Shown here: piece by piece, positions 1-64,000 of the stretch
Layout of the letters: each line of letters starts with the position of its first letter
Numbering within the stretch: the first letter of the stretch is position 1
Origin: Mytilus trossulus
Taxonomy: Eukaryota
DNA: 64,000 nucleotides
Assembly (NCBI RefSeq): GCF_036588685.1
Contig: NC_086378.1
Location: 60,078,001 to 60,142,000, forward strand
Reading direction: 5' to 3'
Notes under the pieces: model-generated
Told to the model about the DNA's origin: nothing
Seen by the model: the letters and a program-made list of their open reading frames with translations, nothing else
The model's database searches: none
Made by a program: the position numbers and the translations under genes

Positions 1-188
1 TTAATTGTATAAAATGTATGGTGGTTTAAACATATAAAGTATTCTTAAGACGGGTGGTGCAGACTTAGCACAATTTTAGCTTTTGATAACTTTTTTTCCC
101 GTGTTGATTTTTTATCATCTCGCCGCCAATTATTAAAATCTCTCCTGGATTACGCATTATTTATTCAGACTTCAACTTAACATTTCAG

Positions 189-868
189 AAAAGACTTAAT
201 AGTCATTCACATCTACTTTGAAGAACTGAAAACAACAATTGTAAGACAATCACCTGTCTATGAATCTTCAGTGGCGATATTTGGTTAGTTTTATATGTCA
301 TTACGTTCAATCTCTCTGCATTGATTGGTTTATTATGTGATTACGTTCAAATTCTTTATAACCTAATTATATTCAATGAAAGTAAAGATTTCGGACGTCT
401 GAAGCACTTTTCTTAGTTTACCTTTACCATCATTGCTACAAAATGTTTAAAAAAAACAGATTTGTTAGAATCTCTTTATTAATATAAAAAGGTTACTTAA
501 AAGAATAGCAAATTCGTTTTAAGTCAACTTTGAATGAGAGAGTTTACTATACTTGATACTTATCTTCATATACAGTATTAATAAAATAAAGAATATGAAT
601 GGGGAATGTGCAAAGAAACAAAAACCCGACCAAAGACCTGAACACATTATGATGTCTACATAGAAAATATTACCATTTTATTATGTTATTTTCAGGAAAT
701 ATTGGAGGACAGATGGGATTATTCCTAGGAGCCAGTATACTCACCCTTACAGAGCTTGGAGAATTTTTGGGGTTTGTTTTGTGGTTTATCTGGAAGAAAT
801 GTATAAACATGAATCGTACAAACTGTTCAAAAGAAAAGAATGTCAATGCCACACTCCAAGAAATGTAA
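189..868 (+). CDS. 3' end (last two exons) of a DEG/ENaC/ASIC-family amiloride-sensitive sodium channel; the gene starts upstream of the window
   Basis: Exons 189-283 (after ttcag; KDLIVIHIYFEELKTTIVRQSPVYESSVAIF) and 696-868 (GNIGGQMGLFLGASILTLTELGEFL...TLQEM*), joined in phase 1. GGQMGLFxGASILT is the TM2/GAS selectivity-filter signature of the family. AATAAA at 943-948. Confidence 0.9.
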
Positions 869-1107
869 ACACGTCTAGTCATGATTAAGTAAAAACGTTA
901 ATTATATATCTATCATTATTAAACTTAGTTGTGAACAATTCTAATAAAATTTAAAAAATATATTACGTTGCAAATATATAGTTATATATGTATCATCGTT
1001 ACCTTAATTGGTAACAAATGTTTAACAAGTTATTCAATACATCACATGGCAAATATTTAAAGTTTATATCTCTGACAAAAAATGACAACGACATGAATTG
1101 TTAATAT

Positions 1108-1458
1108 ATAAAAGAAGAAGATGAGGTATGATTGCCAATGAGACAACTTTCTACAAGAGACCAACATGACAGAAATTAACAACTATAGGTCATCACGCCT
1201 TCAACAATGAACAAAGCCCATACCGTACAGTTAGCTATAAAAGGCCACGAATTGACAATGTAAAAAGATTCAAACGAGAAAACTAACGGCCTTAGTTAGG
1301 TAAAAAAATGAACGAAAAACAAACAAATAGGTCACACATAAATAAACGACAACCACCTAATTACAAGCTCCTGACTTGGGACAGGCCCTTACATACATAA
1401 TGTGGCGGGGTTAAAAATGTTAGAGGGATCCCAACCTTCCCCTATCCTCGGACAGTGT
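1108..1458 (+). repeat. Abundant interspersed repeat family A (AAGAAGATGTGGTATGATTGCCAATGAGACAAC... type)
   Basis: Homologous copies or fragments at ~5340-5740(-), 10578-10815(-), 19790-19870(+), 21608-21930(+), 26145-26435(-), 29535-29687(-), 29749-29964(+), 33735-34005(+), 37425-37520(+), 63185-63520(+). Class not determined. Confidence 0.85.
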
Positions 1459-2424
1459 TATAGCAGTTCCACATAAAATGTCTCATATTCAAGCCTATAG
1501 GTCGAAACCAAATAGACGTACAAATCCTCAAATGTAAACAAAAAAGGCGAATATGTTTTGAATGGAGTGAACGTTAACTGTGTTAAAATCAGAAAATCCT
1601 TTACATTTGATTTATAAAAAATATGAAGGGTTATGATACTCAGTCCTTCACAAACCACTCATTGGTCAAATCCGGCCGATTTTTAAATCAAAGACACAAA
1701 TCTTGCGACTCAATGGCTTTATTTCGCAACTAGTTTTTTATTCTTCTATAACACTGACAGATATCCGTGTTATATACCATGCAGAATGTGATTGAAAAAA
1801 CATTGGCGGAAGAAAATCAATCTCTAAACATACATGTAAACAGCTAGTTCTATAAAAAGATTTCGTGTGGTCAAAAAACTGTTTTTGATGTTTTCAATAG
1901 AATAAGTGTTCATCATGCATGTTATATTTCCGTATCATGTGACCTTACCAAAGAGACATATCGTTATAACTTCAGCCAACACAAATGCGAGGAGAAAATC
2001 GTGATGGGACAAACAAACGTGCTCTTGAAGAAAAAAAGTAATACCAGATTCTTAATGAACAAATTTATTAATTTAATCACTGAACAACTGTTAGGGAAAA
2101 GTTACATGTTTTTTTTTGTAAGTTAACAAACGGGAATGCGTTGGAAATATAAAAATGTCATGGTTCTTTTAATTCACTTATCTGTCATGTTTTCTACGTG
2201 TTCTGTTTTAATGTTAACCAGTGTCACTATTGGTAAATTTCGGCAACAAACACGAATGTGAACTAGCTTGCATTCTACAACCCTTGAATGAAATATAATT
2301 TGTTGATAATACGCAACAGATATGTAATAAAAAAAATATCATTGCGATCCACACTTCATCCTATACCGCTAGCCAATATATAAAATAAACAAACACACAG
2401 CAAAACGCCATACACATATATAAA

Positions 2425-2660
2425 TATATACAAGTCTAATTGAAAACTACGTTCAAACCTATGATTGTGTTGGATAAAAACCGCAATTTTTTACGTGTGC
2501 ATGTAAAACAAATTTCGTTGTAGAAGGGTCTAAATACAGCACTAACAACATTTTCCAAAAGACCAAAAAAGTGAAAAAGTATGTTAAAAGAAAACGCATT
2601 TGGCTAACATGTCGAACAACTGATTTTCTTTAACCCTGCTGACTGCCATTGGCGATTGCC
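2425..2660 (+). repeat. Interspersed repeat shared with ~9480-9755
   Basis: Shared AAGTCTAA(A)TTGAAAAC...TTCAAACCTATGATTGTGTTGGATAAAAA...GTCTAAATACAGCAC...TGCTGACTGCCATTG. Confidence 0.8.
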
Positions 2661-5600
2661 AAATAAAATTGATCACAAGATGTAACAAAATGGATCTTAA
2701 AATAAATTTAATACTAAACAGAAAACAATCAAGTGTGTAGATGTTGTTGCCGAGCAGTATCCGACTCAAAAAGAAAATGATATATAGAAAAGAGGTTTTG
2801 AAAAAAAAATAAAAATTATTACATTTTTAGAGATATATTATAATATTGTATTTCATTTTAGCCACCAATTTATTTAACAGCATGTAAAGTTCCAACACAT
2901 GTACATCTAAATTAATCTTATTTTGAAAAAGTGTGTTTAACCGATTGATTCGTGTTTTTGTGTTTAAAATATATATTTCAACACACATTGCACATGTATA
3001 GTATAATGCCGTGTTTATCATGTGTTTATCGTGTTTTGATACAATAGAAACATGTATACCTACATGTATGTCTGTCTGTTATGTTCTTTGAGGAGGTATC
3101 ACTTTTTAAATGGCTGTAAGTGTAAATAAAAAAACATGTTTTGAAATAGCTTTGATCAACCTTTAATTAATCCAAAGCACAGACACTTCTCATAAACTAA
3201 GTCTGGGATAACATAATCCTTTAGTCTGGGATAACATGATATCTTCATTGAGTGTAATTGGCTTTGAACTAGCTATCAGGAAATGTGTTGGTTTTTTTTT
3301 TTTACTAATATTAATATGTTATTTGTTTTTATGTGCTTCGTATCGATATATTGAATTAATTCATTTGTAACTAACTTTTTTCAGTTTGCTCTTGTAATGT
3401 GTTGTTACACAGCTGTCCAAGGTTAGGTGGGCTGAGCGCTTCCAAAAGAGTTTAACCTCGGCATCTAAGTGTTTTGTCCCAAATCTTTAATTCAGTGGTT
3501 GTAGTCTGTTGTCAGTCATATTGTTCTTTATTATGTATATATATGAATAACATGTTTAATTATGGTTTTTTTCTGATAAATCTGTACGTAAGTTGTATAT
3601 ACTAAGAAAAATTGTCAAAGGCAAACTATTCATTTAGAAAAACAAGTATTCATACATTTCTTTTGATATACGGTTAAGAAAATATTATTTGTACACGGTG
3701 ATATGAGAATCTGTGTATTGGAAATGAAATAAAACTCAAAACACACATGCATATAAAAAAATACAAGTATGTTTTTATCAGGGTTAGTCCATACACTATA
3801 CTTATGTTGTAAAATGTTTATTAAGCCATTCTTTTTTTTTATAAAATGAAATGAAACAAAAAAAATCCTACTTATTAGAATATGTAACATGCAACAACTT
3901 TTAATGTATCTTATTAACATAAATTATGCATCATATTAGTCTAATAATAAAACTTTATAATTTCTTGGTATCGTCGTTTTGTTTAATTTTCTCATGTGAG
4001 ATTTGCATCAACACACACATTTTTTACAATTATTCCATTCAGAAATTCAACAAAAACTTTTTTTTTCATCACAGGAAGTCTGCATTGTATTCATTATATA
4101 TCAAATTAACGTGATATTTTATACCGGGTTATAATCTATAGCCATTATGTATGCATGCTTCTTTGCAACACCTCAAACGAATAAAGTTATAAGATATAGC
4201 TTATTTCAAACTTTAACAGCGAGAGACCTGTACAAATATTTTACATTGGGAAATGGCATTGCATTATGATAGCAATACCACAAATAAATATATCTTGAAT
4301 TTTCATAGAGAAGTATATAATTATATTACGTATATTCATGATCCTGACAATTACATGTTTGATGTCTCGCAGTATCATTTTTTGACAAAGAGGACTTGGA
4401 TACTAATTCACAAATTTCATCTTCGTTGTTTTTAAAAATGGATTAACTGATGGTAAGTGCTGGGGGTGTCAACGAAACAATAGTATTTTATAAGACGCAC
4501 TACATCAATATATTCGAATGTATTCAAACATAGACAGGTCCGATCAAAACAAACATAGTTGATGTAATGAATCATGACCTCCTCTTAAATAAGTTTGAAA
4601 TATTTTGTGATTTTAAAGTTTGATATTCGTTAATTGTCTTGTTCCTTTAAACGTGCAGGTAGTATAGCAAAATACGTTGTTAGAGCTGGATTTAGAGGAG
4701 GACCCCCCTTTATTGGAAAAATTTGGTTGATAATATAGGGAATCACTGAAGCATGACCAACGCGGTCCCTCCGCTTAGGCAGTCAGTGGATCCGCCACTG
4801 CTTTATTTATCTTAACTGGCTCAACTATGAATTATAACTTATAAATATGAATCATGGTACGTGTCAGTTGGAATATACCACAGTGAGTTGGTTTCCATAG
4901 AAATGCTAAGTGTCTGCTGAAACCAACGTCCATCAAATATCAAGGGTGTTATCATTAAAAACATCAAGCACCATTTCACCTTATTAATCATGACCTATTG
5001 TTCGGGACAGTTTCCGTTTACGAAGTAAAATGTGTCCAATCCTAGAAAAATGTAGACTAAATTGAAAGTTGTATCTTTACTTTTGTCATTTTAAGAGAAA
5101 CAATTGGACTTCTTATTTTGTTTGTTTTAATGATTAGGAATGAGTTGATAACAGTAGAGAGGTTAACTGCTTGGAAACATCTTAACTGTATATTATGTTA
5201 TGACTTCAGAAACGCGTTTCATATTTTATTTTCATTTGTTCATTTGTTTTCTTTATTCTTTCGTAATGTATTTGTTTCATTGTCCCAAGGAAAGCTACTC
5301 TAGTAACGTACTGTCATTGATTGTTGCCGAAAAAAACAGCCCGCTAACATAATTAACCACGTCACATTATTTATGTATGTGCCTGTACCAAGCATTCAGT
5401 TGTTGTCGTTTGTTTATGTGTTACATAATTGTTTTTCGTTCATTTTTTTTTAATATTTTTCTTATAAAAAAAAATGGCCGTTAGTTTTCTCGTTGAATTG
5501 TTTTTGCCTTTTATAGCTGACTATGCGATATGGGCTTTGCTCATTGTTGAAGGCCTAACGGTGACCTATAGTTGTTAATGTCTGTGTCATTTTGATCTCT

Positions 5601-5884
5601 TGTGGACAGTTGTCTCATTGGCAATCATACCACATCTCCTTTTTATATTGTACAATGACCTATAAATGTTTTTAATTTCTGTGTCATTTGGACTCTTGTG
5701 GAGAGTTGTCTCATTGGCAATTATGCCACATCTTCTATTTCATAGTATATAGTGGGTTTTTTCAGTAGAGTCTGGTCAGTTACTAATGTTCTTGTTGTCA
5801 AAATCCATCATGAAGGACGCAACTATTGACCACTAGTCTAGCTGAGCCTAGACTGTGTTCAAGTTCTACAGGGCATGAGACGTA

Positions 5885-6304
5885 CACAGCTACTTTTGCA
5901 TAGGTACTACTTCCGTACTTAAAATATGTAGTACTGGAAATTAACTTTTAATATTTAGTACTATTTCTTTACTTTTAAATTATTGTAATATTTAGGTACT
6001 TGTATTTTACAGTACTTGATTTGTACTAAATATTTTGGTACAGAAATAATACAATATTCCATGTTTGAAAATCATAATTTTAAGAGATTTGAAATAGAAA
6101 ATCTTTCAAAATGCTAAAAATATAACGGTAGTAACCAAAAATCTGTAGTACCTAAATTTCAAGTACAAATTAAGTACTGTAAAATACAGGTACCTATATA
6201 TTACAATAATTTTAAAGTAACAAAATAGTACTGAATATCAAAAGTAAATTTCCAGTACTACATAATTTTAGTACAGAAACAGTACCTATGCAAAAGTAGC
6301 TGTG
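5885..6304. mobile_element. MITE with long terminal inverted repeats and TA target-site duplication
   Basis: TA|CACAGCTACTTTTGCATAGGTACT ... AGTACCTATGCAAAAGTAGCTGTG|TA; the arms stay imperfectly complementary for ~160 bp; rich in AGTAC/GTACT subrepeats. Confidence 0.85.
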
Positions 6305-7745
6305 TAGCTATGTCATTTTTTTGTGTGTACTCTCGAACCTCGTCGAGAGGTATGAGCCCCCCCCCCCTTTTCCCCCTATCGGTGCCAGGTCGTACATTTG
6401 TAGCACCTACTGGTAGTGGATTCGAAGAGACAAAGTCTCCTGAAGCTAACGAGTTGTCGAGAATGAAGTACCATTTCTGTCATTAAAATCTCATCAATAT
6501 CAACATACTTTAGAGTATATTTTGTTTTTCTTTTATGTTTAATTAATTCATTCAGTTGATTTGAAATATAATGGGCATTGGTTTGAGAGACAACGTCCAA
6601 ACCAGTTACTAAGAACTTTAAAATATGTTTCAAATGAGCCGTATGGTAAAGCAATCACTCGATCCGAACCCCTTGTTATGTGTAAATTTCTTTTATGTAC
6701 ATGAAATAATTATTTTTCATAGATTTCAAGGTTCATTATGAAAATTTGTAAAGGTATCCGTGGAACCCTGGTTCTCGCTTAGGATTGCTTCCTGCAAAAA
6801 TTGAATCCATTTATCAGTCCATTACATGGTCTTAAAAAAATCAAACATTTTCTTAAGATACTATTTTCTTGATCTGGAATATTCAATTCTGCATACTAAA
6901 TTTTCATGAAAATTTATGAAGGTTTACACATTTATCATGTTAAAAATAATATTTTTTGAGTGAATTATTTTCGAAAAGATCCGCATGTCAACTGAAAATT
7001 AAATGAAAAGAATAAATACTTTCGAAATTTTGCTTCAGACAGCAATCATTTATAAAATTCGATGACGATTTGACAAAGTTATTGATGTGTAACAAACTTT
7101 AACATCAGACCGTGACCCCTTTTATCAGTAAAATACGTGAAAATTAAAATGTTGATTTCATCATTATGCTCTGGATATTCATTTTGATCATAAAAATCTT
7201 CTGTTCAAAGTTTCGTAAAAGTTAATGAAGGGTCATGAAGGTTTGACATTAATAGTTATAGATATTGAAAACTGAAAAATAAGCACCCAACCTAAATTTT
7301 TACGCCACCAATTAAATCGTGATCGCTTTCGTGGCATTAATGTCGCAGGTTGGAAAAAAATGCATAAACAAATAAAATTTCAGCAGACAACAATATCATG
7401 ATCTAGATACATATTCCAAGCAGTTGTGTTTTTTGTGTCTTCTGAAAGGTTTATCATCAGCAATTTATTGAAGAGACGTGTATTATCTCCCTGCCTTTTT
7501 TTGTACATACATGCATAAAAACAAACAACAACTCTTAAACAGGTTAAATGCACCATGCACACGGCTAAATATGATAAATCAGGTCAAAACGTAAAAGATG
7601 AATGTTAAATTCAGAAATTGAGTTGTAAATGGCTTTAATTATAATTTTCAAAAAGTCTGTATTAGTATTCGATTATACCAAACGTAACACAATGTTGAAT
7701 AGATTTTACTACTTTTATTTTTCTTTTCTTTTTAGAAGCCGTTTA

Positions 7746-7812
7746 CGGATGTGACACACATTTTTTGTTTTTTATTAGGCGGAAGTAAAATTCTGAAATT
7801 CGATACATCCGG
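7746..7812 (+). promoter_or_regulatory. Putative TATA-less SELENON proximal promoter with three ETS-type CGGA(A/T)GT sites
   Basis: CGGATGT 7746-7752, GGCGGAAGT 7778-7786 and ACATCCG at ~7805-7811 (reverse), 70-130 nt upstream of the ATG. Confidence 0.45.
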
Positions 7813-7878
7813 ATTTTGGCGTATCTAAGTTCAACAACGAAGGTCTACGTGACCTGACGCAGTTGCCTTCATTTCGAA

Positions 7879-10800
7879 ATGCCTTCTCCGCCGGACAAAG
7901 GCGGTACAGGAGAAAACGAAGTGAGAAGGAGAAAGACAAGAAGCCAGAGTAAAACAGAAAACAACGATGGTCAAAGTCAGCTCAATTCCGAGGAGAGTAA
8001 TGGATCTAATCAGGAAGTAGTTCATCAAACTATAGGTAGTCCACCAGCTACATCCGAGGCGATAGAACAACAAACCCAACAACAACAATGGCAGCCACAA
8101 CCCTATTACCAGGAAGTCCTTGTTGTTCCTCCAAACAGAATTATATTTGCTATTCCAAAATGGGTTGTTTACATTGGAACAGCTGTCATTGGCATCCTAT
8201 TTGTAGCTCTTGGTGGGTTTGTCGGAGACAAAATTTACAAAACATACTTCTTACCAGGTCAAATGTTACCAAACATGACATTTTCTGCTGTTGGAGATGA
8301 AGGATGGGAATTTTTCAAGAAATATGACCGTGACGGGGATCTGAAGCTGTCTCTTGATGAATATGAAACTCTATATCATACTCTCATAGCAAGTGGTATA
8401 AATGTATGTTATTTAATATGAAATATACACAATAATAAAAAAAAAAATTAAATAGACTATGAGGCAGGCATACACCTTATCGCTATTTGTCTTCCATAAC
8501 CAATAACTCGACATCAGACATTTTCACACAGGTTCCCAAAAAAATTTGACATCATATTATGAAATATCTAACGTCAATAGTTCAAGCAGGACAGATTCTT
8601 TGGTTGGTCAAGTATAGCGTTAAGGTGTATTACCTTAGTCCAAATAACTATACATGTACATGTATATGATGTCTGGTGTCTGGAAAGGCTATTAATATTT
8701 TTTGTTGATGTAAGGCGTCAAAGAAAAATATGATAGCCTTTAAAATTTAAGTCTACATAATTATTTGGAGTTTAGTATGACGTCCATTATCACTGTCCTA
8801 GTATACATATTTTTTAATGGGCCAGCTGAAGGACGTCTACTAGTACGGGAGTTTCTCACTTAATTGAAGACCAATTGGTGGCCTTCGGCTTTTGTCTGCT
8901 CTATGGTCGGGTTGTTGTCACTTTGACACATTCCCCATTCCTTTCTCAAAAGACTCAATTTTATAATTATTTGGAATAGCATTACTTATGTCATGAAAGG
9001 GACTTATTCAGTATGAATTATTTCTTTTTAATTAAATCATATAAACTTCAAAGTCAATTAGTCCGTTTAAAAAGAAACCGAAATACCATAACTTTTCCGA
9101 TTTTGGTCCTGATGTTTTAACTGCGATGTCATTTAAGTTATAAAGTCATTTTCAATGTTAAAAAAGAAATGCTATCATCAGGTAGTGTTTTTTATCTTGG
9201 AAAAATTGTTTTAAAAATTGTTATTGTCATGATTGTTCTGGACTTCCTATATTTTATACAAGACTGATACATGTACATGAATTATTAATATATTTTACCA
9301 AAAGTCTCATGACAAACGAAACCGGGAGAAAGAAAGAGTTTTCTGCAGGCTAAAGAAACACACAACAATACACAGTAAAACTCAGTTATTATTAATTCTT
9401 AAAAGTGAAAATAGAAATAGTTGATATATAACCTCCATGTTAATTTATATATACATTTGTATAATACATGTATAATATAATAAACAAGTCTAAATTGAAA
9501 ACAACATTCAAACCTATGATTGTGTTGGATAAAAATTGCAATTTTAATACATGTGCATGTAAAACAAATTTGTTTAGAGGTCTAAATACAGCACATATAT
9601 ATGTCAAAAAAATCAAAAAAGACCAAATAAGGGAAAACAGTATCTTTTAACAAAACACATTGGATTAACAGGTCATACAACTGATGTTCTTAAACACTGC
9701 TGACTGCCATTGATGAAAACAAATTTCGTTGTAGAGGGGGCTAAATACAGCACAAATGATAGATATACACAAATCTCCATCAGAAGCAGACATTACTACA
9801 AAAAAGTAACAATTTTATTATGATTTATTTTGTAGGTAACAACTGATCTTCAGTACAAGGCAGATTATACTGTAGGTAAAGATGAGCAAACCATTACAAT
9901 GCAGGCCTACTTCCAACCTCTACTGCTGGAAACCATGAATACCAACCTCAGTGATCCAGTATGTCATTTGATACTAGAAATTTAGAAAAAAATTTTATGT
10001 TTCAGGGTTTGTCATGTTTGTAGGGATTTTAAGTACAAAAAGCCCTATTGCTACACATATACAATGTATATGTTTTTTAGCCTTGGCTATTAATCATGAT
10101 TATGGCTTGTTATTAGTCAATGATAAATACAAGTGTTTGTCATTATTCTTAATATAATAGCTGATAATCTATATATTTATATGTTATACAAGTCAGCATG
10201 TCAGTAGAAATGTATAAAAATAATCTCAAACTATTTCTGAACAAAAGCATGAAACACGGAAAAAGCTTTGAAATATGTGAAAGGTGTTATACTTATACAT
10301 CATGTACTTATGCAATATGATTGACACACGTTGTCTCACATTGTGCACATGAACTAACTCATGAAAGCAAGAGAATACCTTAACCGTTATAAATTATTTT
10401 TAATCTATAATTTTTCATGTTTAGTTTTGTCATTTATTTCAAAATAAAGAATTTTAATTATCAAAGAACATACAGAAATTATAAAAGAAGTATAATATTT
10501 TGAATACTAGTTCCAAGTAGTAATAAAATAGAGAAAGAAAATGGGGAATGTGTCAAAGGAACAACAACCCGACCATTGTTTATATGTTACATATTTGTTT
10601 TTCGTTCACTTTTTTACATAAATGAGGCCGTTTGTTTTCTTGCTTGAATTGTTTCACATTGTCTAATCGGGGCCTTTAATAGCTGACTATATGCAGTATG
10701 GGCTTTGCTCATTGTTGAAGGCCATACGGTGACCTATAATTGTTAATGTTTGTGTCATTTTGGTCTTTTGTAGATAGTTGTCTCATTTGCAATCATACAC

Positions 10801-13800
10801 CATCTTCTTTTTTATAAGTAGTGTACATTATATATTCTATCAGCATGATCAGTATATATATGAAGCATTTATATTAAGAAGGGTTAAACTAAACCTAATT
10901 TGTTTGGAGATTGTACCAAGTCAGGCTATTTAAACAATATTTGTTGTTTAACGTTTGCTGTACATCTACTTTTATTTTTGTGGTCCTTGTGAACTTATTT
11001 AACTGTTTTTAACCCCTGATATGAATTTACTGTCATGTTTTTTGTATTGTTTGTAAATTATTTCAGTTAGAACAGATTGATTCATTAAAAGGCCTTCAAG
11101 AATGGAAAACACCCAACAAAGAGACGAAAGACTTTGGAGTGACCCAGTTCAAAGGATTTCTACCTCCAAATAACTCCTTTATCGAGGAACCAGGAAAGGT
11201 TTACCAAATTTGGAACATAAATAGTACCAGCCTGCCAGACATTCCAAGTCATAGGTCCAGTAATAAATGGCTGCCTCCTAGAGTTGAGGATGAATTAGTT
11301 GTGATACACCAGCTTCTGTCCATGTTCCATCCTCGTCCATTTCTAAGGTCCAGATTTCCACCACAAGGGGGAGTGGCAAGTGTACGAGCATACAACAAGG
11401 AATATCTGGATATAAGTTTCAGGTATGTGTTTTAACAAGCTAAACAAAAAGTAATTCAAACAAGTGGATTTCAGGATGTAGATATTAAATAAACTCCTGA
11501 TCAATAAAAGAGTTGAAATGTTGTTTTTGCGCCAGACACAGGTTTTGTCTACCAAAGACTCTTCAGCGACACTTGAATAATTTTTTTTCAGTGACACTCA
11601 AATAATTTATTTTTTTTAAAAGTCAAATGAGATATGAAGTTGAGGAGTACTGAGGACCAAAAATTCCTGAAAAATATACCAAATTTATACAATAATTAAG
11701 ATAAGATTTGGAGACAAGGGCAATATTATTTTTCATTCAATTTGATTTTTCTCACCTACAAATCTAATGACAAAAATTGATTGTTATGTAATACTGCAAT
11801 GTTCATGACTTGCAAGTATTTTCTCATAAGAATTATCATGAGATGAGTTATTAAACTACTGTATTAATGTGTTAGTTAGATGTAAATTGTATATTTTTGT
11901 GCTTTAGATTACATGCTGAGTTCCAATTAAGTGAACCCCCAAACAATCCCATGTGGTTTACACCAGCACAATTTACAGGAAACCTCATCATCTCAAGGGA
12001 TTACAAGAAACTCATATACTTCCATATGTATGTCCCTACAGATAAAAAACTGAATGTGGGTGAGTACTTCAATACTATTGGCAACCTCTTAGGAAACCAA
12101 CTTTACATTTTATATTAGAAATAAGGACTTAAAACTGCATTAACTATGATATATTACATCAACATTTCATATTAAGGATTCAATCATTTTAATTGGTGGA
12201 GAGCTATCACATATTTTTCTTTAAGTTATTTTTAATTAAAATTATCAGTCAGGGGACTTACTGAAATAAGTGATTTTCTAAATCACTGATTCAAGTAACA
12301 TTATTTCCATAAAGGTTGGAAGTTAGAGTTGTCTTTCTTTAATAATCATCTATTTAAGTAGTACAAATTAATCACTAGAAGAAGTGATTTAATTTTCTTG
12401 TAGCTTTAAATGTAGAATACTAATGATCCGGGGACTAATTGTGTTTCTAAACTTACCAGAACTAACATCTGTGTTGTCTAGGATGACCAGTTCATTTCAA
12501 CTGATGACCTTGTACTGAATCTAGGATAATGACATAAAAATCACTTGTTTAAGTATCAGACCTCAATTTCCTTCCCAAAAATCACTTCTTTAAGTATCAT
12601 TCTTTTAATAACCCCCACTAATTTCAACACCCCCAAACAGTGAAATTTTCATCGCTAACAGAAGAATTTAATTACATAATCTGAAAGATGAAACCTTGAA
12701 CTTCACAGGAAAAATATTCCCACTCCTGGGAAAAATCTTTTAAGAAAGTATTAGTTCGTTATGTAAAGCCATTATTATAGCATTTTTCAATTAAAATAGA
12801 TTTTTTTAGCTAAATGGTAGGATCAAAGGCTAAACCTTGCTACTTAAAGAAGCAATCAGTTCATATTTTTTTTAATTTTGCTAATTAAATTATGATAATA
12901 TTTAAACCTATGTGTTTAAAATTTTGAAAAAACTACAAAATCCCAATTAGTGACAAAACCCCGAATTTACTACTCAAATAAGTGATTTAAAAATCACTTA
13001 TTTCAGTAAGTCCCCTGACTGATTATAATAGAATATAACATCAATATATATATATAACTACATTTGTGTATATACTCTGTATATACTGTATATTTATGTA
13101 TTGCAAGTAGTGAGACTTTAATAAAATATTGAATCTTGAATCTTGAAACAACATGACAACTATAATACAAAATAGTGTGTATCCAATTTTTTCAAGAAAA
13201 TGAACAAAAGACCTTATCTACATTGTAACTATCAATTTCCTAATTTTAGCATTATTGCTTTCATAAAAAGTAAATGCTTCCTGTTCATGGTTTTGTAGGG
13301 TTGTTAAAGCATTGATTCTAAACATGTTTTAAGAATGTTGGCCTTCCAAAATGGTTAACCAAGATTTTTATGCCCCACCTACGATAGTAGAGGGGCAGTA
13401 TGTTTTCTGGTCTGTGCCTCAGTTTGTTCGTCCGTTCGTTCGTCGGTTCGTTCGTCCCGCTTCAGGTTAAAGTTTTTGGTAGAGGTAGTTTTTGATGGAG
13501 TTGAGGTCCAATCAATTTGAAACTTAGTTCACATGTTCCCTATGATATGATCTTTCTAATTTTAATGTCAAATTAAAGTATTGACCTTAATTTCATGGTC
13601 CACTGAACAAAGAAAAAGATAGTGTGAAGCTCAGGTTAAAGTTTTTGGTCAAGGTAGTTTTTGATGAAGTTAAAGTCCAATCAACTTGAAACTTAGTACA
13701 CATGTTAACTATGATATGATCTTTCTAATTTTTAATGCCAAATTAAAGTATTGTCCCCAATTTCACGGTCCAGTGAACATGTTAAATGATAGTGCGAGTG

Positions 13801-16800
13801 GGGCATCCGTGTACTATGGACACATTCTTGTTTTATCTTTATTTCAAAGTGATTTGTCTTTTTTGACCCCTGGTACATTATTTATGATTTTCATGTTGTT
13901 CTTACTGTTTAAAATTTATTTCTGGTTTACATGTGAAATTGCAATTACTCAGTAGATATATACATAATTATTTTGTTTTTCCATTTCAGACATGGAATGG
14001 ATAAATGATATAGAGACAGCAGCTGCTATGCAGGTAGACATTGGATTCTTACCACAAATGGAGATGAATATGATTAGCACTACAACAGATTCGGAAAAGA
14101 CAGTCAAAGGAATTAAATGGACAAACGAAATACCAGAATTTGATGTTAAAAGGAAGATAGAGATCAAAATGTATCCATTTAAAGAGGTATATATAATTTT
14201 TTTACTACATCCATGTTTTAAATTGAAACCGGTAATACTATTTTTCTTCTTCTGTTCTTAACCTCTTTCAATCTTTTAGTCTTAAGTACTATACCAGTGA
14301 ACTGATTTCAGATAATCTGTAAAACATTATGACAATCTGAGGTTCTGAATTCCCTTTGAAACGTGTCATTTATGAAATAACAGTCATGTTTTTTTAAACT
14401 CCGACAGCATCAATTGGTAATTCAATGTTGGCAAATTAATTTTTACTGGTTTTGACTGTCATTTAAGACAGGTGCCACTGTTCTTTTTTATTATAAAAAA
14501 TCATTTATTTTACAATTAGCATGATTATAAAGATATTGATCATTCATGTTGATACTTTTTATCAGAAAATTTTATGGAAAAAGATTATCCATAAATATAG
14601 ATTCTTACATTGGTACCAGTGGATTATCGGATTTATCCAATCGAGATAGTTAACTATCGAGATTGGATAAATCTGATAATTCACGAGTAACTATGTAAGA
14701 ATCTGTTTCTCTAATGATTAAAACATACATTTTCTTTTTTAGTTAACCGAAAATCCCCTTCGAGCGCCTTTCACATTGCACGAAGTTGTCAATTTCATTA
14801 CCACCTGTTATAGCATATTTTGATTCATTCATGTTAGCTAAAAAGGTCATGACCCTTAAAATCACCCAATCATCTTCTGAGATCACCGGCAACCACACGT
14901 TGATTAAATTTTTTTTATACAATGGGTTCGGAAAGGGATAAATTTCCATAGAATTAGAGAAAAGAAAATATTGATTGGTTCAAAAATGTCAACATTTATC
15001 AACAGCTAAAATTTGATGATATGATTAGCTTTATATCCTAATTTTATTTTTCTATGCTTTTAGGTGCCATACTTCAACTTCACCGACTCCTTTGAAAGAG
15101 CACAAGAGGAAGACAAATTAGTGCACTCTATATTACTTTGGGGTGCACTGGATGATCAGAGTTGCTGAGGTTCTGGGCGGACACTCCGGGATACTTCCCT
15201 GGAGAGTCCGCCCGTTGTAGCTCTTCTTAAAGAGAGCTATATCAGTAACTGGGCACTTGTTGCTGATTTGCAGGTAACAATTATGAACAAAGAAAGATAA
15301 CTCCAATTTATAATATGTATTTTTATCTTGATGTCAGATTCAGTGTTCACAAGCACTCATCTTATGGTTAAAAAGTAATGTAAGTAGCATGGAAAAGATG
15401 TAAGCAAAATTTAGATATAGAAATTGTGTCACACTACAAATTCATTTACATATAGAATTTTCATATTTATATCAAAATAAACTCACAAGATACAACATGG
15501 CTTTCTTTTTCTTCTATCCGTATTTGGTATTAAATTACAGCACTGTTGGTATAATAATAAATTAAGAAATACTATTTATGATATAAAACATGATAAATAT
15601 ATTTAGAGTTATTCTGAATTTCGTATGCGTTTTCAGCTTTGTATTATATTAACTGGTGATCCATTGAATGGATCTGTCTTGTGTTGTTACTTGTTTAGAT
15701 GTACTTAATAACATAATTAATATTCATAATAATATTTATGATTTACAGGAGCTTGAAAAAGATCCTCATCAGCCAGTGTACAGTAAAACAGCCAGTCATT
15801 TCTTACAGAATTATAAATTCCCTGTTATGATGTATCTGGCTCTGAAAAATGGTACTATCGTACACAGGGTCAATGCTAATGATTTCATGCACTCACCAGA
15901 GGGTGAATATAGTGTATCAATGATGGACTCTTTTTGGCAGCTATTGTAAGTAAGATAAGAATCAAAACTTGTATATAAATATAAGAAGATGTGGTATGAG
16001 TTCCAATGAGACAACTCATGTAGTTTGCTTTTAAGTTATTTATTTATTAAAAGAAATGTTTTGAGGGGGAATTAAATGAGATGGTACCAGGGAAGTTATA
16101 TGTTTTTAACAAGTATAAGTGGTAATTAGATTTTAGCAAGTTTATAAGAATAATAAGATTTGGTATGAATGTCAATGTGACAACTATCTTCCAGTGACCA
16201 AAAGACTTGGGATTGAGCAGATATATTATTTCTTTGTGGACTTCTGAAGTCCTTACTTCATTTTTTACATTTCCAATTTTTATGGAATAGAGCTTAGGAT
16301 GGTAAGCCTTATATGACACCCTTGAAAACACATTTGCTCTCTAAGTTTTGGAGAGAGAAAAAGTTGTACTGTGGGTTCATTTATTTTCGTGGATATCAAT
16401 TTTTGTGGATTGATGAAAATTTACATTTCCGTGGATATCTGAATTTGTGGTTTGCCAATTTCTATGTACAAAGCCTATAGAAAATTTGTTATTCGTTGAA
16501 CATATGAATTCGTGGTTCACCTGTACCCAGGAAACCCACGAAAATTGGTATCCAACGAATAATAATGAATCCACAGTAATTGATATTTTAATATATTTAT
16601 TTTGAAACAGAAACTTGGAAATGTTTTTCATTGTGTGGATAAAAAGTGTTTTGTTTTCTTGATAAAAGCACAAATATTCATATACATTGTATATTGCAAT
16701 TGCTGTCACTAAAATAAAAGGAGAAAGAATAATTGATTGTTTATTATTGGTTGACAGTTCCGGAGATGAAGGGTTGATACCTACAAGGAAAGTAACAACT

Positions 16801-18844
16801 CAACGCCCAGAACTGTTCCGTGAAAAGAGGATGGAAAAAAGAGAAGAAATTCCACCGTAAGTTTAACAGTAAAAATTTTAAAGTCAAAGGGTTTTATATC
16901 TCTAATCTTTTAAAGGTTTTAGAAGTTATTGTTCAAATAGAAATATCCTATATAAAATAAAATAATTGATAATAGTTTGTGTATGTACAGCTAGATTTAA
17001 CCAGATTTTTTTTTAGCAAGATGTTAGTTTGTGATATTTGGAAAGATTAGAACTTGTTCTAAATCTTTACTTAGGCACCACCCTTCCTAACAACAGGACA
17101 GGTTAGCTACTGTTACTAAATGTATTCACACTAAAATATAGTTCCCTATAGTTCTCATGTATGTGCACATAATACACAAATAAACTGAAAAAACTGGGTA
17201 TATTATTGGAGCAGTTCATTCAAGAGTGTATGTCATTAATGTGTGTTGATGTGCAGGCTTTTTTTAAAAACATTTTGATTAGGTAAGTGGGTATTGATTC
17301 AACTAGTATGATTGACAACTGTCATTATCACTAAACAATCAGAGACAAGGTGGACTTTTAATTACAATGCCCCACCCCCTAAACTGCCAATCAAATTGAC
17401 CACATTACCTATCTACATCAGTCTTACATAATTGTACAGACCACTCCAATATGCATCTAATTCTTAATACACAAGTATTTGACCTCATAATTGATTACAC
17501 AAATGTGTGTATTATTTGTTTGATATTTATAAGGATGATAGATTTATTTATTGCCAATTACTTTTGATCTACATTACATAAAGTAGTTCTGTAAATTATA
17601 TCTGAAAGATAAATGATTAATGGATTAGCAAGATCTTAAACAAATGAAATATGAATATAAATATGAATATATAAAAGGTATTCAAGTATGGCCTATAATT
17701 TACTTGATAAATTTCCAATAATCATCTGTAATTAATCAACAATTTAGATTAGTTCACTTTTTTATCAGGAATTGGCTTGAAACAGTTTTAAAATTTATAA
17801 ACTTTTAATTATAAACATGATAAAAAAAACCATTGTTAATTAGTTAATATTTCCCATCCATCATTATGCCTATTTTAGTCATTTGAATTTTTATTAGAAG
17901 TAAATATATGTTTTTGCAATCAAGAAAGAATCCACATTTCAATAACATTAGTTTTTTAATTAGTTTACTTTAAAAAATAAAATGGAAAATGCCCTGTGTT
18001 GAAAAATACATTAAAATTTGATCAAAAGGCACTCTAAAACTTTTAATTTTCAATGCCATATAACCTCTGTTTTTACCTACAAAATGCCCCAAAACAACAT
18101 TTTTAGATTATTTTTGTTGGCACTTAAAAGCTTTTAGCTGTTGGTCTAAATTTATGTCTTACAAGGATATTTGGTAACATTTACTAGAAGAATTTTTGCA
18201 TTTTTTTGTTTTTTTGAAACATGTTCAGAACCGGCAACATAATTTCAATTAGATATAAACTACAGTTTAAATAAAATTGTGCAAATTTAGAGACCCATAT
18301 TATTTAATTTGAGCTCATTTATCCTCATACTGGAAAAGCAAGTTTCCTTCTAAAGACCTGCTGTAAATGCAATTTTCAGCAATAGTGTTTTATAAATGTT
18401 CATTTTTCCCCACCATACCTTAATATGAAATAATTCAAACTACTGTTCTAATCTTTCCATGAGTTATATCCATCACTTTGATTATACAGAGAGCTTTAAA
18501 CAAGACAGTAGTTTTTGAATGCTTTTAAGATGAGAAATTGTGAAATATTTAATACAATGCGGTTTAAAGATATTAAGACAGAATGGTACTACAAAATGAA
18601 CATAAGAAAACTCATTCAGTGGTGGATTCTATGGGAATGGCTTAGAGGGCCTACATATTTTTGGATCATCATCCTCATGTTTACCCATTAAAATCCACAA
18701 ATTTTTGTACGAACAAATAAAAATGAATGCATTGAAAATATTTTTTAAATACTTTTCTTGTATATTTTCAGGGAACATACAAATGAAGAGAAATATTTAC
18801 AATTTTTAAAGGAGGGTGTGAGAAGAGCCCAAAATTATTTGTAA
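7879..18844 (+). CDS. SELENON: Selenoprotein N (ER membrane EF-hand/thioredoxin-like selenoprotein), 9 coding exons, ~643 aa, Sec at about residue 486
   Basis: Exons 7879-8403, 9836-9958, 11067-11422, 11908-12059, 13990-14186, 15064-15273, 15749-15945, 16758-16856, 18772-18844; all GT-AG and phase-compatible. N-terminal TM helix ([21 protein letters not shown]), EF-hand ([13 protein letters not shown]), and SELENON motifs [110 protein letters not shown]. Confidence 0.96.
12246..13021. mobile_element. Non-autonomous DNA transposon (MITE) in SELENON intron 4
   Basis: ~30-bp perfect TIR CAGTCAGGGGACTTACTGAAATAAGTGATT / AATCACTTATTTCAGTAAGTCCCCTGACTG; ATTAT on both flanks; internal AATCACT subrepeats. 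Confidence 0.85.
13365..13834 (+). mobile_element. Helentron-associated (HINE/DINE-1/pearl-like) non-autonomous element with an internal tandem repeat
   Basis: 5' TTTTTATGCCCCAC sub-terminal IR matched by GTGGGGCAT near 13798, a (GTTC/GTCC)n microsatellite at ~13425-13458, two ~169-bp units (TCAGGTTAAAGTTTTTGGT at 13462 and 13631), and a 3' hairpin GTGTac-tat-gGACAC followed by a T-run. Confidence 0.75.
14599..14704. repeat. ~106-bp imperfect palindrome, probably the core of a Crypton-like non-autonomous element
   Basis: AGATTCTTACAT...ATTATCGGATTTATCCAATC gA GATAGTTAACTATC gA GATTGGATAAATCTGATAAT...ATGTAAGAATCT. Confidence 0.7.
15064..15273 (+). CDS. SELENON: SELENON exon 6 containing the in-frame selenocysteine UGA (15166-15168)
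   Basis: tttag|GTG CCA TAC ... CAG AGT TGC TGA GGT TCT GGG CGG ... TTG CAG|gtaaca; 210 nt, phase 0-0; conserved protein sequence continues on both sides of the TGA. Missing from the ORF track. Confidence 0.95.
15175..15213 (+). promoter_or_regulatory. Selenocysteine redefinition element (SRE) stem-loop in the SELENON coding sequence
   Basis: Starts 6 nt after the UGA: GGGCGGAC-A-CTCC-GGGA-(TACT)-TCCC-T-GGAG-A-GTCCGCCC; 8+4+4 Watson-Crick pairs, 27/39 GC in an AT-rich gene; same position as the SRE described for vertebrate SEPN1. Confidence 0.88.
16369..16576. mobile_element. Tc1/mariner-type MITE in SELENON intron 7
   Basis: TA|CTGTGGGTTCATTTATTTTCGT ... ACGAATAATAATGAATCCACAG|TA with TCGTGG/CCACGA subrepeats. 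Confidence 0.75.
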
Positions 18845-20630
18845 CCATGACAAGCCATAGATAGAGATACGCTGTGATAATCATGTGCTGAGGAATAAAA
18901 CCTTGCAATAACCATACATTCCATACATTCCAAGCCTTCATTTACATTCCATGCAATTATCACGATTTTAGTCAGAATTTGTGTTGAATATTAGTTTTAT
19001 ACTAGCTAAATATAATTTACAAATTTAGAGAAAAGTTTCATTGGGCATCAGAAGATAACTATTTTTCTAGTGTTATAAAATTAACTTATATGCGTTAATT
19101 ATGAATCTCTTGGAATATTTTCAATGGCTAAACTAGATTTTTCATTTTTTTAATTGATGCAATACTTACTCAATTTGAAATTTATAAGTGTTTAAGTTTG
19201 TAATTTGAAAAAAAAAAAAAAAAATACAATTTTTCATGTACAGTATCAATATCAAATATCCTCTGTCTGTTTGCATTTTTAATAATAAATTTTTAATCAT
19301 GTTTATGATTTTCATGAAAAGGTGATGAAAAATTATGCATACAGGTTTTTGATTGTGAAATCCTATTTGAACCATTTGTGATATTTAATTGTTAGAGATG
19401 TAAATATTTTATTGGCTATTTATAAATGTTAATGATTCTATTTTTGGAGTCGATCATTCAAAATCATTTATTTTTTATACATTCTAACATTGTATTATTA
19501 TATATTTTGTCATTTATACCTTTTAGGTATAGGAGAAATTTTCTTGATGTATGATTTTGTTACATGAATGTGTTTGATGTTTTTATAATAGAAAGAGTGT
19601 GTGTGCAGTTTTAAACCTTGTTTTAACATTAGTTTTTTTTTTTAATTTTTTGGTGTTTGAAAGTGTGCTTGGGGTTAATATGGTTTGTCAAATATCATGG
19701 TAATTACTGCTAGCCCCTTTGATGTATAATATTTTTATACTCTTTATCGCTATTTTGTCCAATCTGGAATAGAAATAGTTACCATAAAAAAAAGAAGATG
19801 TTATATGATTACAAATGAGACAACTGTCCACAAAAGACCAAATTGACACAGACATTAACAACTATAGGTCAACCATGTCAACTTCCTAATTGGGTCAAGT
19901 GTCACAAAAAACAAAGGTCATCATTAATGAGCTGAAGGAGGTAAAAGTTTAGAAGTAAAAATTTTGTGGATTTGATAGTTTGTCAAAACTTTTTGAACTC
20001 AAATAAGATTCAAACAATTCTTTATTGAATTGCTTACTATGGTTGGAACATGACTCTATGAAAATTTCTATGCACAATATATTGTTTGAATAGGGTGCCA
20101 GATAGCTTCTACTGCATTGTGAAATAGTTGTGTAATTTCAGTATTTATTCGGATCGAAATAAATAAAAATAAGTTTTTTTTAATATTACCACAAATATTT
20201 GTGTGCCTTAAGAATTATTTTAGTTTTTTTTATCGTTCTATTAAAATTTATCTAGATTAGCTTATCAAAATGTAGTTAAATTATTTTTTTTTTGAAAGAA
20301 ACATTTTCTGATTAATTTTGAATGAAATGGATTATTATTGCTAGTAACAGCCTAACATTTTGATTTAGGTTAGTTTGCAAGTAAATTTCTATTTTTAGGA
20401 GTTGAGACTTAAACTTAGAGAAATTTTTGCAATATATCTGAAAAAATATAATACTGTCATAATTGCTCAAAAAACTTCACAATCATTTATTGTCAATCAA
20501 ATTTACTCGATTTTTTTACATATCATCAAATTAATTTGTATCTGCTTTTTGTTTTTATACTAACATTTTATTTATGCTGTTTTAATTATTATTCTCAGTT
20601 GGTTCATCTTCATGTGTAGTTTTGTGTATA

Positions 20631-20705
20631 AATATTATACATGTAATGAAGGTCACATGTTAAAGTAGGTCACTACCTAATGGGACTTGATGTAATGTGT
20701 GTATT
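20631..20705 (+). promoter_or_regulatory. SECIS element (form 2) in the SELENON 3'UTR
   Basis: AUGA 20646-20649, 12 nt, AAA 20662-20664, apical mini-stem GUAG(GUCA)CUAC, UGAU 20688-20691; helix II GGUCACAU/AUGGGACU; helix I AUACAU/AUGUGU extended by AAUA/UAUU; AATAAA follows at 20753-20758. Confidence 0.9.
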
Positions 20706-20752
20706 TTTACATTTAACTAAATTTGTCGATGAATTTTCTGTAACAGTAGTAT

Positions 20753-20758
20753 AATAAA
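20753..20758 (+). terminator. Probable SELENON polyadenylation signal
   Basis: First AATAAA downstream of the SECIS, followed by a T/GT-rich tract; a second lies at 20854-20859. Confidence 0.55.
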
Positions 20759-23383
20759 CAATATGTTTTAAGATTATATTTTGTTTTTATTTTAATGCCA
20801 AAATACTTTACATGTAATAATGAATTAATTAAAATGTGAATATATTTCAACAAAATAAATATAGATTACATCTACAGGTCACCACAGGGTCTTCAAAATT
20901 TGCTGTGTGATACTAGCCTGTCGAGCTCTTAATTGCCATGATGCAGAGCCATAGCACCTTTTGATTATAATTGACAATTTGCGGACTTTATGTGACTCTA
21001 GTATGTCAAACTCTAAAATGTCTTGGTGTGGAAATGTAGTTCTATAAAAATTTCTTTTAAATATTTTCTTACAATTTGTTGACTATGGTTAGCAAATTGT
21101 AGGGTATAACAAATACCATATGGACTTAAGAGCTATTGTTTAGCAGTTATACATGGCCCTAGGTGTAGAAAGGACTGTTGTTTGAAAAAATTCCACCCAC
21201 TCCAAATTTCCAAAATGACATAACAATTAAGAATAATATAATAAAAGAAAACATTTGAGTATGTTCCTTTTTTTAAGACGGACACATGCAATAGTGGCAT
21301 AATTTAACTAACATCAATTAAGATGCAACATTTTCTAATAGATATAAGAAGATGTAGTACATGTGGTATGAGTGCTAATGAGAAAACTCTCCATCTAAGT
21401 CTTCTTTATCCAGATTCTGTAAATACTAAGTATAGATTTTATTAAAAGGGCAAAATGTGAGATAATCATAATTTTGTTAAAATAATTGATAATCCATAAA
21501 CTAAAAACAAATGTTGAAAGGCTTGAGAAGTCTGAAATGGAAAAATATATACATACAAAGCTATGAAATCAAGCATGTGATTTGGGAATATTGATCATAA
21601 TGGAAATAAGAAGATCTAGTTGTGGTATGCGTGCCAATGAGACAACTCTCAATTTAAGTCATGATGTGTAAGAAGTAAACAATTATAGGTCAAAGTGTAG
21701 CCTTGGCTCATATCAAACAACAAGCCATATATGCCCGCCCAGGAGCCTACAATGACAAGTGTTAAACAGAAAAAAAAACGATCTAATCTATTTATAAAAC
21801 TAGAAACGAGAAACGGCAACAACTGAAGAACAGGCTCCTGGGATAGGACAGGTGCAAGCAAATGCAGTGGGCGAAACATTTTTAACAGGAGCCAACCTTC
21901 ATGCTAACCCGAAACAGTAGTACAATATAAACGGGCACAGTTTAAAATATCAATTGAAATTAATGAACTCGATCAAAAATGCATATTATAGTCACACGAG
22001 GAAGTATGTCCACTTTGCTCATATGCCAATGCAGCAGTCATAATGTATCATCAATCATGAAAACGTATTAGTTGGTGACAAAATAATGGCTTTGGGATAT
22101 TAAAGATGTTAGATAAAATCTGATTGAATTACTGTTCAGTGGAAAGTATCACATGCATATTTAGGAAAAGAATACATTTTGATTTATAATAACAGTTCTA
22201 TCCTTTTGAGTAATCGGTAAACAATATGCCGGTTTTTATGTTTTCCTGTAATTTGAAAAAATACAGGTGTAAAAAAAAAATGAATGTTTTTTACACATTA
22301 TGACTCGAATGGTCAGTTGTCTCATTGGCACTCATACTAAATTTTAGTTCAATGTAAATCCTTCTATACTACACAGGAACATTGCCTTTTTATGTTCTGC
22401 TTTGATCTGAGTGAGTCAGAGCTTAGATTCATATTTCAGATCGTCTGTCTTTTATACTCGTAATCTTGCTGCAATTGAATTTTGATAACTCTCTCAGATG
22501 TCAGATCAATGTATTGACAACTTTAAAAGAATTTGTCAGCTTTCTTTAATATCTAGTATGTGTTGGCGTTGAATATATAGTCTTCTTATATCTCAGTAAC
22601 GTCAGCCACAAAGATATGCGGCAACTATATATATTTAAACGGAACTACAAACAACTGTCATAGGGATAACCTAGCATTTTCGTCGGAAAAATGTCTATAT
22701 AATTAATAATATTTGGTTGATAATGCTTGATTTTGTCAGTTTTGACGAACGTCCTGTTTTGAGTATACCTTGGAATTCGTTATTTTTGTTTTTCATTTTT
22801 ACATAGATGTAATAAACAATTCTTTTATTTTATTCCTAAAAGACAATTTGTTTTGCAGGAATATTTACACTTTTATGATATGATTTGGAAGACATCTTTG
22901 TCTTCTAATTTGATGTAAAAAATTACTTGATGCCTTGTATGGCAACTTGGATCGTTGTTTTTTGTTATCTTTTTTTTCTGGTTTAAATGTCACAAAACCA
23001 GAACAGTTTGGTGATACATAATATCACTTCTCTGTTATTTACATTATTATTGTAATACTTGACCTCTAAATATTTTGTCAAATTTTGAATGTTTTTTTTT
23101 CTTGTGAACATACACCCCACACATTTTTTGTATTTATATTGTAAATAATAATTGATAGCATTTTTTACACGTGTTTAAAAAACATACGTTTTGTGTCAAC
23201 TTGGAGGATAGAATTTCTTTTTACACAATAGTTTACCGATCCCTATGAAAACAGAAATCATTCGTGCTATACTAATTGTACTTATATCCTGAACCTGTCT
23301 GTCCTTTTTAAGATGTTTTCTTTTTACATGTTTAATTATACGAAAATGTCAGGGTTTGATAAAATATAAACAATACAAAATAA

Positions 23384-23446
23384 GGACATTTTCCCAAGGA
23401 AGTAATTGGCCTGTATGAAAGTCTCATGTCGGTGAATACTATAAAA
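23384..23446 (+). promoter_or_regulatory. Proximal promoter of BPI/LBP paralog 1 (kB-like + ETS + TATA)
   Basis: GGACATTTTCCC 23384-23395, GGAAGT 23398-23403, TATAAAA 23440-23446, 63 nt upstream of the ATG. Confidence 0.55.
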
Positions 23447-23502
23447 TCTATCATGTGTCGATACATTTGTTTCACATGGTCATTTCCATTTCAAATTGAG
23501 TG

Positions 23503-26500
23503 ATGGAGTTCTTATGTGTATTTGTCAATCTGATTGTATTGGCTTCCACACAAACTGTAAATCCTGGTCTTAGATTAAGAATAACTCAAGATGGATTACA
23601 TTACGGTGAGTGCATTAAATCGAGACGGTTAGTATAGTTTTTAATCATGATGATTCATTGCATAAGTTTGATTTTGGGAATCGAGTGAAATAACGGGGGA
23701 AAAGTCATGTGGCACCTTCGAAAGTATCAGTTTTTTTCAAAGTGGCCTGATTTTTTAAAATTATTATCAAATAAAGCAATTCCATTCTTTAACAAAGCAT
23801 AAATTTCAAATAAGAAATCATTAACTCTCAAGTTGAAAAAAAGGAACATGGCTTTAAATATGTCGCTGTCTCTTCTATCAGTCTGGCGTTCAATAATTTC
23901 AAAGACAAACCAAAGAGCACCAAGAGAATCGTTATGTGTAGCTAAATGATGTTACTGGTGACAGTGCTATCTCTTACTCTAGCAATTAAAACTAGACCAG
24001 CCTTGGATGTTCCTCCTTTTGATGCATTCTTTGATACATTATTGAATAAGGTCTACCGTTGACTATTCGACCTTTTACAAATCAATCTTTTAACCTCCCT
24101 TAAATATATACTAAGATCCAAGAAAAGATCACCAATTATAATTTTAATAAGTGTAATCAGAAGTTAAGGGCGAGTTGTATATGTGTTACTCTTTGATGCA
24201 AAAAAGGTCGCCGTAATATAATCGACCTTTTCCATTTTTCGAAGTCAATTTATCTAAAACGAACTAAATGTATAAATTTCACAGAGAAAATAGAATTGTA
24301 AATCAACTAAATATAAATAATGTTTGATACGAATAATTTCAAGACAATAGAAGGAAGGAAATTTGATTTCTCGATGACCTTGACTTTTATTAAAATATAT
24401 CATAAATAGCGGAAATATTTATATTATAAATGAATTTGCATATGGATGTTTCCAAATGAAAAAAAAATGCCAAATGAAAATTGAAACTTCAAGGAAATTA
24501 CAATAGCAAAAAAGTTTAATATCATTTTCAAAAGTATAATCAAGTTAGACAAAACAGAGATATATAATATACTTGTATTATATGCCTCTGGACAAAAGTA
24601 ACAAAAAACGGAAAGTGAAACATGAAAGAAAGGAAACATTCAACCGAAAGTGTTTACGTAAGATGTAAAAGGTCTAGTTTACACCAAAACAGGAAAGTAA
24701 AAAATAATAATAATTGGAATACAATGGACAGAATAGCGAGCGGATTATATTGATGATTTACTGTTATTTATTTAATTAACGAAACGGTAAAACTGTTCAA
24801 TTGGTTCGCAAATATATATGCTTAACAACCATTTTCAATTCTTATGCATACACCTTTTTTTGTTGATTCGCATTCCTTTTTCATTGATAAGCATGTGCTA
24901 ACTATTTGTTTTTAATTGGAATTAAATAATGCCAAACACTATCGATTATCAATGATTCGCATATGCCGATTCTTTTTATTCATACCCATTTATATATACC
25001 AAACAATCTTTTGTATTGATTCGCATACGCCACACACTTGATATTTTTCATTGATTCGCATACGCCACACACTTGGTATTTTATTGAAAATGTTTTTTTT
25101 TATTGAATCGCATATGCCACACCCTTTTTTTTTGTTGTTATTATTGATTCGCATACCCACACACACATATATTGTTTTTTTTTATTCGCATACGCCAAAC
25201 AGTCAATTTGATGTTGATTTGCCTTTATATATTGTACTAACTGTTGTTGTCAAGCATACGAGCTTCCAAATTTCAATGTCAGCTGACCTCCATCAGTAAC
25301 AAAAAAAGTAATAGATATTCAGAAATACAATAAGTTGAAGTCCTATTTCTTACGCAAGTAATAAAAGGCATTATACAGTTATTTGTTTGGAAAAAAAAAT
25401 GGAAAACTGGCCTGCAGACAAATACATGCGTTTCCCTTGCCTATCAAACTTATCAAAACCCGATTCAGATAGTCATAATGGTAAAAATGATAGTAAAGTA
25501 ATTATAATAAGCAATTGTTTTGTTTTTAGCGAATAAGGTGGCTGTAGATACTTTTGCTAAAGATATAAAGCGCACAAGACTAGAAGATATCACTGGAAAC
25601 GTAAAAGGCGTCCAATACAGTCTTACCAAGTATGTCAACTCTAATAACAATAATTTGATTGTTAAAAAAATCACGTTAACAACAAAGATATACACATCTA
25701 GAGTAGTTCATACTTCTTCTTACTGCTTTTTGTACGAATATAATTGTCCCGACTCCTTTATTTACTTTTTGAAATCAGATATTGATAATACTTTTTTTTT
25801 AAAGATATATATTTGCCTAATGAGTATATAATTCAAAACCCAACTGAAACTAAATAGACATTATGTTGTAAAACATTAATATCTAGAGGTCAACTTACAA
25901 AAAACAGCTAGACAGGCAATTTGCCAAGAAAAGAAAAGTTGTGAATACACACAAAATGGACTATCGAAGACCTATGAACATTAAAAACATTTTATCAAGA
26001 AAAACTAAGACACTGTGACAAATAAAGACAAGTAGCGAGGTTCCTACATGTATCTAGGGACGAACCGATGGCTGTATTCAAATACATAAATTGAACACTC
26101 AAATCAATCAATTCCGTATTATATCAGTGGATTAAATTTTAAAATGTACATTTTGCACCTGTCCTAAGTCAGGAATCTGATGTACAGTAGTTGTCGGTTG
26201 TTGATGTAATATATACGTGTTTCTCGTTTCTCGTTTTGTTTATATAGATTAGACCGTTGGTTTTCCCGTTTGAATGGTTTTACACTAGTAATTTTGGGGC
26301 CCTTTATAGCTTGTTGTACGGTGTGAGCCAAGGCTCCGTGTTGAAGGTCGTACTTTAACTTATAGTGGTTTACTTTTTAAATTGTTACTTGGATGCAGAG
26401 TTGTCTCATTGGCACTTACACCACATCTTCCTATATATATGAACACATGAGAACGAAAAAAAAATATTCAGTACCCTAATAAATTGAATTTAAGTACAGA

Positions 26501-29500
26501 ATTTTAATAATTTATGTATACTTCAAGTTTTAAGATTGCATACTTTATTTTTACCTTTTTTGATAGTTTGATAGTAAATGACTTTAAAGCACCAAAAAGC
26601 GCAATAACATTAGCGTCAGATAGTGATGTCGAATGGAAAGCTACTAAACTTGGATTAAAAATTGATGGAACATTCAGATATATATTGTAAGATTTTAATT
26701 TATGTTTTTATAAATGCACAAACGGGCTAATATCATAAGATTATTAGTAATAGTATAATAAATAGTTGTCACTTTTCAATAAGGTTTCTTTTTTTTTGGT
26801 TTATATAAATATAAAATATTGTAAATGTTAACTAGTAAAGTGCTCAAAAACGAAAAAAAATGTCATAAAGAGTTTAAATCTCAGGCAAAAATCACAACAC
26901 AAACAAGTAGTTAAAACTGCTGCTTAAATCACTTGTTTTTTTGTTTTTTTTACAGTTCTATGCATTGCAACTTATTACGAATATAACAGGAACTAAATTA
27001 TATCTGTAGAAGAACAAACAAATTAAACATATATCTAACAGAGGAGAATTTATCTGGGGTGCCACAATGAAAGAGCAGTAGGACAGCAAACACTAAAAAA
27101 ATCGTAAAATCGCATAAGAATAGTACGGAGACCCTTAAGTGCCAAAGATGAAATTAAAAATGTTTGTGCGTGCGACTTTAAATCTTGTGCGCACAACTTT
27201 AGATCTTCAGCGCACAACTTTTAAACTTGTGCGCACAACTTTAAATCTTGTGCGCACAACTTTTAATCTTGAGCGCACAACTTTTTAAAACTTGTGCGCA
27301 CAACTTTTTAAAACTTGTGCGCACAACTATTTTTAATTTGTGCACACAACTTTTTTAATCTTGTGCGCACAACTTCAAGTCTTGTGCGCACTACTTTTAT
27401 TCCTGTGCGCACAACTTTTTGAAACTTGTGTGCACAACTTTTTAAAACTTGTGCGCACAACTTTTAAACTTGTACGCACAATTTTTAATCTTGTGCGCAC
27501 AACTATAATTCTTGTGCGCACAACTTTTAATCTTGTGCGCACAACTTTTTTGATCTTGTGCACACAACTTTTAAACTTGTGCGCACAACTGTTAAACTTG
27601 TGCGCATAAATTGTAATCTTGTGCGCACAACTTTTTAAAACTATATATATGTTAGGGTTATTGATTGCATGATTACATGAGCGTTTTGATGCTTCTTTAC
27701 CGATCACAATGTATTGTTTTTAATGACTATATGGTTGCGTTATTTCATTGGTATGATTTGATTTCATTACTGAAGGAAATGGTTTAATGACTAACCAATA
27801 TAAAATTTCATTTGTATGGGATTACCAAAGCACAACAATGAGTGATAACATGATTTATATTTGCATCTCACCCCCTAAGAAGGACTCGATATATCTACAT
27901 CCGTGTAGAGGAGAAGGGGTGATAAGGATCAACTTTGTTACAAATATATACATAGTACCATCAAAGTATAAAACACATGCGCACAACAACTAAATATTTT
28001 ATCATGTAACATTGTCGTTATAATTCCCTAAATATGAAGTTGTGTTTGTTTTGCACTCGATGTTTACCAGAATCTAGATATTTTCAACGATGAAATAAAA
28101 GCAGGCAAACATTGACTTAGTATCGGATAGATGCATATTTTCTCCAATTAGATATAAAGAAAGAAGATGGGGTATTGTTGCCAATGAGAGAAACATGACC
28201 TTGTGCAAGACCTATATATTTTCCATGTGCTTCATTTAAGATATGACTGCATTATCATTGTTAATTCTAATTTCTAGAGAATATCTTTAAATTGTTTGTA
28301 TATTGATAACTTTTTTAATGCTTTGTCCTCATAAATGCTGGTACCCAAAAATCACTGGGCATTGATTATCAAAACATGACTGGGGCTTATTGACGTCACT
28401 AGCTCACATGGTCCTTCTGATAACAGCTTAACTGTTCGAATTAGCTACAATGCAAGACAATGCAGTATATGTTTATCCTTATGATTTATTTACAAAATAA
28501 TACAGTCACGTAGAAGGTTCCTTGCTTGATTAATTAGCAAATGAAAGAAATATTGACATATATGACTTATAGTTTTGTGGACAGTTTAAACAGTCGCACG
28601 TTCAAGTCTACTTTAAACGTTGTGCGTTCAAATCAAAAAGGTGTTTCAAAAAATTGTGCGCACAAGTTGAAAAAAGTTATGCGCACAAGATTCAAAGTTG
28701 TGCGCACAAGTTCAAAAAAGTTGTGTGCACAAGTTTTGAAAAGTTGTGCGCACAAGTTTTAAAAAGTTGTGCGCACAAGATTAAAAGTTGTGCGCACAAG
28801 ATTTAAAGTTGTGCGCACAAGTTTAAAAGTTGTGCCCTCAAGTTTAAAAGTTGTGCCCTCAAGTTTAAAAGTCTCGCGCACAAATATTTTTAATTTCATC
28901 TTTAGCACTTAAGGGGCTCCGTAGAATAGACAAGATTTTTTTGTGTATTGGTATAATTTTATTGGTAAAATGTCAGTCGTTGAACACATTGGCTCATTTG
29001 ATGCAAACAAATCTTCAGATACCAGCAGTTATAGACAATAACGAGGAAAACCCCATTGTAAGCGGCTCTATAAGGCCCGACATTAATACTATGAAAGATT
29101 TGAATTGAGAAAACTAACGGCATTATTTATAGCGTAATACCATGCATTTTCCTCATATAATATAATAATTTTTTATTTGATATATTTATCGATCTATTTT
29201 CAGCCTTTTTATTAAAGGAAGGGGCGATTTCACAGTTAAAGCGTCAGACCTCTCATTTGCTGTTGGAATTCAAATCGGTAATGCAGTTTGATGTATTTAA
29301 GTTTATAATTTCATGTTCACAACTTTCTTCTGACAAGGTTTTTTCCATATGCTATGATCTTGCTTTTTCGTAAATTTGTATTCTAAAATCCTGTAGGGGT
29401 AAATGCACAACTAATTAATGCTCCAGTCGTTATAAACAAATGTAATTAACAATTCAATCAATAAATCTGTTGGACTGATTCATGTACAAAAGAATAAACG

Positions 29501-32500
29501 AAGAACAAAATATAAACACAAAAACAAACATCAAGCCTTTTATAGCTGACTATATGCGGTATGGGCTTTGCTCATTGTTGAAGTCCGTACGGTGACCTGT
29601 AATTGTTAATGTTTGTGTCATTTTGGTCTTTTGTGGATAGTGAATAGTTGTCTCATTGGCAATCATACCACATCTTCTTTTTTATATCAACCACTGAGTT
29701 AAAGGCTTTTGACTGGGAAAAAAACACATACATATTGGGGCGGGGTTAATATAAAAAAGAAGATGTGGTATGATTGCTAATGAGACAAATATCAACAAAA
29801 GACCAAAATGACACAAACATTAACAATTATAGGTCACCGTACGGCCTTCAACAATGAGCAAAGCCCATACCGCATATAGTCAGCTATAAAAGGCCCCGAT
29901 AAGACAATGTAAAACAATTCAAGCGAGAAAACTAACGGCCTTACTTATGTAAAAAAAATGAACGTTTTGTCTTTTTTCAGGGGTGGATACCAATGGAAAA
30001 CCAACTATTCAAACAACGTCATGTGACTGTAAAATTGGTCCACTTCAAATCAAATTCAAAGGCAAAAGAGCATGGATTTACAACATATTAACATCATTAG
30101 CTTCAAACGCTATTGCAACAATGTTACAGAAAAAAGTAGGTAACACGAAAAACAAATATTTAAATGTATATAGGATGAAATACAATTATCTCAAAATGAC
30201 ATGTCGTGTAGGAATACAAGTTACAAATATGCAACGATTTTGTTTAGAAACTTTCATACTTTCAATTTTAACAAAGTTTGAAAAATATAATAATGACCAT
30301 GATAATAATAAAACGAATAGGAAATTTACTCTACCTATGAGTTTTACTTCGGTAAATACTGTCATCTTAATTACTCTGACTAAAGGAAATTTTATTTCCT
30401 AAATGTTCATTAATTATAATGTGTACACTTGATTTTAGGTGTGCGAAAAAGTAAAAGACGTTCTAGACAAGAAGGCAGAAGAGGAACTGTGTTCATTTCA
30501 AGGTAAATTGTCTGTCTGACTATTATGATACCTGTACATATGCTCCAAGTGTATATTGTATTTAGACATGCACTTTTACCTCACTTGACGTTTTAACCTG
30601 CAATGTTATAAAAACAGATCCTAAAACATTAATTGCATTACAGATTATTTTTCATAGTAAATAAATAGTGGTAGCATTTGTGAACTTATTGTTTGTTCAG
30701 TCACATTTCATGAATTCTTGATAATTCACTATATATTTTTGTTTTTCTAATGTTTATTTCGATGGTCTTAGGAGTTGCTCTTTTCATATTGTTCTTACCT
30801 GAAAGGAGAAACAGAGCAGTTTCAAAGTTGCCTCAAGTAGAATGCATTGTTGCCTAAAACGATATTGAAAGTATTAAATTGAAATCTGAAACAAAACCAA
30901 TAATGACACTTCCACTTTCTTCGCTTTATTTTTGATAAAAATAAGGAGTGTCGTGGTGTAATGTTAAAAAATAATATACTATTATACCCTTTTTTACTGT
31001 CAGACTTTCAATGCTATATCTTAACTGTTTGTAACAATACTGAATAAAGTACTTTTACAGCTGAGGTACAGTTGGGAGAACATTTGACTCTGGATTACAG
31101 ACTCCTGTCAGCTCCTCATATAACATCAGAATATATCGAAGGGGATTTCAAAGTTAGTACATGTATATCAAATCTACAGCTCTAAATTTTTGAAGTCCAG
31201 TTTATACAGCACTAAAACTACCCGATATTACCCGTGTTCATTACTTTAGAAAACGTACAAATAATTTCTTACTGAGGTTACGTATAATGTTGATTATTTA
31301 AAAAAAAAAAAACCCGAGAAGATATAAGATTAACTATCTTTCAGACTTCAAATTGATTGCAATATAAGTTTTCGACAATTTTAAACATTTCACAGTCGTA
31401 CATCATAATATGGCACACATACATGTAGTACAGCTGTGTTAAAAAAACAAACAATCATGCAACAGACAACATAAACAAGTTAATGTTAACGTTTTCCAAT
31501 GGATAGAGATTAAATTACGTGTGTTGGCTTTTTCATCAAGTGCGCTGAATGCAATAATATGTGCAGAGCACACTGGAATATTAAATTTTAGATAATATAT
31601 TGTTGATATGATTTATATATAAATGACCTGCACTGTCTTTTATAGGGAGAGGTATTCTGGACAATGAACCGGACAGAAGCACCATTCGCCCCGTCTCAAA
31701 TGGCTACCATCACGGACAATAAGAAGATGGTTTACCTTACGGTATCCGACTATATTTTCAACTCTTTAGGATACCAAGCACATGCGCATGGGCTGTTGGT
31801 GTATAATCTAACGTCTCAAAAAGTATGTAAATGATACGATTAACTTATTCGAAAAATTTGCATTGAATGTATTTGAGTTTTTAATTGACGAAATTCAAAA
31901 TAAATTCGTATTATTATTTTTTTTTCAATATGAAATGATAAACAAAACATGTAGAACATTGAAAAAAAAATGCGATTTTACTTGAAATTTAGAACGTAAA
32001 TATAACTACTCTTGAACATTGATGTAGTGAAACTGTTAGGAATGGATATTTATTAATAGGGGGGGGGGATCAACAGCCAGAAAAAGCTATAATTTATTGC
32101 ATTTCTTTATCTCAAAGTCCATTGGTGCATTCACACTTTTTTAACACTTCATACAAGTTTCAGCACATAGAAAAAGCGTATGCGTTACTGAGAGTTTAAA
32201 GAAGGATCATCATATGTCTTTCTTAAAAAATAATATTCAAGATCTTTATGCATGTATGTTTCATTTAGATGAGAGGGGATGGCGATCTACTCAACACCAC
32301 ATGTGCTGATACCTGTATCGGAAAACTTATTCCACAGGTAAATATTTTTAAGAACAACACCCTTTTTCCTCCTATATTTAAAACAGATTTTTACATTTTT
32401 TCTAATATGTTTTGCTGTGACATCAATGTCCGTGGTTTTGACAGGGTTGTGTCCACACACACTCATGTTTATCTCTGTATACCACATACTTTATTTCCGA

Positions 32501-35500
32501 CATCAAGATCCTAAAATGTCTTGGTTGTCGTTGGTTGCTGTTTGTTATACTTATGTTTTGTTTATTGTTAAACTTTAATCATGCAGTGTTTCTGTTTAAA
32601 TTATACATGTCGTCATGGTAGGTCTATTCATTTAGAGCTTATTATATGGTAGTGTGTTTTTCTCATTGTTTAAGGTCGTGCGATGACTTATATTTGCTTA
32701 GTACCTACACGTTCATTTGTCTGTTGTGAATAGTTCACACATTATACCTTGTTGTTAACATTATATTTTACTGATCCCATGACGAACTATAAAATTCATA
32801 AATTATTATATTTGCATTAGTCATTGTTAGTTACGCAAATGAGTTATCATTTTTTTTTATCATAGATACATGTAGCAGCAAGTTTTGTTTCTTTGATACA
32901 TTTTTCTTTTTGTCATATACTATTTATTCTTATAATGATATGATGAAATACTCGTTTTAGATAGGACAGTTATACCCAAACAGTCAAGTGGAAATACATC
33001 TACAGAGCACTGACTGGCCTCGAGTCTTCATTACTGAAAAAGCTGTACAAATTCTGAGTAAAAGCAATGTTACATTTTCTGCAAGAAAACCAGACAACAC
33101 CCTTCACTTTATGTTTCGAATTCATGCGGTAAATATAATTTTATTGAAATATACATACAATACATGTTAACTTGTAGTTTACATTTGAAATTGTCTAAAA
33201 TGGCATACAATTAGTGCGCACTACAAAAACCTGAAACTGATATCAGCAGTGAGGCTACTAAATAGTACGTTATACACTGCTATGCAGTTCTTCGTAAACC
33301 CCAGCAATGAATTGATGTAATACACATCATACTGACCAAAAGGCGTTAAAACAATAATTCTTTCTAAATTCTGAGAAACTGTTAAATACGCATCTAGAAA
33401 ATTTTAACATTCCCTACGTTGTTTTGAATCGATGACAGTATTTATATAGCTATAACTACCAATATACCGATTCCTATTTTTTTGGCGTATACGTAAGCAT
33501 GGTTTTTTTTGCATTCATCCCTATACATGTATATCTTCTTATATCTATATACATGTACTTGTTCCAACAGGTAACGATGGCTTCAGTAAAAGTTAAATTG
33601 AATGGTGATGCTTTATCTGGTTCAATCGACTACATAAAGTAAGTACGACATTTTAATTATTTTATTAATACAAGTGTGGACACAGATATGTGAGGATAGT
33701 GAGTGTTAAGTTTTTATTTACTCGCATTTGATATTTAGATATAGGAAGATGTGGTATGAGTGCCAATGAGACAACTCTCCATTCAAATTACCATATTTAT
33801 AAAAGTAAACCATTATAGGTCAAGATACGGTCTTCAACACGGAGACTTGTGTCACACAGAAAAGCAAGTTATAAAGGGCCTAAAACATTATTAGTGTAAA
33901 ACCATTCAAACGGAAAAACCAAAGGTCCAATCGATATAAAAAACGAGAAACGAGAAAGACATATGAACCACATCAACAATCGACAACTACTGAACATCAA
34001 ATTCCTAAATACTAGTACATCTCGGACCACATCGAAAGAAGATAATTCCTACATAGTAAACGCGACCCGAGTTTGCTAAATAGTAACAGCAAGCATTATT
34101 TGCAAGAGTTTATATTTAGCATTGTTTTTGTCGTCTCACATATCATTATTATATATTATTTTCCGCTTTTTTTTCTTTTCATTTTCATTCTTTTAGGAAC
34201 GATCGAGAATAAAAGTATTTTCGATACATAAACTCCCTATAGTGTTATCGGGTATAATTTTTAACCAAAATATATTGTTTCGTACCATCAGTCTATTTCA
34301 CCACATAATTGCCGTCAACTTAAAGTTTTCGAAAGTGTATGTTTGTACGATATATTGCTGAACGAATGATTTTTTTATTTTTTTCAGGGTCGAGACAAAT
34401 GTTACAAACTCGTTAATAGGAGATATTGATGTGAGTATCTGAATAATTTTTAAAGTTCTTATAAAAATTATAAAATGAGCTCGAACGATCGAATTCATAA
34501 TCAAATATCAAAAATCATATATTATCATAATTTCAAAATCAATGACTATTAAATCCCAAATCTTAAGCATAAGTAATAACTCAGTTTGTAAAACTCTGTA
34601 AACATAGTGATAAACGTTTCCTATAATAAATCATAAAGGGGGTAGGGGGTCTACAAAAAAAGAATCGAGAAGATTCTTAAACCTTTTGACTATTTTAATT
34701 ATCAGATTATTTACATACGTCAGAATCTTGGTTAATACAATTATGAATTAAAGTTCAAATTTTGAGGTAAAATATTTCTTAACCAGATATAGAAATTATA
34801 TATATATATTGAAAAGTTCTATTAACATGCACTTATGAGTGTTTTCCCATAATATGCTATGCAATAGGAATATACTAATACACCATTCACATGTCTGTGT
34901 TTTAGGAGACAACATTCCAGCTTCTAGTTGATGACGCTGTAAAAAAAGTTATCAAGCCAATGATAAACGGTATGGATCTTTCCATAACTATTCAAACATT
35001 ACTTCGTACCTAATTCGAGTCCGTAAAACACTTTGCGTTTATTTGGTTCAAAAGAACGAGTATTTATTTCACAATTCACAATTTACAGAATTGTTGGTGC
35101 TTATCGCCACTTTCGGCAATGTCTCTTGCAAACATGTACATGCATATTATTTTAAAATACATGTAATTCAAAAGATAATATTTAAGCCTTATTCAAACGA
35201 TTTAAAATAGGAATTGCGTGGCCTTTGTTGTTTATAACCGGTCCCGACATTAATACGCCTATTTTCAGAATAGTTGCACACTTTTATAATGAGATAATAA
35301 ATGTATGATGATGATCGTTTTACAATAAATAAATTGTTAATTATTTTTCTATTCTTTCTTTTTCACTTAATGTGTAGCATGACCGTGACTATGTTTTGCC
35401 TTTGTTCCAAAATGACAACCAGTGCTTTCAGCATTATTGCATTTTTCCTATCTGACCATACGAAGACCTGTGCATTTTCTCATGTTCTTTGATCTTCGTT

Positions 35501-36787
35501 TTCATTAGCAGTCAAGTATCACAAAATATATAGGAAGATGTGGTATGGGTGTCAATGAGACAACGCCATGATAGTTTTAAACAAGATCTGTATTTAAAAT
35601 CATATTGTTTTTTATACTAGCAATTTTTCTGAAATCAAGAGACCGAATATTTCATTATTATATTGTCATATTACAAATCGAATTACTTTTCGCAAATCCA
35701 TGTACATTTATAATTGTTTATGATTATTTATAATTAATACGTGTTTTCTTTTAAACAGTTTATCTGAAAGATGTAGGGATCCGATTGCCAACTACGGACA
35801 ATTTACAGTTCAAAGATGCAAAGATTGAACTTCTTACGGTAAGTTAAGAGCTAGTATATCTTATGCAACCGCTCAGAATATGCCCTATAATAATTCAAAT
35901 AATGTATGTATTAGCTTTACCTGCATGGCTAACGACATGAAAACTTAAATAAACTTAAACAAATACAACAACCTAAAACACATGTTGAGAGTACTTTTTT
36001 AAAAATCGTATGGAAACAGATTTGGTCTTTAAATATCAATTCATGTTAATAAAAATGTTGATAAAATACACGTTAAAAACGTTGAAGAATAAGATTTGGT
36101 TAGAACTACAACCAAAACATTTTCATATTTCATGTAATCTATTGATGTGCAAAATTAAAAAAAAAAATACGCACTGTAAACACCGACGATGTTCTGAGTG
36201 AGATGGCAGATTTTAAACCGTATACATGTAAGAGAATTTATCGCTATTTTGCGAAATCTCACTTTTATATTAATTACTGACTGATAAATTATTTTCTCAG
36301 TACAGTATAGTGATATTAAAAATTATCGTCAATGAAATTAATAACGCCGACATCGGTAAAAATAGCGATAAACAGATTATCATGCATTAGTCATCTCAAC
36401 TCGATTGCTTTTCTCGCTTTCGACGTACCGGCTCAAGCGAGAAGATCAACGAAAATCTATAATTATTGTACATATGCAAGTGAATGGACGATACACACTT
36501 TTGTCAATTGAGCACAGCAAACTAATTCATATTTCATATGTATGGTGTCGGTCTAAATTAACTTTTTACAAAGACAAATATTTAGTTGACCTCCTCAGTG
36601 GGCGATCAAGAGAACAATGAACACATTTGATCTTATGTCCTGATTATATCTATGTTTATTTTAGAACACAATCCTTATTGAAACAAATGTAAAGATCACT
36701 CCGAACATCAAACAGATGAAATCGACAGTTCTTAAGTACAAACCCATGGTTGGCAGACAAGATATAAAAAACAGGTTCCGTCTGTGA
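23503..36787 (+). CDS. BPI/LBP-family protein (bactericidal permeability-increasing / LPS-binding protein), paralog 1; 15 exons, 499 aa
   Basis: Exons 23503-23605, 25530-25629, 26567-26686, 29204-29277, 29981-30135, 30439-30502, 31061-31152, 31646-31822, 32269-32337, 32961-33128, 33571-33638, 34388-34430, 34906-34969, 35759-35838, 36665-36787 (sum 1500 nt, no internal stop). Signal peptide then NPGLRLRITQDGLHY; GKPTIQTTSCDC, AWIYN, VCEKV, LDYRLLSAP, KMVYLTVSDYIFNS, IPQIGQLYPN, GIRLP. AATAAA at 36866-36871. Confidence 0.93.
24860..25225 (+). repeat. Degenerate minisatellite (TTGATTCGCATACGCCACACAC-like, ~30-40-bp period) in intron 1 of BPI/LBP paralog 1
   Basis: TTGATTCGCAT(A) variants recur at ~24863, 24953, 25016, 25052, 25103, 25144, 25184. 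Confidence 0.7.
27124..28923. mobile_element. Foldback-type DNA transposon with TACGG...CCGTA termini, 6-bp TSD and inverted ~20-bp satellite arrays (intron 3 of BPI/LBP paralog 1)
   Basis: GAATAG|TACGGAGACCCTTAAGTGCCAAAGATGAAATTAAAAAT ... ATTTTTAATTTCATCTTTAGCACTTAAGGGGCTCCGTA|GAATAG; ~22 units of AAACTTGTGCGCACAACTTT at 27165-27635 and ~11 inverted units at 28650-28885 around a ~1-kb spacer with no transposase ORF. Confidence 0.9.
36340..36460 (+). repeat. Interspersed repeat shared with ~43840-43950
   Basis: GGTAAAAATAGCGATAAACAGATTATCAT...CTCAACTCGATTGC.TTTCTCGCTTTCG...CCGGCTCAAGCGAGAA in both. Confidence 0.75.
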
Positions 36788-37962
36788 TACATGTTTTGTC
36801 AGTGATACATGTTTTATGTCACATATACGTAAAACAAAAACTCTTTATTCGTCTACAATGTTTCAAATAAATTTTTGATAATAAAAACTGATATATTTCT
36901 TTACTCGGAAGTGGCCTATAATCAGATTAATTCCTACATTATTGGTATAAATAAAACTTATACAGAACATAGTATTACCTTTTTAGCATTAAAAAGGAGA
37001 AGTGCAACGATAGCAAATGGTAAAACTATCAATATTTGATAAAAGATTATATTATTATAAACAGTCATTGTATGACCTTCAACAGCGAGCAAAACGAATA
37101 CTACAGAGTAAGCTATTAAAGACACCGGGATGAGAGATATACAACAGTCCATAGACAAAACCTACTGTCTAGTTTATATTTAAAATAAATGAAACCCAAT
37201 TCTAGCAGAAAGCAACCACCGGCAACCAGTGAAATGTAGGCTCTTGTCTTTGGACAGACACACAATGAATGCTAAATGCTTATCATGTGGTTGAGCGCTC
37301 ACCCCTCTCCCTTACCTGATACAATGGTTGAACAACACGACATAAGGACAACATTTTCACATCAGTTGACAATGCTTGACTCATCAAGATATGCATTGCA
37401 AAAGCTTAGACAAATTCATATTGAGATAAGAAGTTGTGGTATGATTGCCAATGAGACAATCTTCACCAGAGACCTAATGATGTACAAGTACATGTAAACA
37501 ACTTTGGGTCATTGTACGGCCAACCGTAAAAAAAAATCAAATGAAAAAACTAACGTTTTGATTTATGTACAAATTAAAACAATGAACAAAAATAGATATC
37601 ATGAACAAGAAAAAAAAGTAAAATCACAAAAATACTGAATTCTGTGGAAAATTCAGATCGGAAAGTCTCTTATTACATGTAACAAATGGAAAAATCAAAA
37701 GACTAAACACATCAAACGAATGGACAACAAGTGTCATATTCCTGACTTGGTACAGGCATTTTCATATGCAGAAAATGATGGATTAAATCTGGTTTTAAAG
37801 CTAGCTTAACCTCTCACCTGTATGACGGTCGTATAATATTCCATTATATTGATAACCATGGGTGAACAAAACAAACGGATATAATGTAAAAAAAACTTAC
37901 AAACGATAACCACTGAATTTGAGGCTCCTGACTTGAAACAGGTACACATGTGTGCCGTGGTT

Positions 37963-38343
37963 AAACATGTTTGACAGCGCAAACACTCCCCTCACCTAGG
38001 ACAATGGTTCAACGGCACAATAAAAGAATAATTACACTAACAATAAAACAAGAAAATATATGGGAAGCAGCTTTAAACGACAACCTCTGAATTACAGACT
38101 CCTGACTTGAGCGAAGACACATATGTTTGTAAGCGCCCTGCTTTCACATAGACAAACATGTTTGACAGCGCAAACACTCCCCTCACCTAGGACAATGGTG
38201 CAACTGCACAACACAAGAATAATTACACAAACAATAAAACAAGAAAAATATATGGGAAGCAGCTTTAAACGACAACCTCTGAATTACAGACTCCTGACTT
38301 GAGCGGAGACACATATGTTTGTGAGCGCCCTGCTTTCACATAG
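37963..38343 (+). repeat. Local tandem duplication, ~192-bp period, of an interspersed-repeat fragment
   Basis: AAACATGTTTGACAGCGCAAACACTCCCCTCACCTAGGACAATGGT at 37963 and 38154; TATATGGGAAGCAGCTTTAAACGACAACCTCTGAATTACAGACTCCTGACTTGAGCG occurs twice. Confidence 0.85.
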
Positions 38344-38826
38344 CCTGGAGGAACAAAATTGCAGCAAAATATATGAAAAGCTATAAAAATCAGTTGAAAA
38401 GAGATTATCCGATTCAAACAAAACAGTGATTGGTATTAATTTACTGATTACAAAATCAATTCCTATTATGTTTATTGAAATCCAAAACGTCATGCACTAG
38501 AATTATCATGGACGGGTTTGTGATATATAAACAATCAGAATATTTTTATAAAAGTTTACGGAAGTCGACAGACGATGCATGCCAAATGATGAGAAAGGCC
38601 ACTTGGTCAAAGGTTAGGTGAGATAAATATTTAGCATCTGTCACAATATAAATAGAGTTGATCATCGATATGAATCCAGGAAGTAAGAAGCTATTCTATA
38701 CTGGGTATTTAAATACAAAATTATATATATAGTACATGTATTACACTTATTCATTATAGATAGTTCGAAGTCTCAGGTGTAATTCAAACAAACCTTTAAA
38801 TCTTTTAAAATTTTCTAACTTTTAAC

Positions 38827-38861
38827 GCGGAAGTTTTCCACAAGGAAGTACTAGTTATAAA
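38827..38861 (+). promoter_or_regulatory. Proximal promoter of BPI/LBP paralog 2 (kB-like/ETS + ETS + TATA)
   Basis: GCGGAAGTTTTCC 38827-38839, CAAGGAAGTA 38841-38850, TATAAA 38856-38861; a further CAGGAAGT at 38677-38684. Confidence 0.55.
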
Positions 38862-38913
38862 CTAAACTTATAATCATTTCCTCTCAAATAGTGAAGTGAA
38901 AAGGTGGGATAAA

Positions 38914-41900
38914 ATGTGGCTTTTCGTCTCTGTACATGTATTGTGTGTTTTATTTTCTACTATTCTGGCCACAAATCCAGGATTCAGATTACGAATAACA
39001 GAAGATGGACTTAACTACGGTATGTTTAATTATTTGTATTAAATGACACAAGTATGTCAACAGTCAAACTGTAAGTAATTGCGATCTTATAACATTATCT
39101 GTGTATGCCGAAAGAAGGTGTCATACATCTGTATGTCACAAAATTTAAAAGAAGCGGAAATAAACAATCTCAAACAGTTGAGTGACCACTTTTGCTGACT
39201 TGATTGTTCCTACTTCTAATTAGAACTTGATGCAATATTGGTAATTTTATTCATTTTCTAACACCAACACGTTGTGATTGGCAATATGGCTGTCAATACC
39301 CAAAACAACTGAAATCCAACAAACGAGTTTAAATCAGCTTAGTATAAGCTTGCCCTTAAAAATAATGTATTAGTATTCTATTTCAGCGAAATGAACACCA
39401 CACTAAACTCCGAAACAAATGAATAAACTAATTTAAAAAAAAAACGCAAAAGACTCACAAAGGTTTGAGGTTCCTGATTTTGGCGCAAAAGAGCTTGGGG
39501 TATAAACTCAAGCGTTGTAGATTTGTTTTTTTACATTTTCAGCGTTTGGCTTTACATCTACAGCGCTAGAAATTATCTTCGTATTGCCCTTCAAACTCAC
39601 AAATCTTTATCTATATGATACCAACTACGGGGCGCCGAATGGGACTCTTGTGATTTTGTACTCAAAATTCAATTTTGTACGGACAAAAGTGACTTTTGTT
39701 CAACAAAAATGAGTTCAGTTTAACAAAATTTGTATCATACTACAAATTTGAAATTTTGTCATACAAAATTATCTATCAGCGGACAAAAGTCACTTTTGTC
39801 ATGACAAAATTCATTTTTGTTACACAGACTTGACTTTTGTTACCTAATTTGAAAATTGAGCGACAAAAGTCAATTTTGTATTTAAATTAGTTTAGTTCGG
39901 TTTCTGTGAACTAATTTGCATACAAAATCGACTTTTGTTACACAAAATTGACTTTTGTTACACAAAAATTACTTTTGTTACACAAAATTGACTTTTGTTA
40001 CACAAAATTGACTTTTGTTACACAAAATTGACTTTTGTTACACAAAATTGACTTTTGTTACACAAAATTGACTTTTGTGAGACAAAATTGACAAAATTGA
40101 CTTTTGTCTCAACAAAATTGACAAAATTGACTTTTGTCTCAACAAAATTGACAAAATTGAATTTTGTCTCAACAAAATTGACAAAATTGAATTTTGTCTC
40201 AACAAAATTAACAAAATTGAATTTTGTCTCAACAAAATTAACAAAATTGAATTTTGTCTCAACAAAATTAACAAAATTGAATTTTGTCTCAACAAAATTG
40301 ATTTTTGTCTCACGAAAGTCAATTTTGTCTCACGAAAGTCAATTTTGTCTCACGAAAGTCAATTTTGTCTCATAAAAGTCAATTTTGTTGTTACAAAATT
40401 GAATTTTGTCATCACAAAAATGAATTTTGTCGTCACAAAATTGACTTTTGTCTCAACAAAATTGACAAAATTGACTTTTGTCTCAACAAAATTGACAAAA
40501 TTGACTTTTGTCTCAACAAAATTAACAAAATTGACTTTTGTCTCAACAAAATTGACAAAATTGACTTTTGTCTCAACAAAATTAACAAAATTGACTTTTG
40601 TCTCAACAAAAATGACAAAATTGAATTTTGTCTCAACAAAAATGACAAAATTGAATTTTGTCTCAACAAAAATGACAAAATTGAATTTTGTCTCACAAAA
40701 GTCAATTTTGTCTCACAAAAGTCAATTTTGTCTCACAAAAGTCAATTTTGTCTCACAAAAGTCAATTTTGTCTCACAAAAGTCAATTTTGTCTCACAAAA
40801 GTCAATTTTGTCTCACAAAAGTCAATTTTGTCTCACAAAAGTTAATTTTGTTTCACAAAAGTCAATTTTGTCTCACAAAATTGAATCTTACCGTACACAA
40901 TTGACTTTTGTGATTTAATTTCCATATCAGGTAACAAAAGTCAATTTTGTATGCAAATATGTTTATATTTGCATACCTTTAAGACAAAATTGACTTTTGT
41001 CATGACAAATATGAATTTTGTCTACAAAAATGAATTTTGTCATGACAAAAATGAATTTTGTCTACACAAATGAATTTTGTCATCACAAAATTGAAGTTCT
41101 CACAAAAAAAAGTCTGTAGCACATAGTTTTGTAAGACAAAAATGATTTTGTTATGACAGAATTGAATTTTGTACAAAACCACAAGAGTCCCATTCGGCGC
41201 CCCGTACCAACAGGCCTTCGTAACATTCAGATATACCCAAACAGTTGTATCAACGGATACAATATAAGTATCTGATATTGCACAAATTAAATCCAACAAA
41301 CCAATTTTGTTCATAAAAAATAAGCATGATAAGTTGGTTGAATTCAATTGAATATTTTAGCCAATCAAGTAGCAGTAGATTTAGTTACAAAGAAAGTAAA
41401 GACAACTAAATTACCGGATCAAAGTGGAGATGGAAAAAATGTTAAATATTCTCTTACCAAGTGAGTCAAAGTTATATTTAGCAGAATTATTTAAAAGTGT
41501 CAAATATGATAAGTGACACGCAGAACAGTTTATTTTTATATTTTTTAAATATATCCTTAGCAAAGGACTTGGTTTTACTTTATCAAGTACCTTAAGATTG
41601 GATGGTAGGTTATCAAAGTTATCGCCTTCACAGATAATCATATACACTTCCTACAAAATCTTGGACAAACATTCCTGAAGATGTGTCAATGCAATATAAA
41701 GGAGAAATCAAAATTAATAAACACCAAGTTCTCTTCCGCTACGAGAGATGGAATTTTAAATATCTTTTTTTTTCAAGCCAAAATCAGTATTTATAATTTG
41801 TTTTATATAACAAAGAAAACAAACCTTACGAGAAAGGCAACTTCACATGTACAAATATATAGACTTAATACATGTGCATACATTAAACGTGTTATAATGC

Positions 41901-44900
41901 TTAATATTTACAAATAACTGTTTTTAATTACTATAGTATACACGCAATTCAGTGGCGGATCCAGAGAGGGGGAGGGGGGGTCCGGGGGTTGGAACCCCCT
42001 TTTTTTGCCGATCTATGCATTTGAATGGGACATATAGTTGGAGCCCCCCTTTTATCCTGGGTTGGGAACCCGTCCCCTTCTTAAATGGCTGGATCCGCCC
42101 CTGCAATTATAATTTGATTGTCTTCTGTTGTGCTCTAGCTTTTTGGATTTGGATTTTTCTATTTTTTCTATTTTTATTATTCTTGTTTTGCACAATTATC
42201 AAATATGATCTAATAATAAAATGATGTTTTAATAGCTTGGATATACGGAATTTTCAACCACCTAGAAGCAGTATAACATTGGCTTCAGAGAGCGACTTAC
42301 AGTGGAAAGCAACAAATCTAGCACTGGAAATTGATGGAAAGTTTCATTACAAATACAAAAAAGGATTGTAAGAAATTTATCTTCTAATATAATTGGTAAC
42401 GTGGATTTTGCTCAAAATGTTTAGCCTACTTCAACGAAAATATCTGACGGATAATTTACAAGTGTACTTTAAATAGCATAAAATTTATAACAAAATAAAT
42501 TACAAAAACGAATATGACAGACCTGAACCAAATTAAATGACAACAATAAACTAGGGCTACTAACTTGGGACAGGCCCATTAGAATTTGGTTTGGATCATA
42601 AGCATGTTTGAAAATGCCCAACCTTCCCTAACATAGGTGTAACAGTAGAACATAAAACATACTGTAAATATCGGCTGAAAAAAAAATAACTCATCAGATA
42701 AAAAGTACAAAACACATAATAAAATGTATTCATGACAATAACTTTTATCAGATAAATGTACAGATGCACCTTAAAAAGAAGGGAAATAATTCTGCCTACA
42801 ATTGGATTAATAATTCATCAGAAAGAACGAAACAAAGAAAAATACTTGTAGTTTAAAATAAATCTTAAAAATAAAGCACAAACAACATAAACATTGCATG
42901 TAAATGCTACTTTTACAAGTATACATCGACATTTGTTGAAGAGTTTAAGAGAAGACCACCTGAACAACTTTTCATTGTATATTAATTTTGCTGATTCCGA
43001 CTATATCAATGTTTAACATTTATTTTTATGGGAAACCTCTTCAAACTTTCCTCTGAGACACACCGAGCTATTGACTGTGATAGCCATGACTTGGCACATG
43101 CACTTGTGAGTGAACAAAGTGCTTATAATCTTTTTTTTCTTCATAGCATTAGGTTTTCTGGTGGTGGAAGTGTCAACGTTAAGTTTTCTGATATCTCATT
43201 CAGTGTTGGAGTCAATTTAGGTAAGAATTTCATGTATCAATAATTACACTAGCTGTATGTTTCATTATAATACGTTATTCTGATTGGCTAATTATAACTG
43301 CACATCACGTGTTATTCTTTTAGCAATTGCATTAAACAATAAAACTTATCATCCATGATGACATGAGGTCCCATAAAAAAGTGCACAGGTAAATTAAATA
43401 AAAACTTGATGTAAATCGTGTTTTCATGATTCTAACTAAAAATGTAATTATAAGTATTAAATGCTTCTTGTTGGAACTTCATAAAGTAAAAGCGTTGTCC
43501 GCGCTTCATACAAAATGAACTTCGGTCAACGCTTTTGTTCGCAAATATCACAAATCATCAAAAGGACATTTAGAGCAGCTAAGAATGTGTAGGATGTATA
43601 AAACAAACACGTGATAAAGGTATTTTGGGATATGATAAATTGGAAAGGGGTTACGAGTATATTGATATCAAACTTTCGTTTAACATCATGAACATATTAA
43701 GCAGTATCGCTATTTAGTTCATTTTTCAGTTGATCTTTTTTTGTGATTATTCTTCATTTCATGCTACTCACTTGAGATGGAAAATTATCGCTAGTCAATT
43801 AGCAGACACGTGGCGTTGCTAACGAAATTGACATGTGAAGTTAACAACGTCGTCACAGGTAAAATAGCGATAAACAGATTATCATTGATTATCTCAACTC
43901 GATTGCCTTTCTCGCTTTCGCCATCCCGGCTCAAGCGAGAAAATTGATCTCATTGATTTACATATGTAAGTATCGTTAAATCCCTTTTCTATAGACATTT
44001 TTTATTCTATAAATAATTTGTAACAGTGCATAAGTGTTTATGTTTCACATTGTATTAGGTCGCGTGTCATGCATGCAATGAAAGAAAAATCGCAATTCTC
44101 ACATGCTACCATTATATAAGACGTATTTATTCTTGTATTGTTTTAAGGCACTGATGGTAGCGGAAAGCCAACAATAAAAGCTGGCAAATGCTCTTGCGAT
44201 AGTGGTCCAGTAAAAGTAAAATTTAGAGGTGGTTTGGCATGGATATACAATCTGTTCTCTGGGAAGGTTGGAAAAATTATTGCCAGTCAGTTTCAGAGTA
44301 AAGTAAGTAAATGCTGGCATCTAAAGCAACTATTTTATGATATCACTAATAATTATATGAAACTGCTTAAAAAATATGTTTTAAACAGAATGAGCAGTTT
44401 ACGTTTTGATATCAAGTTATTTTAGATTATTCTATGACCAAAAGGGTCGTATGAAAACGAGAGACAACTCTCATTTCCTTATACATGTAACTTCTTACGT
44501 ATTCCGTGGAATATTGTTTAGCTTGCGTATTTTTGTCTTTCATTATGAGGCTAGCTATAAAATTCGTACCATAAAATAAATATCTGTATTATAAACATAT
44601 TAAGCTGATACATGTAACAACATTTGTAGATGTGTGGTATAATACAAGATCTTATCGACAAGAATGCACAAGAAAGTCTATCGACTATTAAAGGTAACAT
44701 GTTTTTTTATGCGAATATATATTCAATGTCAGTATCTAGTGGTGATATCCACAATGATAACCAGTTATAATAGTAAAATAAAAACATTTTTCCAGGGGAC
44801 ATATGTCAACGAAACAAAACAAAACACAACAACAAACGACCATGTATCCACCGTGCAGGATTATCTAAAAAAAATATATCCCCTTAAAAATTTAGTTGCG

Positions 44901-47900
44901 TTCGATTAATAAGTTTGATAACAATTTTTTTTACCGACGACGAAGAACATTTAACTGTTTAATATGTTTGTGGCAAAAGTTTATCGTGACGGCTCAAAAT
45001 GAAGACAAATATTATGTATAGCGATTTTATATTTATACTGTCAATATTTCAGAGGGCCTTTGTGACCGAGTGGTCTAAGTAGTAACTACTGCAATCACAA
45101 GCCAGTCAAGACTGCGGTTGTGAGTTCAGACCCCGCTTGTGCAGTGCACTCGAATCCACTTTGAATTGACTAGGATTATCAGTTTTCCTATCGAAGGACG
45201 GTGATTTTCACCGGGCACTCCCTACTTCCTCTACCAATTAAAGTGGCTGCCACGAAATAGCCCAAAAGCGGTGTTTAAAAGTGGCGTTAAAATACCAAAA
45301 ATCAAAAACATCAAATCAATATTCTATTCTTGAAAATTATCATATCTATCGTCGTTTTCGAAACTAGCCATTGAATATAAACGAAATCGAATAATGGCTA
45401 AAAGCCCGATATCCTTACCCTACCGGCAGGACGTTTTTGAATTCATCGGTGTATTGTTTTTTTTTTACGTCTAGTGGAATGAACAGTATGCATATCAAGA
45501 ACAATAAAGTAGCCTAATCAGGATAAAGAGTAAGATTATCGACAACAATTGGAAAACGAGTAAATGCTTGATAGGAATATACTTTTGTCTTTCCTGCCAG
45601 CTACATAATGCACGGTTCTTAAAGTATGCTACAATTCTCATTTATCGAATTATGGCACTATAAGATGCAGTGTATCTAACTTTCTCATTTGAACCAGTTG
45701 TTTCTCTTAAGCATGTCTTAGTATAGACTTCCAGATAGGAAAAGTCAAGGGATCTCGCATATATTCCAATACCACCATCAACCCTAATGGTGTTCATACG
45801 ATTATAGCTGAGCGTTCATCTTATGCTAGTTTTAACATATATGTTACATTGCCTTTTTATTTATAGTGGAGGTACAGCTTGGAGAATTCCTAACATTAGA
45901 CTATAGACTTCTTGCAGCACCAACTGTTACTTCTGAATATATTGAAGCTGATTTGAAAGTAAGTTTTATAATAATTAATGTTTTTAAACCAATTAAAAAG
46001 GACTTGAATAATAAGTGCAGTAAAGAACTTTTGTTTAATTTCTATACGCAACAATAGATACGATAACACAAGCCCATAAAATGTACAATACAATAAAAAA
46101 AAAAACACCACATAGAACACCATTACTTAAAGAAGGCGACAAAGATAAGTGTACAGAATAAAAAAAGCAGCACACAACAAAACCCCTCAAAAACCAGGTA
46201 AATACAAGGCTCCAGAAGGGTAAGACAGTACCTGCTCTATTATGTTACAAGTTGATCATCAACCAGTATTCCCTTTTCCTGCTTTCTGTTTTTTAATAAT
46301 TTTTTTTATAAAGCATGACGAACTGTGTATTTTCATTTGATTCTCAAAGGCGTGTCCGGACTGAAGCTTGCTGGATGGAAGCTGACGCTATAGAGCACTT
46401 AATTTATATCATACTTATCTGTTATATATGTCAAGGCTCATCGAAGGTTCGTTATAAAGTCATTAATTGATCGATTTATAATTTATAATTTATTTTTTTT
46501 CGATTCTAGGGAGAAATATTTTGGAAGAGTGATAAATCTGAAGCACCGTTTGCGCCCCCTGCCATGGCAACAGTTACAGACAACAAGAAGATGGTGTATA
46601 TCACACTATCAGAATATATCTTTAATACCATGACTTACCAGGCACACAAACACAACATACTGGTGTTTAACCTGACGTCACAGAACGTACGTATTGAAAC
46701 TGTTTCTTGTAGATTGTGTATTTGATATCAAATAATGCTTATGTCATTATAAATTGAGGCGACAGTAGTTTACCTATGTTATTTTTTTTCAAATACAAAT
46801 GAGACGGTGTAGCACACACATACCGAGGGAGATCAATGTTAGTAGTCTGGGGTTTCCTGCTTCACATAGAAATTAAACAAAATTGTTGGCGTGTAGATAA
46901 GTCTATCATTCTAAAATGTATACCGTACGTGTATGTCATGGGGCTGTTATCTTCTTTTATTATTTCGTGTAATTTAGTATATTTGCTTGTCTCTATTTTG
47001 AAGATCACCTGACGTCACCCTCAATTTTTTGTGGGGTTCGTGATGTTCTGTCTTTAGTTTTTTGTGTACTATTTTTTGTCTGTTTGTCTTTTTTATTTTT
47101 AACCATGCCGTTGTCAGTTTATTTTCGATTTATGTGTTTGACTTTCCCTCTGGTACATGTATCTTTCACCACTCTTTTCGACTGTTTAATTTGTACGACG
47201 CATTCACCAATGCATTGATAAAAACATCTTTAGAATATTCATTTGCATGTTAGTTTATACACGTTGTGATTACTGACATTTCTGTGTAGGTGGTAATGAT
47301 TGTGCAATATGTTTGCAATTTTTATTTCACATGTTTTCGTCCTTAAAGATTATTATTCAATGTGTTTCGTGCACTGATAAAAAGGCAACTTGAAGCAGTT
47401 CCTTTATTTTGTCTTCATTCTGAAATTGCAAATTTGTTTTCCCTTTTGTCTGTTCAACTAATCCCATCAGTACGACCGTCTTCGATAAATGGTATTAAGG
47501 ATGTTCGCTGCTCAGTTTCAAAATAAAGAACTTTTCATCAACTAGTATGTATTGAAAGGGAATAAATTGAGGAATAGAAAAAGCCAAACAAAAAAATAGG
47601 GGTCCATGTGCTTGTTTTCGAAATATCATCCATTGGAATTTTGGCAGGAAAATGTTCTCTCTTGATTTTCCATAGATTTATCATTGACCAGTTAAAGGTC
47701 TCAAGTGCTATTGAAAAATAAATAAAATTTTATAAGACTTTTACAAATGACTTATCATTATACATGTAAAAGATTTATAAAAAAAATTAAAATAGGACTT
47801 CATGGGGAAATGGCATTCAAATGGATAAACCAGAGGATTCCGAAAATCTGACAAAAAATCCAAATCATGACAAGGTGACATCCTTAAGTGATAATCACAA

Positions 47901-50900
47901 TTATTATTAGAATTCTTTAATTGTCCAGAACAAATGTATTTGTGTTCATGTTCGGAAGAGTATCTGCAAATCCATTCCATCCAGTAATGATACGTCTACA
48001 AAGTAAAAAAATAATAGAAGTTTGATTTTGAATTTAATAAAGTGAAAAACTAATAGTTTTAAGTTTACGAATCATAATTTTGTTATTGAAAATTCGATTT
48101 TCAGATCAAATCTAAGGATGACGCACTTAACACAACCTGTACGGAAATTTGTATTGGTAAACTTATTCCACAGGTAAGCCACAAATACATGATGATTTAA
48201 TTTTTGTTTAGGAACTGTTTTCCTAAAGAAATATACCATGCAAAATGTAATGTGACTATTCCGTAACAGTGTCATTAGCAAAATAAATAAATTGAACTGC
48301 AAACTAATAAAAATGTTTTTTTGGCGGGACAAAGAGTTCTCTTGGGTATTCACATAAACTTTGAAGGAAGAAAAGAAGGTTCAGATGTTGGTAAAGTGTA
48401 ATAAATATATGATAAATTCCAAATGTTTGTTTTCTTTTCAATTTTTTCTTCTATATTGAATAGAAATAATAATGCAGTTCGCTTCATTCTCTAGGAACAA
48501 CAATTTATAAGGATAATTTAAAATCAAAACAGAAACCCTTCATTCCTCATCAACTTAACTATCGCGAACAAAAATCGAAATTCAGGTTCTTCCAAAGTAA
48601 TCAGTTGTTGACAAGTTAATTGAAGTTATTTCGCCAAATAATATATATCTGCTTTATTCAATGAACAAATATCAAATACAATATTGTAAAGTCATTTGTT
48701 AGAACGATTGCAACCAGTAACACGTTATCAGTGTTACAAGCTCATAACTTTTAAAAGAGGAATTGCTAAAATTGCGATAAATAAAATGTTCTGTCGAAAT
48801 AATTCATTTTGTAAATATTACAATGTCTTCTTTTTTTGAAATCCAAGACATAATTGTAAATTTTCAAGATAGAGCTAATAAACTATTATTGTCGGTAATC
48901 GTTGTTTGTTATATGTTTTTCCTCTTGTTAATTGTCAAATGTATCACGTGCTTGTTCACTGCAGATTGGGAAATCATTTCCAAACAGTCAAGTAGAGCTT
49001 CACATGAAAAGTTCAAAACCACCGGTAACCAGAATAACTGATGGTAATTTAGGGGTTGCAGCACAAGGAGACATCGATCTGTATGCTAGAAAACCAGATA
49101 AAACTCTGCATCATTTATTCCAAATTGCTGGGGTACATATAATATCTATATACATTTTACAATTCTATGTTAATCAAAACTATCTCCTTCATATTTGAAA
49201 AATAAAAATCAAAGGAAATTTATAAATATGACCCTACAATTGATATTCATAACACCGACGTTTTACAAGTGTGCTATTTTTTTTTCTCATTGTGTGATTT
49301 TAATTCACAAGGTTCACAGCTTATACTATAGAATTTATTAACGATTGTTTTTTTTATATATATTATTATGAGAATTATTAAGTGTCTTGTTCTTATTCAG
49401 ACTGGGTCAATAGCTGTAACACTAACGATAAATGAAACAGTCATTCATGGATCTGTGGAGGATATGAAGTATGTAATAGCTTATCAAATATGGTATAACT
49501 TTATTCTACAAATTAAACTATTCTCTGTTTTGTTGTATGTTGTTGGGTTATTGTGGCATTGTTGTATTTACAATGAGAAAACAATAATATATCGTAATTA
49601 TGACCATGTCACGCTTCAGTTTTGTGTCACGTTACAGTCATACTATCATCATCAAAGAAATTAAGTTTGGGCGTTAAGAAGAGCAACAAACCGTATTGCA
49701 TGAGCATGAGATAAAAGATAACGAAGCGGTAATAATAATTTAACATAAAAAAATGCCAATAACATGTTTTACAATTATTGATTTAAAAATTGATTTTAAA
49801 ACTGTATGAATTAGACCATATAATCTACAGTTTTATGCAGGTACTGAATGGTGTAGTCACATAAATAGAACCTTAACAATGAGAAAACGATGTCCACTAA
49901 TCAATTGTTTGCTCCTAAACGTCCAGTTTTAAATATTTCATATTATTCAGGTAATGAATAAGTAATCCATAAAAACATTTTTAGATTTTAGCTAGTAATA
50001 TTCTTTCAGCATTATACCATCTACGTTTTCAAAGTTTATGCAATAAAGGCAACATTAGTATACCGCCTACCGGTGTTCAAAAGTCATAAATCGAGTGAGA
50101 GAAAAAAAATTAACGATAGTGCAATACTTGTTTACGTGCGGATAGCTTGCAACGTTGCCTGCATGTACCGTGGCGTAGGATTTAACATCTACTTTCTGGT
50201 CGGTCAGCGAAACTTGTATGCTTGCCTTCTTTATTCAAAGCCGAGGTATTGCCTTATACTGGTATGAATAGTCAAAGGGATGGCCGCATGTCTATATCCA
50301 GTAAATCATTAGGGCTTGTTACTTCATTAAATAAATATCTGAAAAATAAGTTCCATTTCATCAATATGGTAAGGTAAAAAAAAACTGTGGCGATCTTAGA
50401 TTACCTGGAAGTATAAGTAGATTCTTCTAAAATACCTGTGCATTTGAAAATGCCTGTACCAAGTCAGAAATATGACAGTTCTTGTCCATTCGTTTTTGAT
50501 GCGTTTTGTTATTTGATTTTGCCATGTGATTATGGACTTTCCGAATTGATTTTCCTCTGAGTTCAGTATTTTTGTGACTTTATCTTATACCAAAAACGAA
50601 GCATTACAGCAATTTGTTACACGTCAATAAGAATACATCCTATATTAATTATTTTCTCATTCAAAAAGCAAATATGGAAGGCTTCTGATAAAATGAATAG
50701 TATTTATAACTTAAAAACAAGAAATATATATTCTCATATAAAATGATAACAGGAAAGAGTGATTGAAAATTCTCCTTTGAAAGCTTTATAAAACTATTTG
50801 ATGCATCTTTAAATTCTGTACATGGGTGTAAAGATTTATACCTGCTAGATAGTTAATTTTATTTATTTTATATCTTTTCGTTGTTTACAGAATAAAGTTA

Positions 50901-53518
50901 AATGTTTCAAAGTCTTCTATTGGACCTGTAAATGTAAGTATATAACGTCAGATTTATTTGGTACATGGATTTGATATTTAACAGATTGTTACTCTTCATA
51001 TCTACACAAGACAGATCTTGAAAGCTGGGTGCATGTAAAATTCAAATAGATTCTGCACGGAGTTTGATACAATGTTTCTCAACTTGACATGTTGAATTCT
51101 TAAAGCAAGGACCATTTTTTTTTAAAGATTCGCTGGTTAATCTGTTTCTCTAATGAGTCTTTACGATATGAATACACACTTAAAAAAAGTGATAAATCGG
51201 CTAAGAATTGGTGAAATCCATCGCATGCTTCGTTGTATGATGATGTTAATGATACAAAAAAAATGTTTTGTTACTACAAATGTACGGCATACGTTCATGA
51301 AAAAAATATAAATACCGAACTCGATAGTTATTATAAAAAAGGGACAAAAACTGTCAAAATCAAAATTAAATATCCAATGCTCACTTACTGTTTTATGTAA
51401 GAAGGAATACGCATTCGTAGCTTCCGTTGTCAAATTTCTCATCAGAAACACACTCTTTGACCCTTCGTGTGATCATACATATCTCATATCTATATCATAT
51501 GACCTGCTTGAAAAGTATTGATGAAATTAAAGAACGACAACAGCGGAACTGACTATAAAAACAAAGTGAATTAATGAGTTACAATGCATTTTCTTGAACC
51601 CTGTTTTACCTTAATTGCATCTGATTATTCTATTGCAAATCAATATTTCTTTTTTTCCCCTAAGGTTTAAAATTGAAAACGGGATTTCATCCTATAAAAA
51701 ATGAAAAAAAAACCAAAATACCGAACTACGAGTAAAATTAAAAACGGAAAGTCCGTAATCAAATGACAAAATCAAGAGCTTAAACTCATCAAACGTCACA
51801 CATGTACTTCTGATTTGATACAGGCACTATTCTGAAGTAAAAAAATGGTGGATCGAACCTGGTTAAATAGATAACTAAACTTCTTTCTTGCATGACAGTC
51901 GCTTAAAATTCCATTATATTGGCAGTTTATTTTACTTGAATGTATGCTTCTTCCATTTCTGAAAGACACTCAAACGGTCATGGATATATAGTTAATATTA
52001 GTTTTATTCAAAACAGTTTGTATCAACATTTGTTACAGGAAAAAGCTTTACAGTTCCTAGTAGACAGTGCTATTAAAACAACAATAACACCAATGTTAAA
52101 TGGTGAGTAGAAGATAGTGATATGTCATTAGAAATACTATTATGAAACATCTAATATAAGTAAATATAGTAACTCTAAATACCACACCTCAACTTTCAAT
52201 GATTTTTTTCAAATCTTAAAACATAAGGCAAAAACAAACACATAAACAAAACATTTTATTTCTTTGTTTTTACTCGAACGTGTAGATGTATTTTACTGTC
52301 AAAATGTCATTATTGCTGATTTTAATAATATATATGTTAACAGAGTAATACATGCGTTGAAGAGTTACTTTCTAATAAATTTATGTTTTATGTTTAATAG
52401 TTATGTATTATTTCAAGTAACTTTTTTTTCTTCAGATCTTGGAACCAAAGGTTTCCCAATGCCGTCGACAGATAATTTAAAATTAAACCAGTTTGATTTT
52501 AAACTTTTACAGGTAAAAAAATAAGGTTGTCAGCTTCCGTAACTCAGGCTAAGATACAAAATGCAAACGTACACGACTTGGCCGTCCTAATAAAAAACAT
52601 CTCTCCGTATTGCAATTCCCAGAAGAGATTACCACAATTAAATTGAAATTCACAAATGTACGAGATAGCACATGATCAAGTAGATAAACAAATATTAAAA
52701 CATTGAGCAATGAGGAATCAGGTGCGATGGTTTCTGTAAGATATTGAATGTACCTCTTGTTCCATATGCTCTCTTCAACGGGTCTTCAATACACGATTTT
52801 TAAAAAAAGAAGACAATTACAAATCTGAAATGTTATTGGTAGTAAAAATACTAAACGTAACATAAAATAAATTTTAACTTTGGTTTTGTTATACTTTCAC
52901 ATATTATTAATTAATTAACAAAGCATTTTAGATTGCATGGATGAATCACACAATGCAGTTCATATTGCAGTAAAAAGATTCGATTACCATGCTTATAGTT
53001 TGGTCAGACAACGCGTGTGTGTTGCATTTTAACGTTGAGTCGTTTGTGTTTTCTCTTATTTTTGAGATATTGAGATAAGACGTGGCACGGTACTTGTCTA
53101 TCAATTTATGTATTTGGTTTTGATGTTATATTAGTTATTCTCGTGGTGTTTTGTCTGTTGCTTGGTCCGTTTCGGTGTTGTGTCGTTGTTCTCCTCTTAT
53201 ATTTAATGCGTTTCCCTCGGTTTTAGTTTGTTACCCCGATTTTGTTTTTTGTCCATGGATTTATGAGTTTTGAACAGCGGTATACTACTGTTGCCTTTAT
53301 TCATCAATAGTGCTCGAATCAATAACGTTGTGAAAGGTCAAAGTTCATTCCTGATTTTCACTAATATATTTATGATACTTTAAAGAATTTGTTTTATTTT
53401 TTAGAATACAATGCTGATTGAAACCAATCTGAAGTACATACCTGAACCTACAAAAATCAAATCGACTGTTCTGAAATTTATCCCGAGAGCTCAATACAAG
53501 TCAATAAACAATGTTTAA
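38914..53518 (+). CDS. BPI/LBP-family protein, paralog 2; 15 exons, 500 aa
   Basis: Exons 38914-39019, 41361-41460, 42236-42367, 43147-43220, 44148-44302, 44630-44693, 45867-45958, 46510-46686, 48105-48173, 48965-49132, 49401-49468, 50891-50933, 52039-52102, 52436-52512, 53405-53518 (sum 1503 nt); same intron phases as paralog 1. Signal peptide then TNPGFRLRITEDGLNY; HYKYKKGFIRFSG, AWIYNLF, LDYRLLAAP, KGFPMP. AATAAA at 53674-53679. Confidence 0.93.
39626..41206. mobile_element. Foldback-type DNA transposon with TACGG...CCGTA termini filled with 20/30-bp satellite (intron 1 of BPI/LBP paralog 2)
   Basis: CCAAC|TACGGGGCGCCGAATGGGACTCTTGTG ... CACAAGAGTCCCATTCGGCGCCCCGTA|CCAAC (27-bp perfect TIR); the interior is built from ACAAAATTGACTTTTGT-type units. 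Confidence 0.9.
39925..40880. repeat. Tandem satellite with alternating 20-bp and 30-bp blocks
   Basis: (CACAAAATTGACTTTTGTTA)n, (AACAAAATTGACAAAATTGACTTTTGTCTC)n, (CACGAAAGTCAATTTTGTCT)n, then a second 30-mer block and (CACAAAAGTCAATTTTGTCT)n. Confidence 0.95.
41950..42103. mobile_element. Short GC-rich MITE (hAT-like termini)
   Basis: CAATT|CAGTGGCGGATCCAG ... CTGGATCCGCCCCTG|CAATT; a decayed relative ends TGGATCCGCCACTG at ~4682-4800. Confidence 0.8.
45052..45320 (+). mobile_element. tRNA-derived SINE with a V-domain-like core (intron 6 of BPI/LBP paralog 2)
   Basis: Pol III A box TGACCGAGTGG 45063-45073, B-box-like GAGTTCAGACC 45122-45132, core GGTGATTTTCACCGGGCACTCCCTACTTCCTCTACCAA ~45200-45238, tail AAGTGGCGTTAAA...(ATCAA)n; TCAATATT on both flanks as a possible TSD. 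Confidence 0.75.
47499..47883. mobile_element. Probable Kolobok-type MITE (TTAA TSD)
   Basis: TTAA|GGATGT ... ACATCC|TTAA; the TIR match is short. Confidence 0.5.
53160..53301 (+). repeat. Interspersed repeat family C; further copies at 55094-55246, 54193-54240 (fragment) and ~50043-50100 (-)
   Basis: Shared ATATTTAATGCGTTTCC...GATTTATGAGTT.TGAACAGCGGTATACTACTGTTGCCTTT. Confidence 0.8.
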
Positions 53519-54239
53519 ATTATGTCATTTGACGATAATATATTGCTTGTGTTGATATAGTCCACATTTTATACAAATCATATTCTACTGTCAAATGTTT
53601 GGAAGCAAATGAATGCCACATTGTATTCTTTACAATCTTACTGAATATGGTAACTTATAAATGCTATTACAGAAATAAAGAATCTTTTATAATGATCAAT
53701 ATTTTCTTTTGCTCACAAATTCAGCCATTTATTGATTTCAAAATTTAATTCTGTTACAACATTTTTATGTTTTTTCAGCCTTCTTTAATATTCGAATTAT
53801 AAAAAAGATCATGCATTTAGATTACGGATTTGTGCATGATAGATTCAAAAACTACTGTCATGAGATATACACGGTAATTGATAGCTTGTTCCTCACGTTT
53901 TACTTCTCGTACGCCATAATGGTGACATGCTGAATGAAGCAGCAGCATACATTTATTTCGTTGATTTAACGTATAATTATATGTAGCAGAAAAATCGAAT
54001 CTGTATCTCATGATCATATGAACATGCTATGACATTGACACCGTTAAATGGATAATTTGAAAGTTCTTGATGAAATATATTCATAGGAACACTTTGGAAG
54101 CACCAAATTTGTAAACCGTTAAAATAATATACTAGCAATGGATCGATTTTGCTGATGGAGGACTGCTGATCATTGATAATATCTTATGCTTAGCTTAGTT
54201 CGTTTCTGTGTGTGTGATATATTTTATTGTTGTGTCGTC

Positions 54240-55092
54240 GGACCAGTGGACTGAAAACTCTACTGGTCCGGCTCCAAATCTACTGGTCCTGCAAAAAGGA
54301 CATTAATTTGACAAACACTAAATAAATATAAATGACAGATATTTAATTTTATTTTGATGCTTTTGTTTACATAAGTTAGACTATAACAAAGGAATAGTCT
54401 TTATTCTGATTTGATAAAGGCTTTGGTAATCTCAATGACCAACCTTTTGAAAACGTTTTGATTTAAAGTTTGAATAATTTTCCCTGCCTTGGATTCCTTA
54501 GGTGCCTTCCTGTCTTTTATTGCCGTAGAGTTTTTGTGCTGTTCTGATTGCTCATGAGCAAGTACAGAATCCAATTTGAAATTTGACGTTCCAGTTACGA
54601 AAATACATTTCCTATCTAGGTCTGTCACTGCTAATTTTTCACATATTGTACAGAAATTCCGATCTACTATATGATGCAACCATTCACAATCTTTTTCCCA
54701 TGATTTTTGGTATTTGCGTTTCCTTTTGTCACTTTCGTATACTTTATGTCGATCTTCCTTTTGAGTTTTAGTTATCTTATTATTTTTGTCCGGCTGTTTA
54801 AAACCTTTCAAAAATTTCCACATGTTATATTGTTGTGAAGAACGCTCACCCGAGATATTAATCCCGAGATATTAATTAACTTGATCAATTGTAATACCCC
54901 CCCCCCCCCAAGTACCGTGTAATTGATTTCACAGGTAAATTGTTTTGTAAACAAACGGAGATTGCGATGCATCAGTGATTTTTATCGACAAATTTCTACT
55001 GGTTCGCCGGACCACCAGCAGACAAAATCTACTAGTCCGACGCAAATTTTAATAGTCCCGGACTACCGGACTAGCGCTAATTTCGACCCATG
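54240..55092 (-). mobile_element. Truncated hAT (Tip100-like) transposon remnant: one terminus, subterminal repeats and the 5' part of the transposase gene
   Basis: Minus-strand end reads CATGGGTCGAAATTAGCGCTAGTCCGG; CTACTGGTCC/GGACCAG subterminal repeats at both 54240-54290 and 54995-55075; contains ORF 54401-54823. Confidence 0.65.
54401..54823 (-). pseudogene. N-terminal fragment of a hAT-type transposase (TTF/ZNF862-like zinc finger), no catalytic domain
   Basis: RKYQKSWEKDCEWL...FCTICEK...FVTGTSNFKLDSVLAHEQSEQH fits the W..WL..FC..C..F..G..NFK...H..S..H finger; the ORF stops after 140 aa. Confidence 0.7.
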
Positions 55093-56958
55093 TGCTTAGT
55101 TCGTTTCTGTGTGTGTTATATTTTATTGTTGGGTCGTCGTTCTCCTTTAATATTTAATGCGTTTCCTTCAGGTTTAGTTTGTAACCCGTATTTGTTTTTT
55201 CTATCGATTTATGAGTTATGAACAGCGGTATACTACTGTTGCCTTTGTATATCACCGGCTCGGTAGGCAGTGATTCAGTTGAGACATAATTTATATAATT
55301 TTTCATTACATTTTCAATTGTAAATTTTGAAATTATCAAGAAAAAAGGCTCTTACTCGCTTAAAGCTAAATTCCTGTAACCTCGCTAGAGCTTTTGGACA
55401 CATGCTTCTCCAGTATTCAAGTACTTATACGTTTTTTCTCATTTGACGTACCTGTTAAAGGTTAATCTAGAAAACTAAAATTGTCAACGATACAATGCTT
55501 ATATTTTGTAAACGCCTGACACGCTACAAAAGACTAATCACTCAAGTTTTTGGTGGTGTTTGTGTTGCAGTCTTTAGTTTTCTATGTTTTGTTTTGCGTT
55601 CTGTAGTCTTTCATTTGATCTTTCTCACTTTTGCCATAGCATTGTCAGTTTATTTACGACACAATTATCTGATTGCTCAACCGTTTGTCCGTCTATCACA
55701 AATGATTTGGTTCATTTAGTTAAACACCCTTGAACATGTTGAATTTGGTAAATGAAACGTGGCATTATAAAACATGTCATGTCATTTGACACAATGTGAA
55801 ACTAGTTTATGTTAAAAGAATTTTTCCCTTTCAGTTAGCATCAGTAAAAACAATCGTTTTATTTTTCTCACTAAACCGTCTGCATTTATGTAATTAATGT
55901 GTAATGTATATTCACCACTGAAAGAAATTGAGTCGCGTGCAAGAAAGAAAACCGAATTGAAAATTTTAAGTCATTAGTTAAAACAAAGTTAAAGTAGAAA
56001 ATCTGAGTTTTAGCTAGCCAACATTGTGCATATATACATTTTTTTACACTTAACGTTTCCGTTCTGTACAATAAGGAATTCATGACTGTCATGTTATTTT
56101 AATATTTTAAAATATTTCAAAGGTTCTTATTTACCCTGTCTCGGTTTCCATTCCTGTATTCTACTTTGTTACTTTAATATACGAGTTAAAAGTTTTAAAG
56201 ATTTTAACACAATAATTGTTTTAGCTAGTGATTTTATTAATCTGAAATTTGAATACATTCTAAACGAACATCAGCCTTTTAAACGGAAACGTACTTTGTT
56301 TGAAAAATAAACTAAAAAAAGCATGTGTTCGAATTTCTACCAAAAATTCACTAATTTTGTCAACTGTTTCTGTATGCAGGAAATTTCATTAACCCTTAGA
56401 AAACTTAGTTGTGTTATGGGTTTTTAATTAAATAATTAAAGCAGTACAGATAGCTAACACAACAAAGACATACCATTATCATACATATATGTAAGTATTC
56501 AGGAACACAGTTAAAATTATTTACTCTTGAAGTATAACATATATAATGCCCAAGGCGGCATTTGCACATGTGCAACTCATTATATGACTGCTGTGCTAAG
56601 AAGAAAAAGATATTTCTTGTATGTAAACAAAACGTCATTACATTAAAATGAAATTTAACAAAAAATCGAACTCGTACTAAAATTTAAATCGGATGATGCC
56701 TTTAAATTCTTAATTGCAAAATCGAAAGCTCATACAATTGGACAAAAATTTAAGCCTGTTATATTCCTGATCTGGTACAGACATTTCCTTATGTTAAAAC
56801 AAACATACCCTATAAAAATGAATTTATGTAGATTTATCAATTATAAAAGGCATTGTTTTAAGCCGAGTGTCCTTTTAAATTTAATAATACATTTTCATAC
56901 ATCACGTTGAACTTAAAATTGCAACAATATATCAACATCACTTAATAATTGTCAAGTT

Positions 56959-57035
56959 CAGGAAGTACTTGATGCATCGTTTATTGCGGAAGTTTGTCAA
57001 TATTTGTCTCATGATCAAAAGTAGGCTGTATAAAA
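56959..57035 (+). promoter_or_regulatory. Proximal promoter of BPI/LBP paralog 3 (ETS x2 + TATA)
   Basis: CAGGAAGTAC from 56959, GCGGAAGTTTGTC 56986-56998, TATAAAA 57029-57035, 44 nt upstream of the ATG. Confidence 0.5.
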
Positions 57036-57072
57036 ACATTAATTATACTTTCAACGGGTAAATCTAAGCAAA

Positions 57073-60000
57073 ATGTTGCAGGCAATAATTTTGACCTGCA
57101 TATTGTTCGCAACTTGCATTAATTCAACCAATCCAGGATTGAGACTTCATATAACGCAGAATGGAATAAATTATGGTATGTATTTTTTAACAAGTAATTA
57201 GATTTGAATTCAAATCTGTTTTATTAAATCTGTCCTATAGATTTATGAAAATTGCAAATGGATTTTGATTCTCAAAATATATGCTGAATGTCTTGGCTTA
57301 CAATTTTAGTTTACAATAAATTCTGTATATCTTAGTTCAAAATATATGTTAGGCTTAAGGTAGAATTGATTTTGAAGGAAGATAGAACTTCATAATTCAA
57401 GTTTATAACATGATAAAAACATAAAACTACTTGGGTTTATGTTCATAGACATCGAAGGTTTCTGCGTGAATGTAGTGCATTTAATGTCATTACACACTTA
57501 GCTTTAAATAGAAAAAATCAAAACTAATTGACACAAAACAAGTTATATAACCAAACAGAACATTAAATAAAAGCAACACATCGTGTTACATGTAAGTTGC
57601 CCAAGTTCATGTTTTCCTTACATGTGAATCAGAGGGTAGAGATATGTGACCTTAGGATTTATATATGAATAATTAGACAGCAGTGGTATCTATTAGTATC
57701 TAAACAAAGACATATCTTTATATTTATACCACCGGAACTAATTACCTAAACGCATGTGTATCAGGCAAATGATATCAAATCGATAGTAAACATACTATGA
57801 ACAATCTGTGATGGATGGCATGATTCCATATCAAGAGTGAATGAATACTCAGGGTTTACTTTAAGCAACTGCATAGTAATGATTCTATAATACGATTTCT
57901 CTAATTCTTACTTGATTTATACTTTTCCTGACCAGTTAATTTGTTTTATTTAATCAATGTGTGGTTTCTTTAATCTCAATTTGCCACTGATAACAATTCG
58001 AATTTGACATCGATTTTTTTTTATTTCCTCTGCAAGTCCATTCTGGCGTCATGAAATAAGGTGACAATGCCTGATGACGTCACAAGACCATTCAAAAAGA
58101 AGGATTACGAGTTACGAGTCTAAAATCATGAGAGAAACAGATTACACAATCAAATCTCTTGCAATACGATATGTATCCATTCTCGACTGTCAAATATCAA
58201 ATATTTTAAAAGCTCGGGAAGCCTCGCGTTTAAAATTTGAAACCAAACTGTCTCAAGCGGCTAAATATCGTATCACAGTTGTTGCAGAGATAGGATCGAT
58301 ATATATGTATATACAGTGTATTGAAGTTTTGGTATTCGTATTTTGAAATTATACCAATTTCTTGAACAGGTTTTATCGAATTTTCCCACTGATGTATGAT
58401 ATTGTTTATTTGACTATACATCGTTATATAATAAACTTAGTGCATTGTGTTTATTTTGATTGTATGTTATTAAATTAAAGCTAATACCGTAGCAGTGGAT
58501 TTAATTTCCAAGACAGTACTAAGTGCTAGAATACCTGATCAAAGTGGATCAGGACATCATGTAGAATATAACATATATGGGTATGTATGTTCATTCAGAG
58601 TTTTCAAGGTACATATATTGTCTAGTGAGCTGAGAGAATAATATAAAATACTTTAAATAAAACGAATAGCATTATAGTTGAAGATTGGTTTAAGAGATAT
58701 CAACTATAATTCTAAGATATGTATACAAGAATGCTTTTAAAATTTGTCGATATTATAAAATTGAGAGAGGAAATGGGGAATGTGTCAAAGCGACAACAAC
58801 CCGACCATAGAGCAGATAACGGCCGAAGGCCACCAATGGGTCTTCAATGTAGTGAGAAACTCCCGTACCCGGAGGTGTTCTTCAGCTTGCCCCTTAAAAA
58901 ATATGTTTACTCGTACAGTGATAATGGACGTCATACTAAACTCGAATTATACACAAGAAACTAAAATTAAAAATCATACAAGATTAACAAAGGCTCGTTA
59001 CTTGGGACAGGCGCAAAATTTCGCGGGGTTAAACATGTTTATAATATCTCAACCCTCCCCTATACCTCTATGTATATTTTCAGAAATAACTCATGCATAA
59101 AAAGTTTTGTCAGTTTTATTCACGTTTGGTAGTTCAATCCGCTGACGTAACATATATAGACACTAAGTCTTCGGGTATCACGGCGAATGTCACTAGTTCT
59201 AAAATAACTGATAAACCCTCCGTTGCACCCCAGTTAACGGTGAGTAGTTGTGCAAAATCGTGACTTTTGTTTGCATTGTGTTTGCACTTTTTTTTCTTTT
59301 GATCACGATGTAGTGTTATCATCTTTAGCTGATAGTTCTTAATTTCTTTGTACTGTTATCCGTTTACCTTAAGCTTGTAGATATAAATAATTTAAACATA
59401 TTTACTAATTATCACTCTTTATTTCATTCAGAATGGTAATCAAAAACTTCCAACTAGGAACTAGCAGTATTAAGCTATCGTCTGGAAGTGACCTCAAATG
59501 GACTACAGCAAACATCGTATTGGAAATTGATGGGAATTTTCACTATAAATACAGATGGCATTTGTAAGTTGTTAATAAATTGTTTTTGAAACTATAAAGT
59601 TTATTCAAACGATCACCATTACATTATATTAAGAGTTTGTTGAGTAACCCATGCTGTAGAAAGAATTCTCTAATTCTTACACAATTTATCCCTTTCCTGA
59701 CATGTTGATGTTTTTTTTAATCAACGTCTAGATCGATAGATCTCAGTTCTTCATTGGTCAAAATTCGATTATGATGTCGAATTTTCTTGCTTTCATCTGA
59801 AGTTCCTAATGTGACGGCACGAAAAAAAGGCGACCACGTATGATGACGTCACAAAGAAAGAGCACATCTTTTTTTAAATCATTTAAAAAAATCGTATTGA
59901 ATTTGTCTGCATATTGTTTAAAAATTATTAGAGAAACAGATTCCACCACCAAATCTCATGTAATACGATATTTATCCACTCTCGACAGTTAAATTTTAAA

Positions 60001-62169
60001 TATCTAAATAGCTCGGCAAGACTCGCGTTTTAAATTTGAAAAACTAAATGTCTCAAGTGGATAAATATCGTATCACACTCGATGCAGTGGAAGAATCTTT
60101 CTTCATCGCTCATTTGTGGCCAATATATATGCTTTATATGAAACATTCAAACTCAACACACCTTCAACGTCCGTAAATATTTTTGAAAAATATTCCCGTT
60201 GTTAAAAAGTAGAGTCACACAAATGGCAAACTCTAATGAAAATTCAAAAAGGAAAGTCCCTAATCAAAGGACAAAATCAAAGGCACAAACAAATAAACTG
60301 TCCTATTCCTGACTTGGTACAGACATTTTCTAATGTAAGAAATTGTAATAAAATTAACGGTACCAATTTTCTCGCACCAAATGCCCATTTCGACAATAAA
60401 AAAACGCAAGGCGGTTTAGGATTTCATATTTTTGCTAGCCCAAAAAATACATAACAAAATTGACGGAACACATGTCCAAATTTTGTATTCATTTAACAGG
60501 TTGTATTGGTTACTGAAACGTACTGAAGTGTTTGTTTATGAAACATTTCTGTTTTGTCCTTTTTTTTAACAACTGTGTTGTCTTTGCAGTATCAAGATAT
60601 CTGACCATGGAAGATTTACAGTTCAGTTTTCAGGGATGTCGTTCAGCGTTGGAATAAATACGGGTAAAAGAAGCCATTCTCAGATATACAATAACTGTTT
60701 TAGATTGCAATCGCAAATAGACATCTCAATAGCACATACATACACATGTTTATAGTATTGTTTATAGGAAATAAAACAAATATTTTCTGTAACGTTCTTT
60801 CAACACTATGTTTTAACCTGGTATTTTATTCTGTCCTTTTAACTGTTTCGAGCGTCACTGATGAGTCTTTCAAGGACGAAACACACGTCTGGTGTACACA
60901 ATTTTTATACCGGATGGACGTTTACAACGTATTAAAAACAATACACATAAAGAATAGAGGGAAAATATTGCAAGGAGTAAAATATCAAACTAACAAAAAC
61001 AGCAAAACCATTCTTATATCTTATATACTATCAGTACATATCCAACCTCCTTGGTTTTATCATAGGCAGAATACTGTGGATCAAATCTCAAGTCGTGTCA
61101 AACCAACCTTGAACATTGGCATGCACAGCTTCTCCGTAAAACACTCGGCATTTATGAGTAGGAAGCAAAGAACGATCATGTAAATGTGTCTAGAATGAAG
61201 TACAACGCAGAAATCATATTCGTATCTCATCACTATAAAATATCTTGGTATACATGTAATATGTTTATTTATTCTCGTTTATAACAAATCCATCTCCTAG
61301 TATATATCTATCAATATACCTTCTTGTTATCACGTCACCTCATAAACCATTAATTACAAAAACGTACTGGTGTAGGTGTTGATGGCAATGGGAGACCAAC
61401 AATTAAATCAGCACAATGCGCATGTAACAGTGGTCATGTGAAGTTCAAATTCCATGGAGGAAGAGCTTGGATCTACAATACGTTTGCAGGGAAAGTTTCT
61501 AAGGCTATTAGTAAACAGTTTCAGGAAAAGGTACACATAAAGCGCATTCTTTTCAATACGATTATTTACATTTGATTTACTGAAAATCTTTTTTTATTTT
61601 CAATTGACTCATATCATCATGTATTATTTTGCTCCACATTTAAAGAAACATCGATCTCTTTGACATTTTTTAATATTGACTTAGATTTGACAGTTTAAGA
61701 ATACTGCAAACAAACAAATTTTTGCGAGCTATTTGTAATCATGAATTTCGCTAGTAGAAAAAATACACGAATATAAATCGTCGCGAATAAGTAACACTTG
61801 GATCTTTCCTTTTTGAACTACATCAAACAAGTAAGTAAATTACGAAATTAAATAACCGAGAAGTGAACAAGAAAATGTTAAACACGAAATAAAGTAGCCG
61901 CAAAACTAACTTGGTTTATAAGATATTTTTGACGAAGATTAAATTATGTAAATTAGAAAATTTAGAAATCTTGTCTTCACAATTATGTTCCAGTTCAATA
62001 TTGCAAAAGAAAAAAAAAAGAAAGAAGCGTTCTGATTTTTTTTATCGTTTTACTCAGTTCTTTTAAAAATACTAAATGCGGCAATAAACTGGAATTTTAT
62101 TACAGATGTGTGGAATAGTTCAAAATCTCATTAATAATAATGCACAGAAGAGTCTTTCAACTATGAAAG
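57073..62169 (+). CDS. BPI/LBP-family protein, paralog 3; first 6 exons (N-terminal domain), presumably continuing beyond the window
   Basis: Exons 57073-57175, 58481-58580, 59432-59563, 60590-60663, 61376-61530, 62106-62169; sizes 103/100/132/74/155/64 match paralogs 1 and 2. Signal peptide then TNPGLRLHITQNGINY; GRPTIKSAQCAC, AWIYN, MCGIVQNLI. No exon 7 found before 64000. Confidence 0.9.
58050..58300 (+). repeat. Crypton-like palindromic interspersed repeat; second copy at ~59720-60100
   Basis: Both copies share AGAGAAACAGATT...AATACGATAT..ATCCA.TCTCGAC...GCTCGG.AAG.CTCGCG...GTCTCAAG.GG.TAAATATCGTATCAC, an internal inverted repeat around a small GC hairpin. The class assignment is inference. 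Confidence 0.6.
58757..59068 (+). repeat. Interspersed repeat family B (GGAAATGGGGAATGTGTCAAAG... type)
   Basis: Reverse-complement copy at ~8765-8948; 5' fragments at ~590-635 and ~10525-10577. Confidence 0.8.
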
Positions 62170-64000
62170 GTAACAATTTTTCTATCCAGCATTTTTGTTC
62201 GTAAGTTTTTCATATGTGATTTGGAACTCAAAAACACTGGAATAATCATAAGTAAGTCAAATTTTTATCATTATGCTATTACTTGTAGATACTTTTAACT
62301 ATCCAAAATTAGTTTGATATTTTATAAATCCACCTCTCTATTATAGAAGAATTCATGTTTTCTTTTAATTGTCTATTGGTTATACATTATCTGTGTCGTT
62401 GGGATGAAGTCTCTATTCCTCATATTTCTCTTTATTCAACATATTTTAATGCGGTGACTGAAGGTACATTTTTTTTAATTTAATCTCCCCACCGAACACA
62501 CACCTATATAATATATCATTGGAAAGAGGAAATCGTGTACTATAATAATATGCATGTCGTCAAGACTTAATATGGTGATATTTTTTTTTTAATTGAGGTC
62601 AAAGGTCAAATGAAAAAATCTGTAAAATTTTGGGAGGGTTTCAATTTTGACATTTTTTTCTATTTCTAAACTCTACATAAATACAAATGATACTGTTTTG
62701 GCCTTATTAATGTTTGTCATTATACATAAACCTTAATCATTAAGATTTATTTTATCAAAAAAATCTTAAAACGACGTTTTATAAACAAAACTTCAAAAAT
62801 TAAGTTTTCGACCTATAAAATGTTTACAGCACCTTAGCCTTATAAAAAATTACAATAATCAGGTAAAAATCAAGTGTCATGCAAGACCATACTTTAAAAT
62901 TATTTTTTAAACTGTCATATTGGGGGGGGGGGGGGGGGGGTATCAAATCAAAGCAATAGAACATTACAGTCAAATATGACCTCAAATTGAGTTGCGGATA
63001 CTTCAGGTTTTATTATAGACTACTCGTTGCTTTTGTTTTTTTTTCACAATTATAACTGCTTTCATATAGTTTTATCTGTTGTGTATTTCACTCTGGTTAA
63101 TATCTATTACATTATAAGTTTTGTACCTATATCCCCTCTTTTTTTTCTTTCAACACACCACAAACTTCAAAAGTATTCCATATAAGAAAAGAAGATGTGA
63201 TATGATTGCAAATGATGCAATCCTCCAAATGAGACCAAATGAGACATAAATTACCAATACGTCCCGTACGGGCTTCAACTATGAGTAAAATTTATACTGC
63301 ATAGTCTTCAATTTCCGAAATGAATAATGTAAAATAAACAAACTATCTATCAACCTGATTAATGTACAAAATAAATAAGAAACGAACAAATATAGTATAT
63401 AGAAACAAACGACAAACACTGCATTACCGTCTCGTGACTTGAAACAGACACAAACATAATGTGGCGGGGTTTAACTTTTTTTAAGGGCTCGCCAACACTC
63501 CCCTTACCCGGGGACTGGGACCGTGTGTATCGGTGCAAAAAGCTTTATACCTAATCAACCGTTATCTCCATCATCTTCATTTTCATGTCACAAGACATGT
63601 GTCAATATTTCTACACATTTCACTCATGGCCACAGGTCTGCACATGATAGGTTCTGCTCTAATCAAACACGTTATTTTCAGTTTTTCTTTACAAGTACAG
63701 ACATGGTATTGTAGGAAGTCATTTGTTCCTAAAAAAAACCCACCAGCTTCAAACCAATCCTTTCAATTCATCCAAGATTTAACAGAGATCTAAAATGGGG
63801 TTAAGATGACATGCATATGCTTGTCTGCAAATATGATGAGGAAACATTATGCATGAGACATACACACTATCTTGGTTGGCAACACATTAAAAAGCGTCGC
63901 ACTTTACTTTAAGAAGCATAAAATCCATTGGCATTCATTTTTTCAACAAGGTGTTTCGAACCAAACTCATGGTACATTTGTAGAGCCAATCCTAAATGAA

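Follow-up and report, generated by a model that had tools for sequence, protein, structure and literature searches.

The hairpin behind the in-frame UGA of a Mytilus SELENON gene is very probably an SRE kept by selection on base pairing

Shortly after an in-frame UGA, the SELENON gene of Mytilus trossulus is predicted to form a strong hairpin, which raises the question of whether this stretch is kept for its RNA structure or for the peptide that it encodes. The SELENON SRE is a known element, already described in human. Mutations in the human SRE occur in SELENON myopathy, and how the element works is still under debate. We analysed the hairpin within a 64,000-nucleotide stretch of mussel DNA (the window) and in related genes. 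The findings indicate that 15175-15213 is very probably the mussel SELENON SRE, kept by base-pairing selection and likely to favour Sec insertion over termination. The identification is based on orthology, a 6-nt spacer and a 16-bp stem.

The SELENON coding region occupies 7879..18844 of the forward strand, on which all features below also lie. It has 9 exons and 8 GT-AG introns, encodes 643 aa and ends in a TAA stop at 18842-18844. When the exons were joined, the reading frame held a single internal TGA at codon 486 (15166..15168), the predicted selenocysteine of an SCUG motif. This codon is directly preceded by a Cys codon (15163..15165) and is separated from the stem by a 6-nt spacer encoding Gly-Ser (15169..15174). 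The UGA and the SRE lie together in exon 6 (15064..15273) with no intervening intron, and the true stop is three introns downstream. Exon-by-exon comparison with a Mytilus edulis record gave mostly 92-100% match per exon. Contigs from public runs crossed at least six of the eight joints, among those listed, including 9958 to 11069. The joint after exon 6 (15270 to 15746) was crossed in three of four runs, with 200 letters on the shorter side; that these runs are RNA is no more than a guess, and the spliced joints served solely as a check of the gene model. In the 3′ UTR, a candidate type II SECIS (20636..20703) has an AUGA/GA quartet, an apical AAA and a mini-stem. Its RF00031 score was 21.6 bits, against an Rfam gathering score of 35, and 81 of 81 bases were the same in a second genomic copy of the gene. 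Downstream of it, AATAAA at 20753..20758 is a possible poly(A) signal, from the sequence alone. Public Mytilus SELENON protein records P0027, P0040 and P0050, which lack either the stretch around the Sec codon or the exon altogether, are evidently mis-annotated when set beside this gene model. Within intron 4, long contigs of several runs matched 12269-12757 with many shared differences; this stretch may be a repeat that is transcribed, or a further exon.

The predicted hairpin extends over 15175..15213 (+7 to +45 after the UGA), its stem starting 6 nt past that codon. It consists of a lower stem (15175-15182/15206-15213), a middle stem (15184-15187/15201-15204), an apical stem (15188-15191/15196-15199) and the apical loop UACU (15192-15195), giving 8+4+4 pairs, interrupted by a 1x1 A.A loop and a single bulged U and capped by the loop of 4 nt. 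The three stems and the loop were thus present as the earlier note had described them. The lowest-energy fold has the 4-nt loop, and two registers are populated. The hairpin had a stability of -30.4 kcal/mol (z -6.9; 0/200 dinucleotide shuffles equally stable) and was the top fold among 617 coding windows of 13 codons, the runner-up elsewhere reaching -18.3. An equally stable fold was found in none of 20,000 synonymous recodings drawn from the codon usage of the gene, in 1/20,000 drawn uniformly and in 1/20,000 rich in GC at third positions. An Rfam search of the hairpin gave no match at the gathering cut-off or at E<=10. Two weaker predicted hairpins flank the UGA and SRE in exon 6 (15112-15156 and 15208-15252), with z of about -4 against codon nulls. 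The upstream one, at 15112-15156, is not general: upstream control windows showed no structure shared across lineages.

The human SRE is reported to have a 16-bp stem starting 6 nt after the UGA (PMC3159437). According to PMC3159437, PMC8704476, PMC6844570 and PMC3541580, it acts against termination and promotes Sec insertion, and SRE mutations found in patients reduce SELENON; its loop has 5 nt, and the loop sequence is reported to matter (PMC8704476). The mussel element shares with it the orthologous gene and codons, the 6-nt spacer, a 16-bp stem with a 1x1 loop, and compensatory conservation. It differs in that the predicted loop has 4 nt, an additional U is bulged, the apex is slipped by one register, and no intron lies between the UGA and the stem. 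L028, a teleost-like locus, is predicted to fold with 9+7 bp and a 5-nt loop, as published for human; relative to it, the mussel 1x1 loop sits one step lower. By analogy with the human element, the stem would stand at the mRNA entry channel while the UGA occupies the A site and would hinder release-factor action; this delay would let the 3′ UTR SECIS/SECISBP2/eEFSec complex bring Sec-tRNA. Amino-acid changes in the 3′ arm would be tolerated only with a matching change in the 5′ arm, the two being coupled because both arms are coding.

An RNA-selected hairpin might instead act mainly on mRNA stability, on ribosome pausing (e.g. as protection from nonsense-mediated decay) or through Sec-independent readthrough. 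Such a main role fits the location of the mussel UGA three introns 5′ of the true stop, and also the reports that the human SRE stimulates readthrough without a SECIS and at other stop codons and that one SRE mutation destabilises the human mRNA (PMC3159437, PMC6844570, PMC5397149). However, stem mutation is reported in the same papers to lower Sec insertion, and the spacer is a constant 6 nt, as expected for action on the decoding ribosome. We consider it improbable that stability or generic readthrough is the main role; these roles and Sec insertion are not exclusive.

Relatives were sought in metagenomes with a degenerate pattern for the peptide that leads up to the Sec/Cys codon, this codon included; the hairpin region was left free. 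The search returned 61 loci, all 61 with TGA though the pattern permitted Cys codons; a Cys-containing homologue, which would have served as a loss-of-structure control, was found at 0/61. Fifty loci were animal-type, a label inferred for most rows with few named anchors; nine looked bacterial, one was protist-like (L045) and one, L057, lacked the next exon. L036 clustered at 90% with Clytia hemisphaerica. In a protein tree, unrooted and with 3/59 rows removed for short coverage, other loci fell, weakly supported, beside molluscs and an annelid, beside the cnidarian, or in a basal position. The pairing alignment held 32 distinct animal-type sequences, which collapsed by flank identity to 30 lineages; L057 (next exon not in the contig) and L042 (short flank) were left out of the 30-lineage set, and L016 and L042 were left out of alignment A1. 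The spacer between UGA and stem was 6 nt in every animal-type sequence of the gap-free alignment. In 15 animal-type loci an intron begins one base past the TGA, so that the element opens the exon. In L016 and L042, an AT-rich animal-type lineage, the SRE loop is interrupted by an intron of 52 nt, and the lower stem was predicted both before and after splicing. The idea that this stem forms only after splicing was dropped, as unspliced RNA gives the same lower stem. The protist-like L045 (1124-1204) has the TGA, but no hairpin is predicted where the SRE would lie.

The mussel genome itself provided two further copies. A near-identical one (L062, L069-L070; G000:C6, about 49.4 Mb) lies 10.7 Mb away, with exons 96-100% identical, and is either a recent duplicate or an uncollapsed haplotype. 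Its sole exon 6 change is a silent site within the SRE, which moves the bulge and retains the stem (-30.6 vs -32.1 over +1 to +48). An older paralogue (L064, L071-L072; G000:C3, about 31.74 Mb) carries a TGA, an SRE and a SECIS-like element of its own, the last at L072 798-866 with 28.3 bits. Its SRE differs at 5/39 positions, which amount to one compensatory pair (a G-C to A-U swap), one pair gained, one lost and one loop change.

The hairpin frame encodes 13 residues, from the third codon past the TGA. The earlier note had described these amino acids as drifting, which the comparison contradicted: vertebrates share 10/13 of them and sea urchin 12/13. The peptide used there as human, GRTLRETVLESSP, is present in marmoset, coelacanth and damselfish proteins and absent from the one human record examined. 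Vertebrate identity of the flanks was 25-26/34 upstream and 10-11/20 downstream; conservation of the hairpin peptide equals that of the upstream motif and exceeds that of the next 20 residues. The Ser-to-Pro change also occurs in sea urchin and beaver proteins. The proposal that the mussel changes convert a G-U pair to G-C fits the combinations CGG with TCG (five lineages) and CGG with CCG (four), which come from non-human sequences. The residues of the hairpin change only in pairing-preserving ways.

Could protein conservation together with local GC-rich codons yield a hairpin as a by-product, from a conserved peptide that happens to fold? The conserved peptide and the GC-rich codons of Gly, Arg and Pro speak for it, as does base composition. 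The GC content of 69% was confirmed (27/39), and GC-ending codons number 9/13 (the earlier note gave 8) vs 194/597 elsewhere in the gene (Fisher p 0.013). However, eight other 13-codon windows, at four further places in the gene, also reach 9/13, and the third-position bias is for that reason a weak argument for RNA selection alone. What counts against the by-product is that recodings for the same peptide are so rarely as stable, even with GC-rich third positions, and that silent sites covary with their pairing partners, which protein-level selection cannot cause.

Compensatory evolution was seen in the lower stem. Over the 32 distinct sequences, a 13-pair core was 91.6% paired, and 6/13 pairs showed change on both sides; its score was reached by 0/500 shuffles, and slid structures were 27-50% paired. 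Pair +12/+40 was paired in 30/30 lineages with five pair types: Arg4 CGA (14) and CGG (5) accompany Ser TCG; CGG also accompanies Pro CCG (4) and Leu CTG (1); and Ala GCG (6) is found with CGC or CGT. Pro14 occurred only alongside Arg4 CGG (4/4) and Ala14 only alongside CGC/CGT (6/6). Because one side of this pair is silent, coevolution at the protein level cannot explain the pairing, which points to selection on the RNA. Pairs +8/+44 and +9/+43 change from G-C to C-G in the lineages with GSAR...SAG or ...CPR, where two amino acids are altered together, and +15/+37 swaps along with Ser to Cys. Parsimony on a flank-based tree counted 8 joint changes at +12/+40, 4 at +9/+43, 3 at +8/+44 and 3 at +15/+37; these counts are approximate, the tree being weak (5/27 branches starred). 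Only four of 5,555 variable column pairs were paired in all 30 lineages, two of them SRE pairs and two Y.G wobble artefacts.

Codon choice gave the same picture. Stem codons were frozen (Ser13 AGT 27/27, Ser14 TCG 19/19, Pro15 CCC 19/21, Arg4 CGN 30/30), in contrast to the invariant residues upstream, which were synonymously saturated, and the silent third bases of Arg4 and Gly3 followed their pairing partners. Against a codon-preserving null, 29/30 lineages beat at least 495 of 500 recodings, L041 being the lone failure; for the upstream control windows the counts were 2/30 and 3/30. The selection on RNA structure that the earlier note had proposed is thus borne out by covariation, frozen synonymous stem codons and codon-preserving nulls, and a by-product of protein conservation is a very improbable source of the hairpin. 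Nor is a splicing signal or DNA-level element at all likely to be the constraint: the 15 loci with an intron one base after the TGA would suit it, but the stem is retained without that intron in the mussel window and with the 52-nt loop intron in L016/L042, and what is conserved is compensatory pairing, not primary sequence.

The selected SRE is not uniform along its length. The lower 8-9 pairs are its conserved core, above which the predicted apical helix slips between registers (53 in 12, 52 in 9, 51 in 7 and 50 in 2 of the 30 animal-type lineages). Pair +19/+33 was unpaired in 15/32 sequences. The 4-nt loop is predicted in mussel and is not conserved across animals, since the closing pair of the window was held in 4/32; the top helix and this loop are, as far as the aligned sequences tell, lineage-specific. 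These natural variants would imply that the lower 8-9 pairs matter and that the apex and loop do not, and they offer a clean example of RNA structure dictating amino-acid substitutions beside a catalytic residue. The reach to lophotrochozoans holds for the mussel element, the sole named mollusc DNA being Mytilus, and the range is wider, extending to the Clytia-like cnidarian. The codon before the UGA was TGC in 30/30 animal-type lineages, with the neighbouring Asp codons split 18/12 and 14/16 and Gln(-3) CAG in 27/30; in the GC-rich bacterial metagenome loci it was TGT in 4/9. The invariant TGC is possibly a 5′ context signal.

Our literature search found nothing on a SELENON SRE in molluscs or cnidarians; the original SRE papers (Howard 2005, 2007; Maiti 2009) lay outside its coverage, and part of the range extension may already have been published. 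SelN genes have been published for Lottia, Capitella, Nematostella and Amphimedon, with no mention of an SRE in the main text (PMC3473315). Stem-loops termed SRE or HRE are reported as predicted in all UGA-containing eukaryotic SPS genes; like these and SELENOP SRE1, the mussel element is a coding-region stem-loop near a Sec UGA of the kind reported or predicted to aid recoding, in a different gene (PMC4561486, PMC5727441).

Homologues of Planctomycetota type bear on the origin of SELENON and of SREs. Nine high-GC metagenome loci and three GTDB Planctomycetota genomes (L001, L004, L008, L012, L022, L040, L054, L055, L058, L065-L067) combine an in-frame TGA with a SECIS-like hairpin. A GTDB search with the bacterial protein gave no match; the three genomes came from a DNA pattern search. 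The proteins, about 460 aa where complete, are hydrophobic in an N-terminal segment and share the DDQSC-TGA. The 150 database relatives are recorded as hypothetical proteins that break off at the TGA; among the best 120 of them, 119 stop exactly at the TGA codon and one has Leu. selA scored over the cut-off in 3/3 genomes and selB in 2/3, the third having matches on two contigs. The bacterial hairpin has a 7-bp stem paired in 84/84 cells, a GGUC loop 24 nt from the UGA and a stability of -9.3 to -12.8 kcal/mol; its covariation was not significant (42/500). Rfam did not recognise these hairpins, and NCBIfam held no model for the homologues. An unpublished thesis reportedly treats a Poribacteria SelN homologue, and a literature search for a paper on it found none. 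A 2026 table of 119 prokaryotic selenoprotein families contains no SELENON-like family in the available part of PMC13188914. The same source describes a bacterial SECIS by a loop of 3-9 nt that begins with G and lies 16-37 nt from the UGA, a stem of 4-16 bp, an MFE of at most -7.5 and Sec machinery in the genome; the hairpin of the bacterial homologues has these features. Its top 10 nt equal those of the E. coli fdhF SECIS, and it sits 6 nt farther from the UGA.

The mussel SRE is, likewise, a coding-region hairpin soon after a UGA. It differs from a bacterial SECIS in its long lower stem, to which nothing in the bacterial SELENON genes corresponds, and in the 3′ UTR SECIS-like element of its gene. 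To our knowledge, eukaryotes lack a SECIS-binding SelB. The mussel loop is UACU; neither of its first two bases is a G, unlike in the loops described in PMC13188914.

A resemblance of SREs to the bacterial SECIS has been remarked before (PMC12936836, PMC4561486), and a bSECIS-to-SRE hypothesis was proposed for SPS genes (PMC4561486). For SELENON, the animal SRE could be a relic of a bacterial SECIS: the gene would derive from a planctomycete-type bacterial selenoprotein with a SelB-binding hairpin at the same codons, and eukaryotes would have retained this hairpin and lengthened it downward. The resulting readthrough enhancer would have constrained the residues next to the catalytic selenocysteine since before the cnidarian-bilaterian split. 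We regard this origin as doubtful. In its favour, the same codons are involved, the bacterial loop lies at +25 to +28 and the mussel loop at +24 to +27, and the bacterial register is the commonest in animals (12/30). Against it, the bacteria lack the lower stem, the remaining registers account for 18/30 animals, nothing of the GGUC loop is retained beyond a Gly codon, and the lone protist-like homologue (L045) has no hairpin; moreover, a bacterial SECIS must fall 16-37 nt past the UGA, so a match in position is expected. The tree is unrooted and, having no outgroup, does not give the direction of transfer. If true, the relic reading would add SELENON to the SPS genes as a second family relevant to the bSECIS-to-SRE hypothesis (PMC4561486).

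Elsewhere in the window, tandem or inverted repeat-like stretches at 27150-27630, 28620-28850 and 29589-29840 gave rise to spurious Rfam miRNA matches; the last of them resembles back-to-back copies of a common mussel repeat.

Follow-up and report, generated by a model that had tools for sequence, protein, structure and literature searches.

The 64,000-nucleotide window of Mytilus trossulus DNA analysed here very probably contains a working SELENON gene (7879–20780, plus strand), in which the UGA at 15166–15168 is read as selenocysteine (Sec), so that a membrane protein of the ER is made, 643 residues long and with SCUG as its redox centre. Six lines of evidence were observed for this locus, namely the gene structure, homology, a conserved UGA, covariation in the adjacent hairpin, a SECIS-like element, and the Sec machinery encoded in the genome. 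The locus is an ordinary SELENON; it represents established biology and no new mechanism.

Gene structure and homologues

The SELENON model spans 7879–18844 of the plus strand and consists of nine coding exons (Table 1) with 643 codons (1932 nt). All introns are of the GT-AG type with consistent phases, and the sole internal stop is the TGA of exon 6, which lies within the SCUG motif. The acceptor of exon 2 is putative, having been placed by homology and splice logic. No counterpart of exon 8 was found in the homologues compared or in a divergent paralogue on contig C3, and this exon is 100% conserved in a second copy of the gene on contig C6. Exon 1 encodes an N-terminus of low complexity, together with a predicted membrane span at residues 97–115 (Kyte-Doolittle mean hydropathy of 2.29 over the 19 residues) and a putative EF-hand-like loop; Pfam EF-hand models match residues 143–166 at E values of 0.011–0.025, which fall short of the curated cut-offs. 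The Pfam search returned no family for exons 2–9, SELENON being a protein without a Pfam family.

Table 1. Features of the SELENON locus (positions within the window).
Feature	Position	Strand	Basis
Coding exon 1	7879..8403	+	ATG at 7879; tblastn of homologues; GT donor
Coding exon 2	9836..9958	+	41 codons, phase 0; AG/GT sites, open frame; 30 homologues match 9854–9952
Coding exon 3	11067..11422	+	query for the homology searches
Coding exon 4	11908..12059	+	tblastn of homologues, splice sites
Coding exon 5	13990..14186	+	tblastn of homologues, splice sites
Coding exon 6	15064..15273	+	Sec codon and SRE; AG acceptor, GT donor, phase 0
In-frame TGA	15166..15168	+	Sec codon 486 of 643, SCUG motif; exon 6 reading
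SRE hairpin	15175..15213	+	6 nt past the TGA, spacer GGUUCU; fold and covariation
Coding exon 7	15749..15945	+	tblastn of homologues, splice sites
Coding exon 8 (putative)	16758..16856	+	33 codons; open frame, AG/GT sites, fitting phases (splice logic only)
Coding exon 9	18772..18844	+	conserved YLQFLKEG tail; TAA stop at 18842–18844
3′ UTR (predicted)	18845..20780	+	AATAAA at 18894, 19284, 20158, 20753
Type II SECIS (candidate)	20636..20703	+	AUGA 20646–20649, AAA 20662–20664, GA 20689–20690, apical mini-stem
AATAAA, likely poly(A) signal	20753..20758	+	past the SECIS; sequence

Homology searches were made exon by exon, and the pieces flanking the TGA were kept separate. Because a word-index search yielded just five unnamed fragments, a large representative database was searched instead, in which exon 3 recovered 147 relatives; 52 of these matched at E ≤ 1e-10. 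Relatives named selenoprotein N, SELENON, or SEPN1 came from Mactra, Octopus, Sepia, Branchiostoma, hagfish, dog, and mangabey, and exon-by-exon tblastn matches to entries from Mactra, Potamilus, Octopus, amphioxus, hagfish, and mammals were obtained along the whole coding region. The best named matches are in keeping with the probable molluscan origin suggested in the initial annotation. A search of the ESM Atlas with exon 3 gave no usable match. The identification of the gene as SELENON in the initial annotation is thus upheld, since the named homologues agree exon by exon and the TGA occupies the Sec position of the family. Its account of exon 6, with an in-frame TGA open on both sides, was also reproduced, and its exon numbering is right once the small exon at 9836–9958 is counted; as it had stated, the list of open reading frames misses exon 6, containing no plus-strand frame there.

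The in-frame TGA and the SRE hairpin

The frame of exon 6 is open on either side of the TGA, which is embedded in the context DDQSC-TGA-GSGR (15151–15180). A degenerate WGxLDDQSC-TGA-G pattern pulled 60 contigs from metagenomes, all of which are SELENON exons carrying the same TGA in an identical context; at least 11 of them are cDNA-like, with 418–480 open codons before the TGA and 118–134 after it. Three of the loci (L011, L020, and L026) look vertebrate, with a mammal-like protein context and an intron right after TGA-G, and were listed and then set aside. Within the mussel genome, the second SELENON copy is near-identical to the window gene and lies 10.7 Mb away on C6, and the paralogue on C3, which also encodes Sec, is divergent (34–72% identity per exon). 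The TGA, the SRE, and the SECIS are all present in both. In principle, faulty sequencing or assembly could have put TGA in place of a Cys codon (TGC or TGT). This is no more than the general possibility attached to any sequence and is exceedingly unlikely here, as the second C6 copy, whose exon differs elsewhere by one base, also has TGA at this site, and so does the C3 paralogue.

The hairpin immediately downstream of the TGA has a minimum free energy of −35.5 kcal/mol (z = −3.86), and none of 200 shuffled sequences folded as well. Its pairing was assessed over 31 distinct SELENON TGA exons from the metagenomes, in which 85.9% of the cells were paired, against 27–48% when the partners were slid. 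Compensatory changes on both sides were found in 9 of the 13 SRE pairs, and the covariation score was matched by none of 500 shuffles. The strong hairpin 6 nt downstream of the TGA that had been noted from the sequence is therefore confirmed by both its fold and its covariation. The human SRE promotes UGA redefinition (PMC6844570, PMC8704476), and by analogy with human SELENON the same function may be assigned to the hairpin at this locus.

These observations also bear on whether the TGA is a true stop, in which case the locus would be a pseudogene or would encode a truncated protein of 485 residues, with the downstream exons as relics. Most database entries of the relatives do end at the TGA codon, although this reflects the behaviour of gene callers, and such a reading is very improbable given that protein homology runs on for approximately 157 codons 3′ of the TGA with no further stop, that the same TGA occurs at 60 loci from diverse animals, and that compensatory covariation is seen in the hairpin directly behind it. 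A SECIS and the Sec machinery are present as well; the genome carries two tRNA-Sec(TCA) genes (79.6 and 77 bits) and SepSecS exons on contig C4.

The predicted 3′ UTR and the candidate SECIS element

Transcription of the gene, the extent of its 3′ UTR, and the insertion of Sec at the UGA are inferred from the features of the locus. The ATGA of the candidate SECIS lies 1802 nt downstream of the TAA stop, and the element folds with the quartet U.U/G.A/A.G/A-U. Its AUGA is separated from AAA by 12 nt, helix I comprises 9 bp, and a mini-stem is formed as well. In a scan of a 141-nt segment against all Rfam families, SECIS_1 (RF00031) was the top family, matching 20636–20703 over the full 64-position model at 21.6 bits (E = 0.032), short of the gathering score of 35; the SECIS of the C3 paralogue scored 28.3 bits against the same gathering score. 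When the Rfam scan was extended over 6.7 kb, nothing was returned at E ≤ 1. A second covariance model (R1) was built from the SECIS of the SELENON contigs of four other animals only. With filters off, R1 ranked 20632–20704 first in the 3′ UTR at 22.2 bits (E about 0.001), followed by a candidate at 14.3 bits, and with default filters over 102 kb it missed the SECIS of the window and found that of the paralogue (18.5 bits, E = 0.31). A simple SECIS pattern gave eight matches on both strands of the 64-kb window, compared with 3.8 in shuffles. Since the pattern alone is non-specific, the case for the SECIS is built on its position, its strand, and the two covariance models. The SECIS region is identical between the window and the second C6 copy (106/106), and the identity profile of the 3′ UTR between these two copies showed no special conservation at the SECIS.

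The locus could instead be a real selenoprotein gene in which 20636–20703 is not the working SECIS, owing to an earlier poly(A) site, a spliced 3′ UTR, or another element that serves this role. The Rfam score under the gathering threshold and the roughly four chance matches to the simple pattern expected per 64 kb on both strands speak in its favour, as do the three AATAAA motifs between the stop codon and the SECIS (18894, 19284, and 20158), by which some transcripts could end upstream of the element. We nevertheless regard this as unlikely, because the element is the sole plus-strand pattern match downstream of the gene, tops two independent covariance models, bears every canonical SECIS feature, and is followed after 50 nt by a further AATAAA, and because R1 found no better candidate in 18845–21200. 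The textbook SECIS approximately 1.8 kb past the stop proposed in the initial annotation thus stands as regards its position, its canonical features, and its rank under two models, and falls short of the Rfam gathering score.

With 20636–20703 taken as the SECIS, a possible mechanism can be proposed by analogy with vertebrate SELENON. The element in the 3′ UTR may bind SBP2, which could recruit eEFSec, loaded with Sec-tRNA(Ser)Sec, to a ribosome that has paused on the UGA. At a distance of 6 nt, the SRE would be located at the mRNA entrance while the UGA occupies the A site, and it may thereby disfavour termination and increase Sec insertion.

Relation to known systems and significance

The gene is orthologous to vertebrate SELENON/SEPN1 of human, mouse, and zebrafish, with which it shares the SCUG motif with Sec encoded by UGA, an SRE that starts a few nucleotides past this codon, a SECIS in the predicted 3′ UTR, and probably also the N-terminal membrane span and the EF-hand-like loop (PMC12839072, PMC8704476, PMC6844570, PMC1440920). 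On the other hand, it has nine coding exons, in contrast to 13 in human SELENON, and owing to the extra, putative 33-codon exon 8 and the long low-complexity N-terminus its predicted product comprises 643 residues rather than the approximately 550–590 of vertebrate SELENON. Here a single exon contains both the UGA and the entire SRE, whereas vertebrate-like and coral-like metagenome loci have an intron directly after TGA-G. A conserved stem-loop less than 10 nt downstream of the Sec UGA, within the coding sequence, is also known from SELENOT and other SRE-type elements (PMC1440920). The SELENOT hairpin belongs to another protein family and has another sequence. A further parallel is the bacterial SECIS, in which a hairpin likewise follows the UGA immediately and lies inside the open reading frame. 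The bacterial element is bound by SelB, and the hairpin alone recruits SelB. In contrast, the downstream hairpin of the present gene would be accessory, and the required signal would be the 3′ UTR SECIS, as established for eukaryotes.

The combination of UGA, SRE, and SECIS is textbook architecture for SELENON (PMC8704476, PMC6844570, PMC1440920), and the novelty implied for it in the initial annotation is not sustained. In the part of the study by Jiang et al. (2012) considered here, a SECIS-based selenoprotein search lists Sec-form SelN with a SECIS for the mollusc Lottia gigantea, and Sec-form SelN also for an annelid, a cnidarian, a sponge, and amphioxus (PMC3473315). The SRE is unmentioned in that part of the study (PMC3473315), whereas here it covaries across many invertebrate sequences. 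With its clear covariation, the alignment of 31 SRE sequences from invertebrate and other SELENON genes usefully confirms the antiquity of the SRE in animals.

The main value of the locus lies in annotation, for which the correct model has 643 codons with Sec at position 486, since standard pipelines truncate or mis-splice such genes. The same outcome, anticipated from the sequence for this gene, was borne out in its relatives: of 54 motif-bearing database entries, 49 end with the Cys that precedes the UGA and none displays the Sec residue, and the “selenoprotein N” entry of Mactra leaves out 16 residues around the position of Sec. Mis-annotation of this kind has already been documented for vertebrates (PMC12822975).

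A broader reading, which we judge about evenly balanced between right and wrong, is that the C6 and C3 genes are two old, divergent SELENON paralogues that both keep the UGA, the SRE, and the SECIS, that the C6 gene exists in one more near-identical copy, and that SRE pairing is kept across animals through compensatory substitutions that change amino acids (codons for Gly/Ala pairing with those for Pro/Gly). Under this reading, RNA structure would steer the protein sequence beside the active site. The paralogue and the duplicate together provide material on the survival of recoding signals after gene duplication.

Gene model and identity of the SELENON locus

To build the gene model, database homologues were aligned to the window with tblastn and the splice sites were read; the phases were verified arithmetically for each exon. 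The nine coding exons are separated by GT-AG introns throughout (phases 0/0/2/1/0/0/2/2) and give a coding sequence of 1932 nt (643 codons plus stop), in which the sole internal stop is a TGA at codon 486. Exon 6 lies between a phase-0 AG acceptor and a phase-0 GT donor and is open on either side of this codon, as the initial annotation had described, with 15 residues read directly before the TGA and 35 after it. The TGA leaves exon 6 as two open stretches of 34 and 35 codons, so the mechanical ORF list (threshold of at least 40 aa) is empty there on the + strand, in agreement with the earlier remark that the ORF track misses this exon. Exon 1 encodes a hydrophobic span (residues 97-115) and gives weak EF-hand matches under the Pfam cut-offs, and no counterpart of exon 8 was found among the homologues compared.

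Coordinates of the SELENON coding exons and recoding elements in the window
Feature	Position	Strand	Basis or remark
Coding exon 1	7879-8403	+	tblastn and splice sites
Coding exon 2	9836-9958	+	tblastn and splice sites
Coding exon 3	11067-11422	+	tblastn and splice sites
Coding exon 4	11908-12059	+	tblastn and splice sites
Coding exon 5	13990-14186	+	tblastn and splice sites
Coding exon 6 (TGA)	15064-15273	+	tblastn and splice sites
Sec codon TGA	15166-15168	+	
Coding exon 7	15749-15945	+	tblastn and splice sites
Coding exon 8	16758-16856	+	splice logic and 100% conservation in copy 2
Coding exon 9	18772-18844	+	TAA stop 18842-18844
SECIS AUGA	20646-20649	+	
SECIS AAA	20662-20664	+	12-nt arm from AUGA
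SECIS GA	20689-20690	+	

Exon 3 was sent to a representative search because Pfam, which is without a model for the SELENON family, and the word-index protein search, which returned unnamed fragments only, gave no named family. Among its 147 relatives (52 at E<=1e-10), entries of Mactra antiquata, Canis, Cercocebus, Eptatretus, and Sarcophilus are named selenoprotein N by their source, and those of Octopus vulgaris, Sepia pharaonis, and Branchiostoma lanceolatum are named selenoprotein N-like, SEPN1, and SELENON, respectively. The proposed identity is thus upheld by named homologues across molluscs, amphioxus, and vertebrates, and the homology spans both flanks of the TGA. The truncation or mis-splicing that had been forecast for automated annotation is found among the public relatives (P0007, P0008, P0019, P0035, P0166, and others). 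The DDQSC motif is present in 54 of them, none of which shows the Sec residue U; the protein ends at that Cys in 49, the "UG" is skipped in three, and one is mis-spliced. In the SELENON-named entries of Octopus, Branchiostoma, and dog, as in an unnamed Potamilus entry, the Cys preceding the UGA is the last residue, and the Mactra entry lacks 16 residues around the Sec site. The same annotation problem has been published for vertebrates (PMC12822975).

In-frame UGA and the SRE hairpin

A scan of metagenome contigs with the degenerate pattern WGxLDDQSC-TGA-G found 60 loci, each of them a SELENON exon carrying this in-frame TGA. Three of the loci (L011, L020, and L026) look vertebrate and were set aside; none was taken for human. 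At least 11 of the 60 resemble cDNA, their frame being open for 418-480 codons ahead of the TGA and for 118-134 behind it. An assembly error at this codon is very unlikely, because the TGA recurs at two further loci of the same genome.

The strong hairpin expected 6 nt downstream of the UGA was located at 15175-15213 (MFE of -35.5 kcal/mol for 76 nt folded around the TGA, z -3.86; 0/200 shuffles as stable), and the conserved stem of this selenocysteine redefinition element (SRE) starts after the spacer GGUUCU. In a gap-free alignment of 31 distinct sequences whose exon runs beyond the TGA, 13 pairs were scored (columns 10-22 with 36-48); 85.9% of stem cells are paired, and sliding the partners by 1-3 columns lowers this to 27-48%. 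Two-sided changes occur in 9/13 pairs, and the covariation score was matched by none of 500 shuffles. Some compensations alter the protein, as where GGG CGG AC with GU CCG CCC (Gly...Pro-Pro) becomes GCC CGC AC with GU GCG GGC (Ala...Ala-Gly) in L002, L009, L056, and L058. For human SELENON, the stem, loop, and spacer of the SRE are established, as is its influence on Sec insertion (PMC8704476, PMC6844570, PMC1440920).

An intron directly follows TGA-G in the coral-like loci L012, L014, L016, L017, L022, L029, L032, L033, L049, L051, and L052 and in the vertebrate-like L011, L020, and L026; the hairpin therefore exists there only in spliced mRNA. A single exon holds both the UGA and the SRE in the window, as it does at many other invertebrate loci.

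SECIS element and selenocysteine machinery

A SECIS-shaped hairpin was found at 20636-20703, 1802 nt past the TAA, matching the distance of about 1.8 kb originally given. It possesses the canonical features, with a helix I of 9 bp, and is of type II because of its 5-bp apical mini-stem; an AATAAA lies 50 nt downstream. The full Rfam SECIS_1 model aligns to it with 21.6 bits, under the gathering score of 35, and ranked first among all 4227 families when 141 nt were scanned (E 0.032); a 6.7-kb scan gave no SECIS_1 match at E<=1. A covariance model was also built from four SECIS elements behind the SELENON ORF in contigs of other animals, none from this genome. With filters off, its best hit in the 2.4-kb 3' region was 20632-20704 (22.2 bits, E about 0.001; runner-up 14.3 bits). 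The assignment of this hairpin as the SELENON SECIS is good but not airtight, since the model with default filters missed the element in 102 kb. Three AATAAA motifs precede the SECIS in the 3' region, and SECIS-less transcripts could arise from these earlier poly(A) signals. Copies of a ~90-nt repeat in the predicted 3'UTR (19781-19871) are found, in both orientations, within one of the gene's introns (~10576-10816) and at other sites in the genome.

A search of the genome (1.30 Gb, 541 contigs; the window is C6:60078001-60142000) identified two tRNA-Sec genes with anticodon TCA (79.6 and 77 bits) and a SepSecS gene with collinear exons on contig C4. The tRNA-Sec model also matched, at 45.9 bits, long arrays of tandem units ~890-900 bp in length (C10:63843916-63855579 and 64461689-64492367). 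They were rejected as tRNA-Sec; a neighbouring unit, L063, reads tRNA-Ser(GCT) plus tRNA-Cys(GCA), and the arrays are therefore ordinary tRNA gene arrays.

Further SELENON copies and significance

The contig that holds the window also carries a near-identical copy 10.7 Mb upstream (C6:49396214-49426693; L070, L071), whose collinearity with the window extends over at least positions 1-30000, at 91-99% identity. Its nine SELENON exons are all intact with the same TGA, its SRE has one synonymous difference (at window 15187), and its SECIS is identical over 106 nt. This second copy may be either a haplotig that the assembly placed in series or a segmental duplication of recent origin. Intron 8 of the window holds a 1.45-kb repeat (17034-18487), which, with dozens of copies of 91-97% identity on many contigs and none in the second copy, resembles a mobile element with recent activity. 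Other high-copy repeats in the window are a MITE-like one of 425 bp (5883-6306) that matches its own reverse strand at ~80%, a 290-bp element (26152-26440; 96-97% identity, many contigs), and one of at least 1.4 kb (39623-41000).

A divergent paralogue on contig C3, at about 31.731-31.744 Mb (C3:31730900-31743870; L072, L073, L066, L069), shows 34-72% aa identity per exon and has its own in-frame TGA and SRE (-33.7 kcal/mol, z -4.35). A single exon encodes its C-terminal part, and a SECIS (L073:5298-5366; Rfam SECIS_1, 28.3 bits) lies ~3.6 kb after the C-terminus. Judged by exon 3, the distance between the two paralogues is as great as that from either one to other mollusc SELENONs.

Every element of the initial reading was present at the coordinates given, and its interpretation is supported; judged from its sequence, the locus is an ordinary SELENON gene whose two-element recoding architecture is the standard one. 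A Sec form of SelN accompanied by a SECIS had been described before in Lottia gigantea, a mollusc, and in further invertebrates (PMC3473315), and reviews mention SELENON orthologues in "some invertebrates" (PMC12839072). What the present finding offers is the correct annotation of the gene, together with side observations on a paralogue, a second copy, and covariation in the SRE.
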